Positions 1 through 34,327 of a DNA stretch of 34,327 nt are shown here, one piece after another (position 1 is the stretch's first letter; every line of letters starts with the position of its first letter). This stretch comes from an uncultured Clostridia bacterium (lineage in GTDB: Bacteria > Bacillota > Clostridia > Christensenellales > UBA1242). The notes under the pieces were generated by a model. That model was given only the letters and a program-made list of their open reading frames with translations. It had not been told where the DNA came from and searched no databases. Location of the stretch: the NCBI GenBank assembly GCA_944350225.1, contig CALVOH010000003.1, positions 1 through 34,327 on the forward strand. Direction: 5' to 3'. A program made the translations under genes and the position numbers.

Positions 1-33
1 TTTATTTTTATTGATAGAACTAACTTTTCTCAT
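1..33 (-). CDS. 5' end of an unknown CDS (MRKVSSINKNK...), running off the window edge
   Basis: The minus strand reads GGAGG-tgtt-ATG at 33, and the frame is open to position 1. Confidence 0.6.
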   Translation of the reverse strand, partial: MRKVSSINKNK

Positions 34-215
34 AACACCTCCAAATTTGTTTTTTAAATTATATCAAACAAAATAATTGCAAGTCAATCAATATAACACA
101 AGAACGACAACCATATCAAATTCATTTAAATTTGTAATATTTAATAATTTTAAAACAGTCATCTCACTTAATATTATGAGAAAAATAAAATTTTTAATTC
201 TAAAAACTCAAATAT

Positions 216-285
216 AAATTTGTTGTTTTAGTAATGAAACTCAACACCAAATTTTGTTGTTTTAGTAGTGAAATTCAACACTAAA
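216..285. repeat. Tandem 34-bp imperfect duplication of the tilS 3' end
   Basis: tgttgttttagtaatgaaactcaacaccaaa (from 221) matches tgttgttttagtagtgaaattcaacactaaa (from 255). Both encode ...VEFHY* on the minus strand. Confidence 0.9.
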
Positions 286-1590
286 TGCTGTTGGCACATT
301 TTCGAGCTTCACTAGCTCCGAAATCTCAACACCTGCTATTGCCAAAATATTGTTGCCATCTGCAAGCACGGGTAAAAAATCTCTCTTCCTTTGAGGAATT
401 TTTTTGTCAATCAAAAATGATTTTAGTTTTTTTGTTCCTCCGCCAAACTTAGTAAAGACATCCCCTTCTAATCTAAATCGCCAAAAGGCACTCTTTGAAA
501 CTTTTCTGTAATCGATGTAAATCACACCTTCCTTTGGCGTAAAATCTTTAACACGTCTTACAATCATTTTGCCCATTGTAGGCACGTCAAACTCTCCGCA
601 TTTGAATTCACATTTAAATTCTGGGACTTCAATCTTTTTATTGAAAAGTGTGATATATTCATAATCTTTAACTGCCACAACGTCAAACGGTAAAGACACG
701 CGTTTTCCGTTTTCAAAATCTGAAGCAAGTGCCATAATCATATCGACGTGTTTTCTTTCAAAATCAAACTTTACTCCAATTTTTTTTAGTGCTTTTATAA
801 TCATTCTTGAAATAATAGGTCTTTTGTAAAGAAAATAGCTCAATGGAATTTTTGCTTCTTTTTCTTCATAAATGACAGCATCGTCATAAACTTGTGAATT
901 TACAAAATCGTCATCTTCTTTTAACGTCGCGCCAAATTGACAAACCGATTTTATCACTGCTGGCCATTTCTTTGCAATTTCTGGTAAAATTGCATTTCGC
1001 AAAAAATTACGTGAGTAATAATTGTCTTTATTAGATTTGTCTTCGACATAATCCAAATTGTTTAAATTGATATAATCTAATATTTCCTCTTTAGAAGTTG
1101 TCAAAAGAGGACGAATATAACGACCTTCTCTGACAGGTTCCATACCACGAGCGCCAGACATACCTGACCCTCTAAAAATATGCATTAAAATCGTTTCTGC
1201 TTGATCGCTGAGATGATGCGCGAGTGCCAACTTGTCGATGACGTCTTTTTTAAATAGTGAATCAAAAATTGCATAACGTCCTTCTCGTGCCGCCGTTTCT
1301 ATGCTTATACCTTTTTCTTTCGCAAGTTTAAGTGATTCTATTCTAAATTTATAAGAACGAACGCCCATTTGCTTACACATTTGCACAACAAAATTTGCCT
1401 CATCTCGAGACTCTTCACGAATTCCATGATCTATGTGGATTGCTATAACTTCGATGTCAAGCTTGTCTGCGTTTTCTTTAAGAAAGTGTAAAAGGGCAAT
1501 CGAATCGCTACCTCCACTGACGCCAACCCCAACCCTATCACCTGGGCTAAACATATTGTTTTCTTCAATAAACTTTAAAACATTTTGCAT
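262..1590 (-). CDS. tilS: tRNA(Ile)-lysidine synthetase
   Basis: PP-loop VSGGSDS, HIDHGIR, ALAHHLSDQAET, IRPLL and EDKSN...RNFLR motifs, plus the C-terminal TilS domain (KKLKSFLIDKKIP). The start was moved to ATG 1590 because GAGG lies upstream. Confidence 0.96.
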   Translation of the reverse strand: MQNVLKFIEENNMFSPGDRVGVGVSGGSDSIALLHFLKENADKLDIEVIAIHIDHGIREESRDEANFVVQMCKQMGVRSYKFRIESLKLAKEKGISIETAAREGRYAIFDSLFKKDVIDKLALAHHLSDQAETILMHIFRGSGMSGARGMEPVREGRYIRPLLTTSKEEILDYINLNNLDYVEDKSNKDNYYSRNFLRNAILPEIAKKWPAVIKSVCQFGATLKEDDDFVNSQVYDDAVIYEEKEAKIPLSYFLYKRPIISRMIIKALKKIGVKFDFERKHVDMIMALASDFENGKRVSLPFDVVAVKDYEYITLFNKKIEVPEFKCEFKCGEFDVPTMGKMIVRRVKDFTPKEGVIYIDYRKVSKSAFWRFRLEGDVFTKFGGGTKKLKSFLIDKKIPQRKRDFLPVLADGNNILAIAGVEISELVKLENVPTAFSVEFHY

Positions 1591-1667
1591 ACAAAAAAAC
1601 CTCGTGAAGAAATTATACACGTTAATGCATAATAAATCAAGGTTTATTTTAAAAATTAATAATTTTT

Positions 1668-3962
1668 TTATATATCAAACACTTTTACCACCATAACTGT
1701 CATATCATCTCGCGCACATCCATCATTGTTTGCAAGTGCTTGCTCTAATATTTTATCAGCAATAGTTTGAGGATTTTTTGCATAGCAAGATTTTACGAAA
1801 TCTTCAAACGCCTCATCTGTGGCAAAACTGTCACTTACGCCATCGGTAACAAGCACTATGTTGTCGCCAGAACTCACAACAACCTTTTTTGTCGTTGGAT
1901 TGACTTTGTCAACTATGCCAAGAGGCAAGGCTCCACTTTCAATCCTTGAAACGTTTTCGTTTGACATAATCAAAGATATCGGTGACGCCATTTTAACAAA
2001 ATCTGCAAATCCATTTTTTAAATCCAACACGCAAACATCCAACGCGGAAAATTTTTCTTCGCGCTGTAAAGATAAAAGCTTGTTTACACTTGATAAAACG
2101 AGTTCACTATCAAAACCTGCCTTATAGAAGTTTTCAATAAGCCCTATAGCTATTTCGCTCGTGTTTTCGGCATCTTTCCCGCTACCCATTCCATCACAAA
2201 GAGAAAACATAAAACGGTCTCCGTTTAACCTTTGAACACTGTGACTGTCACCACTGCGAGAGCTTCCTGCTTTTGTATGCTGTGAAATCGCAAATACGCA
2301 ATCGTATTTTGATGCGGTTTTTAAACTTAAAGTCGTCCATCCTGGTTTTGTCGATGGAAATTTTTCATAAACTCCCATTTTCGACTTGCAAATTTTTCCT
2401 ATTATATCTGCTATTTTTATTTTTTCTGCATCGGTGTTTCGAACTACCACTGAGGCCTCACACGTTCTCGCGTCTCTTTCAAAAACTATAACATCCGAGC
2501 ACACAATATCATTAAACAGTAATTCATCAATTATTTTTTGTTCTCGCCGGCCGTCAAAAGATATTTCCGTGTCAACCTCTTTAGAAAGATCTCTCATTAC
2601 ACTTGAAATACCACCAAGCTGGTCGGCAATCAACATTTTTGACATGTCTATATTTGAAAGCATACCGCTATAAGATTTATATTGCCTAGTCAAACTGTTT
2701 GTAGCAGATATTATGCCATTCAGTCTACCACACCTTGAATTTAAATATGAAGGTATGTCCAAAAGCGTAATCTTTCCTTTTTCGAAAGCTATTGTTACCA
2801 ATTCGTCCAACACTTTTTCCGTTTCTGCCTGAAAGGTCCTATGGCATCTCGCTCGATCCGGGCAACTTTCACAATTGCGCGAAACAATCTCATCTCTTAA
2901 CAGTTTTTTTACTTCCTCTTCGCTTAAATTTTGTTTCACTAGCCCTCTAAAAACTTTGTTCATTTCGCCAAATACGTCAGAAAGCGAACCCAATCTACGT
3001 TTTAGAACTTCACGGTTTCTGTTAACAACATTCTTGACGGCAATCCTATCTCCTTTGAGGTCAAACACACCTTTTATTGACTCATAAATCTTATCTGGTA
3101 TTAATGCAAAAATTATGCAACTTATTCCTGCCGGCAAAATAGAAATCCAACTAAAATCAGGATATAAGTTTAAAAAGTATCCAATTACAATCTCGGTAAT
3201 CAACAACGATATTGCAGAAAAATATTTGCGATATGTTTTAAATGGAGATATCGCTAGCGCCCACAACATAAAAGGTGCAATAAATATAGGATTAAGAGTT
3301 GATATCAAAGTTCCAAGTCCTAGTATCGCTGCTACAAAAACCGAATAGTATGTTTTTGAACAATATGTTATTGCAAGTAAAACGAAGGACACAAAGAGTT
3401 TTAAAAAAGAAAACCCATACAACTGCACCGGCACAAGGCCACCAGCAAGTGCCATAAGTATTACGCCACCGCTAATAAGTTCTACAGCAGAAAGCCTATA
3501 ATTAAACCCTCTAACAAATATGGCTTCAAAAAATGTAATAGATCCTAACATAAACAACACGCCTAGCACACATGAAGCCACGGAATAATAAATAGAATTA
3601 AAGTTGCTTGATGTTATTGCAAAAACCATTGAAGCTATTTGGCTTAAAAAACAATATATGCTTAGTTCCCAAACAGGCAACGGCTTTTTACAAAAATAAT
3701 GTATAAGATAAGGAACAAACAAAAAAAAGACTGAGCAAATAGCTCCAATTATGCTTGGCATTGAATGGTCAAGGACAATGCTGGAAATTAAGTAAGCCGG
3801 GCAAACCAACCATATTTTTTGATTTGCCCAAACTAGCGCAAACATCATTGAAAACGCAAACGGGAATATCACGCCGGCTATTGAGGATAAGTTTAAAACA
3901 AAAAACAACCCTAAAAAGCCTATGCCTAAAAACAAATATTTAAGTTTTTCAAAAACGTTCAT
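1668..3962 (-). CDS. spoIIE: Stage II sporulation protein E (membrane PP2C phosphatase)
   Basis: Multi-TM N-terminus, CxxCx5C motif, PP2C motifs SGD, DGMGSG, VTDGV and DDMT. It lies upstream of tilS, as in other Firmicutes, and has an AGGAG RBS. Confidence 0.92.
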   Translation of the reverse strand: MNVFEKLKYLFLGIGFLGLFFVLNLSSIAGVIFPFAFSMMFALVWANQKIWLVCPAYLISSIVLDHSMPSIIGAICSVFFLFVPYLIHYFCKKPLPVWELSIYCFLSQIASMVFAITSSNFNSIYYSVASCVLGVLFMLGSITFFEAIFVRGFNYRLSAVELISGGVILMALAGGLVPVQLYGFSFLKLFVSFVLLAITYCSKTYYSVFVAAILGLGTLISTLNPIFIAPFMLWALAISPFKTYRKYFSAISLLITEIVIGYFLNLYPDFSWISILPAGISCIIFALIPDKIYESIKGVFDLKGDRIAVKNVVNRNREVLKRRLGSLSDVFGEMNKVFRGLVKQNLSEEEVKKLLRDEIVSRNCESCPDRARCHRTFQAETEKVLDELVTIAFEKGKITLLDIPSYLNSRCGRLNGIISATNSLTRQYKSYSGMLSNIDMSKMLIADQLGGISSVMRDLSKEVDTEISFDGRREQKIIDELLFNDIVCSDVIVFERDARTCEASVVVRNTDAEKIKIADIIGKICKSKMGVYEKFPSTKPGWTTLSLKTASKYDCVFAISQHTKAGSSRSGDSHSVQRLNGDRFMFSLCDGMGSGKDAENTSEIAIGLIENFYKAGFDSELVLSSVNKLLSLQREEKFSALDVCVLDLKNGFADFVKMASPISLIMSNENVSRIESGALPLGIVDKVNPTTKKVVVSSGDNIVLVTDGVSDSFATDEAFEDFVKSCYAKNPQTIADKILEQALANNDGCARDDMTVMVVKVFDI

Positions 3963-4059
3963 CTTTTACTCCTGCAAAGTGATTATAAAAAAATAAAAAA
4001 AAACTGCTAAAAATTATTTGCAGTCTTTTTGTCTTTTTTTTAATTCTTTTGTTGAACGG

Positions 4060-4608
4060 TTATTTTAAATTTTTTACTCCAACGGCTTTTTCAATTTGCT
4101 TCACGGTGTCTTTGAGATCTATATTTTCTATATAAAAATCAAATTTGTCAACACATTTTCTCTCCATTTCATACCGAGACATTCTCACCTTTATCATCTC
4201 TTCACTTTCGCCTCGATCTTTTAGTCTTTGATATAAAACAGAATTTGGAGCATCTAAAAACACTGTCTTGCAGTTTTTCTTTCCCAAATAATTTTGAACC
4301 TTTATAGCTCCGTTTACATCAAGGTCTTTTATATAATTTCTTTTTGTAGCTTTAATTTGTTCTAGTGCCGAACGTATTGTTCCATACATCAAATCAGCAT
4401 GCACATTTTCATATTCGAAAAAAACGTCGTCTTTTATCATTTTTTCGAACTCTTTTTTTGAAACGTGTATGTAAGCATCTCTCTCGCCTTCACGCTTCGC
4501 TCTTGTTGTAACGGCTTTTAAATATTGTAAATTTGGATACTTTTTCATCAAAACATCTATAACCGAATTTTTACCCACTCCTGATGGGCCTATGATAATA
4601 GTTAACAT
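4060..4608 (-). CDS. gmk: Guanylate kinase
   Basis: P-loop GPSGVGK, TTRAKREGE, YGT and RLKDRG. The AAGGAG RBS favours ATG 4608. Confidence 0.92.
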   Translation of the reverse strand: MLTIIIGPSGVGKNSVIDVLMKKYPNLQYLKAVTTRAKREGERDAYIHVSKKEFEKMIKDDVFFEYENVHADLMYGTIRSALEQIKATKRNYIKDLDVNGAIKVQNYLGKKNCKTVFLDAPNSVLYQRLKDRGESEEMIKVRMSRYEMERKCVDKFDFYIENIDLKDTVKQIEKAVGVKNLK

Positions 4609-4681
4609 TACATCTCCTTGAAAACAAAATTGACTTGAAATATATTTTATCATATTTCAAAAGACAAACAAACCTTTTTGC

Positions 4682-5371
4682 TTACATATGAAGATAATTC
4701 AAAATTCCACAAGCCACTGCATAACAAATTTCCTGACGATATTCATTTGAAAGCAGTAACTTTTCTTCTTCATGATTGGAAAGAAAACCAAACTCAACCA
4801 GTGCTCCCGGAACCTGCGTACAATTTAAAATGTAAAAATCTCCTGCGTTTGCTTGTGACTTGGCATAAGCTATATTTTCATACAAAGCATTTTGCAAACT
4901 TTGTGCAAGCGCTTGACCCCCATAATTCTTTTCATCAAAAAAAACGTGCGCTCCGCGAGATGAACTTAATGGAAAAGCATTCATGTGAACACTTAAAACT
5001 AAATCAGCAGCGCTGTCTTCAATAATTTTTTGCCTTGCCTCCATGTCTGAACGCTTTTTATTTGATGCGAGTGGCGAATATAAACCGTTTAAATCTGTTC
5101 TCGTCATAACGACTTTTAATCCCAGCCTTTCACAAATGGATTTTAAAGTTTCGGCATATTCTAAATTGAGTTCATTTTCTGTTATTCCACTCGATTTACC
5201 GATGCAGCCTCCATCTGCGCCACCATGCCCCGCATCAATAACAATGGAGTATTCTGGCTTGGGCGAGGATGTTGTTTGAACGGCATAAAAAATACCAAAA
5301 ATAGCACAAATCAAAACTATGCTTATTAAGATAATGCACAATGTCCGTTTTTTTATTGTTAAAAATTTCAT
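4682..5371 (-). CDS. cwlD: N-acetylmuramoyl-L-alanine amidase (Amidase_3, CwlD-like)
   Basis: N-terminal TM anchor, VIDAGHGGADGG, E..LN, SVHMNAF and LVEFGFLSN..E. The KRSDMEAR segment is CwlD-like. Confidence 0.85.
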   Translation of the reverse strand: MKFLTIKKRTLCIILISIVLICAIFGIFYAVQTTSSPKPEYSIVIDAGHGGADGGCIGKSSGITENELNLEYAETLKSICERLGLKVVMTRTDLNGLYSPLASNKKRSDMEARQKIIEDSAADLVLSVHMNAFPLSSSRGAHVFFDEKNYGGQALAQSLQNALYENIAYAKSQANAGDFYILNCTQVPGALVEFGFLSNHEEEKLLLSNEYRQEICYAVACGILNYLHM

Positions 5372-5412
5372 ATTGTATATTATTAATTCACAATAAAATT
5401 TATGTTATGGTA

Positions 5413-5442
5413 TTGACAAATCAAAAAAAACTTTGCTATAAT
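5413..5442 (+). promoter_or_regulatory. SigA promoter, probably giving a leaderless transcript
   Basis: TTGACA(5413)-18 bp-TATAAT(5437) with an extended TG. The ATG is 6 nt downstream and has no SD. Confidence 0.8.
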
Positions 5443-5448
5443 GTGAAC

Positions 5449-7029
5449 ATGAGAAAAGTTGATTTTAAAAATATGCCTTTAAACAAACTGTTTAATCTTC
5501 TTTCGGATGAAGATAAACAGATTGTGTCTTTATATGAAAATGTTCGTAATATCAATATTGATATAATTGATTTACCAATATTAAAAAAATATAAATGCTA
5601 TGCTTTCACAACTATTAGTCAAACTTTAAAAAGCATTCGGTCAAATTTGGTTACAGAAGCAAAACGTTCAAAAACCGATTTGAAAAAAGGCATATCGTCC
5701 ATAAAAAATCTGCAGAATCCTGTTGTCAAAGCAATAAGAAACAACAATCAACCTTTGGCGTGGTATTTAGTCAAAAAAAAATTATACAGTCCTGTGAAAC
5801 CTGATGAGATTTTTCCTTCACTTATCAATAACGCAAGCGATTTTATAGAAATAATTTTATATATGCCCTTAGAGAAAACAAAACGAAATGAACTTGCTAT
5901 ATATAGAATTTTAAAACGAATGATAAATAAGCCAGAAGATGAAAAGTTGTTATTGCAAGTATATGAAAAATTGAAAAAGACAAAATATTGTGACATCAAT
6001 CAATACTCTTCTTTTAACTGGATAAATTATCTTACTTCAAAAAGTGCCAATAAAGTTCATTTCCGAAAAGGCACCGCTAATCGTCATGTGCCACAAGAGA
6101 CTTATATGTTGCACGAAAGCATATTGACCTATCCCACAATCGTTCCATACCTATTAAAATTTAAAGATCTAGATGTTAACATAAAAAATAAGAGCAATAT
6201 TGAAGAACCTTCAGAATTTTCAGAATTAGAAAATCCTTCTCCTACAAATGGCAACTTGCCGATCATGCAACTTTTTAGATGGGCTGATTTAATTCATATA
6301 CTCAAACAACAGCATAATTATAAGTGTGGACTTGTTGGTATTTCTGATATGTATATAGATATTTTAGAAGAAATCTCAAAAAAGTATGATATAACAAAAT
6401 CAAATGAATATATTGATGAATTTATTAAACGCGGTGCTATACTAGACTATAAAAATGCAAATGGTGAAAGTGTTGTTATGACAGCGATTCACCACTACCA
6501 TGTACATGGAGTTGAAGTGTGCCGGCATCTTTTATACCCCGAAATTCTTCATGATATGGAAAAACTTAATGGGCATAGTTTATGGGCTGAACTTCCAGTA
6601 AAAATTTGTGAAATTTTATCTACAAAATTTCCATCAATGACAGATTCGTTGAACATCACATATTCTGAATATCTGTCAAACAAAACTGAGTATGATAGTC
6701 ACCTCCCAAAAGACAAAATGATTCATCCAGACTTTTTAATTGATTTAATTGACAAAATTCCTAAACTTAATCTGCTTTTAGAGCGTACGTCACATATATC
6801 TTATGATTATGAGAGAAAATTCGGAGAAGAAAGCCCTGAATATATAGGGTTTAATAACAAAGCCCAAGCAATATTAGAAAAATATGGAATAGATGATCAT
6901 TATTATTTTGACGCAGACGAGATTATAAATGCTGCAAGAAATGGATATCAAATCCAATCGCAAGGCATAGCAGAATATGAGAAATTTATCGAAGTTGAAG
7001 AAGAAAACCTTACTATAAAAACACCATAA
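5449..7029 (+). CDS. Hypothetical 526-aa protein with degenerate ankyrin-like repeats
   Basis: Long ORF. LLKFKDLDVNIKNK and FIKRGAILDYKNANGESVVMTAI resemble ankyrin repeats. The start was placed at M37 of the track ORF because of the promoter. Confidence 0.7.
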   Translation: MRKVDFKNMPLNKLFNLLSDEDKQIVSLYENVRNINIDIIDLPILKKYKCYAFTTISQTLKSIRSNLVTEAKRSKTDLKKGISSIKNLQNPVVKAIRNNNQPLAWYLVKKKLYSPVKPDEIFPSLINNASDFIEIILYMPLEKTKRNELAIYRILKRMINKPEDEKLLLQVYEKLKKTKYCDINQYSSFNWINYLTSKSANKVHFRKGTANRHVPQETYMLHESILTYPTIVPYLLKFKDLDVNIKNKSNIEEPSEFSELENPSPTNGNLPIMQLFRWADLIHILKQQHNYKCGLVGISDMYIDILEEISKKYDITKSNEYIDEFIKRGAILDYKNANGESVVMTAIHHYHVHGVEVCRHLLYPEILHDMEKLNGHSLWAELPVKICEILSTKFPSMTDSLNITYSEYLSNKTEYDSHLPKDKMIHPDFLIDLIDKIPKLNLLLERTSHISYDYERKFGEESPEYIGFNNKAQAILEKYGIDDHYYFDADEIINAARNGYQIQSQGIAEYEKFIEVEEENLTIKTP

Positions 7030-7102
7030 AAGAAGCAGAAGAAAAGCACCGATTTGAGGATATTCCTTTTTAAAAATTTTTAAATTAAATTTAATTTCAA
7101 AC

Positions 7103-7127
7103 AGCATATCAAACGATATGCTTTTTT
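7103..7127 (+). terminator. Intrinsic terminator
   Basis: AGCATATC-aaac-GATATGCT followed by a T run. Confidence 0.7.
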
Positions 7128-7184
7128 CTTATCCCTATAAAATTATGTATGTCTTTCCTCTTAAAATTTTAAAATATACTGCCC

Positions 7185-7355
7185 TTACTTGACATTAACT
7201 CGACCATGTCCCGCGTCAATTACAATAGTAAAGCTCTTTTGTGGAACGTTTGCATTGACGACCATAAGAACCGAACATAAATAAATTAATAGAAACAACA
7301 GCAATATTATAATACAAAACAAGATTTTTCTTTTCTTTATTATGACAAATTTCAT
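7185..7355 (-). pseudogene. Truncated cwlD-like amidase 5' fragment (56 aa)
   Basis: MKFVIIKKRKILF...QKSFTIVIDAGHGRVNVK* is collinear with the cwlD N-terminus (MKFLTIKKR...EYSIVIDAGHGG) and then stops. No alternative frame continues it. Confidence 0.85.
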
Positions 7356-7637
7356 ATAAATATTTTATTGAAACTCATATTTTATAGAACATCTTTTAAT
7401 TTTTAAAAAATTGTTTTATTTTAACTTTTAATAAGAAAAATTGTTATTATAAGAAGATGTAAAAAGTAGAAAGGCATAAATTGGATAAAATTATGTTGAC
7501 AAAAAACTACTACAAGATTAGAAATATTTATAAATTGATTATTGATATTTTTTAAATTAAATTATAAACACTTCTAATTATTAATTTAAGCATTGACAAA
7601 AAATACTTTATATGTTAGTCTTACAAAGAGGTAGTTT

Positions 7638-7961
7638 ATGAAAGATAAATTGAAAAATGAAGCTATTGAAGATCTAAAAAAAAATATTGGCATTCTTAAA
7701 GATTTAAAAACTGGTTGTGCAGTTTTGGGGCTTGCTTGTGGATGTATGGGTTTAATTTTTTCGGGGGTCGGAATTCTTGAAGGATCAATTGCTTGCAATA
7801 TTGGTCTCGCTGTTTTAATCCCTTCCTATGTTTCCGCTAAGGTTTCTCAATATCGTTTGGAAAAGATAAAAAAAGAATTGGAATCATCTACTAAAGAAGA
7901 ATTTGACATATTTGAAGAATACAATCTCACCGATGAAGACGATTTAAACAAAGACAGATAA
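7638..7961 (+). CDS. Hypothetical membrane protein (2 TM segments, acidic tail)
   Basis: GAGGT RBS, an upstream TTGACA and a hydrophobic hairpin. Confidence 0.7.
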   Translation: MKDKLKNEAIEDLKKNIGILKDLKTGCAVLGLACGCMGLIFSGVGILEGSIACNIGLAVLIPSYVSAKVSQYRLEKIKKELESSTKEEFDIFEEYNLTDEDDLNKDR

Positions 7962-7983
7962 AATATTTATTTAAGGAGTTAAA

Positions 7984-8169
7984 ATGAAAATTAAAGAACT
8001 TTTACGGAAGGTCGACAAAAAATTAAAAGAACTGCCACAAGAAAAATTGGCAGAAATAGAAAAAACAATCGATGAAGATATTGAAAAATTTTTTAGTTCT
8101 GAAGCAGAAGAAGATGATTTAACAATTCCAAAAGTTGTTGAAGAAAACTTTCCTTTTTTATTTAGATGA
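7984..8169 (+). CDS. Small hypothetical protein (61 aa)
   Basis: Strong AAGGAG RBS directly after the preceding gene. Confidence 0.65.
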   Translation: MKIKELLRKVDKKLKELPQEKLAEIEKTIDEDIEKFFSSEAEEDDLTIPKVVEENFPFLFR

Positions 8170-8178
8170 CAATTTTCT

Positions 8179-8207
8179 TTGACAAAAAATCTAAATTGTG
8201 ATAACAT
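8179..8207 (+). promoter_or_regulatory. SigA promoter of the leader-gatCAB-aspS transcript
   Basis: TTGACA(8179)-17 bp-TAACAT(8202) with an extended TG. Confidence 0.75.
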
Positions 8208-8224
8208 ATCTTTCGAGGTAAACA

Positions 8225-8281
8225 ATGTTTTTAAATCTTAATAACAATAATAATAATTTTAAACATCACATGAGTTTGTGA
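8225..8281 (+). CDS. Asn-rich attenuator leader peptide MFLNLNNNNNNFKHHMSL
   Basis: GAGGT SD at 8215-8219, ATG at 8225, 7 Asn codons (6 consecutive at 8240-8257) and TGA at 8279-8281. It lies upstream of the Asn-tRNA synthesis operon. Confidence 0.88.
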   Translation: MFLNLNNNNNNFKHHMSL

Positions 8282-8329
8282 ACTTTTGTTGTGTTGTTTA
8301 AATCACGGTTCACAAACCGTGATTTTTTT
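8258..8329 (+). promoter_or_regulatory. Transcription attenuator with protector, antiterminator and terminator helices
   Basis: 8258-8270 pairs with 8290-8302 (12 of 13 bp). GTTTGTGAAC 8274-8283 pairs with GTTCACAAAC 8308-8317 (10 of 10 bp). The terminator is 8300-8310 paired with 8315-8325, plus a T run. Confidence 0.87.
8300..8329 (+). terminator. Attenuator terminator
   Basis: AAATCACGGTT-caca-AACCGTGATTT, with T7 at 8323-8329. Confidence 0.88.
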
Positions 8330-8413
8330 GTTTATATTGATTTGAATTTGATTTGTTTTGTTGTATACTTATAAAAATAGATAGTTTACTGATTAAAAGG
8401 AAAATATAAATTT

Positions 8414-8689
8414 ATGGATTTAAAAGAAATTCAGCATCTGGCAGAACTTTCAAAATTAGAGTTTTCAAAAGAAGAACTTGAAAACTTTGCTTTGGATTTT
8501 GCTAGCCTTGTCAGTCTTGCTGATAAAATTAAAAACGCAAATGTAAAAAGCAATCGAGTTTTAAGTAGTATCGACTTAAAAGATTTGCGTGAGGATGATG
8601 TAAAAGAAAGCTTGCCAACAAAAACTGTTCTTAAAAATGCACCAGTTGCGAAAAAAGATAGTTTTGTTGTGCCAAGAGTTGTGGAGTAG
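8414..8689 (+). CDS. gatC: Asp/Glu-tRNA amidotransferase subunit C
   Basis: HLAELSKLEF, LREDDV and NAP...FVVPRVVE motifs, directly before gatA. Confidence 0.93.
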   Translation: MDLKEIQHLAELSKLEFSKEELENFALDFASLVSLADKIKNANVKSNRVLSSIDLKDLREDDVKESLPTKTVLKNAPVAKKDSFVVPRVVE

Positions 8690-8694
8690 AAAAC

Positions 8695-10116
8695 ATGGAA
8701 ATTACTAAACTTTCTGCAATAGAATTAAGAGATGAAATATTAAAAAGAAATCTTTCATGCTATGAAGTAGCAAAAGCATTTATTGACAATATAAAAAAAT
8801 ATGAGAGTTACAATGCTGTTTTGGAAATCTTTGATGACGCATTACAAAACGCAAAAGTAATGGACAAAAAAATTGCCGAAGGCTTTAATGGAAAACTCGC
8901 CGGCATGCCTGTTATAATAAAAGACAACATACTTTATCAAGACAAAATATGTAGCTGTGGTTCAAACTTTTTGAAAAACTATAAGGCAGAATACAATTCA
9001 ACTGTTGTAAAAAAATTAATTGATGAGGGAGCAATCATTCTTGGAAGAGCAAACATGGACGAATTTGCTATGGGTAGTTCAACAGAAAACTCCGCTTTTG
9101 GTATAACTCACAATCCTATCGCTTTTGACCGTGTGCCAGGTGGTTCGTCTGGCGGTAGCGCGTGTGCTGTTGCACTTGACATGTGCCCTATTTCTTTAGG
9201 CACAGAAACAGGAGGAAGTGTTAGACAACCAGCAAGCTATTGTGGTATTTACGGATTAAAACCTACCTATGGCAGAATTTCCAGATATGGAGTGGTCGCT
9301 TTTGCTAGTTCTCTTGACCAAGTCGGCATTTTTTCGAAAACGATTGAGGACAATGCTTTGATGTTAGAAGTTTTAGCTGGATATGACGAAAACGACGAAA
9401 CGAGCGCAAAAGTCAAAGTTGATAATTATACAAATCTTGATGATGCAATCAAGACAAAAATTGGTGTGCCTATTGAAATATTAAACATGACAAAAGGACT
9501 AGAATGCGAAAAGAACTTTAAAAACTTTATCGAATTTTTAAAACAACTAAATTTGGAAATTGTCCCTGTTTCAATTAAAAACATCGAGCTGGCATTAGCG
9601 ACTTATTATATTCTCGCTCCTGCTGAGGCGACAAGCAATTTGGCAAGATTTGATGGTGTAAAATACACTTCACGTAGCTTAGCTGCAAAAAACCTACAAG
9701 AGATTTACAAACAGAGCCGAAGCCAAGGTTTTGGCAAAGAAGTGAAAAGAAGAATTATGCTGGGAAACTATGTGCTGTCTTCTGGATATTATGATGCATA
9801 CTACAACAAAGCTAAAAGTGTGCAAGGATTGCTGATCGAACAATGCAATGAAGCTTTTAAAAAGTGTGATGTTTTAGTTATGCCTACAACTTTAGGCGAA
9901 GCTTACAAAATTGGAAGTAAACCTAGTGACCCTGTTGAAACCTACAAAGAAGATGTTTTCACGGTTACCGCAAATATCGTAGGCTCTCCTTCCCTTTCCA
10001 TACCTTTTGGGAAGGGCAAAAACAACTTACCTCTTGGAATACAACTATTTGGCAAAAAGTTTGATGAAAAAACGATTTACAGTTTAGCAAAATTTATACA
10101 AAACAACATAAAATAG
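8695..10116 (+). CDS. gatA: Asp/Glu-tRNA amidotransferase subunit A
   Basis: IKDNI, NMDEFAMGSS, PGGSSGGS, GGSVRQPA, SNLARFDG and EVKRRIMLG. Confidence 0.97.
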   Translation: MEITKLSAIELRDEILKRNLSCYEVAKAFIDNIKKYESYNAVLEIFDDALQNAKVMDKKIAEGFNGKLAGMPVIIKDNILYQDKICSCGSNFLKNYKAEYNSTVVKKLIDEGAIILGRANMDEFAMGSSTENSAFGITHNPIAFDRVPGGSSGGSACAVALDMCPISLGTETGGSVRQPASYCGIYGLKPTYGRISRYGVVAFASSLDQVGIFSKTIEDNALMLEVLAGYDENDETSAKVKVDNYTNLDDAIKTKIGVPIEILNMTKGLECEKNFKNFIEFLKQLNLEIVPVSIKNIELALATYYILAPAEATSNLARFDGVKYTSRSLAAKNLQEIYKQSRSQGFGKEVKRRIMLGNYVLSSGYYDAYYNKAKSVQGLLIEQCNEAFKKCDVLVMPTTLGEAYKIGSKPSDPVETYKEDVFTVTANIVGSPSLSIPFGKGKNNLPLGIQLFGKKFDEKTIYSLAKFIQNNIK

Positions 10117-10126
10117 GAGTCTTTTT

Positions 10127-11542
10127 ATGCAATATGACGTCATTATAGGTCTAGAAGTTCATGCAGAATTAAAAACGAAAAGCAAATGCTTTTGTTCGTG
10201 CAAAAACGAATATGGCTCATCACCAAACAGTAACTGTTGCCCGGTGTGTGTGGGCTTGCCTGGGGCTTTGCCTATCCTTAATAAATACGCCGTAGAACAA
10301 ACTATAAAGGCAGGGCTAGCACTTGGCTTTGAAATCAATAAAACTGCTATATTTGAACGAAAAAATTATTTTTATCCAGATCTCGCAAAAGCTTATCAAA
10401 TCAGCCAATTAGAAAAGCCTATTTGCATAAATGGACATTTAAAGGTTTTTGACAAGCAAATTCCAATTAATAGAATACACCTTGAGGAAGACGCGGGAAA
10501 GCTTGTACATGAAGGAAAGGAAACTTTTGTCGACTACAATCGTGGTGGTGTTCCACTTATCGAACTAGTAACGGACGCTTTAAAAGAACCTCATATGGAA
10601 ACAGCTGATGAGGCGATTGAGTTTTTAACTAAATTAAGACAAATTTACGTCTACGCTGGAATTGCAGACTGCGAACTAGAAAAAGGTCAAATGCGTGCAG
10701 ACGTAAACATTTCACTTAAACCAAAGGGTAGCGATAAATATGGTACAAAAGTTGAAATGAAAAATCTTATGGGTTTTAAATCTATTTATAGTGCTATAAA
10801 TTATGAAATTGCAAGACAAAAAGAAATTCTCGACGATGGTGGTGTGGTAGAACAAGAAACTCGAAAGTGGGATTTTGACAAAGGCGAAAGTTATACAATG
10901 CGCACAAAAGAAAACGCAGAAGATTACAGATATTTTCCTGATCCAGACTTGCTTGCTGTAAACATAAGCAATGAAGACATTGAAAGAATAAGAAAGCAGT
11001 TGCCTCCTCTTCCAGACGAGATTAAGGAAAAATATATCACACAATACGGGCTTAGCGAATATGACACAGACGTCATCTTGGCAGACAAGAAAATAGCAGA
11101 TTTCTATGAAGAATGCATTCTTGAATACGACAAGCCAAAAACAGTAGCAAACTGGTTTACAACCGAAATCCTTGCTAGAATCAAAGGAGGCGCTGGACTT
11201 GGCATCTCAAAAGAAAATCTCGTTTGGATTATACGTGCCGTTGACGATAAAAAAATTCAGCGTCTTACAGCAAAGGAATTTTTGGCTGACATCTGGAGCA
11301 AAAACGTCGATGCAGAAGCAGAAGCAAAAAAACGTGGAATAATGGCAGACTTATCTTCCGACTTTGTATTCAGCATTTTAGACAAGGTTTTACAAGAGAA
11401 AAATGAAGTCGTGACGCAATATAAAAACGAAAAAGATGAAAAGATTTTAAACTTTTTGGTAGGACAAGTCATGAAAGAAACAAAAGGCAAAGCCAATGCC
11501 CAAGAAGTTAAAGAAAAACTAAAAGAAAAATTAAGTGATTAA
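10127..11542 (+). CDS. gatB: Asp/Glu-tRNA amidotransferase subunit B
   Basis: IGLEVHAEL, RKNYFYPDL, HLEEDAGK, DYNRGGVPLIE and YRYFPDPDL. Confidence 0.97.
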   Translation: MQYDVIIGLEVHAELKTKSKCFCSCKNEYGSSPNSNCCPVCVGLPGALPILNKYAVEQTIKAGLALGFEINKTAIFERKNYFYPDLAKAYQISQLEKPICINGHLKVFDKQIPINRIHLEEDAGKLVHEGKETFVDYNRGGVPLIELVTDALKEPHMETADEAIEFLTKLRQIYVYAGIADCELEKGQMRADVNISLKPKGSDKYGTKVEMKNLMGFKSIYSAINYEIARQKEILDDGGVVEQETRKWDFDKGESYTMRTKENAEDYRYFPDPDLLAVNISNEDIERIRKQLPPLPDEIKEKYITQYGLSEYDTDVILADKKIADFYEECILEYDKPKTVANWFTTEILARIKGGAGLGISKENLVWIIRAVDDKKIQRLTAKEFLADIWSKNVDAEAEAKKRGIMADLSSDFVFSILDKVLQEKNEVVTQYKNEKDEKILNFLVGQVMKETKGKANAQEVKEKLKEKLSD

Positions 11543-11552
11543 GGAGAAAGTT

Positions 11553-13286
11553 ATGTATAGAAACATGATGCTTGATAAAGTTGATGAAAAGCTTATTGGC
11601 AAATCCGTCAAACTCGCTGGTTGGGTAAACACAATACGTGATCACGGTGGAATAGTTTTCATCGATCTTAGAGACAAAACAGGAGTCGTTCAGCTTAAAA
11701 CCAATGACGACAGCCTTCTCTCCTCTCTGACAAGAGAAAGCGTCATCAGCGTAACAGGAAAAGTCGTTTTGAGAAGTCATGACACAGTCAACCTCTCAAT
11801 CAAGTCTGGAAAAGTGGAAGTTGAAATCGACGATATGAGAGTTTTGTCTAAATCGAGAGCGATGTTGCCTTTTGATGTTAAGGACAGTATGAAAACAAAT
11901 GAAGAAGTCCGTTTAAAATATCGTTATCTTGATTTAAGAAACGACAAAATGCAGTCGATGTTAAAACTAAGAGCAGACGTTGCTTTTGACACACGGCTGA
12001 TTATGAGAGAACTTGGATTTACAGAAGTCGCAACACCTATTTTAACCGTTCCAAGTCCAGAAGGCGCACGCGATTATCTAGTTCCTAGTCGTGTTCATAA
12101 AGGAAAGTTTTACGCACTACCACAAGCCCCTCAGCAATTTAAACAACTTTTAATGTGCGGTGGCGTTGACAAATACTTTCAAATAGCTCCTTGCTTTCGA
12201 GATGAAGACCCAAGAGCTGATAGATTGACTGGCGACTTTTATCAAATAGACATGGAAATGAGTTTTGCTACACAAGATGATGTTTTGTCCACCGTTGAAA
12301 CTTTGGTAGAAAAATTATTCTCTAAACACAGCAAATTCCCTTTTAATAAAGGGCCATTTAAAAGATATGCTTACAAAGAAGCGATGACAAAGTTCGGAAC
12401 AGACAAGCCTGATTTAAGAAACCCAATTGTTATGGTGGGGCTTGAAGACGTCTTTGCAAACACAACCTTTTCAGCTTTTAAAAATCGAACCGTAGAAGGC
12501 TTTTCCGTAAACGCTAGCGCACAACCTCGTAGCTTTTTTGATAGACTCCAAAAGCTTATGCTTGATGAGGGCGCTGAGGGACTTGCATGGGTTAGAGTTC
12601 AAGAAGATGGAACTCTTAAAGGACCTATCGTTAAATTTATCTCGAAAGACGAATGCGACAACTTGATCAAAAAAACAAATGCCAAAATTGGTGATGACAT
12701 CTTTGTCATTGCAGACGCAAATCCAAAAACTTGTTACAAACTTGCAGGAATGCTTCGCAATGAGGTTGGCGAGAAACTCAATCTAATTGACAAAAATAGA
12801 ATAGAGTTTTGTTGGATAGTAGATTTTCCAATGTTCGAACTAAGCGACGAAGGTAAAATAGAATTTTGCCACAACCCATTCAATATGCCAAAAGCAACAT
12901 TGGAAGATTTGAAAACAAAAGATCCATTGACTATTGAGGCATATCAATACGATCTGGTCGCAAATGGATATGAAGTGGCATCAGGCGCAGTTAGAAACAC
13001 AGATAAAGACGTCATGATCAAACTCTTCGAAATCGTCGGATATGGCGAAGAAGAAATTCAAAGACGGTTTGGCGCACTTTACACCGCGTTTCAATACGGC
13101 GCACCTCCTCATGCAGGTGTTGCGCCTGGATTTGAAAGACTGCTTATGCTTATGCTTGGAATAACAAACATACGCGACGTAGTGCCTTTCCCTATGAATA
13201 GCAGAGCGCAAGATTTGCTTATGGGTGGTCCAATCGAAGCAGATGAAAAACAACTTCGTGAACTGCATATAAAATTAAGGCAATAA
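11553..13286 (+). CDS. aspS: Aspartyl-tRNA synthetase, probably non-discriminating (Asp/Asn)
   Basis: RDHGG (this His is typical of ND-AspRS), RLKYRYLDLR, PEGARDY, ALPQAPQ, CFRDED and YGAPPHAG. It is co-operonic with gatCAB. The AAGGAG RBS favours ATG 11553. Confidence 0.95.
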   Translation: MYRNMMLDKVDEKLIGKSVKLAGWVNTIRDHGGIVFIDLRDKTGVVQLKTNDDSLLSSLTRESVISVTGKVVLRSHDTVNLSIKSGKVEVEIDDMRVLSKSRAMLPFDVKDSMKTNEEVRLKYRYLDLRNDKMQSMLKLRADVAFDTRLIMRELGFTEVATPILTVPSPEGARDYLVPSRVHKGKFYALPQAPQQFKQLLMCGGVDKYFQIAPCFRDEDPRADRLTGDFYQIDMEMSFATQDDVLSTVETLVEKLFSKHSKFPFNKGPFKRYAYKEAMTKFGTDKPDLRNPIVMVGLEDVFANTTFSAFKNRTVEGFSVNASAQPRSFFDRLQKLMLDEGAEGLAWVRVQEDGTLKGPIVKFISKDECDNLIKKTNAKIGDDIFVIADANPKTCYKLAGMLRNEVGEKLNLIDKNRIEFCWIVDFPMFELSDEGKIEFCHNPFNMPKATLEDLKTKDPLTIEAYQYDLVANGYEVASGAVRNTDKDVMIKLFEIVGYGEEEIQRRFGALYTAFQYGAPPHAGVAPGFERLLMLMLGITNIRDVVPFPMNSRAQDLLMGGPIEADEKQLRELHIKLRQ

Positions 13287-13300
13287 ATAATTTTGTTTAT

Positions 13301-13332
13301 AAAAAGAAAGTCAAACAGACTTTCTTTTTTTT
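13301..13332 (+). terminator. Intrinsic terminator of gatCAB-aspS
   Basis: AAAAAGAAAGTC-aaaca-GACTTTCTTTTT followed by more T. Confidence 0.85.
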
Positions 13333-13461
13333 GTTTGAAAAGCTAATTTTATCACAAATATAATTTTTATCTTGAATGCTTTTTATTTCCTACAATCTTT
13401 ATTTTTAATTATTGCATATGCTACGCTTGACAAAAACATAAAAATTTTTCATACTAATCAT

Positions 13462-14052
13462 ATGAATAGTTTTTTACTCGCTTTAGCAATGATTTTTACC
13501 TTTTCGAGTAACTTTGTTGCGGGACAAAGTGTTTTTGTTATACCAAACAACGCCTCATTATATAGTGAGCCAAATTTTCAAAGCGAAGTGCTAATAGAAC
13601 TAGAAAAAGGCACAAATCTTGAAATACTGACGGAAGAGGAAAACGGATTTTTGTATGTTAATTATAATAATACACAAGGATATATTTATTACGAATTTGT
13701 TGGAAAAACCTTAGATGAACAAGAAAAGGTTTTGTCTTATAATGCTACCGTATTGAACAACACAACTGTCTATTCCCTAACATCAAATGAAAAAATATGT
13801 GATTTGGAAAAAGGAAAAAGGGTTTTCCTATATCAAGGTTATGACAAAGACAAAGATATGCTTGCTGTTCAATTTGAAAATGAGGGAGAGATCTTGTTCG
13901 GTTTAATTCGTATTGAAGACGTTAAGCCAGACGGTGTAAACACAGCACTTATAGTCGCCATATCTGCAATAGTAGCTGTCGTAAGCATAATAATAATACT
14001 ACTAGGAATAACAAATAAAAAACGGCACAAAAAGTTGAAAAAGCAGACTTGA
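13462..14052 (+). CDS. Exported SH3b-domain protein with a C-terminal TM anchor
   Basis: Signal peptide; ASLYSEP...LEKGTNLEIL...GYI is SH3b-like and occurs twice; the hydrophobic tail is followed by basic residues. The start follows TTGACA-17-CATACT-6-ATG. Confidence 0.75.
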   Translation: MNSFLLALAMIFTFSSNFVAGQSVFVIPNNASLYSEPNFQSEVLIELEKGTNLEILTEEENGFLYVNYNNTQGYIYYEFVGKTLDEQEKVLSYNATVLNNTTVYSLTSNEKICDLEKGKRVFLYQGYDKDKDMLAVQFENEGEILFGLIRIEDVKPDGVNTALIVAISAIVAVVSIIIILLGITNKKRHKKLKKQT

Positions 14053-14058
14053 CATGCT

Positions 14059-14087
14059 AAACTCCTCTCAAAAAAGGAGTTTTTTTT
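14059..14087 (+). terminator. Terminator-like hairpin whose 3' arm is the next gene's SD
   Basis: AAACTCCT-8 nt-AGGAGTTT and a T run directly before ATG 14088. Confidence 0.65.
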
Positions 14088-14681
14088 ATGAATGAAATTG
14101 ACAAACTGAAAGAGGAAACCGAAAAGATAAGAAGAGACCTTTGGGCCTTGTCGAATAGATCCAGCACTGGTTCTTCTACTGCTGGACTAGAACAATTAGA
14201 AACGAAAATTACCTCAATTGAAAATGCACTATCAAATTTTAACTCTCGCCTTACATTCGTCGAAAACAAAACAAAAGATCCTGTAAAAACAATCATTTTT
14301 GACATGAATAGTGATGACAGCTCATTAAATTATGGCTTTACAAATGGAATGGTCCCAGAACAATCTATTGCAAGAGAAGATTTGTCAAGTTTTAAATATT
14401 TTAAATTTTATATAGTCAGTGGCGAAAGTGAATGCGTTTTAAAGGTAGATTTACCATCGGCCGACGCACAACCTTACAGCATTAATCACACATTTGCCCA
14501 AAACTCTCGAGGCTTTTTAACTGTTTTTATAGAATTTTCCGCAGATTTAAGCACTATCACCTTCACTGATATGGTCTATCTTTTATATGCAGGAAATTCC
14601 GGGACACCTGCTACGATCGTATGGAACGACACTACCTTATCGTCATACGGTCATATAAAAAAAATAGAAGCTTTTTCGTAA
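14088..14681 (+). CDS. Hypothetical protein (N-terminal coiled coil, beta-rich C-terminus)
   Basis: 197-aa ORF with an AAGGAG RBS and a heptad-like segment LEQLETKITSIENALSNF. Confidence 0.75.
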   Translation: MNEIDKLKEETEKIRRDLWALSNRSSTGSSTAGLEQLETKITSIENALSNFNSRLTFVENKTKDPVKTIIFDMNSDDSSLNYGFTNGMVPEQSIAREDLSSFKYFKFYIVSGESECVLKVDLPSADAQPYSINHTFAQNSRGFLTVFIEFSADLSTITFTDMVYLLYAGNSGTPATIVWNDTTLSSYGHIKKIEAFS

Positions 14682-14706
14682 TCAATAAAAAAATGACCTT
14701 GATTTA

Positions 14707-15012
14707 TTACAAGGTCATTGTTCCACTCGCAAATAAATAAATTAAATAGGTTAAAAATCCTAAGGCGAAAATCACTGCAAATGCTTTAACGGCACCAGAC
14801 CACGCTCTTGAATATTTTGTAGCAAATGGTCGCGACGATGTAAAAAGAATTGCAGAACCTAATCCTAAAATCGCCAAGACTGCCATATTTATGTTTATTA
14901 AATCCAAAAAATACAAAATCAACATTGCAACAAGCGTGGCAGACAAAACAATCCCCAATATTTGTGATAATTGAACATCTTCTTTTTCGTTTTTTGTGTA
15001 ATCCATTCTCAT
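14707..15012 (-). CDS. Small 3-TM membrane protein
   Basis: Three hydrophobic segments. A perfect TTGACA-17-TATAAT promoter lies 6 nt before the ATG. Confidence 0.8.
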   Translation of the reverse strand: MRMDYTKNEKEDVQLSQILGIVLSATLVAMLILYFLDLININMAVLAILGLGSAILFTSSRPFATKYSRAWSGAVKAFAVIFALGFLTYLIYLFASGTMTL

Positions 15013-15052
15013 ATTAAAATTATAAAATTTTTAGACCATCATGTCAACTGTT

Positions 15053-15823
15053 TTAGCCTTCCATAATCATTTTATCAGCAATAAGAGCTATAAGTTCGCC
15101 ATTTGTTGGCTTTTCATTACTGTTATATATTTTTAATCCGAAAAGTGCATTTATATTTTCTATTTTGCCTCTATTCCAAGCGACTTCAATCGCGTGTCGC
15201 ATACCTCTTTCCACTTTTGATGAGCTTGTTTCAAATCTTTCTGCAATTGTAGGATACAATTGTTTTGTGATTGATCCTATTATTTCAGGTTTTTCAACTG
15301 CAAGTTTAACAGCTTCTCTCAAAAACTGATACCCCTTTATATGAGCAGGAATTCCAATGCTTATAAAAATATTTGAAATTTTCTCGTCTAGTTGTTTGCT
15401 TGCTTTCATAGACAAAACAGAGTTGTTTTTATGGCTGTCCAACAAATCAAACATTCTTTCTTCCAACACCTCTGGTGCGACAGGCTTTACCATAAAATAA
15501 CTTGCGCCTTCATCCATCGCCTTTGTTACAAAGCCACTATGAGACAAGTTTGTAACAAAAATTACCTTCGGAATCTTTTCGTGCATCTCTTCTTTTAACT
15601 TTTCCAAAACGACAAAGCCGTCTATCCCACTTAACATAACCTCAATAATCAAAAAATCAGGTTTAAGTAAAGGCACATCTTTGACGACCTCATCGCCGTT
15701 TGGGCTAACACCCACAAGCGCAAATTTTTCGCTTTGGCGAAAATATGTTACAATCGAGTTTCCATCAGCTTTGTCTGCAACATAAACTCGAATTTTTCCT
15801 TTGTGAATCGGCAGATTTTCCAT
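15053..15823 (-). CDS. spo0A: Sporulation master regulator Spo0A with an atypical receiver domain
   Basis: Spo0A_C motifs IPAHIKGYQFLREA, ITKQLYPTIA, VERGMRHAIEVAWNRG and KPTNGELIALIADK. The N-terminal REC domain has Glu at the phosphoacceptor position. Confidence 0.94.
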   Translation of the reverse strand: MENLPIHKGKIRVYVADKADGNSIVTYFRQSEKFALVGVSPNGDEVVKDVPLLKPDFLIIEVMLSGIDGFVVLEKLKEEMHEKIPKVIFVTNLSHSGFVTKAMDEGASYFMVKPVAPEVLEERMFDLLDSHKNNSVLSMKASKQLDEKISNIFISIGIPAHIKGYQFLREAVKLAVEKPEIIGSITKQLYPTIAERFETSSSKVERGMRHAIEVAWNRGKIENINALFGLKIYNSNEKPTNGELIALIADKMIMEG

Positions 15824-15912
15824 AATTTCTCACTCCTTTTATATAATATTTTGAAAAATCATAAATTTCACTTGTTTTGTGAAACATATTTAAATTATCA
15901 CAAAAAGCCGAC

Positions 15913-15948
15913 AAAAAAAAGAATAACTCGCATCAAATAATGCGAGTT
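15913..15948 (-). terminator. Intrinsic terminator after the lipoprotein gene
   Basis: AACTCGCAT/ATGCGAGTT stem at 15925-15948, followed on the minus strand by attc and a T run. Confidence 0.6.
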
Positions 15949-15949
15949 G

Positions 15950-15966
15950 TGTCTAATTTTGTTGAA
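15950..15966. promoter_or_regulatory. Tandem 0A-box-like sites upstream of spo0A
   Basis: TGTCTAA-ttt-TGTTGAA: each has one mismatch to TGNCGAA, with a 3-bp spacer. Confidence 0.55.
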
Positions 15967-16023
15967 ACCTGATTATGCCTTTTTTTTACCTAAAAAAGCT
16001 TAAAATTTGTTGATTACAAAATA

Positions 16024-17400
16024 CTAATTAATTGTCTTTCCTAGGAGTTTAGGATTTGTTTGCGCAGTAAATGAAACTTGATATAAATAATAGTTAGCAT
16101 CAGTTTGCTCTTCTTCGCTCACCTCAGCCTCTTCGCTTTGATCATAAACTCGTTGAGCATAAAAATAAACATTTTTCAAGTTGCCGCTCTCATGAATTTC
16201 ATACCCTGCTTTGTCGCTTATAACAGTCATGCCGTCGACAAGAACTTTTATTTCTTCTGGTTCTAAAACACTTAAATATGATATTCCGTCTTCTGTGGAG
16301 AAAAATACTAGGTCATTATTCACAAACAGCACCGAATTGTATTCTCCACTTGCCAACAATCTTATAGGCTCGCTTGAATTATCTGCTTTATAAAATAGTT
16401 GTGCTTCTCCTGAAAGTGAGGACTCAAATATATATCCATTAAAACTGCTAGCTGTTTTGCATTCTATTCTAAATATATTGTCTATTTGGGCTGAATAAAA
16501 TGGTTTTTCTAGTGCTGAAAGGAAACTGGTCGTAGCAAGTTTTTGTGTGTTTAGTTTGTATGTGTTTGAAACACCTGTAATTTCATTTAATCTTGTAAGA
16601 AAAAGTTCGTTTCCTTCTCTTCCTGTAAACGTGATCGTGTTGTTTATTGTGCTACTAATTGATCGCGATTGCTTTGAAGCCAAATCAAATTCAAAAACTT
16701 CATTCCCTGATTGCCCGAACTCGTTCTCTTTGTCTTGTGTATAATATAGCTTTCCATCAAATTCGTCGTTTTCCTTAGGCAAAGCGACGCTTGTTGCAGA
16801 AGCAGAGATTTCAATCTTTTCATCGTTAGCCAAATTGATTACATTTAAAGCTGTTCCATCGTAGATTATAAAATAACTTTCCCCATCGAATTGAACTGCT
16901 CTAAATTGAGCTTTCTCGCTGTCAAAAGAATTCGTCGTCATAATTTCTTTGGTATCTTTCCCGTTCAGCCTGGTTTTAAAAACAGAAACATAAGTGAAAA
17001 CATATTCATTAAACTTTGTTTTATGTTTGTTTGGACTAGTGTAATAAACAAAATCTCCAAGCACAAAACTATACATGTTTTCATATCCCAAAACTTCGCT
17101 ATTTAACTTGTTTACATTTTCAGGTGAAGAGTATTGTTGTGTTTCTTCGTTAAGGTCGAGTCTTGCGAGATATGAATATTCAGCACCTGCATTAAACTCG
17201 TCCATCGATGTTATATCAGAGTTGACATAACCATTTGCATAAAAAATATTGTCGTCCACCACCGACACTATGCCACCATTATAAAGTATTTGCCCACTTT
17301 TACTGTTTGGAATACCACTAGAACTTGAACAAGCCACAAGAGATATTGAAAAAAATCCAACAAGCAACAAAAGTGAAAATATCTTAATTAATTTTTTCAT
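16024..17400 (-). CDS. Lipoprotein, probable beta-propeller (DUF5050-like)
   Basis: Lipobox LVAC, repeated 'D.IFY/VYY/LYY/VFF' blade-like motifs and a GGAG RBS. Confidence 0.75.
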   Translation of the reverse strand: MKKLIKIFSLLLLVGFFSISLVACSSSSGIPNSKSGQILYNGGIVSVVDDNIFYANGYVNSDITSMDEFNAGAEYSYLARLDLNEETQQYSSPENVNKLNSEVLGYENMYSFVLGDFVYYTSPNKHKTKFNEYVFTYVSVFKTRLNGKDTKEIMTTNSFDSEKAQFRAVQFDGESYFIIYDGTALNVINLANDEKIEISASATSVALPKENDEFDGKLYYTQDKENEFGQSGNEVFEFDLASKQSRSISSTINNTITFTGREGNELFLTRLNEITGVSNTYKLNTQKLATTSFLSALEKPFYSAQIDNIFRIECKTASSFNGYIFESSLSGEAQLFYKADNSSEPIRLLASGEYNSVLFVNNDLVFFSTEDGISYLSVLEPEEIKVLVDGMTVISDKAGYEIHESGNLKNVYFYAQRVYDQSEEAEVSEEEQTDANYYLYQVSFTAQTNPKLLGKTIN

Positions 17401-17482
17401 CTACTCTCCATTAATAAGTCATATTGTGATTAAGTCTATCATTTTTTTTCTTTTATGTCAATTATTTACAAGTTATTTGCTT

Positions 17483-18181
17483 TTAAACGTCAATTTTGAC
17501 CAGTTGATTATCCACCATGTCACAGGATGTGAGATAAAAATTGATTCCATCTAATTTAAATTGATTTTTTTTTCGCTTAACGCCGTGGATATGCCCGAAC
17601 ACGACCGAATCAACCTGAGCTTCTTTCAAAAGCTTTGTAAATTCGCTTTCCTCTTTTTTAAAATTGCATGGCGGATAATGCATCATACAAATTATTTTTT
17701 CGTTGTTCGTTTGCAACTTTTTAGCACTAGCTAAGGTCAATTCCAATCTTATTAGTTCACGTTTAAATATCTTTTCGTCTTCTTCCGATGCAAACTCACC
17801 ATTTTCAGAAACAGTCCAACCTCTCGTGCCACATATGATTACGTCTTCAAATTTTATTGCGTCATTTTGTATGGCAAAAATGTTTTTTGGTAGCATTGCT
17901 CGAACAGCCGAAATCGAAGACCACCAAAAATCATGGTTTCCACGAATTATTATTTTTTTTCCTGGCAAGTCTTTAATCAAATCAAAGTCAGCTTTCGCTT
18001 CTCCCAATTTCATAGCCCAAGAAAAATCGCCTGCAAGCAAAACTAAATCTTCTTCTTTTACTTTCGCGCGCCAATCTTCAAATATTTTTTCTTCATAGCC
18101 TTCCCATGTAGGCCCAAAAATGTTCATCGGTTTTGGATTGTTTATCGACAAGTGTAAATCGCTAATTGCAAAAACTTTCAT
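17483..18181 (-). CDS. Calcineurin-like metallophosphoesterase
   Basis: SDLH, AGD, GNHD, HYPP and GHIH motifs. Confidence 0.92.
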   Translation of the reverse strand: MKVFAISDLHLSINNPKPMNIFGPTWEGYEEKIFEDWRAKVKEEDLVLLAGDFSWAMKLGEAKADFDLIKDLPGKKIIIRGNHDFWWSSISAVRAMLPKNIFAIQNDAIKFEDVIICGTRGWTVSENGEFASEEDEKIFKRELIRLELTLASAKKLQTNNEKIICMMHYPPCNFKKEESEFTKLLKEAQVDSVVFGHIHGVKRKKNQFKLDGINFYLTSCDMVDNQLVKIDV

Positions 18182-18603
18182 TAAATTTCCTTCAACACTT
18201 CACCGACAACTTTCATGTCGCAAGCGCCCTGATAATTTTGTTTAAAATATTTCATCACCGTAGGCACACTTTTATCTGGCAAGGTTAAAATGATGTCTTT
18301 TATTTCTTCACGAGTAAGCATTTTTGGCAAATATTTTTCTACAAGCAAAATCTGTTGTGAAATTTTTTCTGCCATCTCTTTATTGCCCACTTTGATATAA
18401 TTGTCTCTCTCTTCACAAAGCTCTTTACTCGTTTTTTGAAGAAGGTGCGATGCGTCGCCATCTGTAAGTTGTAAACCTGCTTGTCTTTTGTTTATTTCTT
18501 CAAGTTTTAACTTATTTAAAAGCACACTATAAAGAGCTCTTGCCGTTTGATCTTTGGTTTTAATAGCCTCCACATTTGCCTTTTTGATTTGATCAATAAT
18601 CAT
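18181..18603 (-). CDS. GatB/YqeY domain protein
   Basis: EAIKTKD, KYLPKMLTREEI and VMK motifs, typical length, and an AGGAGG RBS. Confidence 0.88.
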   Translation of the reverse strand: MIIDQIKKANVEAIKTKDQTARALYSVLLNKLKLEEINKRQAGLQLTDGDASHLLQKTSKELCEERDNYIKVGNKEMAEKISQQILLVEKYLPKMLTREEIKDIILTLPDKSVPTVMKYFKQNYQGACDMKVVGEVLKEI

Positions 18604-18673
18604 AAAACCTCCTTAAGTCAATATAAATTATACAAAATTTGTTAGAATTTTCAAAGCAATTACTCGAAATCTA

Positions 18674-18703
18674 TTGACATTTGATTGAAAAATTATATAT
18701 AAT
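18674..18703 (+). promoter_or_regulatory. SigA promoter of tRNA-Met
   Basis: TTGACA-18 bp-TATAAT. Confidence 0.75.
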
Positions 18704-18721
18704 TAAATCACACTTAAATTT

Positions 18722-18798
18722 GGCGGTATAGCTCAGCTGGCTAGAGCGTACGGTTCATACCCGTAAGGTCACTGGTTCAAGCCCAGTTACCGCTACCA
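18722..18798 (+). tRNA. tRNA-Met(CAT), elongator type
   Basis: 77-nt cloverleaf GGCGGTATAGCTCAGCTGGCTAGAGCG-TACGGTTCATACCCGTA...GTTCAAG...CCGCTACCA. Position 1 pairs with 72, there is no initiator triple G-C anticodon stem, and CCA is encoded. Confidence 0.95.
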
Positions 18799-18804
18799 AT
18801 AAAT

Positions 18805-18832
18805 ATTGCAATTTTTAAATTGCAATTTTTTT
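18805..18832. terminator. Terminator between tRNA-Met and the convergent CDS
   Basis: ATTGCAATTT/AAATTGCAAT inverted repeat followed by a T run. Confidence 0.6.
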
Positions 18833-18847
18833 TATTCTATCAAGACT

Positions 18848-19927
18848 TTAAACTTTAACAACTGAATATGACAAGTAAACATTCAAATTTGGATAGATTA
18901 TTGTTATTGTGGCATTTGTAAAATCTTCTAGCACTATCATTGTAAGCTCTTTGTATATCTTCCCTTCACTTGTAAATAATTTTGGTTCTTCATTTTTGAC
19001 ATTTGTTTCAAATATCAATAAGTCATCTTTAACATATATAGTTCCGTTTTTTAATTCTGCGTTTGAATTGAATATCAGTTTTATTTCTTGCTCATATTCA
19101 ATTTCCACTTCTATCTCTTTTATTAATTCATCGTTTAAATACACTAAAAGTCTGCTCGTTCCACTTTGCTTCCCTGTTATTGTTAGATTGTTGATTGACA
19201 GATTATTGCCTTCTTCTTTTAACTCTATCTCGGCTTGTCCTGTGTAATATACAGGGGTTATTGTTTTGTCTATTGTAAAAGATTGATTTTGAGATAAACA
19301 TATCTCGTTCGGCAATTCAATATTTGGCGAAACTGAGAGCACTTCAACTTCTACCGTTTGTTTTTGCGTTTGTAATGTAAAGGTTATTATAGTTGTTCCT
19401 ATCTTACTCGCAGTTATAATGTTTTTTGATACTTTAACTGAACTTCCTTCTAATGTTAAAGAATAATCCTTGTATGATTGAAAACTTTTTTGATTATCAA
19501 TCCCGTCTTCTCTTGCTTTGTCTATCTCTTTATCTAACAAATACAACGTTATCTTACTTGGAAGGTCTGTTATCGGCCCATCTGGGTTTTCTAAAACACT
19601 TATCTTTGTTGTTGTAATTGCCCTATCTTCTCCCCTCGTCGCCGTTGCTCGTAACGTAGCTGTTCCCACTTGTTTCGCGTATATGTAACCGTCTTGTAAG
19701 ATAGCTATGTCTTCATTTTCTATAACAAATGTTACTGTGGCTTCTTCGTCAGAGCATTTGTATGTAATAGGTTTTACTTCGTCAACTTGTATTGATATTT
19801 CATCAACTGCTATGCTTAAATCTGTCGCTTTCGGTTTTGTTACCATGACACAGATTATCGCTATCACGCAACACATTATAGCCATCACCGCAGATATGCT
19901 TATCACTACTTTCAACTTCTTCGTCAT
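18848..19927 (-). CDS. Membrane-anchored bacterial Ig-like (Big_2-type) domain protein, copy 1
   Basis: N-terminal TM segment and repeated motifs IYAKQVGTATL, ITASKIGTTII and ITGKQSGTSRL. Confidence 0.8.
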   Translation of the reverse strand: MTKKLKVVISISAVMAIMCCVIAIICVMVTKPKATDLSIAVDEISIQVDEVKPITYKCSDEEATVTFVIENEDIAILQDGYIYAKQVGTATLRATATRGEDRAITTTKISVLENPDGPITDLPSKITLYLLDKEIDKAREDGIDNQKSFQSYKDYSLTLEGSSVKVSKNIITASKIGTTIITFTLQTQKQTVEVEVLSVSPNIELPNEICLSQNQSFTIDKTITPVYYTGQAEIELKEEGNNLSINNLTITGKQSGTSRLLVYLNDELIKEIEVEIEYEQEIKLIFNSNAELKNGTIYVKDDLLIFETNVKNEEPKLFTSEGKIYKELTMIVLEDFTNATITIIYPNLNVYLSYSVVKV

Positions 19928-19977
19928 ATCTAAATCTTATACCTATCTTTGTCGAAATACAAATGTTTATATCGAAA
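18848..19977. repeat. 1130-bp direct repeat, copy 1
   Basis: Matches 22675-23804 at an offset of 3827. I saw 5 substitutions, all in the first ~75 nt of the CDS. Confidence 0.95.
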
Positions 19978-20054
19978 AAAAACTAAATTTTACTTTGCTA
20001 TCATTTAAAACATTTCACAATAGAAAAAATCGGCAAGACTAGATACGCCAATGA

Positions 20055-21359
20055 TTAAATTTTTAATATAATATTTTCAAGTTCATTAAGATATTCTTCT
20101 GCTTTCTTTTCGTCGGAATGCTCTATCATAATTCTAATTTTTGGCTCAGTTCCACTAGCTCGAACAAGCACTCTGCCTGCAGGGGCTATATTATTTGAAA
20201 TTTGAAGAATTTTTTGTGATAAAAACTCATTGTTCAAAACTTTTAATTTGTCTTCAACAATCACATTTTTGTTTTTTTGTGTTAAAAGTTTTGCATCAAA
20301 CAACTGCGACAAACTTTTATTTTTTTCTTTCATGATTGTAGCGACACACAATGCAGAGAGTATTCCATCTCCAGTATTTAAAAAATTTTTCATTATTATA
20401 TGCCCAGACTGCTCACCACCTAGCGACAAATTCATTTTATCCATAGCTTCTATCACATATTTATCCCCTACATCAGTTCTAATAAGATTTATTTTCTTTT
20501 TATTTAAAGCTAGCAAAAGTCCTGTGTTAGTATGACTTGTTCCAACTACGGTATTCCCGTTCAAAAGACCTTTTTCATGCATGCTAACGGCCAAGATATA
20601 TACCAACATATCCCCGTCAAATACGCGTCCATTTTCATCTACTGCTATCACTCTGTCCGAATCGCCATCAAAAGCAAAACCGACGTCTGCTTTTTCATTT
20701 AACATTTTTTTTCTTAAATTCTCTATATGTGTAGAACCACACTTCTCGTTTATTTTCATTCCATTGTTTGCACATGCAGTTTTTAAGACTTGCGCGCCCA
20801 TTTTGTTAAAAACTCTTGGTGCTATTTTATAAGCAGCACCGTTAGAACAATCGAGAATGATTTTGAGTCCTTCCAAATTTCCCGAACAAGAGCATAAATA
20901 ATTTGAATATAATCGTTGCAAGGAGCTTTTCTTTTTATATTTCCCAACACGCAGTGACGACAAAATTTGAGGGCACCCAAAATATCTCTCCAAATCGGCC
21001 TCTTCCTTTTCGCTTAGTTTTTTGCCGTAGGAACCAAAGATTTTTATCCCATTATATTCACGAGGGTTGTGAGATGCAGAAATCATAACTCCGTAGTCAA
21101 AACCTTTTAGCTTTGTAATGTAAGAGACGCCGGCAGTAGGTAGCACACCTGCATCAAAAACATTTGCCCCACCTTTTAACGCGCCTGTTGCTAATGCACA
21201 AATTAAATAACTTCCGCTCTGACGCGTATCAGTCGCAATTAAAATTTTTGCATTATTTTTTTTACGGGCAAGTGCATTGCCTACCATTTGTGCTATCTGC
21301 TCAGTAAGGTCATTGTTTACAATTCCACGTATCCCATCTGTTCCAAAGTATATCCCCAA
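20055..21359 (-). CDS. glmM: Phosphoglucosamine mutase
   Basis: FGTDGIRG, ISASHNP, DGDSDR, GGEQSGH and RASGTEP. Confidence 0.95.
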   Translation of the reverse strand: MGIYFGTDGIRGIVNNDLTEQIAQMVGNALARKKNNAKILIATDTRQSGSYLICALATGALKGGANVFDAGVLPTAGVSYITKLKGFDYGVMISASHNPREYNGIKIFGSYGKKLSEKEEADLERYFGCPQILSSLRVGKYKKKSSLQRLYSNYLCSCSGNLEGLKIILDCSNGAAYKIAPRVFNKMGAQVLKTACANNGMKINEKCGSTHIENLRKKMLNEKADVGFAFDGDSDRVIAVDENGRVFDGDMLVYILAVSMHEKGLLNGNTVVGTSHTNTGLLLALNKKKINLIRTDVGDKYVIEAMDKMNLSLGGEQSGHIIMKNFLNTGDGILSALCVATIMKEKNKSLSQLFDAKLLTQKNKNVIVEDKLKVLNNEFLSQKILQISNNIAPAGRVLVRASGTEPKIRIMIEHSDEKKAEEYLNELENIILKI

Positions 21360-21361
21360 TT

Positions 21362-21988
21362 TTATTTACCTCTCTTTAAATATCTTTCTGCCTTTTTAGG
21401 TTTTACTTCTTGCCTAACTCTTCCAATAACAAAATCACTTTCTTCCGTGGAATTTGTTACTGTCGTTCCAGCGCATATATATGATCTTTTAGCAATATTC
21501 ACCGGCGCTATAATGTTGCAGTTACTACCAATAAAGGCTTCATCACCTACTTTGCTTCGATTTTTTTCCTTACCGTTGTAATTTGCAAAAATAACTCCAC
21601 AACCTATATTGACCTTTTCTCCTATATCGACATCACCAATGTATGCAAGATGACTTGCTTTACTACCAAATCCAATACTAGAATTTTTAACTTCAACAAA
21701 ATTTCCTATTTTTACGTTGCTTGCGAGAAAACTGTTTGGCCTTAAATGTGCAAATGGACCAATTTTACATTTTGCACCCACCATGCTTTCTTCAATAACA
21801 CTACATTCAATTTCACAGTCATCGCCAATCGTACTTTCAAAAATTATTGAATTTGAGCCGATGTTTACATTATTTCCTATTTTGCAGTGCCCTTTTATAA
21901 CTACATTCAACCCAATATTTACATTTTCTCCAAATTCAGCTTCCTTAGAAATTGATACTTGCTTAACATTTAATATTTTTGGCTTCAT
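21362..21988 (-). CDS. glmU: GlmU acetyltransferase (left-handed beta-helix) domain only
   Basis: IGPFAHLRP, IGNFVEVK, KASHLAYIGD, NIGCG...NYNG and FIGSN..IAPV. It is 208 aa with its own GAGGG RBS and has no N-terminal uridyltransferase domain. Confidence 0.88.
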   Translation of the reverse strand: MKPKILNVKQVSISKEAEFGENVNIGLNVVIKGHCKIGNNVNIGSNSIIFESTIGDDCEIECSVIEESMVGAKCKIGPFAHLRPNSFLASNVKIGNFVEVKNSSIGFGSKASHLAYIGDVDIGEKVNIGCGVIFANYNGKEKNRSKVGDEAFIGSNCNIIAPVNIAKRSYICAGTTVTNSTEESDFVIGRVRQEVKPKKAERYLKRGK

Positions 21989-22103
21989 AACCCCTCAAAA
22001 AAAAGTGTCATCGTTTTTTAATATGCTTTTTTTACGACTTTTGTGATTTTCTTTGACTTTTTTAGAAAAAGAAAGTATAATTTGCCTAATTTGGAGGAAT
22101 AAA

Positions 22104-22604
22104 ATGCTGATAGCATCAAACGAAACAACTTTGACAAAAAAAGAGATATTGCGCATGCAAAACATATCTATATTAAGAAGCTGTTGGATGGTGGCAATTT
22201 TTGCAGTTGTTTTTGTTTTGCTGGCTTTTAGAATAGAAAATGGACAATTCGTTTTTGAAAGTGTGTTTTTTGCTGTGTTGGGCGCTGTTACTTTGCCATT
22301 GTATTTCGTTGTTGTAAAATTGTTAATGTCAAAACAAAACAAACGTATTCCAGCTTTAACAAAATACAAATATAATTTTTATAATGATAGAGTTGATGTA
22401 GAAGCGTCAAACGGTAAAATGTCAGAAAAACTTTCAGTCAAATTAAGTGATGTAAAAGATTACAAATCAACAAAAAACAAATTTTTACTTATAGTAGACA
22501 AAAACATAACACTTTTTATTAACAAATCTGGGTTTGCTAGTTTAGAAGAACAAACTAAACTTGAAAAATTATTCGCTTTAAAAATTACAAAAAAGAAGAT
22601 TTAA
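22104..22604 (+). CDS. YcxB-like membrane protein
   Basis: Two TM segments followed by a YcxB-like beta domain (YNFYNDRV...FINKSGF). The GGAGG RBS favours ATG 22104. Confidence 0.7.
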   Translation: MLIASNETTLTKKEILRMQNISILRSCWMVAIFAVVFVLLAFRIENGQFVFESVFFAVLGAVTLPLYFVVVKLLMSKQNKRIPALTKYKYNFYNDRVDVEASNGKMSEKLSVKLSDVKDYKSTKNKFLLIVDKNITLFINKSGFASLEEQTKLEKLFALKITKKKI

Positions 22605-22619
22605 TTTTTTTAAATAAAC

Positions 22620-22648
22620 AAAAGACAGCAAATTCTGCTGTCTTTTTT
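22620..22648. terminator. Bidirectional terminator
   Basis: AAAAGACAGCA-aattc-TGCTGTCTTTT between convergent genes. Confidence 0.85.
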
Positions 22649-22674
22649 CGTAGTTTTTTAATCTCATAAAAGTC

Positions 22675-23754
22675 TTAAACTTTAACAACTGAATATGACA
22701 AGTAAACATTCAAATTTGGATAGATTATTGTTATTGTGGCATTTGTAAAATCTTCTAGCACTATCATTGTAAGCTCTTTGTATATCTTCCCTTCACTTGT
22801 AAATAATTTTGGTTCTTCATTTTTGACATTTGTTTCAAATATCAATAAGTCATCTTTAACATATATAGTTCCGTTTTTTAATTCTGCGTTTGAATTGAAT
22901 ATCAGTTTTATTTCTTGCTCATATTCAATTTCCACTTCTATCTCTTTTATTAATTCATCGTTTAAATACACTAAAAGTCTGCTCGTTCCACTTTGCTTCC
23001 CTGTTATTGTTAGATTGTTGATTGACAGATTATTGCCTTCTTCTTTTAACTCTATCTCGGCTTGTCCTGTGTAATATACAGGGGTTATTGTTTTGTCTAT
23101 TGTAAAAGATTGATTTTGAGATAAACATATCTCGTTCGGCAATTCAATATTTGGCGAAACTGAGAGCACTTCAACTTCTACCGTTTGTTTTTGCGTTTGT
23201 AATGTAAAGGTTATTATAGTTGTTCCTATCTTACTCGCAGTTATAATGTTTTTTGATACTTTAACTGAACTTCCTTCTAATGTTAAAGAATAATCCTTGT
23301 ATGATTGAAAACTTTTTTGATTATCAATCCCGTCTTCTCTTGCTTTGTCTATCTCTTTATCTAACAAATACAACGTTATCTTACTTGGAAGGTCTGTTAT
23401 CGGCCCATCTGGGTTTTCTAAAACACTTATCTTTGTTGTTGTAATTGCCCTATCTTCTCCCCTCGTCGCCGTTGCTCGTAACGTAGCTGTTCCCACTTGT
23501 TTCGCGTATATGTAACCGTCTTGTAAGATAGCTATGTCTTCATTTTCTATAACAAATGTTACTGTGGCTTCTTCGTCAGAGCATTTGTATGTAATAGGTT
23601 TTACTTCGTCAACTTGTATTGATATTTCATCAACTGCTATGCTTAAATCTGTCGCTTTCGGTTTTGTTACCATGACACATATTATCGCTATCACGCAACA
23701 CATTATAGCCATTACCGCAGATATGCTTATCACTACTTTCAATTTTCTCGTCAT
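22675..23754 (-). CDS. Ig-like domain protein, copy 2
   Basis: The translation is identical to copy 1 except K3R. Confidence 0.8.
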   Translation of the reverse strand: MTRKLKVVISISAVMAIMCCVIAIICVMVTKPKATDLSIAVDEISIQVDEVKPITYKCSDEEATVTFVIENEDIAILQDGYIYAKQVGTATLRATATRGEDRAITTTKISVLENPDGPITDLPSKITLYLLDKEIDKAREDGIDNQKSFQSYKDYSLTLEGSSVKVSKNIITASKIGTTIITFTLQTQKQTVEVEVLSVSPNIELPNEICLSQNQSFTIDKTITPVYYTGQAEIELKEEGNNLSINNLTITGKQSGTSRLLVYLNDELIKEIEVEIEYEQEIKLIFNSNAELKNGTIYVKDDLLIFETNVKNEEPKLFTSEGKIYKELTMIVLEDFTNATITIIYPNLNVYLSYSVVKV

Positions 23755-23804
23755 ATCTAAATCTTATACCTATCTTTGTCGAAATACAAATGTTTATATC
23801 GAAA
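22675..23804. repeat. 1130-bp direct repeat, copy 2
   Basis: Matches 18848-19977. Confidence 0.95.
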
Positions 23805-23816
23805 CAGGGTCTATCT

Positions 23817-24671
23817 TTACCCCAATGAGATGGTTAGTGAACACTCTTTGTAGGTCGCATTATTAATAAGAGAAAGAGTCACATCGCTATTACCCATTTT
23901 TAAAATAACCAACAATAAATTATCATTTGTGAAAACATATGAAATTTGATTAAAATATTTTTCATTTAAATCGTTCAAAATATTATTTGAAAATTCAACA
24001 TAATCATTGGCAGTATTTAGAATTGCACAACAACTTTGCGAACCAACTTTTTCTTCTTCTATTTTCACAACATCAACAAAGTTTAGGTCTATATCAAAGC
24101 GAGAATAAATTTCTTTTTTAAACTCTTCTATCTCTGCACTATCTTGCTCAATATCAATATCGTTGGTTATGTCATCCTGAAAAAGATTGTCATTTTCTTG
24201 ATTTTCCTTTTCTTCATCTACAATACTCTGGTCTTTGTCCACCTCGACATCAGTCTCCTCACTGCTGTCGACCGATTCCTTGCCTTCATCTTCGCCAACA
24301 ATCTCTCCACTGTCATCTTCTAGCCCTGTGTTATCTTCTCCAACATCAGCACTCGTATTATCTTGGTTTTCGTCACCGTTGTTATTTACCTCGCCATTAT
24401 CGACGTTTTCATCCTTATTGAATTCACTATTTTCTTCGTTTTTAACTTCATCACCATTTGTTAAGCCCTGCCCATCATCAGTTTCTATTTCATTGTTTCC
24501 TTCGTTAGAAGAATTTTGATTGTCTTTATCCAAAAAAGTTCCGTCTTGATCTGAAAAAATTTGATCTTGAATTTGTTCTTCATTAACATTCACATTGTTG
24601 CTTGTCTTTCCACACCCAGAAAAACTAAAAGCGAAAACAAAACACAGCAAAAATAAAAATAGCTTTTTCAT
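23817..24671 (-). CDS. Lipoprotein with a long acidic low-complexity region
   Basis: Lipobox FSGC, a D/E/N-rich stretch of ~160 aa, a small C-terminal domain and a GGAGGAGG RBS. Confidence 0.8.
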   Translation of the reverse strand: MKKLFLFLLCFVFAFSFSGCGKTSNNVNVNEEQIQDQIFSDQDGTFLDKDNQNSSNEGNNEIETDDGQGLTNGDEVKNEENSEFNKDENVDNGEVNNNGDENQDNTSADVGEDNTGLEDDSGEIVGEDEGKESVDSSEETDVEVDKDQSIVDEEKENQENDNLFQDDITNDIDIEQDSAEIEEFKKEIYSRFDIDLNFVDVVKIEEEKVGSQSCCAILNTANDYVEFSNNILNDLNEKYFNQISYVFTNDNLLLVILKMGNSDVTLSLINNATYKECSLTISLG

Positions 24672-24912
24672 GCCTCCTCCACGACGTTATATTTTAGCAC
24701 AAAAAGAAAAAATGAAAAAACATTTTGTCGAAATTTGCTACTCTTTTTAGAAAAATGATGTTATTCTTTTAAAATTTTACATTTTTAAAAAAACAATCTT
24801 CGGCAAAAAACATTTGTTGCAGAAAAACAAAATTTTACAAAATGCATGTTGACTTAACAATTAGGATTGAGGTATAAAAATTAAATAGTTTTAAAAAGGT
24901 TTTTTAAAATAA

Positions 24913-24941
24913 TTGACAGTTTTTATTTTGTATGTTAAAAT
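24913..24941 (+). promoter_or_regulatory. SigA promoter of tRNA-Ser
   Basis: TTGACA-17 bp-TAAAAT with an extended TG. Confidence 0.75.
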
Positions 24942-25032
24942 AATTGACGTGACAAAAAAGTCACCTGTTGTGGCTAAACCCCACAAATTTTTAAACGATA
25001 GTGAAGAAATTGAAATTTCAACTGATTTTTTT

Positions 25033-25123
25033 GGGGAGATACTCAAGTGGTTGAAGAGGCGGCCCTGCTAAGGCTGTAGGTCGGGCAACCGGCGCGAGGG
25101 TTCAAATCCCTCTCTTCCCGCCA
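25033..25123 (+). tRNA. tRNA-Ser(GCT)
   Basis: 91 nt, with acceptor stem GGGGAGA/TCTTCCC, anticodon loop CT-GCT-AA, a long variable arm, G73 and CCA. Confidence 0.96.
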
Positions 25124-25793
25124 ATTGCGAGCAATCCGAACCCTTTGGGTTTGATTGCTCCTTTTTATTTTCTATATATTCAATTTCTTGTGATATATCT
25201 GGCTTTTCATTTAACTTTAATTGCTTACTTTTATCACTTGTTATATTAAAGTAAATTTCGCAATGTTCATCATATAAAACAACTCTATTTACAAACATAT
25301 CAATCAGTCTTTGTTTTGCATTTTCAAGAGAATAATCTAAATCTTTAAAAGACTTCAAATATTCATATATAAGTTCTTCACTTAATGGTTTAATTGTTAG
25401 CATTTGTCTGCTAGCAATTTTTTCTTTTATTTCTCGTATTCTAACTTCAAGTTCTTTCATTCTATCATTTGTTGTGTCATTAAATATTCCATTCTCAAGA
25501 GCAATTAATATGTTCTTCAATTTTTTGTTATTGTCTTGAAGTTCTTTATTTAGACTTTCTAAAATTGTGTCTTTTTCAATGCTTTTATTGTATGTATCAG
25601 CCAATACTTTACTTATACTTTTTAAGTTTGTATGTTGCATAAATTCTTGTGTTGCAATTAAAACTTTTTCTTCTATGTAATTTTTAGAAACGGATTTTTT
25701 ATCACATTTAGATTTATTTTTCTTTTTTGTAAAGCATTTATAATAATTGTAAATTGTGCCAAGATTTTTTCCATTATCTTCGCCGATATAGCA
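25068..25793 (-). pseudogene. C-terminal remnant of a large serine recombinase (integrase)
   Basis: The frame extends upstream of M25640 as GKNLGTIYNYYKC...KCDKKSVSKNYIEEKV (zinc ribbon), followed by the coiled coil (NILIALENGI) and RLIDMFVNRVVLY. An in-frame TAG lies upstream and there is no catalytic domain. The 3' end runs antisense into the tRNA. Confidence 0.85.
25129..25166 (+). terminator. tRNA-Ser terminator
   Basis: GAGCAATC...AACCC-ttt-GGGTT...GATTGCTC followed by a T run. Confidence 0.75.
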
Positions 25794-25953
25794 CTACTTA
25801 ATTTACAAACGACTTTGCGTTTTAATCTCAAAAAATTTAATTTAACAATTTGCAAACGTATTTATATCTCGCCAAAACCATCTATTAAACTATCTTCAAT
25901 GTGTTGCCAGATCATCAAATATATGTTATAATTTATCAAAAATTGAGGTTTTT

Positions 25954-27291
25954 ATGAACGGTTTTTTGATTGCACAAATAATTAGTATTTTAACGATAGT
26001 TTTAACTATAATCGGCTTAACAAAAAAAGAAAAATACAAGACTTTAATTTATTTCACTCTTTGCAATTTTACGATGATGGCTACATATTTTTTTCTAAAC
26101 CGATACCTTTCAATAATTCTTTTAGGACTAGCTACCATTAGAACAATAGTTTATTTTATCCTTACAATAAAAAATATTAAACCAAATGTTTTTGTTTTTG
26201 TGTTTTTTGAAATTACAATAGTTATTATAACTATAATTTTATGGACTGATTATATCGATCTCCTTATGCTCATAAACTTGTGTTTAGTAACTTACACGAC
26301 TTGGCAAGATGACATGAAAATTTTAAGGTTGGGTTACATCATTTCTGCAATACTTTTGCTATCTTACGACATTATCGTTGGTGCTTATATTGGTGCAATA
26401 AGTGAACTTGTGTTGCTTGTTTCATCTATTACAACATTTATTCATTATAATGTAAAAAACAGAATAGACAATATTGTTTTGTCATTTTACATGGCATTGT
26501 CAAAAATGTATGATATAAAAATAGAAAAAAAGAAAAATTATTACAACATCTTTTCTGACAGCATTTCCGATTCTTATAATAACTTTGTATTGTTAGAAAA
26601 TCCTTTGGATTTAAAAAAATTGAAAAATAAAATATACAAAAGTTTTCAAAAAAGAAATTTACAACCCGCAACCTACTTGTTAACAAAAGACAATGAAAAT
26701 ATTAATTACATTGTAGACAATGTAAATAAAAATAAATTATTGTTTCATGACGTCTGGATGAAATTGCGCTCAGGATATAATCCAAATAGCAAAAAGTGCC
26801 TTTTGGGTAATCTTGAATTCAAACGATGCGACCACACAAACAAAGATGAAATCATTAAAGTTTTTGATAAAGGCTTTGTCCACCAAATTGGAACAGGTAT
26901 TTATAAATATTCGCAATCTTATATAAATGTGTACGAAAAAAAGATAAACGATGTTTATATCAATTCCAAAGAATTAACACCATATATGGCTTATTACAAT
27001 AAAAAACCTATTTGCCTGGTGATGGCATATAAAAATGGCTCAAATGTGTTTTTATGCCAAATTACAACGCTATATAAATATAGAAAAAAAGGAGTCGCTT
27101 CAGCATTAATAAAATTTGTAATATCATCCGAAAGAAAACTGGGATCAGAGGAATTTTATTTAGTTACTGAAAAATATACTTGGCTGGAAGCATTCTACAT
27201 GAAAAATGATTTTCAGCCTATTGCGGAAGGATTTTGTATTGAGTTAGAAAAGTCAAAAAAATCAAGTGGTCTTAAAAAGACTAACACATAA
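25954..27291 (+). CDS. YgjV-like membrane domain fused to a C-terminal GNAT acetyltransferase
   Basis: About 165 aa multi-TM region (YDIIVGAYIGAISE) and GNAT motifs TTLYKYRKKGVASALI and FYMKNDF. GAGG RBS. Confidence 0.75.
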   Translation: MNGFLIAQIISILTIVLTIIGLTKKEKYKTLIYFTLCNFTMMATYFFLNRYLSIILLGLATIRTIVYFILTIKNIKPNVFVFVFFEITIVIITIILWTDYIDLLMLINLCLVTYTTWQDDMKILRLGYIISAILLLSYDIIVGAYIGAISELVLLVSSITTFIHYNVKNRIDNIVLSFYMALSKMYDIKIEKKKNYYNIFSDSISDSYNNFVLLENPLDLKKLKNKIYKSFQKRNLQPATYLLTKDNENINYIVDNVNKNKLLFHDVWMKLRSGYNPNSKKCLLGNLEFKRCDHTNKDEIIKVFDKGFVHQIGTGIYKYSQSYINVYEKKINDVYINSKELTPYMAYYNKKPICLVMAYKNGSNVFLCQITTLYKYRKKGVASALIKFVISSERKLGSEEFYLVTEKYTWLEAFYMKNDFQPIAEGFCIELEKSKKSSGLKKTNT

Positions 27292-27348
27292 ATGTTGATA
27301 TTAGCAAAAGTTAAAATTTTTAAAGGAGATTTTTAAGGGAGAATTATT

Positions 27349-27981
27349 ATGAAAAAACTTGATGAAAAATATTTTGTCAAAAACGACAAAAATATAACTA
27401 AAATAGATGATTTGTTAGAAAATGATGAAAAAATACTTTGGAGAGGCAAACCAAAAAAGTCGGCGTTTGTAGTTTCAAAGATTTTACAATTATTACCATT
27501 TGCTCTTATCTGGATCGCGTTTGATTCCACATTTATTGCTGTGCTTATAACTCAAAATATTTTTTCTCAAATGCCATGGTATGCTGTTGTCTTTATTGCT
27601 TTTTTCTTTTTAATACATTTAATCCCCGTTTGGATATGGATTTCCAACATAATAACTGCAAATATTCAACATAAGAACATTGAATATTGCTTCACTCAAA
27701 AAAGAATAATAATCAAAACAGGAATTTTTATAGACATCAAAAATGTTTACTATTCAGAGATCAATGCAGTAAATGTAAAAGTGGGATTTGTGGATAAAAT
27801 AACAAGAGTTGGAGACATCTATATCACATCTAATAACGGTGCTCACATTTTACTCGATTTAGAAGATCCGTACTTTGTCGCAAACGAACTTCAAAAAATA
27901 GTACATGATATCAAAAATATAAATTTTACAAATAACTTAAAAGAAGTTAAAAAGAACAATAAAAAAACTTTATCAAATTGA
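27349..27981 (+). CDS. Membrane protein with a bacterial PH domain
   Basis: EKILWRGKP, two TM segments, then YCFTQKRIIIKTGIF...VGDI. Confidence 0.8.
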   Translation: MKKLDEKYFVKNDKNITKIDDLLENDEKILWRGKPKKSAFVVSKILQLLPFALIWIAFDSTFIAVLITQNIFSQMPWYAVVFIAFFFLIHLIPVWIWISNIITANIQHKNIEYCFTQKRIIIKTGIFIDIKNVYYSEINAVNVKVGFVDKITRVGDIYITSNNGAHILLDLEDPYFVANELQKIVHDIKNINFTNNLKEVKKNNKKTLSN

Positions 27982-27993
27982 TAAAGTTTTTTT
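27961..27993. terminator. Bidirectional terminator, copy A
   Basis: AAAAAAACTTTATCA-aat-TGATAAAGTTTTTTT, one mismatch from 29461-29493. Confidence 0.85.
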
Positions 27994-28047
27994 GAGCAGA
28001 AAGTTTAAAAAATAATTTTTCGCGAATTTTAAGATGATAAAGTCTTT

Positions 28048-28163
28048 TTATCTTTCAAGTTCGTAATGACTTCCAGAGTGTTGTGTAGCTGGAAATCTTT
28101 GACCTTTTTCAAGGTGTGTTGTTCCGCCACATCTTCCCTGCTCATTATAGCATGATAACGCCT
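28048..28163 (-). pseudogene. Truncated, frameshifted yjzC copy
   Basis: Near-identical to 29497-29614 (EQGRCGGTTHLEKGQRFPATQHSGSHYELER*). Small deletions occur near 28153-28158 and the 5' end is missing. Confidence 0.88.
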
Positions 28164-28422
28164 ATATTTATAACAACCTCCTCGTTTGTGAAAATTTTTC
28201 TTTTAATTTTTTCTTTCAAAATTGACGTAAAAAATTAACTGAATCTTTTGTCTCACAATTTTAATATTGTTAATCATTTTTAAACATTAATTTGCACTAT
28301 TTACTATTAAAAGAGTAAAAATTTGAGAAAATCTTTAAAACAATAGCACTTGTTTTCTTGACAATAATTCTTCTATTTATTATAATAAACTCGACGTTTT
28401 GTTAAACAAAAGGAATTTTGAT

Positions 28423-29355
28423 ATGGATAAAAAAGTGCTTGACCATTTTCTAGAAACAGGTATGTATTCAAACCCGGGACCATATATGGAATTATATAGG
28501 TCGTTGCCTGATGATATATACGAACTACGAGAACTTGTAAACAAACAACACATTCATAAGATGTCTCTTTATCGTTCGTTTTTATCAAAGAATAACAACA
28601 AGATAAACTTAAAATACAAATGGCAAAATTATAGATGCTTAGATGACGTCCTATTAACAGCACCAGCAATGACCGCAGAATTAATAAGAATCAACGGCAA
28701 CAAGAGCCCTTTTGTGGATATTAGCCCTGACCCAAACAAGAAACTTGTTATAACATGCCGTTACGTTTCATTACTTTATGCTTCAATACTGAAAGCAAAA
28801 GGCATTCCTTGTAGATGCCGAAGCGGTTTTGCTCCATACATTTATTCCGATAGAATCGTTGACCATTGGATCGTTCAATACTATGATAAAAATTTTAATA
28901 AATGGATAAACGTTGATTCCCAAGCGAACGTAAAAAGTAAAGTTTTTAATGTGTGTAACTTCCCTAAAAATGCTTTTATCTGGGCCGCTGACGCTTGGCT
29001 TTTAATGAGAAAAAACAAATTAGTTGATAAGGAAAAGTATTATAATGGCACAAAACATTTTGGAGATGCTACTTTTGCATGGAGCCTCTTGATGGATTTC
29101 CATGCACTATTTCACGATGAAATAAATTATATCACTTTGCCAGTGTTTTTGTGGGAATGCTATGATGATATAAGCAAATTAAAAAAGACAACATTCAAGG
29201 AACTCGATCGTTTGGCTAGACTAATGCAAAATATTGATGAAAATTTTTATAAATTAAAAGAAATCTGGGAAACAAATAAAAAGTTGAGATGCGTTGCTAG
29301 TTCTTTGAACAACACTTTCTTGCATTTAGAATTAGATAAAAAAGACTTTGACTGA
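28423..29355 (+). CDS. Transglutaminase-like domain protein
   Basis: Catalytic triad motifs TCR...LKAKGIPCRCRSGF, DHW and WINVD. It has its own TTGACA-18-TATAAT promoter and an AAGGA RBS. Confidence 0.85.
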   Translation: MDKKVLDHFLETGMYSNPGPYMELYRSLPDDIYELRELVNKQHIHKMSLYRSFLSKNNNKINLKYKWQNYRCLDDVLLTAPAMTAELIRINGNKSPFVDISPDPNKKLVITCRYVSLLYASILKAKGIPCRCRSGFAPYIYSDRIVDHWIVQYYDKNFNKWINVDSQANVKSKVFNVCNFPKNAFIWAADAWLLMRKNKLVDKEKYYNGTKHFGDATFAWSLLMDFHALFHDEINYITLPVFLWECYDDISKLKKTTFKELDRLARLMQNIDENFYKLKEIWETNKKLRCVASSLNNTFLHLELDKKDFD

Positions 29356-29460
29356 TCGCAAGGATTAATTTTAATAACAGCTGTTTTATCAAAACAACAT
29401 ATCTATTGTTTATTGTAAACTTTCTTTGGGTTTTTTCAAAAATTTAATCAAAAATTAATA

Positions 29461-29493
29461 AAAAAAACTTTATCAAAATGATAAAGTTTTTTT
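29461..29493. terminator. Bidirectional terminator, copy B
   Basis: AAAAAAACTTTATCA-aaa-TGATAAAGTTTTTTT between convergent genes. Confidence 0.85.
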
Positions 29494-29496
29494 GTC

Positions 29497-29655
29497 TTAT
29501 CTTTCAAGTTCGTAATGGCTTCCAGAGTGTTGTGTAGCTGGAAATCTTTGACCTTTTTCAAGGTGTGTTGTTCCGCCACATCTTCCCTGCTCATCATAAC
29601 AAGCATAATCGCCTGTTTTTGGTGCTTGTTCGCCAGGTCTAAATTTTTCTTTCAT
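29497..29655 (-). CDS. YjzC-family small protein (52 aa)
   Basis: FRPGEQAPKTGDY...GQRFPAT pattern, with GGAGG before ATG 29655. Confidence 0.85.
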   Translation of the reverse strand: MKEKFRPGEQAPKTGDYACYDEQGRCGGTTHLEKGQRFPATQHSGSHYELER

Positions 29656-29761
29656 TTTTTTACCTCCATTTTTAGTGTGCTCAATTTGTTTAAAATAATA
29701 CACTAGTGTTGTTTTACTTGTTTTTTGTTGGTCACTAATATAAAATAAAAATGAGGTAAAT

Positions 29762-30256
29762 ATGAAAATTTATTTTGCAAAAACAAAAAAAGAGGCAATA
29801 TTGCCATCAAAAAGAATAGAAGATGCAGGTTTTGACTTGTTTGCATGTTTTGAAGGTGATTTTTTAAGATTTAATCCATTTGAAGTGAAATTAATACCAA
29901 CAGGAATAGCTTGTGCTTTTGAAGATGGTTATTATTTACAAATTGAAGAAAGATCGAGTACTGGGAAGATAAACTTAAAAAAGAATGCCGGCATTATAGA
30001 CAGTGGATATCGCGGAGAGATAATGGTGGAACTTTATAATGCAAATCCTATCCCACTTTATATATCAAAAATTGAGAAAGACGAAATAGAAAAACTAGAA
30101 AAAGAGAATTTTGTTTTTCATAATTATAACAAGGCAATTGCTCAAGCAATACTTCATGAAATTCCAAAGGTTGAAGTGGAAGAATTGTCTTTTGACGAGT
30201 TACAAAAAATCCCTTCGCTACGTGGAACAAAGGGATTTGGTTCAACTGATAAATAA
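29762..30256 (+). CDS. dut: dUTP diphosphatase (trimeric)
   Basis: AGFDL, RSS, GIIDSGYRGEI, IAQ and RGTKGFGST. Confidence 0.93.
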   Translation: MKIYFAKTKKEAILPSKRIEDAGFDLFACFEGDFLRFNPFEVKLIPTGIACAFEDGYYLQIEERSSTGKINLKKNAGIIDSGYRGEIMVELYNANPIPLYISKIEKDEIEKLEKENFVFHNYNKAIAQAILHEIPKVEVEELSFDELQKIPSLRGTKGFGSTDK

Positions 30257-30274
30257 ACAATTTGTGCGTAGATA

Positions 30275-31840
30275 TTATATTTTTGAAAGGTCTTCAAGTT
30301 CTTTTCCAACGTCTAGCCTTGGGAATAGAATTGGAAGAGGGTTTACGCTTTCAGCTTTTATAGCATAAAACTTTTTAATGTCTTCAAACGAAAATGGTGC
30401 TTCTTCGCCTAATGCGTTCAAAACTTTTGTCGAAGCGCTTGGCAAAAATGAATAGAGCAATGTTGATCCAATTCTTATGCACTCTAACAAGTTTCTCATG
30501 ACTGTTGCAAGACGATTTTGCTTTTCAGGATCTTTTGCTAAACGGAATGGCTCGGTCTTTTCAATGTAAGCATTCGCTTTTGAAAAAATGTTAAAAACAC
30601 TTGCTAGTGCTTTTGAAACATCAAAATCTTGCATATATTTCATGGCCTTCTCACTTTCGCTAAACACTTCATCCTTCAATGAAGAATCTTCTTCATCGTC
30701 TTGTGCAACGGGAACTGCGGAGTTAAAATATTTCTTTAACATTGAAAAAGTCCTGGACACAAGGTTTCCAAAATTGTTGCAAAGGTCGCTGTTAAATTTG
30801 TTTAAAAATGCTTCAGTTGAGTATGCGCCGTCAGAACCAAACGGGATCTCGCGCAACAAATAGTAACGAACTGCGTCAGATGAATATCTTGGGACCAAAA
30901 TTCTAGGATCTGTGCATTCAACAGTGTTGGTTTTTTTGCTTTTTGAAAGTTTGTCGCCTCCAAGCAAAAGCCAACCATGTCCAAAAATTTGTTTTGGCAA
31001 CGGCAAGCCTAGTGCCATTAAAACTGCAGGCCAAATTATTGCATGAAAACGGACGATGTCTTTTCCAACCATATGCACATCTGCTGGCCAATACTTTTTA
31101 AAAAGTGTTTCATCGTCAGAAAGATAGCCAAGCCCTGTCAAATAATTTGACAAAGCATCTATCCAAACATAAATGGTGTGTTTAGGGTCAAAATCTACCG
31201 GTATGCCCCACTCTACGCTTGTCCTTGTAACACAAAGGTCTTCTAATCCTGGTTTTATAAAATTGTTGACCATTTCGTTTACACGACTTGCTGGCAATAG
31301 AAATTTCGGGTTGTCTTTGTATAGTTTCAACAGTTTATCAGAAAACTCCGACAACTTAAAAAAGTATGCCTCTTCCTCTTGTTCAACAACCTCTCTGCCA
31401 CAATCAGGGCATTTGCCATTTACAAGCTGGCTTTCAGTCCAAAACGCTTCACATGGCAAACAGTAAAGACCTTTGTAAGTCGATTTATAAATATAACCAC
31501 TTTCGTAAAGTTTGTTAAAAATCTTTTTTACAGCATCAACGTGGTTTTCATCTGTTGTTCTTATAAATTTGTCATATTCTATATTTAGCATACTCCAAAG
31601 ATTTTTAGTGTCTGCAACTATCTCATCTAGTTGTTGCTTAACATCTTTTCCAGCTTTTTTTGCAGCTTCAAAAACTTTTTGCCCGTGCTCATCTGTGCCC
31701 GTCATATAGAAAACGTCCTTTCCTTCAAGTTTTTTAAAACGAGCAATAGCATCACAAATAATAGTTGTGTAGCAGTTTCCTATTGTGAGCTTAGAACTAG
31801 GATAATAAATTGGTGTTGTAATATAAAACTTTTCTTTCAT
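30275..31840 (-). CDS. metG: Methionyl-tRNA synthetase (short MetRS1 type, no C-terminal Trbp domain)
   Basis: FYITTPIYY, TGTDEHGQK, a CxxC..CxxC knuckle, YVWIDAL, GKDIVRFH and KLSKS. An alternative start is 31864. Confidence 0.95.
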   Translation of the reverse strand: MKEKFYITTPIYYPSSKLTIGNCYTTIICDAIARFKKLEGKDVFYMTGTDEHGQKVFEAAKKAGKDVKQQLDEIVADTKNLWSMLNIEYDKFIRTTDENHVDAVKKIFNKLYESGYIYKSTYKGLYCLPCEAFWTESQLVNGKCPDCGREVVEQEEEAYFFKLSEFSDKLLKLYKDNPKFLLPASRVNEMVNNFIKPGLEDLCVTRTSVEWGIPVDFDPKHTIYVWIDALSNYLTGLGYLSDDETLFKKYWPADVHMVGKDIVRFHAIIWPAVLMALGLPLPKQIFGHGWLLLGGDKLSKSKKTNTVECTDPRILVPRYSSDAVRYYLLREIPFGSDGAYSTEAFLNKFNSDLCNNFGNLVSRTFSMLKKYFNSAVPVAQDDEEDSSLKDEVFSESEKAMKYMQDFDVSKALASVFNIFSKANAYIEKTEPFRLAKDPEKQNRLATVMRNLLECIRIGSTLLYSFLPSASTKVLNALGEEAPFSFEDIKKFYAIKAESVNPLPILFPRLDVGKELEDLSKI

Positions 31841-31942
31841 GTTGTCTACGTCCTTTAAAATCATATAACAAATTTATCACACTCATCTATATTTGTCAAA
31901 CGATTGCTTTACAAAACGACTGAAAAATGCTAATATTTTGTT

Positions 31943-32377
31943 ATGGAAATATGGAAAAAAGCACTGATTTGGTGTGGTGTAATTATTGGCGGAGGAGCGA
32001 TATTCGTAATAATTGTATATGCAATTTTGCGTAACTTTTCAATCCCAACAGCACCTGCTGGTGATTATATTTTAAAAAGTGTCGAAGTCAAAACTGACGC
32101 AGGTTACGAAACTATCGAAGAGTATTTTGACAAATCGTATTTCATAACTATCGATGATGAAGGGCTCTTGATTAGCCACTCGTCCGACAAAGGCATAGTT
32201 GAAAATGACGTTGGATATGTTGTTGCAGTAATTGGTGAAGAACTTGCAATTTATTTTAACGATGATGAAGCAAACCTTGCCTATCAAGGCTACTACAAAG
32301 ATAACACAATAAAAATCGCCGTTTCGTCAAGCACTGATTTGTTTCGATACACTTACGTTTTGGAGGAGACAAAATGA
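31943..32377 (+). CDS. Hypothetical membrane-anchored protein (lipocalin-like beta domain possible)
   Basis: N-terminal TM segment and an AGDYIL motif. The promoter is TTTACA-17-TAATAT, 6 nt before the ATG. Confidence 0.75.
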   Translation: MEIWKKALIWCGVIIGGGAIFVIIVYAILRNFSIPTAPAGDYILKSVEVKTDAGYETIEEYFDKSYFITIDDEGLLISHSSDKGIVENDVGYVVAVIGEELAIYFNDDEANLAYQGYYKDNTIKIAVSSSTDLFRYTYVLEETK

Positions 32378-33063
32378 AAGTTTTTGGATTTGAAAAATTG
32401 TCAATGGTAGATTTTCCTGGACATTTGTGTTGCACAGTCTTTACAGGTGGATGCAACTTTAAATGCCCATTTTGTCAAAATTCAGATCTAGTAAAAATGC
32501 AAAACCTTCGCGAAATATATCAAGATGAGATTTTTTCATATTTGTCAAAGCGAAAAGGTGTTATTGACTCTGTGTGTATTTCAGGAGGCGAGCCTACAAT
32601 TTACCCTGATCTCGAACAATTTATAGTAAAAATAAAAAGTTTAGGCTTTCTTGTAAAGCTTGACACAAACGGCACAAATTATGAAATGTTAAAACGTTTG
32701 ATTGAAAAGAACCTTGTTGACTACGTGGCAATGGATATAAAAAATTCTTTATCTGCTTATGGTGAAACAGCAGGCACAAATTTTGTCGACTTGGAAAACA
32801 TAAAAAAAAGTGTTGAACTTTTAAAAAGAAATTTGGTTGATTATGAATTTCGAACAACATTAGTAAAACAATTTCATTCGACTTCGACGATAACAGAAAT
32901 GGCGAATTGGCTTAATGGAGCAAAAAGAATATTTTTACAACACTTTGTGGATAATGGAACTTGTTTACAAAAAGGTCTTAACGAAGTTGAAAAACAAGAC
33001 GCAGAAAAGTTTTTAGACATATTAAAAAACCACGTAAATTATGTCGAATTACGCGGTTATTAG
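32374..33063 (+). CDS. nrdG: Anaerobic ribonucleotide reductase activating enzyme (radical SAM)
   Basis: SMVDFPG, GCNFKCPFCQN, ISGGEPT, KLDTNG, AMDIK and YEFRTT. Confidence 0.88.
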   Translation: MKVFGFEKLSMVDFPGHLCCTVFTGGCNFKCPFCQNSDLVKMQNLREIYQDEIFSYLSKRKGVIDSVCISGGEPTIYPDLEQFIVKIKSLGFLVKLDTNGTNYEMLKRLIEKNLVDYVAMDIKNSLSAYGETAGTNFVDLENIKKSVELLKRNLVDYEFRTTLVKQFHSTSTITEMANWLNGAKRIFLQHFVDNGTCLQKGLNEVEKQDAEKFLDILKNHVNYVELRGY

Positions 33064-33082
33064 AAACAAATTTTTTGCTTTT

Positions 33083-33514
33083 TTATATCACGTACAATAA
33101 AATTATGAGAATTGCGCTCAAAACTGTTGTTAATATTGACAATATCATAAAAACCAATTTTAAAGTTTTTCTTTTAGCACTAAGCGAGTATGACAATATG
33201 TTTAAAATGCTAGACACAGCACTTATAATCAAACAAGGAAAGCCAAAATAGGCAAACATAGCAACTAAGCCAATAGCTGTTGCCAACTTTTCTCCCTCTT
33301 TGGCTAAAACATAATCTATAAATGTGTCCATAAATATTATTGCAAAAATTAAACCGACACAAAATAATATTATGCCAATTATCAAAAGGACATTGCTTGC
33401 GATGTTCTTTTTTCTAGCAGAATTTTCTCTTTGCATACTATCATTTGATTTCTCATTTTCAATCTTATTTATTTCTTCGTTTTGCAAAGATGTTTGCTCT
33501 TCTTCGTTTTGCAT
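33083..33514 (-). CDS. Hypothetical 3-TM membrane protein
   Basis: Charged N-terminus followed by hydrophobic segments. Confidence 0.7.
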   Translation of the reverse strand: MQNEEEQTSLQNEEINKIENEKSNDSMQRENSARKKNIASNVLLIIGIILFCVGLIFAIIFMDTFIDYVLAKEGEKLATAIGLVAMFAYFGFPCLIISAVSSILNILSYSLSAKRKTLKLVFMILSILTTVLSAILIILLYVI

Positions 33515-33657
33515 TTTTCTACCCTGTTGTCATTTTAACATATTTTAAACTTAATACAAAACACTAGAAAAATTATTTTCAACCAAGACTAATTCTTATT
33601 TTAAAAACTGTATTTAATTCTTAATTTTTTTATAAGCAAACAATTCTTGTTTTGCTT

Positions 33658-34326
33658 TCACACTAGGCTCTCCAAATACGTGCTAGCACTCGTTGCGGCT
33701 ATTGCCCCATCTGAGCAAGCAGTTGTTAGCTGTCTAACCTTTTTTAGTCTGCAATCTCCAGCTACAAACAAACCCCGTGTTTTTGTCTCCATGTTCTCAT
33801 TGGCTATGATATAACCGTCTTTCGACAAATCCACAAGTTGAGAATAAATTTTGTTGTTTGGCACTTGGCCTATCGCAACAAAAAGTGCTTTGCTTTTTAG
33901 CGTAAATCTCTGTTTTTGTGTGTCTTCAAAAACAAGTCCTTCAAGCTCGTTTTTTCCAATAAGCTCAACAAGTTTGGCGTTATGTGTTATTTTTACGTTC
34001 TCTTTTTTTAATAAAGCGTTTACTAGATTTTGATCGCCAAAAAATTTGTCAAACATCGTTACAACATGAACACCTTTGCACTGCGAAGATAAAAGAAGCG
34101 CATATTGAAGAGCAGTATTGCCATCTCCTATTAAAACAACTTCATCTCCCGCATAAAACGCACCATCGCATAGAGCACAATAGCTTATACCATGCCCAAT
34201 CAAATTTTCTTCATTTTCTAAATTTAATTTTCTGTGCTCGACACCGGAAGCAATGATTACTGCCCTCGCTTCCAATTTGTCAAACTCAGTTTTAACAACG
34301 AATATGTCGCCGATTTTTTCTAAACG
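33658..34326 (-). CDS. trxB: Thioredoxin reductase (5' end outside the window)
   Basis: IIASG, GISYCALCDG, IGDGNTA, FVAIGQVPN, AGDCR and QLTTA.SDG. The frame is open to the window edge. Confidence 0.92.
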   Translation of the reverse strand, partial: RLEKIGDIFVVKTEFDKLEARAVIIASGVEHRKLNLENEENLIGHGISYCALCDGAFYAGDEVVLIGDGNTALQYALLLSSQCKGVHVVTMFDKFFGDQNLVNALLKKENVKITHNAKLVELIGKNELEGLVFEDTQKQRFTLKSKALFVAIGQVPNNKIYSQLVDLSKDGYIIANENMETKTRGLFVAGDCRLKKVRQLTTACSDGAIAATSASTYLESLV

Positions 34327-34327
34327 T

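Follow-up and report, generated by a model that had tools for sequence, protein, structure and literature searches.

A candidate asparagine-sensing leader-peptide attenuator upstream of gatCAB-aspS in an uncultured gut Clostridia bacterium

Analysis of a 34,327-nucleotide stretch of DNA from an uncultured Clostridia bacterium (the whole stretch is referred to here as the window) revealed a short, asparagine-rich reading frame and an intrinsic terminator upstream of the gatCAB-aspS operon, and we put at roughly 85% the probability that this leader functions as a ribosome-mediated transcription attenuator of the trp/his type that senses Asn-tRNA(Asn). Such an attenuator would most likely raise the output of the Asn-tRNA-forming enzymes of this gut bacterium when the charged tRNA runs short. 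That an Asn leader peptide replaces the usual T-box at this operon had been proposed in an earlier note made from the sequence alone, and this main inference is now backed by recurrence of the leader at 27 of 57 gatCAB loci and 13 of 13 asnA loci of the genus and by covariation. The features expected of an attenuator are present, namely an ORF with a Shine-Dalgarno (SD) sequence past a promoter, a cluster of cognate codons, a terminator and, in silico, a competing antiterminator.

Anatomy of the leader and of the operon behind it

The features discussed below all lie on the forward (+) strand of the window:

8179-8207, +, promoter P1: -35 TTGACA (8179-8184), 17-nt spacer, extended -10 TG-n-TAACAT (TG 8199-8200, hexamer TAACAT 8202-8207)
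8216-8219, +, Shine-Dalgarno sequence GAGG of the leader ORF, 5 nt 5' of the ATG
8225-8281, +, leader ORF of 18 codons plus TGA, MFLNLNNNNNNFKHHMSL* (ATG 8225, TGA 8279-8281)
8240-8257, +, six consecutive Asn codons AAT AAC AAT AAT AAT AAT, the proposed stalling site
8266-8281, +, small hairpin of TCACA (8266-8270) with TGTGA (8277-8281), candidate anti-antiterminator (segment 1:2) from a consensus fold
8274-8284, +, antiterminator 5' strand GTTTGTGAACT, which includes the leader stop codon
8285-8299, +, U/G-rich tract CTTTTGTTGTGTTGT, possible pairing partner of the Asn codons (~8244-8257) when the leader is untranslated
8300-8329, +, intrinsic terminator AAATCACGGTT-CACA-AACCGTGATTT: stem 8300-8310/8315-8325, loop CACA, T run to 8329
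8342-8369, +, putative internal promoter P2, 3' of the terminator: TTGAAT (8342-8347), 16-nt spacer, TATACT (8364-8369)
8414-8689, +, gatC (TIGR00135, 62.8 bits; cut-off 47.1)
8695-10116, +, gatA (TIGR00132, 577 bits)
10127-11542, +, gatB (NF004014, 566 bits; the single match in the genome)
11535-13286, +, aspS of the bacterial type, operon copy (NF001750, 734 bits)
13301-13329, +, operon-end terminator, 12-pair hairpin plus T run

Promoter P1 scores 10 of 12 against the consensus, with the TG element present, and is kept in all five aligned close relatives as TTGAC(A/T), a 17-nt spacer and TGnTAnnAT. The leader ORF lies directly past P1 and 5' of the regulated operon, a layout shared by the relatives, and a seventh Asn codon at 8234-8236 brings asparagine to 7 of its 18 codons. 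Folding of the 128-nt leader gave a z-score of -3.0 relative to shuffled sequences. Between the leader ORF and gatC, the first structural gene, stands the terminator, whose 11-pair hairpin taken alone has a folding energy of -11.6 kcal/mol. The segments GTTTGTGAAC (8274-8283) and GTTCACAAAC (8308-8317) can pair over their full length without a mismatch, and an additional G-U pair extends this antiterminator to 11 bp (8274-8284 with 8307-8317) at -15.0 kcal/mol, an energy never reached when the upstream strand was shuffled 200 times; the terminator 5' arm and loop (8307-8317) thus double as the antiterminator 3' strand. The anatomy laid out in the earlier note therefore holds: promoter, SD and 18-codon Asn ORF were all found at the coordinates it gave, its 11-bp terminator with T run was recovered by hairpin search and folding energy, and its perfect 10-bp antiterminator proved to be one G-U pair longer and, as described below, to covary with its own terminators across the family.

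That an AT-rich intergenic region should combine a short ORF and a terminator by mere chance appears extremely improbable. Promoter- and terminator-like matches are indeed common in a genome of 34% G+C, where 32 promoter-like sites were counted against 23.9 expected, but AAY runs of five or more triplets occur only three times in the whole 831,551-bp genome (both strands), only the leader run among the three falls within a short frame that has a start codon, and within the genus the element is kept with covarying helices at 27 gatCAB loci and at 13 asnA loci.

Each of gatC, gatA, gatB and aspS exceeds its NCBIfam cut-off. The genome set comprises one gatB, one gltX and two aspS genes, the second aspS being split across contigs C4 and C57, while asnS, asnA, asnB and glnS gave no match over the family cut-off in this genome, which is 96% complete, so that the missing asnS and glnS are to be read as not found rather than absent. 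As no asnS, asnA or asnB was found, the sensed signal would be the Asn-tRNA(Asn) that AspRS and GatCAB, both encoded by the operon itself, produce, in agreement with what the earlier note had suggested for the sensed molecule, and with AsnRS, GlnRS, AsnA and AsnB all lacking from the matches the attenuator would respond solely to what these enzymes make. The operon AspRS is presumed to be non-discriminating. GatCAB is probably also needed for the formation of Gln-tRNA(Gln), given that no glnS and one gatB were found.

Recurrence in the genus and exchange with T-boxes

A gatB gene was detected in 63 of 154 genomes of the genus, and 57 loci could be evaluated. Comparison of the regions upstream of gatC in these relatives, a check put forward in the earlier note, revealed an Asn-rich uORF and a terminator at 27 loci, an Asn (AAC) T-box at 24 and neither at six; as related genomes are not independent, such counts overstate the support. 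The 27 leaders contain 4-10 Asn codons in runs of up to nine, and alignment A1 identifies them as one homologous family that shares the ATG, the Asn run, CACAT, GGGTTYC-TTTTG-GTTG and the terminator. A purine tract resembling an SD precedes the ATG in 26 of 27 leaders (read by eye), and the terminator lies 17-41 nt past the leader stop codon in all 27 as well as in the 13 asnA leaders. Sorted by gene order, the leader is found at 10 of 11 gatCAB-aspS loci, 2 of 9 aspS-gatCAB loci, 14 of 30 loci in which an archaeal-type aspartate-tRNA(Asn) ligase is followed by gatCAB, and 1 of 7 loci with gatCAB only. Conservation of the Asn leader thus follows function and not gene order across these four arrangements.

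All 24 T-boxes at the sister loci exceed the Rfam gathering score, with 116-150 bits, and their specifier is AAC (Asn) in the three alignments inspected. Hence, the position taken by the leader in some species is held in others by an RNA already known to sense uncharged tRNA(Asn). Within the window, the T-box model (RF00230) gave no match between 7000 and 9500 at E-values up to 10, as had been expected, and elsewhere in this genome four T-box matches were found, one of them over the gathering score. Leader families curated in Rfam include the His, Thr, Leu and Trp leaders. A search of the leader region against the curated Rfam families with E up to 10 returned only six chance-level matches, none of them to a leader family.

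The same leader precedes asnA in all 13 genus genomes that contain this gene. Altogether, homologous Asn-rich uORFs were found at 26 other gatCAB loci of the genus, at 13 asnA loci and at no fewer than 8 further MAG loci. The latter stem from a scan of MAG contigs that returned 32 loci, 30 of which (L103-L132) were examined and two of which, archaeal records (L133, L134), were left out. An Asn-rich uORF was present at 21 of the 30, eight already counted and 13 new; among the new ones, a terminator and an antiterminator are clearly recognisable at eight (L105-L111, L113), L119 and L121 count as plausible leaders, and L120, L122 and L125 yielded no terminator in the automatic search. No SD was seen at L119-L122 and L125. 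A second conserved peptide-coding uORF (M-K-K-x-N-A-V-A-G-E...) was observed at asnA loci and some aspS loci.

Beyond the genus, 151 genomes of the order, including one other genome of the same family, were searched with a sequence-only model (R1) under stricter filters, and no Asn leader was found among them. Four weak R1 matches outside the genus (E 2e-4 to 6e-4) were rejected as ordinary gene-end or leader terminators lacking an Asn uORF.

Competing structures and the proposed switch

Across the family, the strand past the last Asn codon pairs with the terminator 5' arm and loop in 27 of 27 leaders, starting 11-26 nt past that codon in 24 of them (read by eye). The energies of these antiterminators range from -11.9 to -25.3 kcal/mol (mean z -3.6), and in 26 of 27 leaders the observed value was reached by no more than 10 of 200 shuffles. 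Among 23 non-redundant loci, cognate strand pairs averaged -16.9 kcal/mol against -10.7 kcal/mol for non-cognate pairs, a difference that none of 10,000 permutations reached.

The protector helix of the earlier note (8258-8270 with 8290-8302) stands as a possible pairing, with 12 of 13 pairs available (read by eye), but its register was not confirmed, as the consensus fold of five relatives prefers a different one. In this fold, which the window and four relatives adopt, the Asn-codon run pairs with the U/G-rich tract, whose CTTTTG..GTTG motif is kept across the family (alignment A1), and the small TCACA:TGTGA hairpin sequesters part of the antiterminator strand. A family-wide counterpart of this hairpin, AAC[A/G]CAT with ATGGGTT, is 75% paired; the covariation of the 1:2 helix is weak on A1 (74.9% of cells paired against 72.0% in shuffles, with 56 of 500 shuffles reaching the covariation score), and a 1:2 helix common to the family is not claimed.

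In the proposed mechanism, transcription would begin at P1 and the 18-codon leader would be translated behind the moving RNA polymerase. With Asn-tRNA(Asn) scarce, the ribosome would stall on the six Asn codons with a footprint extending to ~8270, separating the Asn run from the U/G tract it pairs with and occluding TCACA, so that the antiterminator strand would be left free to pair with the terminator 5' arm and loop once these are made; no terminator would form and gatCAB-aspS would be transcribed. With Asn-tRNA(Asn) plentiful, the ribosome would reach the TGA inside the antiterminator strand and mask this strand, and transcription would end near 8329. If the leader is not translated, it would fold on itself and transcription would terminate. 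Contigs obtained from four sequencing runs were short and of low depth, probably derived from DNA, and left 8136-8269 uncovered, and are uninformative on expression of the leader.

We infer such stalling and switching in part from folds in which the ribosome footprint was constrained, computed for transcripts ending before the terminator 3' arm and with kinetics outside the model. Over the 27 leaders, the terminator 5' arm was paired upstream with a mean probability of 0.71 when the ribosome sat on the Asn codons and 0.38 when it sat at the stop codon, the stalled value being the higher in 23 of 27. For the window leader this probability comes to 0.76 when the ribosome occupies the last Asn codon and 0.27 when it occupies the stop codon, against 0.35 for ribosome-free RNA, so the constrained fold suggested in the earlier note came out in favour of the antiterminator on stalling. 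Full-length folds contain the terminator in every leader (27 of 27) once the ribosome is placed on the stop codon. Equilibrium MFE folds of the whole terminator are more demanding: a ribosome stalled on the Asn codons abolishes it in only 10 of 27 leaders, from which it follows that the switch would have to be kinetic. In these folds the window terminator is abolished only with the ribosome at the last Asn codon, and that of the two nearest relatives (L077, L074) by stalling at no Asn codon. RNA that is untranslated and ends before the 3' arm already favours the antiterminator in most leaders (mean 0.66), and a trp-like 1:2 protector is therefore not general.

The same structures would also accommodate a genuine terminator-antiterminator switch that is driven by a protein, tRNA or small molecule binding the AAY run and GGGTTYC-TTTTG, with the ORF incidental or secondary. 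Since AAT/AAC changes retain the pairing of the AAY run with the U/G tract, conservation could indeed lie at the RNA level, and synonymous changes of this kind do not prove translation; in addition, the antiterminator motif is conserved as nucleotides irrespective of whether it falls inside or past the ORF, and one leader (L067) shows no obvious SD. We nevertheless consider this alternative improbable, because an in-frame ATG is present in 27 of 27 gatCAB and 13 of 13 asnA leaders, an SD-like tract precedes it in all gatCAB leaders except one, and the leader stop codon always falls within or adjoining the antiterminator strand (-24 to +28 nt). Furthermore, all regulated genes serve the supply of Asn or of Asn-tRNA, the leader that takes this position in other species is a T-box reading an Asn codon, and no Rfam family matches.

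The second promoter and relation to known systems

The caveat raised in the earlier note concerns a possible second promoter past the terminator. P2 scores 9 of 12 against the consensus and is kept in all five closest relatives, with TATACT or TATAAT at -10 and TTGAAT, TTGATT or TTGTTT aligned at -35, and is therefore probably part of the design. Judged by its sequence, P2 probably gives basal expression, and from its position 3' of the terminator it would supply the basal GatCAB needed for Gln-tRNA(Gln). Were GatCAB the sole route to Gln-tRNA(Gln), control by Asn only would be risky unless P2, identified only by its consensus match, works.

Conservation of the P2 hexamers in these relatives, together with a strong terminator that resists displacement in equilibrium folds of the nearest relatives, also fits an arrangement in which gatCAB-aspS is expressed essentially from P2, the P1-leader-terminator unit giving a short transcript of its own, for instance an sRNA or the message of a small peptide, or serving to end upstream transcription and affecting the operon little. 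We rate this as slightly less probable still than an RNA element bound by a ligand, for the distance from the end of the terminator to the start of the first gene is 8-41 nt in most other leaders, which leaves no space for a second promoter, so that the attenuator must control the genes at those loci, and an sRNA would leave the exclusive linkage to Asn-supply genes and the exchange with T-boxes unexplained.

Building on the attenuator reading, we tentatively propose, at somewhat under even odds, that the window leader is the first representative of a family of leaders, not described so far, that senses Asn, repeatedly swaps with Asn T-boxes within one genus of small-genome gut Clostridia and precedes every asparagine route (gatCAB-aspS in three gene orders, and asnA). 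Here, the leader would read only its own enzymes' output, the conserved promoter behind the terminator would keep enough GatCAB for Gln-tRNA(Gln), so that one bifunctional enzyme would be under split control by two promoters, and the second uORF may point to further control by nascent peptides or Asn codons. The leader would add an amino-acid specificity, Asn, to leader-peptide attenuation and provide an example of a sensed charged tRNA that is made only by the regulated enzymes, and the mutual replacement of T-box and leader peptide at the same genes within a genus would constitute a natural experiment on the turnover of RNA sensors. An Asn-run uORF followed by a terminator further offers a ready signature by which Asn-supply genes of uncultured gut Clostridia could be annotated. 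A literature search of main texts, with few subscription journals included, returned no Asn leader-peptide attenuator and none for the tRNA-dependent amidation pathway.

Classical leader-peptide attenuators are trpL, hisL, leuL, thrL, pheL and ilvL of Proteobacteria, and the textbook cases comprise the Trp, His, Leu, Thr, Phe and Ile/Val leaders and a few others. Like these, the window leader would be a brief translated ORF in which codons for the regulating amino acid follow one another in a run; its antiterminator and terminator hairpins exclude each other, and its stop codon is so located that a finishing ribosome would mask the antiterminator. It differs from them in its Asn specificity, in its targets, which are an aminoacyl-tRNA-forming amidotransferase and a synthetase (asnA in relatives) rather than a classical biosynthetic operon, in its gut host of the class Clostridia, in the lack of sequence or Rfam similarity and in a 1:2 protector that is not clearly conserved.

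For the same genes, Saad et al. are said to have described in 2012 (J Biol Chem) an Asn-specifier T-box leader of aspS-gatCAB in Clostridium acetobutylicum. Such a T-box occupies the same place, responds to the same signal, the charging of tRNA(Asn), and likewise decides between terminator and antiterminator, but it is independent of translation and contacts the uncharged tRNA directly, whereas the window leader contains no T-box. According to PMC2494555, one of three aspS genes of C. acetobutylicum is under T-box control.

A close precedent in Firmicutes is found in Naville and Gautheret 2010 (PMC2965389), where His leader peptides are located 5' of hisS paralogues and hisZ in Bacilli and sensing systems switch at syntenic positions. 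Both cases would represent a 'regular' leader-peptide attenuator of Firmicutes that replaces a T-box at an aminoacyl-tRNA synthetase-type gene; the leader described here would be set apart by sensing Asn instead of His, by its other genes and by its other lineage, and, beside the Bacilli His leaders, T-box and leader peptide here alternate among species of a single genus, across four gene orders and asnA.

Leader architecture and the Asn-tRNA route in the window

The genes gatC, gatA, gatB and aspS follow directly 3' of the leader according to NCBIfam profiles, and on reading 7900-8700 each feature listed for this region in the earlier note was found to be present. It is quite probable (roughly 0.85) that the leader would operate by the mechanism of trp/his-type attenuators, with a ribosome stalled on the Asn codons allowing the antiterminator to form and one at the leader stop codon leading to termination. 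This interpretation, already put forward in the earlier note, is supported by sequence and comparison, although the register proposed for its protector helix was not confirmed.

Features of the leader and the downstream operon
8179-8207, +: promoter P1, TTGACA (8179-8184), 17-nt spacer, TG-n-TAACAT (8199-8207); promoter score 10/12, TG present
8216-8219, +: Shine-Dalgarno GAGG; sequence reading
8225-8281, +: leader ORF of 18 codons, MFLNLNNNNNNFKHHMSL and stop; sequence reading
8300-8325, +: terminator, T run after it; terminator scan
8414-8689, +: gatC; NCBIfam, above curated cut-off
8695-10116, +: gatA; NCBIfam, above curated cut-off
10127-11542, +: gatB; NCBIfam, above curated cut-off
11535-13286, +: aspS, bacterial type; NCBIfam, above curated cut-off
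13301-13329, +: operon-end terminator; terminator scan

The 128-nt leader folded into a more structured state than its shuffles (z = -3.0), and an Rfam scan of 7000-9500 with E up to 10 returned neither a T-box nor any curated leader family. Immediately 5' of P1 lie two small plus-strand ORFs of 107 aa (7638-7961) and 61 aa (7984-8169), for which NCBIfam gave no match; Glu and Lys are abundant in the 61-aa product.

Within the genome assembly (831,551 bp, 69 contigs, 96% complete, 34% G+C), runs of at least five AAY triplets occur three times over both strands, and the run at 8240-8257 is the sole one within a short frame having a start codon. Searches for asnS, asnB, asnA and glnS gave nothing above family cut-offs, which at 96% completeness means not found rather than absent; the top asnS-like matches were lysS and the two aspS genes only, and the glnS-like match was gltX. 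Because no asnS, asnB or asnA was found, AspRS and GatCAB are, taking the 96% complete genome at face value, the sole route to Asn-tRNA(Asn). Judging from established indirect pathways, Gln-tRNA(Gln) probably also needs the single GatCAB, gatB being present in one copy. The second bacterial-type aspS is split over a contig break, from C4 to C57. Four T-box matches were obtained elsewhere in the genome (C43:6787-7015, C2:34200-34376, C46:764-917 and C29:465-580; one of the four above gathering score), and the organism therefore still employs T-boxes on other genes and a leader peptide for Asn.

Alternative helices and ribosome position

A terminator hairpin with T run is present in all 27 leaders detected in the genus (-10.4 to -21.8 kcal/mol, 17-41 nt past the leader stop codon), and each of them has, 3' of the last Asn codon, a strand that pairs with the terminator 5' arm and loop. 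This antiterminator strand, read by eye, starts 11-26 nt past the last Asn codon in 24 leaders. Antiterminator energies ranged from -11.9 to -25.3 kcal/mol (mean z versus shuffles -3.6) and were matched by at most 10 of 200 shuffles in 26 of the 27 leaders and by none of 200 in 13. For the window, the helix comprises 11 bp (8274-8284 with 8307-8317, -15.0 kcal/mol, reached by 0/200 shuffles) and includes the leader TGA. An alignment-free covariation test, pairing each upstream strand with each terminator of 23 non-redundant loci, gave mean duplex energies of -16.9 kcal/mol for cognate versus -10.7 kcal/mol for non-cognate pairs; the observed mean was reached in 0 of 10,000 permutations, and the cognate pair ranked among the top three in 13/23 loci. 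By eye, the core helix GTGAAC:GTTCAC of the window clade varies to GGACCT:AGGTCC, GAGCCT:AGGCTC and GTGCCT:GGGCAC.

Alignment of 36 non-identical leaders revealed a common layout of SD and ATG, AAY run, CACAT-like word, conserved strand, variable spacer and terminator. The conserved strand (GGGTTYC-TTTTG-GTTG; GTGAAC-TTTTG-TTG in the window clade) lies within the ORF in some groups and past the stop codon in others, and its conservation therefore acts at the RNA level.

Transcripts ending just before the terminator 3' arm were folded with the ribosome represented by a footprint of 29 nt, which started 15 nt 5' and ended 13 nt 3' of the A-site codon's first base.

Probability of the terminator 5' arm being paired upstream
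Ribosome on Asn codons: mean of 27 leaders 0.71; window 0.76 (last Asn codon)
Ribosome at stop codon: mean of 27 leaders 0.38; window 0.27
No ribosome: mean of 27 leaders 0.66; window 0.35

Upstream pairing was higher with the stalled ribosome than with the ribosome at the stop codon in 23/27 leaders, and the modelled window values reproduce the three-state behaviour that the earlier note had predicted. When full-length transcripts were folded at equilibrium, the terminator was part of the free MFE structure in 24/27 leaders and was present in 27/27 once the ribosome had been placed on the stop codon; stalling on the Asn codons abolished it in just 10/27, in the window at the last Asn codon only and in the close relatives L077 and L074 at none. 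The choice between terminator and antiterminator would therefore have to be kinetic, like that of classical systems.

For the proposed protector, reading of the window sequence gives 12 possible pairs out of 13 between 8258-8270 and 8290-8302, but this register is not the one favoured when the five closest leaders are folded to a consensus, in which the Asn run (~8244-8257) pairs with a U/G tract (~8285-8298) and encloses a small hairpin, TCACA:TGTGA (8266-8270 with 8277-8281). Either arrangement would be melted by a stalled ribosome. Family-wide, 74.9% of cells are paired in a small helix that joins AAC[A/G]CAT to ATGGGTT, versus 14-50% with the partner slid; the covariation of this helix is weak, both sides being changed in 5 cells and the score being reached by 56/500 shuffles.

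Distribution across gatCAB and asnA loci

Among 154 genomes of the genus, 63 contain gatB. All 62 other gatB loci were fetched and oriented by tblastn, leaving 57 evaluable loci including the window after exclusion of those too near a contig end (L027, L041, L053, L061, L070, L080). Four gene orders were observed: gatCAB-aspS, aspS-gatCAB, an archaeal-type aspartate-tRNA(Asn) ligase (NF003483, above its cut-off) followed by gatCAB, and gatCAB alone. A short Asn-rich ORF with ATG start and a terminator precedes the first gene in 27/57 loci, a T-box in 24/57, and six loci, each gatCAB-only, have neither. All 24 T-boxes exceeded the Rfam gathering score (116-150 bits); the specifier position is AAC (Asn) in the three alignments viewed, and a GAA-n-AAC-A context was seen by eye in four further loci. 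The Asn leader occurs in 10/11 gatCAB-aspS loci, the eleventh (L078) carrying a T-box, in 2/9 aspS-gatCAB loci, 14/30 loci with the archaeal-type enzyme and 1/7 gatCAB-only loci, its peptides containing 4-10 Asn each with longest runs of nine. One MAG (G013) carries aspS-gatCAB with the Asn leader twice in identical sequence, on contigs C7 and C39 (L004/L014, L016/L020), reflecting either duplication or assembly redundancy. Family searches gave no gatB or glnS match in some near-complete (99-100%) genomes, e.g. G006, G023, G016, G064 and G080, which may have a divergent GlnRS or have been missed by the search's first look.

The gap between terminator and gatC measures 75-89 nt in the window and its four nearest leaders (L077, L074, L072, L071) and 23-25 nt in the remaining five gatCAB-aspS leaders. 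Within the long spacer, where the earlier note had placed a possible second promoter (P2, 8342-8369), all five align a -35-like TTGAAT/TTGATT/TTGTTT and a -10 TATACT/TATAAT. The glnS matches include four of the five short-spacer genomes (G099, G084, G024, G108; G115 is absent from them) and none of the five long-spacer genomes, a hint, among genomes that are relatives, that P2 might supply GatCAB independently of Asn in genomes whose enzyme has Gln-tRNA(Gln) to make as well.

A pattern search also found two Asn leaders in gatB-less genomes, upstream of asnA (TIGR00669, 327.7 bits). This gene occurs in 13/154 genomes, in 13/13 cases behind an Asn leader and terminator, and the element therefore tracks asparagine supply, not one particular operon. 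Between attenuator and asnA, all 13 loci (L087-L097, L083, L084) contain a second small ORF, M-K-K-x-N-A-V-A-G-E/D with an acidic Asn-rich tail (e.g. L087 oriented 602-655; L090 oriented 620-694), and synonymous changes in its core AATGCCGTAGCGGGCGA (AAT/AAC, GCG/GCT) point to conservation as a peptide. At most asnA loci a hairpin TTTAAGGAG...CTCCTTAAA comes after this ORF, and its 3' strand CTCCTTAAA could also base-pair with TTTAAGGAG, the ribosome-binding site of asnA; ORF and hairpin may constitute a second control layer on asnA, translational or nascent-peptide. Comparable NA[VL][AL]GE-like uORFs were seen at two aspS-gatCAB loci, L052 (oriented about 2015-2160) and L060, and none in the window. 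Several asnA leaders (L089-L091, L093, L097, L087) show tandem terminator-like hairpins 3' of the Asn uORF, for example CACTCTCTTGAAAnnCAAGAGAGTG, then GCACACTCTC...GTGTGC and a T run.

Wider occurrence and relation to known attenuators

A sequence-only model of the leader, which recovered the window, found no convincing leader in 146 genomes from the order's other genera, nor in four further genomes of the genus. Scanning named MAGs gave 32 loci, of which 30 (L103-L132) were examined and two archaeal records left out; 13 gatCAB-aspS loci were added to those of the genus sample, 8/13 with clear Asn leader, terminator and antiterminator.

The aspS system of C. acetobutylicum with its T-box was reportedly the subject of a biochemical study by Saad et al. 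in 2012. The literature searched in full text, comprising few subscription journals and no supplements, yielded no asparagine leader-peptide attenuator, nor any for gatCAB. For aspS in C. acetobutylicum, PMC2494555 gives a T-box alternative. The nearest precedent found is provided by PMC2965389, in which His leader peptides take the place of the T-box upstream of hisS paralogues in Bacilli. Mechanistically, the Asn leader would be of the same type as trp/his-type attenuators, and both its amino-acid specificity and its targets appear to be new for this known class.

Follow-up and report, generated by a model that had tools for sequence, protein, structure and literature searches.

In the textbook account, endospore formation is triggered when kinases or a phosphorelay phosphorylate Asp56 of Spo0A. 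The locus described here raises the question of how this decision might be taken once the phospho-acceptor itself has gone. It lies in a window of 34,327 nucleotides (the whole stretch of DNA analysed) from an uncultured member of the Clostridia with a genome of 0.83 Mb (a 69-contig draft, 96% complete), and comprises the spo0A coding sequence, a 256-aa entry in the open reading frame list at 15053..15823 on the minus strand. According to a preprint, all Spo0A proteins studied are regulated by phosphorylation, and sporulation of C. difficile is severely impaired by each of the substitutions D10A, D11A and D56A (10.1101/2022.02.07.479450, partial text).

The product was identified as Spo0A by the NCBIfam equivalog model TIGR02875 (spore_0_A; 229.6 bits, cut-off 200). 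Its receiver domain (residues 10–130; 15434..15796, minus strand) is recognized by Pfam Response_reg (PF00072; E = 1.9e-14, residues 24–123, 54.2 bits against a cut-off of 30.2), and the AlphaFold2 model (mean pLDDT 86.1) contains a complete (βα)5 receiver with pLDDT >90 over most of its length (β1 11–16, α1 23–30, β2 34–39, α2 43–53, β3 57–60, α3 69–83, β4 86–91, α4 96–104, β5 109–112, α5 117–129). Foldseek matched this domain to the Spo0A receivers 5wq0 (TMt 0.87) and 1qmp (TMt 0.84), in keeping with the CheY-like fold expected of a Spo0A protein. A homodimer prediction for two copies of residues 8–130, using the protein's own alignment, returned 0.00 in both runs and is neutral on dimerisation. 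The DNA-binding and transcription-activation domain, Spo0A_C (15071..15379, minus strand), matches PF08769 over residues 149–251 (E = 2.4e-38, profile positions 1–103 of 104) and is recovered by phmmer against 1lq1 and 1fc3 (E about 1e-36), with Foldseek giving TMt 0.87–0.91 and rmsd 1.4–2.2 Å. This domain is almost invariant across the genus. Only one full-length Spo0A was found in the genome; a search for a second, canonical spo0A returned only three short Spo0A_C-only ORFs, and such short paralogues are present in nearly every genome of the genus.

This copy is the sole Spo0A orthologue found in a genome that keeps sigma A, H, F, E, G and K, SpoIIAA/AB, SpoIIE, SpoIIGA, SpoIIID, SpoIIIAE, SpoIVA and SpoVAC/EB; among genus relatives, SpoIVA is found in 23 of 24. 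Two genes in the window, spoIIE and cwlD, had been named as retained in a preliminary description of this DNA. The spoIIE gene (1668..3962, minus strand) carries both SpoIIE_N (8.5e-38) and SpoIIE (7.5e-28) Pfam matches, and its best full-length NCBIfam match is TIGR02865, at 375 bits under a cut-off of 490.8. The cwlD-like amidase gene (4682..5371, minus strand) matches Amidase_3 (2.7e-41), with TIGR02883 (spore_cwlD) as the best match at 170.4 bits, below the cut-off of 221.55. SpoIID and α/β SASP were not found in the genome, suggesting that sporulation may be atypical or incomplete. Sequencing-run labels and database records place the lineage in chicken and other animal guts, and none of the runs containing the window is on record as RNA. 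Sporulation genes in the family UBA1242 have been termed 'quite unexpected' (PMC12306168, partial text).

The active site departs from that of canonical Spo0A at two positions. In a HMMER alignment to the B. subtilis receiver 9phz_E, D17, K18, E61, T91 and K113 correspond to D10, D11, D56, T86 and K108, respectively. The acceptor site reads KPDFLIIE61VMLSGIDG, with Glu61 encoded by GAG (15641..15643, minus strand) and located immediately past strand β3 in the AlphaFold2 model. Around the first acidic site the protein reads KIRVYVAD17K18ADGN (Asp17–Lys18 codons at 15770..15775, minus strand), so that the first acidic-pocket residue is kept and the second, equivalent to the Mg-binding D11, is lost. 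The conserved receiver T/S and Lys are present as Thr91 (15551..15553, minus strand) and Lys113 (15485..15487, minus strand). The protein therefore lacks both the acceptor and the complete acidic pair of a canonical Spo0A, retaining Asp17 alone of the three, and its remaining residues follow the pattern by which pseudo-receivers are defined.

We examined the same columns in the 120 closest proteins from a collection of 5.8 billion. The acceptor is Glu in 119 and Asp in 1, while the D10 column is Asp in 120/120 and the D11 column contains K (85), N (25), T (5), S (3), C (1) and G (1). The T/S column is T in 82 and S in 38, and the Lys column is invariant (120/120). Glu also occupies the acceptor position in 20 of 21 same-genus orthologues. 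The GAG codon is spanned without differences by contigs of runs X3 and X10, which stem from two other samples, and no change at 15641–15643 appears among the differences listed for four runs compared with the window (16 lesser ones unlisted). The preliminary description had reported the Asp-to-Glu exchange, the conversion of VADDN to VADKA, intact Thr91, Lys113 and DNA-binding domain, and a cause other than sequencing error; each of these is borne out, and the clade alignment that it proposed finds both the acceptor Glu and the non-acidic D11 site fixed across the clade.

In a maximum-likelihood tree of Spo0A, the second acidic residue is mostly non-acidic throughout a wider small-genome clade, probably the family UBA1242. 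The main Glu clade has an SH-aLRT support of 99, and a separate second Glu clade (99) is nested with Asp-type sisters (96). Two further Glu lineages are L113 and L152, the latter belonging to a different family. Judged from these sequences, there is good support for the Asp-to-Glu change having subsequently arisen at least twice, and it probably did so four times. Glu is found in 73 of 73 main-clade sequences, and the acceptor within the clade is Glu in 85 and Asp in 25 of 110 sequences, with no other residue. The tree contains one reversal to Asp (lineage L023). More widely, 30 of the 118 nearest cluster representatives lack the acceptor Asp, about a quarter, although a few of these are probably misaligned. 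Spo0A-like cluster representatives matched at E ≤1e-30 number 764.

That the Glu-type protein is a Spo0A paralogue was considered and rejected, as it nests with orthologues. Orthologues from the same order are 43–53% identical to it, and the second Spo0A-like copies in those genomes only 29–39%. Ten of the 12 such copies fetched were readable at the acceptor, with Asp in nine and Glu in one (L174). Full-length spo0A was not found in 3 of 24 genus genomes (95, 89 and 92% complete), two of which keep spoIVA, suggesting that Spo0A may be dispensable or that these assemblies have gaps.

We next asked which phosphoryl donors the genome encodes. Profile searches of the 96% complete draft, whose missing part could still encode a kinase, returned no HisKA and no HATPase_c_5 match. 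The four HATPase_c matches read as two GyrB/ParE-type proteins, MutL and SpoIIAB, none of them a kinase. Response_reg gave a single match, Spo0A itself, so that a second receiver of the Spo0F kind was not found. As an alternative input, phosphorylation of the Ser/Thr-rich α4 by a Hanks-type kinase was rejected, with no Pkinase match in the genome. Thus, neither the partner kinase nor the phosphorelay of a canonical two-component regulator was found. The same tendency is seen in relatives, although related genomes are not independent samples in these counts. HisKA occurs in 4 of 24 genus relatives, and the lone kinases of G005, G013, G016 and, from outside the genus sample, G044 all adjoin their own OmpR-type regulator (4/4, leaving out a 190-aa piece in G004). 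HisKA was found in none of seven Glu-type genomes outside the genus, nor in one further genome (G064), and it is missing from 9 of 11 relatives combining a non-acidic D11 site with an Asp acceptor. Among 16 genomes from the order's remaining families, 15 have 2–29 HisKA matches. One genome (G040) gave no HisKA match although its pocket is the canonical DD/D, indicating that the loss of kinases and the loss of Asp do not always go together. Since no histidine or Hanks-type kinase was found and the sole receiver is that of Spo0A, the reading first proposed for this DNA, a pseudo-receiver with kinase-independent entry into sporulation, is well supported by the gene census.

On these grounds, we consider it fairly likely that the gene encodes an orthologous, functional Spo0A with an aspartate-less, phosphorylation-independent pseudo-receiver and an activity set mainly by protein amount. 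The protein cannot be phosphorylated in the usual manner, since Glu replaces the acceptor Asp, Lys stands in for the second Mg-binding Asp, and neither a histidine kinase nor a phosphorelay protein turned up in the genome. Spore formation in this lineage is thus probably started without phosphorylation. The receiver may have been retained as a folded regulatory or dimerisation module, in which Glu61, together with Thr91 and Lys113, would favour an active-like conformation, and the amount of Spo0A rather than a kinase signal would then govern its activity. Against this reading, an Asp-to-Glu exchange alone did not suffice to make Spo0A constitutively active, according to a paper that cites Green, Olmedo and Youngman 1991 for it (PMC4395418, partial text). 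In its favour, Glu is described elsewhere as a possible partial phosphomimetic through T and K binding (PMC12632262, partial text). As a further counterpoint, lineage L023 and the database protein P0033 have Asp again at the acceptor, fitting a site that is no longer constrained.

Control by amount would place weight on the spo0A upstream region (15824..16023, minus strand), which also includes the hairpin and T-run of the upstream gene. Inspection by eye identified two one-mismatch 0A-like boxes, TTCAACA (15960–15966) and TTAGACA (15950–15956), a TGTCGGC (15907–15913), an extended -10-like element (TGTGATAATTT) at -79 and an AAGGAG ribosome-binding site. The -10-like motif is found in 54 of 84 Glu-type loci, a count that is biased because the motif was defined from the same sequences. 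Exact TGNCGAA was not found within 300 bp upstream of spo0A, spoIIE, spoIIGA or sigH in the organism's own genome. Among relatives, 48 of 84 Glu-type loci carry it in the 200 bp preceding spo0A (shuffle mean 3.9, maximum 9 in 200 shuffles) and 6 of 82 carry it downstream, and these exact boxes cluster 100–145 nt 5' of the ATG, matching the position of the one-mismatch boxes here. Asp-type loci are similar (13/25 upstream). The window contains 9 copies of TGTCGAA against 4.6 expected, a number reached in 3 of 100 shuffles, and intergenic copies genome-wide number 18, where 60 permuted heptamers average 6.05 and 3 of them reach 18, only a mild enrichment. The earlier claim that 0A-like boxes are retained therefore stands across relatives and only weakly for the window itself. 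These elements are consistent with transcription of spo0A from a sigma-A-type promoter and positive autoregulation through the upstream boxes; Spo0A would then turn on the retained cascade, comprising spoIIA/sigF, spoIIE, spoIIGA-sigE, sigG and sigK. The neighbourhood was also searched for a conserved partner gene adjoining spo0A, and this candidate was rejected. Of the 84 Glu-type loci, 11 have a detectable copy of the 101-aa membrane ORF that lies downstream and 46 have the upstream 458-aa ORF, which has no family match, and no neighbour is conserved beside spo0A across the clade.

Rather than decaying, the receiver evolves under purifying selection. Across 85 close Glu-type pairs, its median dN/dS is 0.122 (range 0–0.191) and that of the DNA-binding domain is 0.009, values that come without close pairs of fully canonical Spo0A as a control. 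We chose the pair filter (receiver dN ≤0.2, dS 0.1–1.5); unfiltered, the receiver median is 0.26 over 140 pairs, and the filtered set is preferred because many of these are saturated. Conservation extends to positions peculiar to the clade. The motif S94-H95-S96-G97-F98 (15530..15544, minus strand) occupies the β4–α4 junction, and in 73 distinct main-clade sequences H95, G97 and F98 are each present in 100% and S94 in 95%. The H95, G97 and F98 columns are variable in 35 canonical sequences, where the top residues are Q, D and F at 0.40, 0.29 and 0.49, respectively. Altogether, A16, E61, L64, K86, H95, G97 and F98 are new invariant receiver positions in the main clade. The broader form (S/T)-H-(S/E)-G-F occurs in all displayed sequences with a non-acidic D11 site, Asp-type and Glu-type alike, and is absent from the canonical Spo0A sequences displayed.

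The arrival of this motif with the loss of the second acidic residue, in a receiver under purifying selection, could also mean that the domain has been repurposed as a sensor of a non-phosphoryl input (a partner, small molecule or metal) that binds at or near the altered pocket and switches Spo0A on or off; Glu would then belong to a newly formed site and would not mimic a phosphoryl group. Glu61, Asp17, Thr91, Lys113 and the His95 motif would then make up a site for a metabolite, metal or partner protein. Known bacterial pseudo-receivers are governed by redox, c-di-GMP or partners (PMC12632262, partial text), and the Spo0A_C-only paralogues of the genus could be partners or competitors. The lack of a gene conserved beside spo0A weighs against this alternative, which we regard as unlikely but worth serious consideration. 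A bolder version, which we put forward only tentatively, is that the rebuilt receiver launches sporulation without any phosphorylation input and ties the decision to the state of the host or of a partner cell, that several lineages arrived at this arrangement independently, and that Spo0A-like proteins without the aspartate may be widespread among uncultured Clostridia.

An improbable explanation is that the site is a relic of relaxed selection, the acceptor having drifted after kinase loss with Asp and Glu equivalent, leaving a basal unphosphorylated activity or a passive scaffold. Kinases are indeed already missing from most Asp-type relatives with a non-acidic D11 site, one lineage has reverted to Asp, and a C. 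difficile D56A mutant sporulates at a reduced, non-zero level (preprint 10.1101/2022.02.07.479450, partial text). However, drift would yield many residues, whereas the clade contains only Glu and Asp, and Glu is invariant in the main clade. That the replacement is always Glu suggests that selection favoured a carboxylate extended by one methylene relative to Asp.

It is very unlikely that the protein is still phosphorylated, on Glu61, Asp17 or a Ser/Thr of α4, by an unrecognised donor or kinase. Thr91 and Lys113 are the binders of phosphoryl oxygen, Ser/Thr residues are conserved on either side of His95, and phosphorylation of Glu is possible in principle, although the same source, in its available text, knows of no case in bacterial signalling (PMC4395418). 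The Mg-binding second Asp is gone, and the genome census found no HisKA, HATPase_c-type kinase, HATPase_c_5 or Hanks kinase that could act on it. A sequencing or assembly artefact, or a spo0A decaying in a lineage that is losing sporulation, is scarcely credible and largely refuted: the draft metagenome-assembled genome, the failure to find SpoIID and SASP and the three genus genomes without full-length spo0A would fit it, but the reading frame is intact, Glu recurs in homologues and the codon in other samples, the DNA-binding domain is almost invariant (dN/dS about 0.01) and relatives throughout the genus retain the core sporulation genes.

A whole lineage with less than 1 Mb of DNA, from a family of gut clostridia with sub-megabase genomes and a presumed dependence on partner cells, has retained the core sporulation genes while losing acceptor, metal site and kinases, and represents a natural experiment on how sporulation may be decided without kinase input. 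Its naturally optimised Glu-type Spo0A is also material for studying how pseudo-receivers become active, which a 2025 review calls a mystery (PMC12632262, partial text). If the lineage truly sporulates, its spores would influence how it is transmitted.

Among known systems, canonical Spo0A (B. subtilis, G. stearothermophilus and C. difficile; 1lq1, 1fc3, 1qmp, 9phz and 5wq0) has the same receiver and Spo0A_C architecture. The DNA-binding domain described here is 53–55% identical to the solved structures, the host genome has the sporulation sigma cascade, and relatives have 0A boxes upstream of spo0A. In contrast to the canonical proteins, Glu replaces Asp56 and Lys replaces Asp11, neither the 'DDN' nor the 'MP' motif survives, the SHSGF motif is new at β4–α4, ERAIRH has become ERGMRH in this genus, and no kinase or phosphorelay partner was found.

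Engineered phosphomimetics such as NtrC D54E carry the identical chemical change at the same position; Klose 1993 is said to be the reference for that mutant. The mechanism proposed for them is also the same, a longer carboxylate touching T and K and stabilising the active state (PMC12632262, partial text). However, they are laboratory mutants of kinase-dependent regulators and often only partly active, whereas the change here is wild type and accompanied by further fixed changes. The 2015 paper, in its available text, mentions Spo0A only as a canonical protein not activated by D-to-E alone (PMC4395418), unlike the natural, clade-wide and repeated change seen here.

Aspartate-less orphan regulators (Chlamydia ChxR, with Glu; HP1043; RitR) form another related group, and the present protein falls within their published definition (PMC4395418 and PMC12632262, partial texts). 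In aspartate-less receivers, the acceptor is most often replaced by Glu; of the acidic pair, usually only the first member persists, and the Lys is generally retained as well (PMC4395418, partial text). The same substitutions are found here in an orphan with no kinase found. The difference is that the output is Spo0A_C and the process endospore formation. Plant pseudo-response regulators and fungal Rim15p likewise have a natural, lineage-wide Glu acceptor in a receiver that still functions (PMC12632262, partial text), but these proteins come from eukaryotes, have output domains unrelated to Spo0A_C and receive different phosphorylation inputs. The available text of the 2025 review of pseudo-receivers makes no mention of Spo0A (PMC12632262), and we found no literature report of a natural aspartate-less Spo0A, although supplementary tables of pseudo-receiver papers may list such cases. 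The protein described here combines features of two known kinds, Spo0A and the pseudo-receivers.

The spo0A open reading frame (ORF; 15053..15823, minus strand) encodes 256 residues in which Pfam identified a receiver (PF00072, E 1.9e-14) and a Spo0A_C domain (PF08769, E 2.4e-38), and which scored 229.6 bits against the NCBIfam Spo0A equivalog TIGR02875 (cut-off 200). Using HMMER to align the N-terminal 135 residues with the solved B. subtilis Spo0A receiver (9phz_E), we paired D17, K18, E61, T91 and K113 with B. subtilis Spo0A D10, D11, D56, T86 and K108, respectively; the acceptor-position codon is GAG (15643-15641, in the context CCTGATTTTTTGATTATTGAGGTTATG). In an AlphaFold2 model (68-row alignment, mean pLDDT 86.1), the receiver has the complete (beta-alpha)5 fold and is joined to a helical C-domain by a disordered linker (131-140); E61 is placed after strand beta3 (57-60), as is the acceptor Asp of canonical receivers. 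Foldseek matched the model to Spo0A receivers (5wq0, TMt 0.87; 1qmp, TMt 0.84) and C-domains (1fc3 and 1lq1, TMt 0.87-0.91). As the sequence, profile, alignment, AlphaFold2 and Foldseek results agree, the preliminary description of a Spo0A with E61, K18, Thr91, Lys113 and an intact DNA-binding domain is accurate residue by residue.

We then examined conservation in the 120 closest proteins (74-99% identical) from a 5.8-billion-protein collection. The acceptor column was Glu in 119 and Asp in one (P0033). The D10 site was Asp and the T/S and K columns were retained in all 120, while the D11 site was non-acidic throughout (K 85, N 25, T 5, S 3, C 1, G 1). A full-length orthologue was present in 21 of 24 same-genus genomes searched, with Glu in 20 and Asp in one (locus L023, genome G009). 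Contigs from two other samples span the acceptor codon with 0 differences, and no codon difference appeared among the differences listed for four runs from four studies; most of the runs containing the stretch bear chicken gut or bird metagenome labels. A sequencing error or one-off variant was thus rejected on the basis of the homologues, genus orthologues and other-sample contigs, bearing out the earlier view that the changes are genuine; Glu at the acceptor and a non-acidic D11 residue are fixed across the clade.

The genome containing the window (831,551 bp, 69 contigs, 34% G+C) is 96% complete with 2.3% contamination. Its relatives among species-representative genomes are MAGs of uncultured gut Clostridia or Christensenellales, and include a Candidatus Caccovivens record in the main Glu clade and an Asp-type Christensenella sp. 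UBA5489. According to the available text of PMC8035907, Ca. Caccovivens belongs to family UBA1242 of the Christensenellales; that of PMC12306168 counts UBA5489 as one genus of this family, describes genomes of <1 Mb and a probably partner-dependent lifestyle, terms its sporulation genes 'quite unexpected' and makes no mention of two-component systems. Judging from these record titles, the window's genome probably belongs to UBA1242 as well.

Profile searches of this genome for HisKA, HATPase_c_5 and Pkinase returned no matches, and the only Response_reg match was Spo0A itself. There were four HATPase_c matches: three are proteins that we take, from their translations read by eye, to be two of GyrB/ParE type and MutL, and the fourth reads as SpoIIAB and lies between a SpoIIAA-sized ORF and sigF. 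With every HATPase_c match thus read as a non-kinase protein and the other searches yielding only Spo0A, the 96% of the genome represented gave no histidine kinase, Spo0F-like protein or Hanks kinase. HisKA was detected in 4 of the 24 same-genus relatives, one match (G004) being a 190-aa piece, and in 5 of 22 further genomes (one match each in G044, G047, G053 and G062; five in G054), with none in the seven Glu-type genomes among these 22. The lone kinases of G005, G013 and G016 (genus) and of G044 (outside the genus sample) each directly adjoin their own OmpR-type regulator; these four are ordinary cognate pairs, ruling them out as orphan sporulation kinases. Among other families of the order, 15 of 16 had 2-29 HisKA matches. 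The exception, G040 (1.3 Mb, locus L028), had none, yet retains a canonical DD/D Spo0A pocket.

A phylogenetic tree of 110 Spo0A sequences (the window, 29 genome-search loci and 80 species-representative loci) was built using IQ-TREE in quick mode with SH-aLRT support, after excluding the two trait columns. The acceptor was Glu in 85 sequences and Asp in 25, and at least four changes of state were needed. Most Glu sequences fall in one main clade (75 tips, support 99), separate from a second Glu clade (10 tips, support 99) that nests with a pair of Asp-type sisters (support 96). Glu also occurs in L113, a third case whose placement lacks support, and L023 is a reversal within the main clade. 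Elsewhere in the order, Asp was found in 27 of 28 other families, the remaining one (L152; IAESDG ... LLCELIMP) having acquired Glu independently in a 1.3-Mb genome, G064, with no HisKA match. Within a wider clade of 100 tips (support 97), which also takes in Asp-type small genomes, most members have a non-acidic D11 site (N, S, K, A, T, C and others). It is likely that the kinases and the metal-binding Asp were lost first, and that Asp-to-Glu changes followed several times.

The protein remains under selection. Across 85 close Glu-type pairs (Nei-Gojobori; receiver dN <= 0.2, dS 0.1-1.5), median dN/dS was 0.122 (range 0-0.191) for the receiver and 0.009 (0-0.040) for the DNA-binding domain. 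We compared the main clade (73 distinct sequences) with 35 canonical Spo0A sequences drawn from other families and found that the main clade lacks canonical conservation at the D11 site, the next Asn and the post-acceptor Pro (now Ser). Newly (near-)invariant are A16, E61, L64, K86, F89 and a stretch at the beta4-alpha4 junction, N92-L-S-H95-S-G97-F98-V, although some extra conservation is expected because the canonical sequences diverge more than those of the main clade. The invariance of H95, G97 and F98, which is complete, nevertheless stands out above this background (receiver mean entropy 1.27 bits). Among the displayed sequences, an (S/T)-H-(S/E/D)-G-F motif occurs in every one whose D11 site is non-acidic, Asp- and Glu-type alike, and in none of the canonical ones.

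The sporulation programme is also retained. As had been noted from the sequence, spoIIE (SpoIIE_N and PP2C domains) and a cwlD-like amidase gene both lie in the window; elsewhere the genome encodes SpoIVA, SpoIIGA, SpoIIID, SpoIIIAE and two SpoVAC/SpoVAEB genes, together with an ftsZ-spoIIGA-sigE-sigG cluster and a spoIIAA-spoIIAB-sigF operon. It has exactly six sigma factors, with best NCBIfam matches to RpoD, SigH, SigF, SigE, SigG and SigK, most scoring below the strict equivalog cut-offs; five form the sporulation set. SpoIVA is present in 23 of 24 genus relatives. Searches of the window's genome did not find SpoIID (PF08486) or alpha/beta-type SASP (PF00269), and did find the other sporulation core genes sought; sporulation in this lineage may therefore be atypical. 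Protein and TIGR02875 searches of three genus genomes (G008, G016 and G018) yielded no full-length spo0A, only Spo0A_C-only ORFs, while spoIVA is still present in G008 (95% complete, 9 contigs) and G016; either the assemblies have gaps or sporulation genes persist there in the absence of Spo0A.

Exact TGNCGAA boxes occur within 200 bp upstream of spo0A at 48 of 84 Glu-type loci (mean 3.9, maximum 9 in 200 shuffles; 6/82 in a downstream control), a proportion similar to that of Asp-type loci (13/25), although these counts overstate independence because the loci are related. Box positions concentrate at 100-145 nt upstream of the ATG; an extended -10-like motif (TGTGnTAnnTT) lies downstream of the boxes at -47 to -105, its count being biased because the motif was derived from the same sequences. 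The preliminary description had 0A-like boxes retained, which holds for the relatives' spo0A; the window spo0A has the -10-like motif (at -79), but its boxes (TTCAACA, TTAGACA), at the position homologous to the relatives' boxes, each have one mismatch.

A 359-aa ORF is present twice (18848-19927 and 22675-23754, each on the minus strand), the copies agreeing at 358 of 359 residues. Both have an N-terminal membrane anchor, give weak Pfam matches only and share a promoter region containing TTCGACA ~25 nt upstream of the ATG and TTTCGAT slightly farther up; both may be targets of Spo0A. The ORF immediately upstream of spo0A, at the place that spoIVB occupies in model species, encodes 458 aa (16024-17400, minus) with a lipoprotein-like signal and no Pfam or NCBIfam match, and is syntenic with spo0A in 46 of 84 Glu-type loci.

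Spo0A_C-only ORFs occur in nearly every genus genome and in some other families. The three in the window's genome, L002-L004 (C20:13127-13519, C17:2275-2730 and C52:3200-3460; about 90-156 aa), are 25-33% identical to the Spo0A DNA-binding domain, and that on C52 has a TGTCGAA box 89 nt upstream; such proteins could be competitors or partners of Spo0A. They carry Met (VERxMRH) at the position where canonical ERAIRH reads ERGMRH in Spo0A throughout the genus (15179-15196, residues 210-215). Among 150 nearest 50%-identity cluster representatives, 118 were near-full length, and in 30 of these a residue other than Asp aligned with the acceptor (E 10, G 7, N 6, others), in a few probably through misalignment. 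P0130, P0141, P0148, P0150, P0232 and others have Asn, Gly, Ser or Gln there; P0130 represents an Asn-type cluster of 156 proteins, of which one occurs on 254 contigs. Spo0A-like proteins lacking the aspartate may be widespread outside the clade. Four proteins of 394-454 aa (P0122, P0125, P0127 and P0129) contain three or four tandem Spo0A_C-like stretches and have no receiver match.

The chemistry of canonical phosphorylation is missing here, as are its partners, while Spo0A and the sporulation programme it normally controls are under selection. We infer that Spo0A acts without phosphorylation. In what seems the most economical model, Glu61, Thr91 and Lys113 would favour an active-like state of the receiver, Spo0A dosage would set the threshold via autoregulation, and the new His motif would either stabilize the active-like state or form a new input site. 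Published work lends this model plausibility but also a caveat: Glu is the commonest substitution in aspartate-less receivers and can be phosphomimetic, according to the available text of PMC4395418 and PMC12632262, the former also reporting that Asp-to-Glu alone is insufficient in B. subtilis Spo0A.

Searching the main text of full-text articles, we found no account of a Spo0A naturally lacking the acceptor Asp or of kinase-less sporulators. The word Spo0A is absent from a 2025 pseudo-receiver review (PMC12632262), and the available sections of a 2018 survey of sporulation-initiation pathways (PMC6136694) contain nothing on aspartate-less Spo0A. Pseudo-receivers, Glu at the Asp site and orphan regulators are all well known; what is new is such a receiver in the master regulator of sporulation, clade-wide, arising repeatedly and coupled to total kinase loss.
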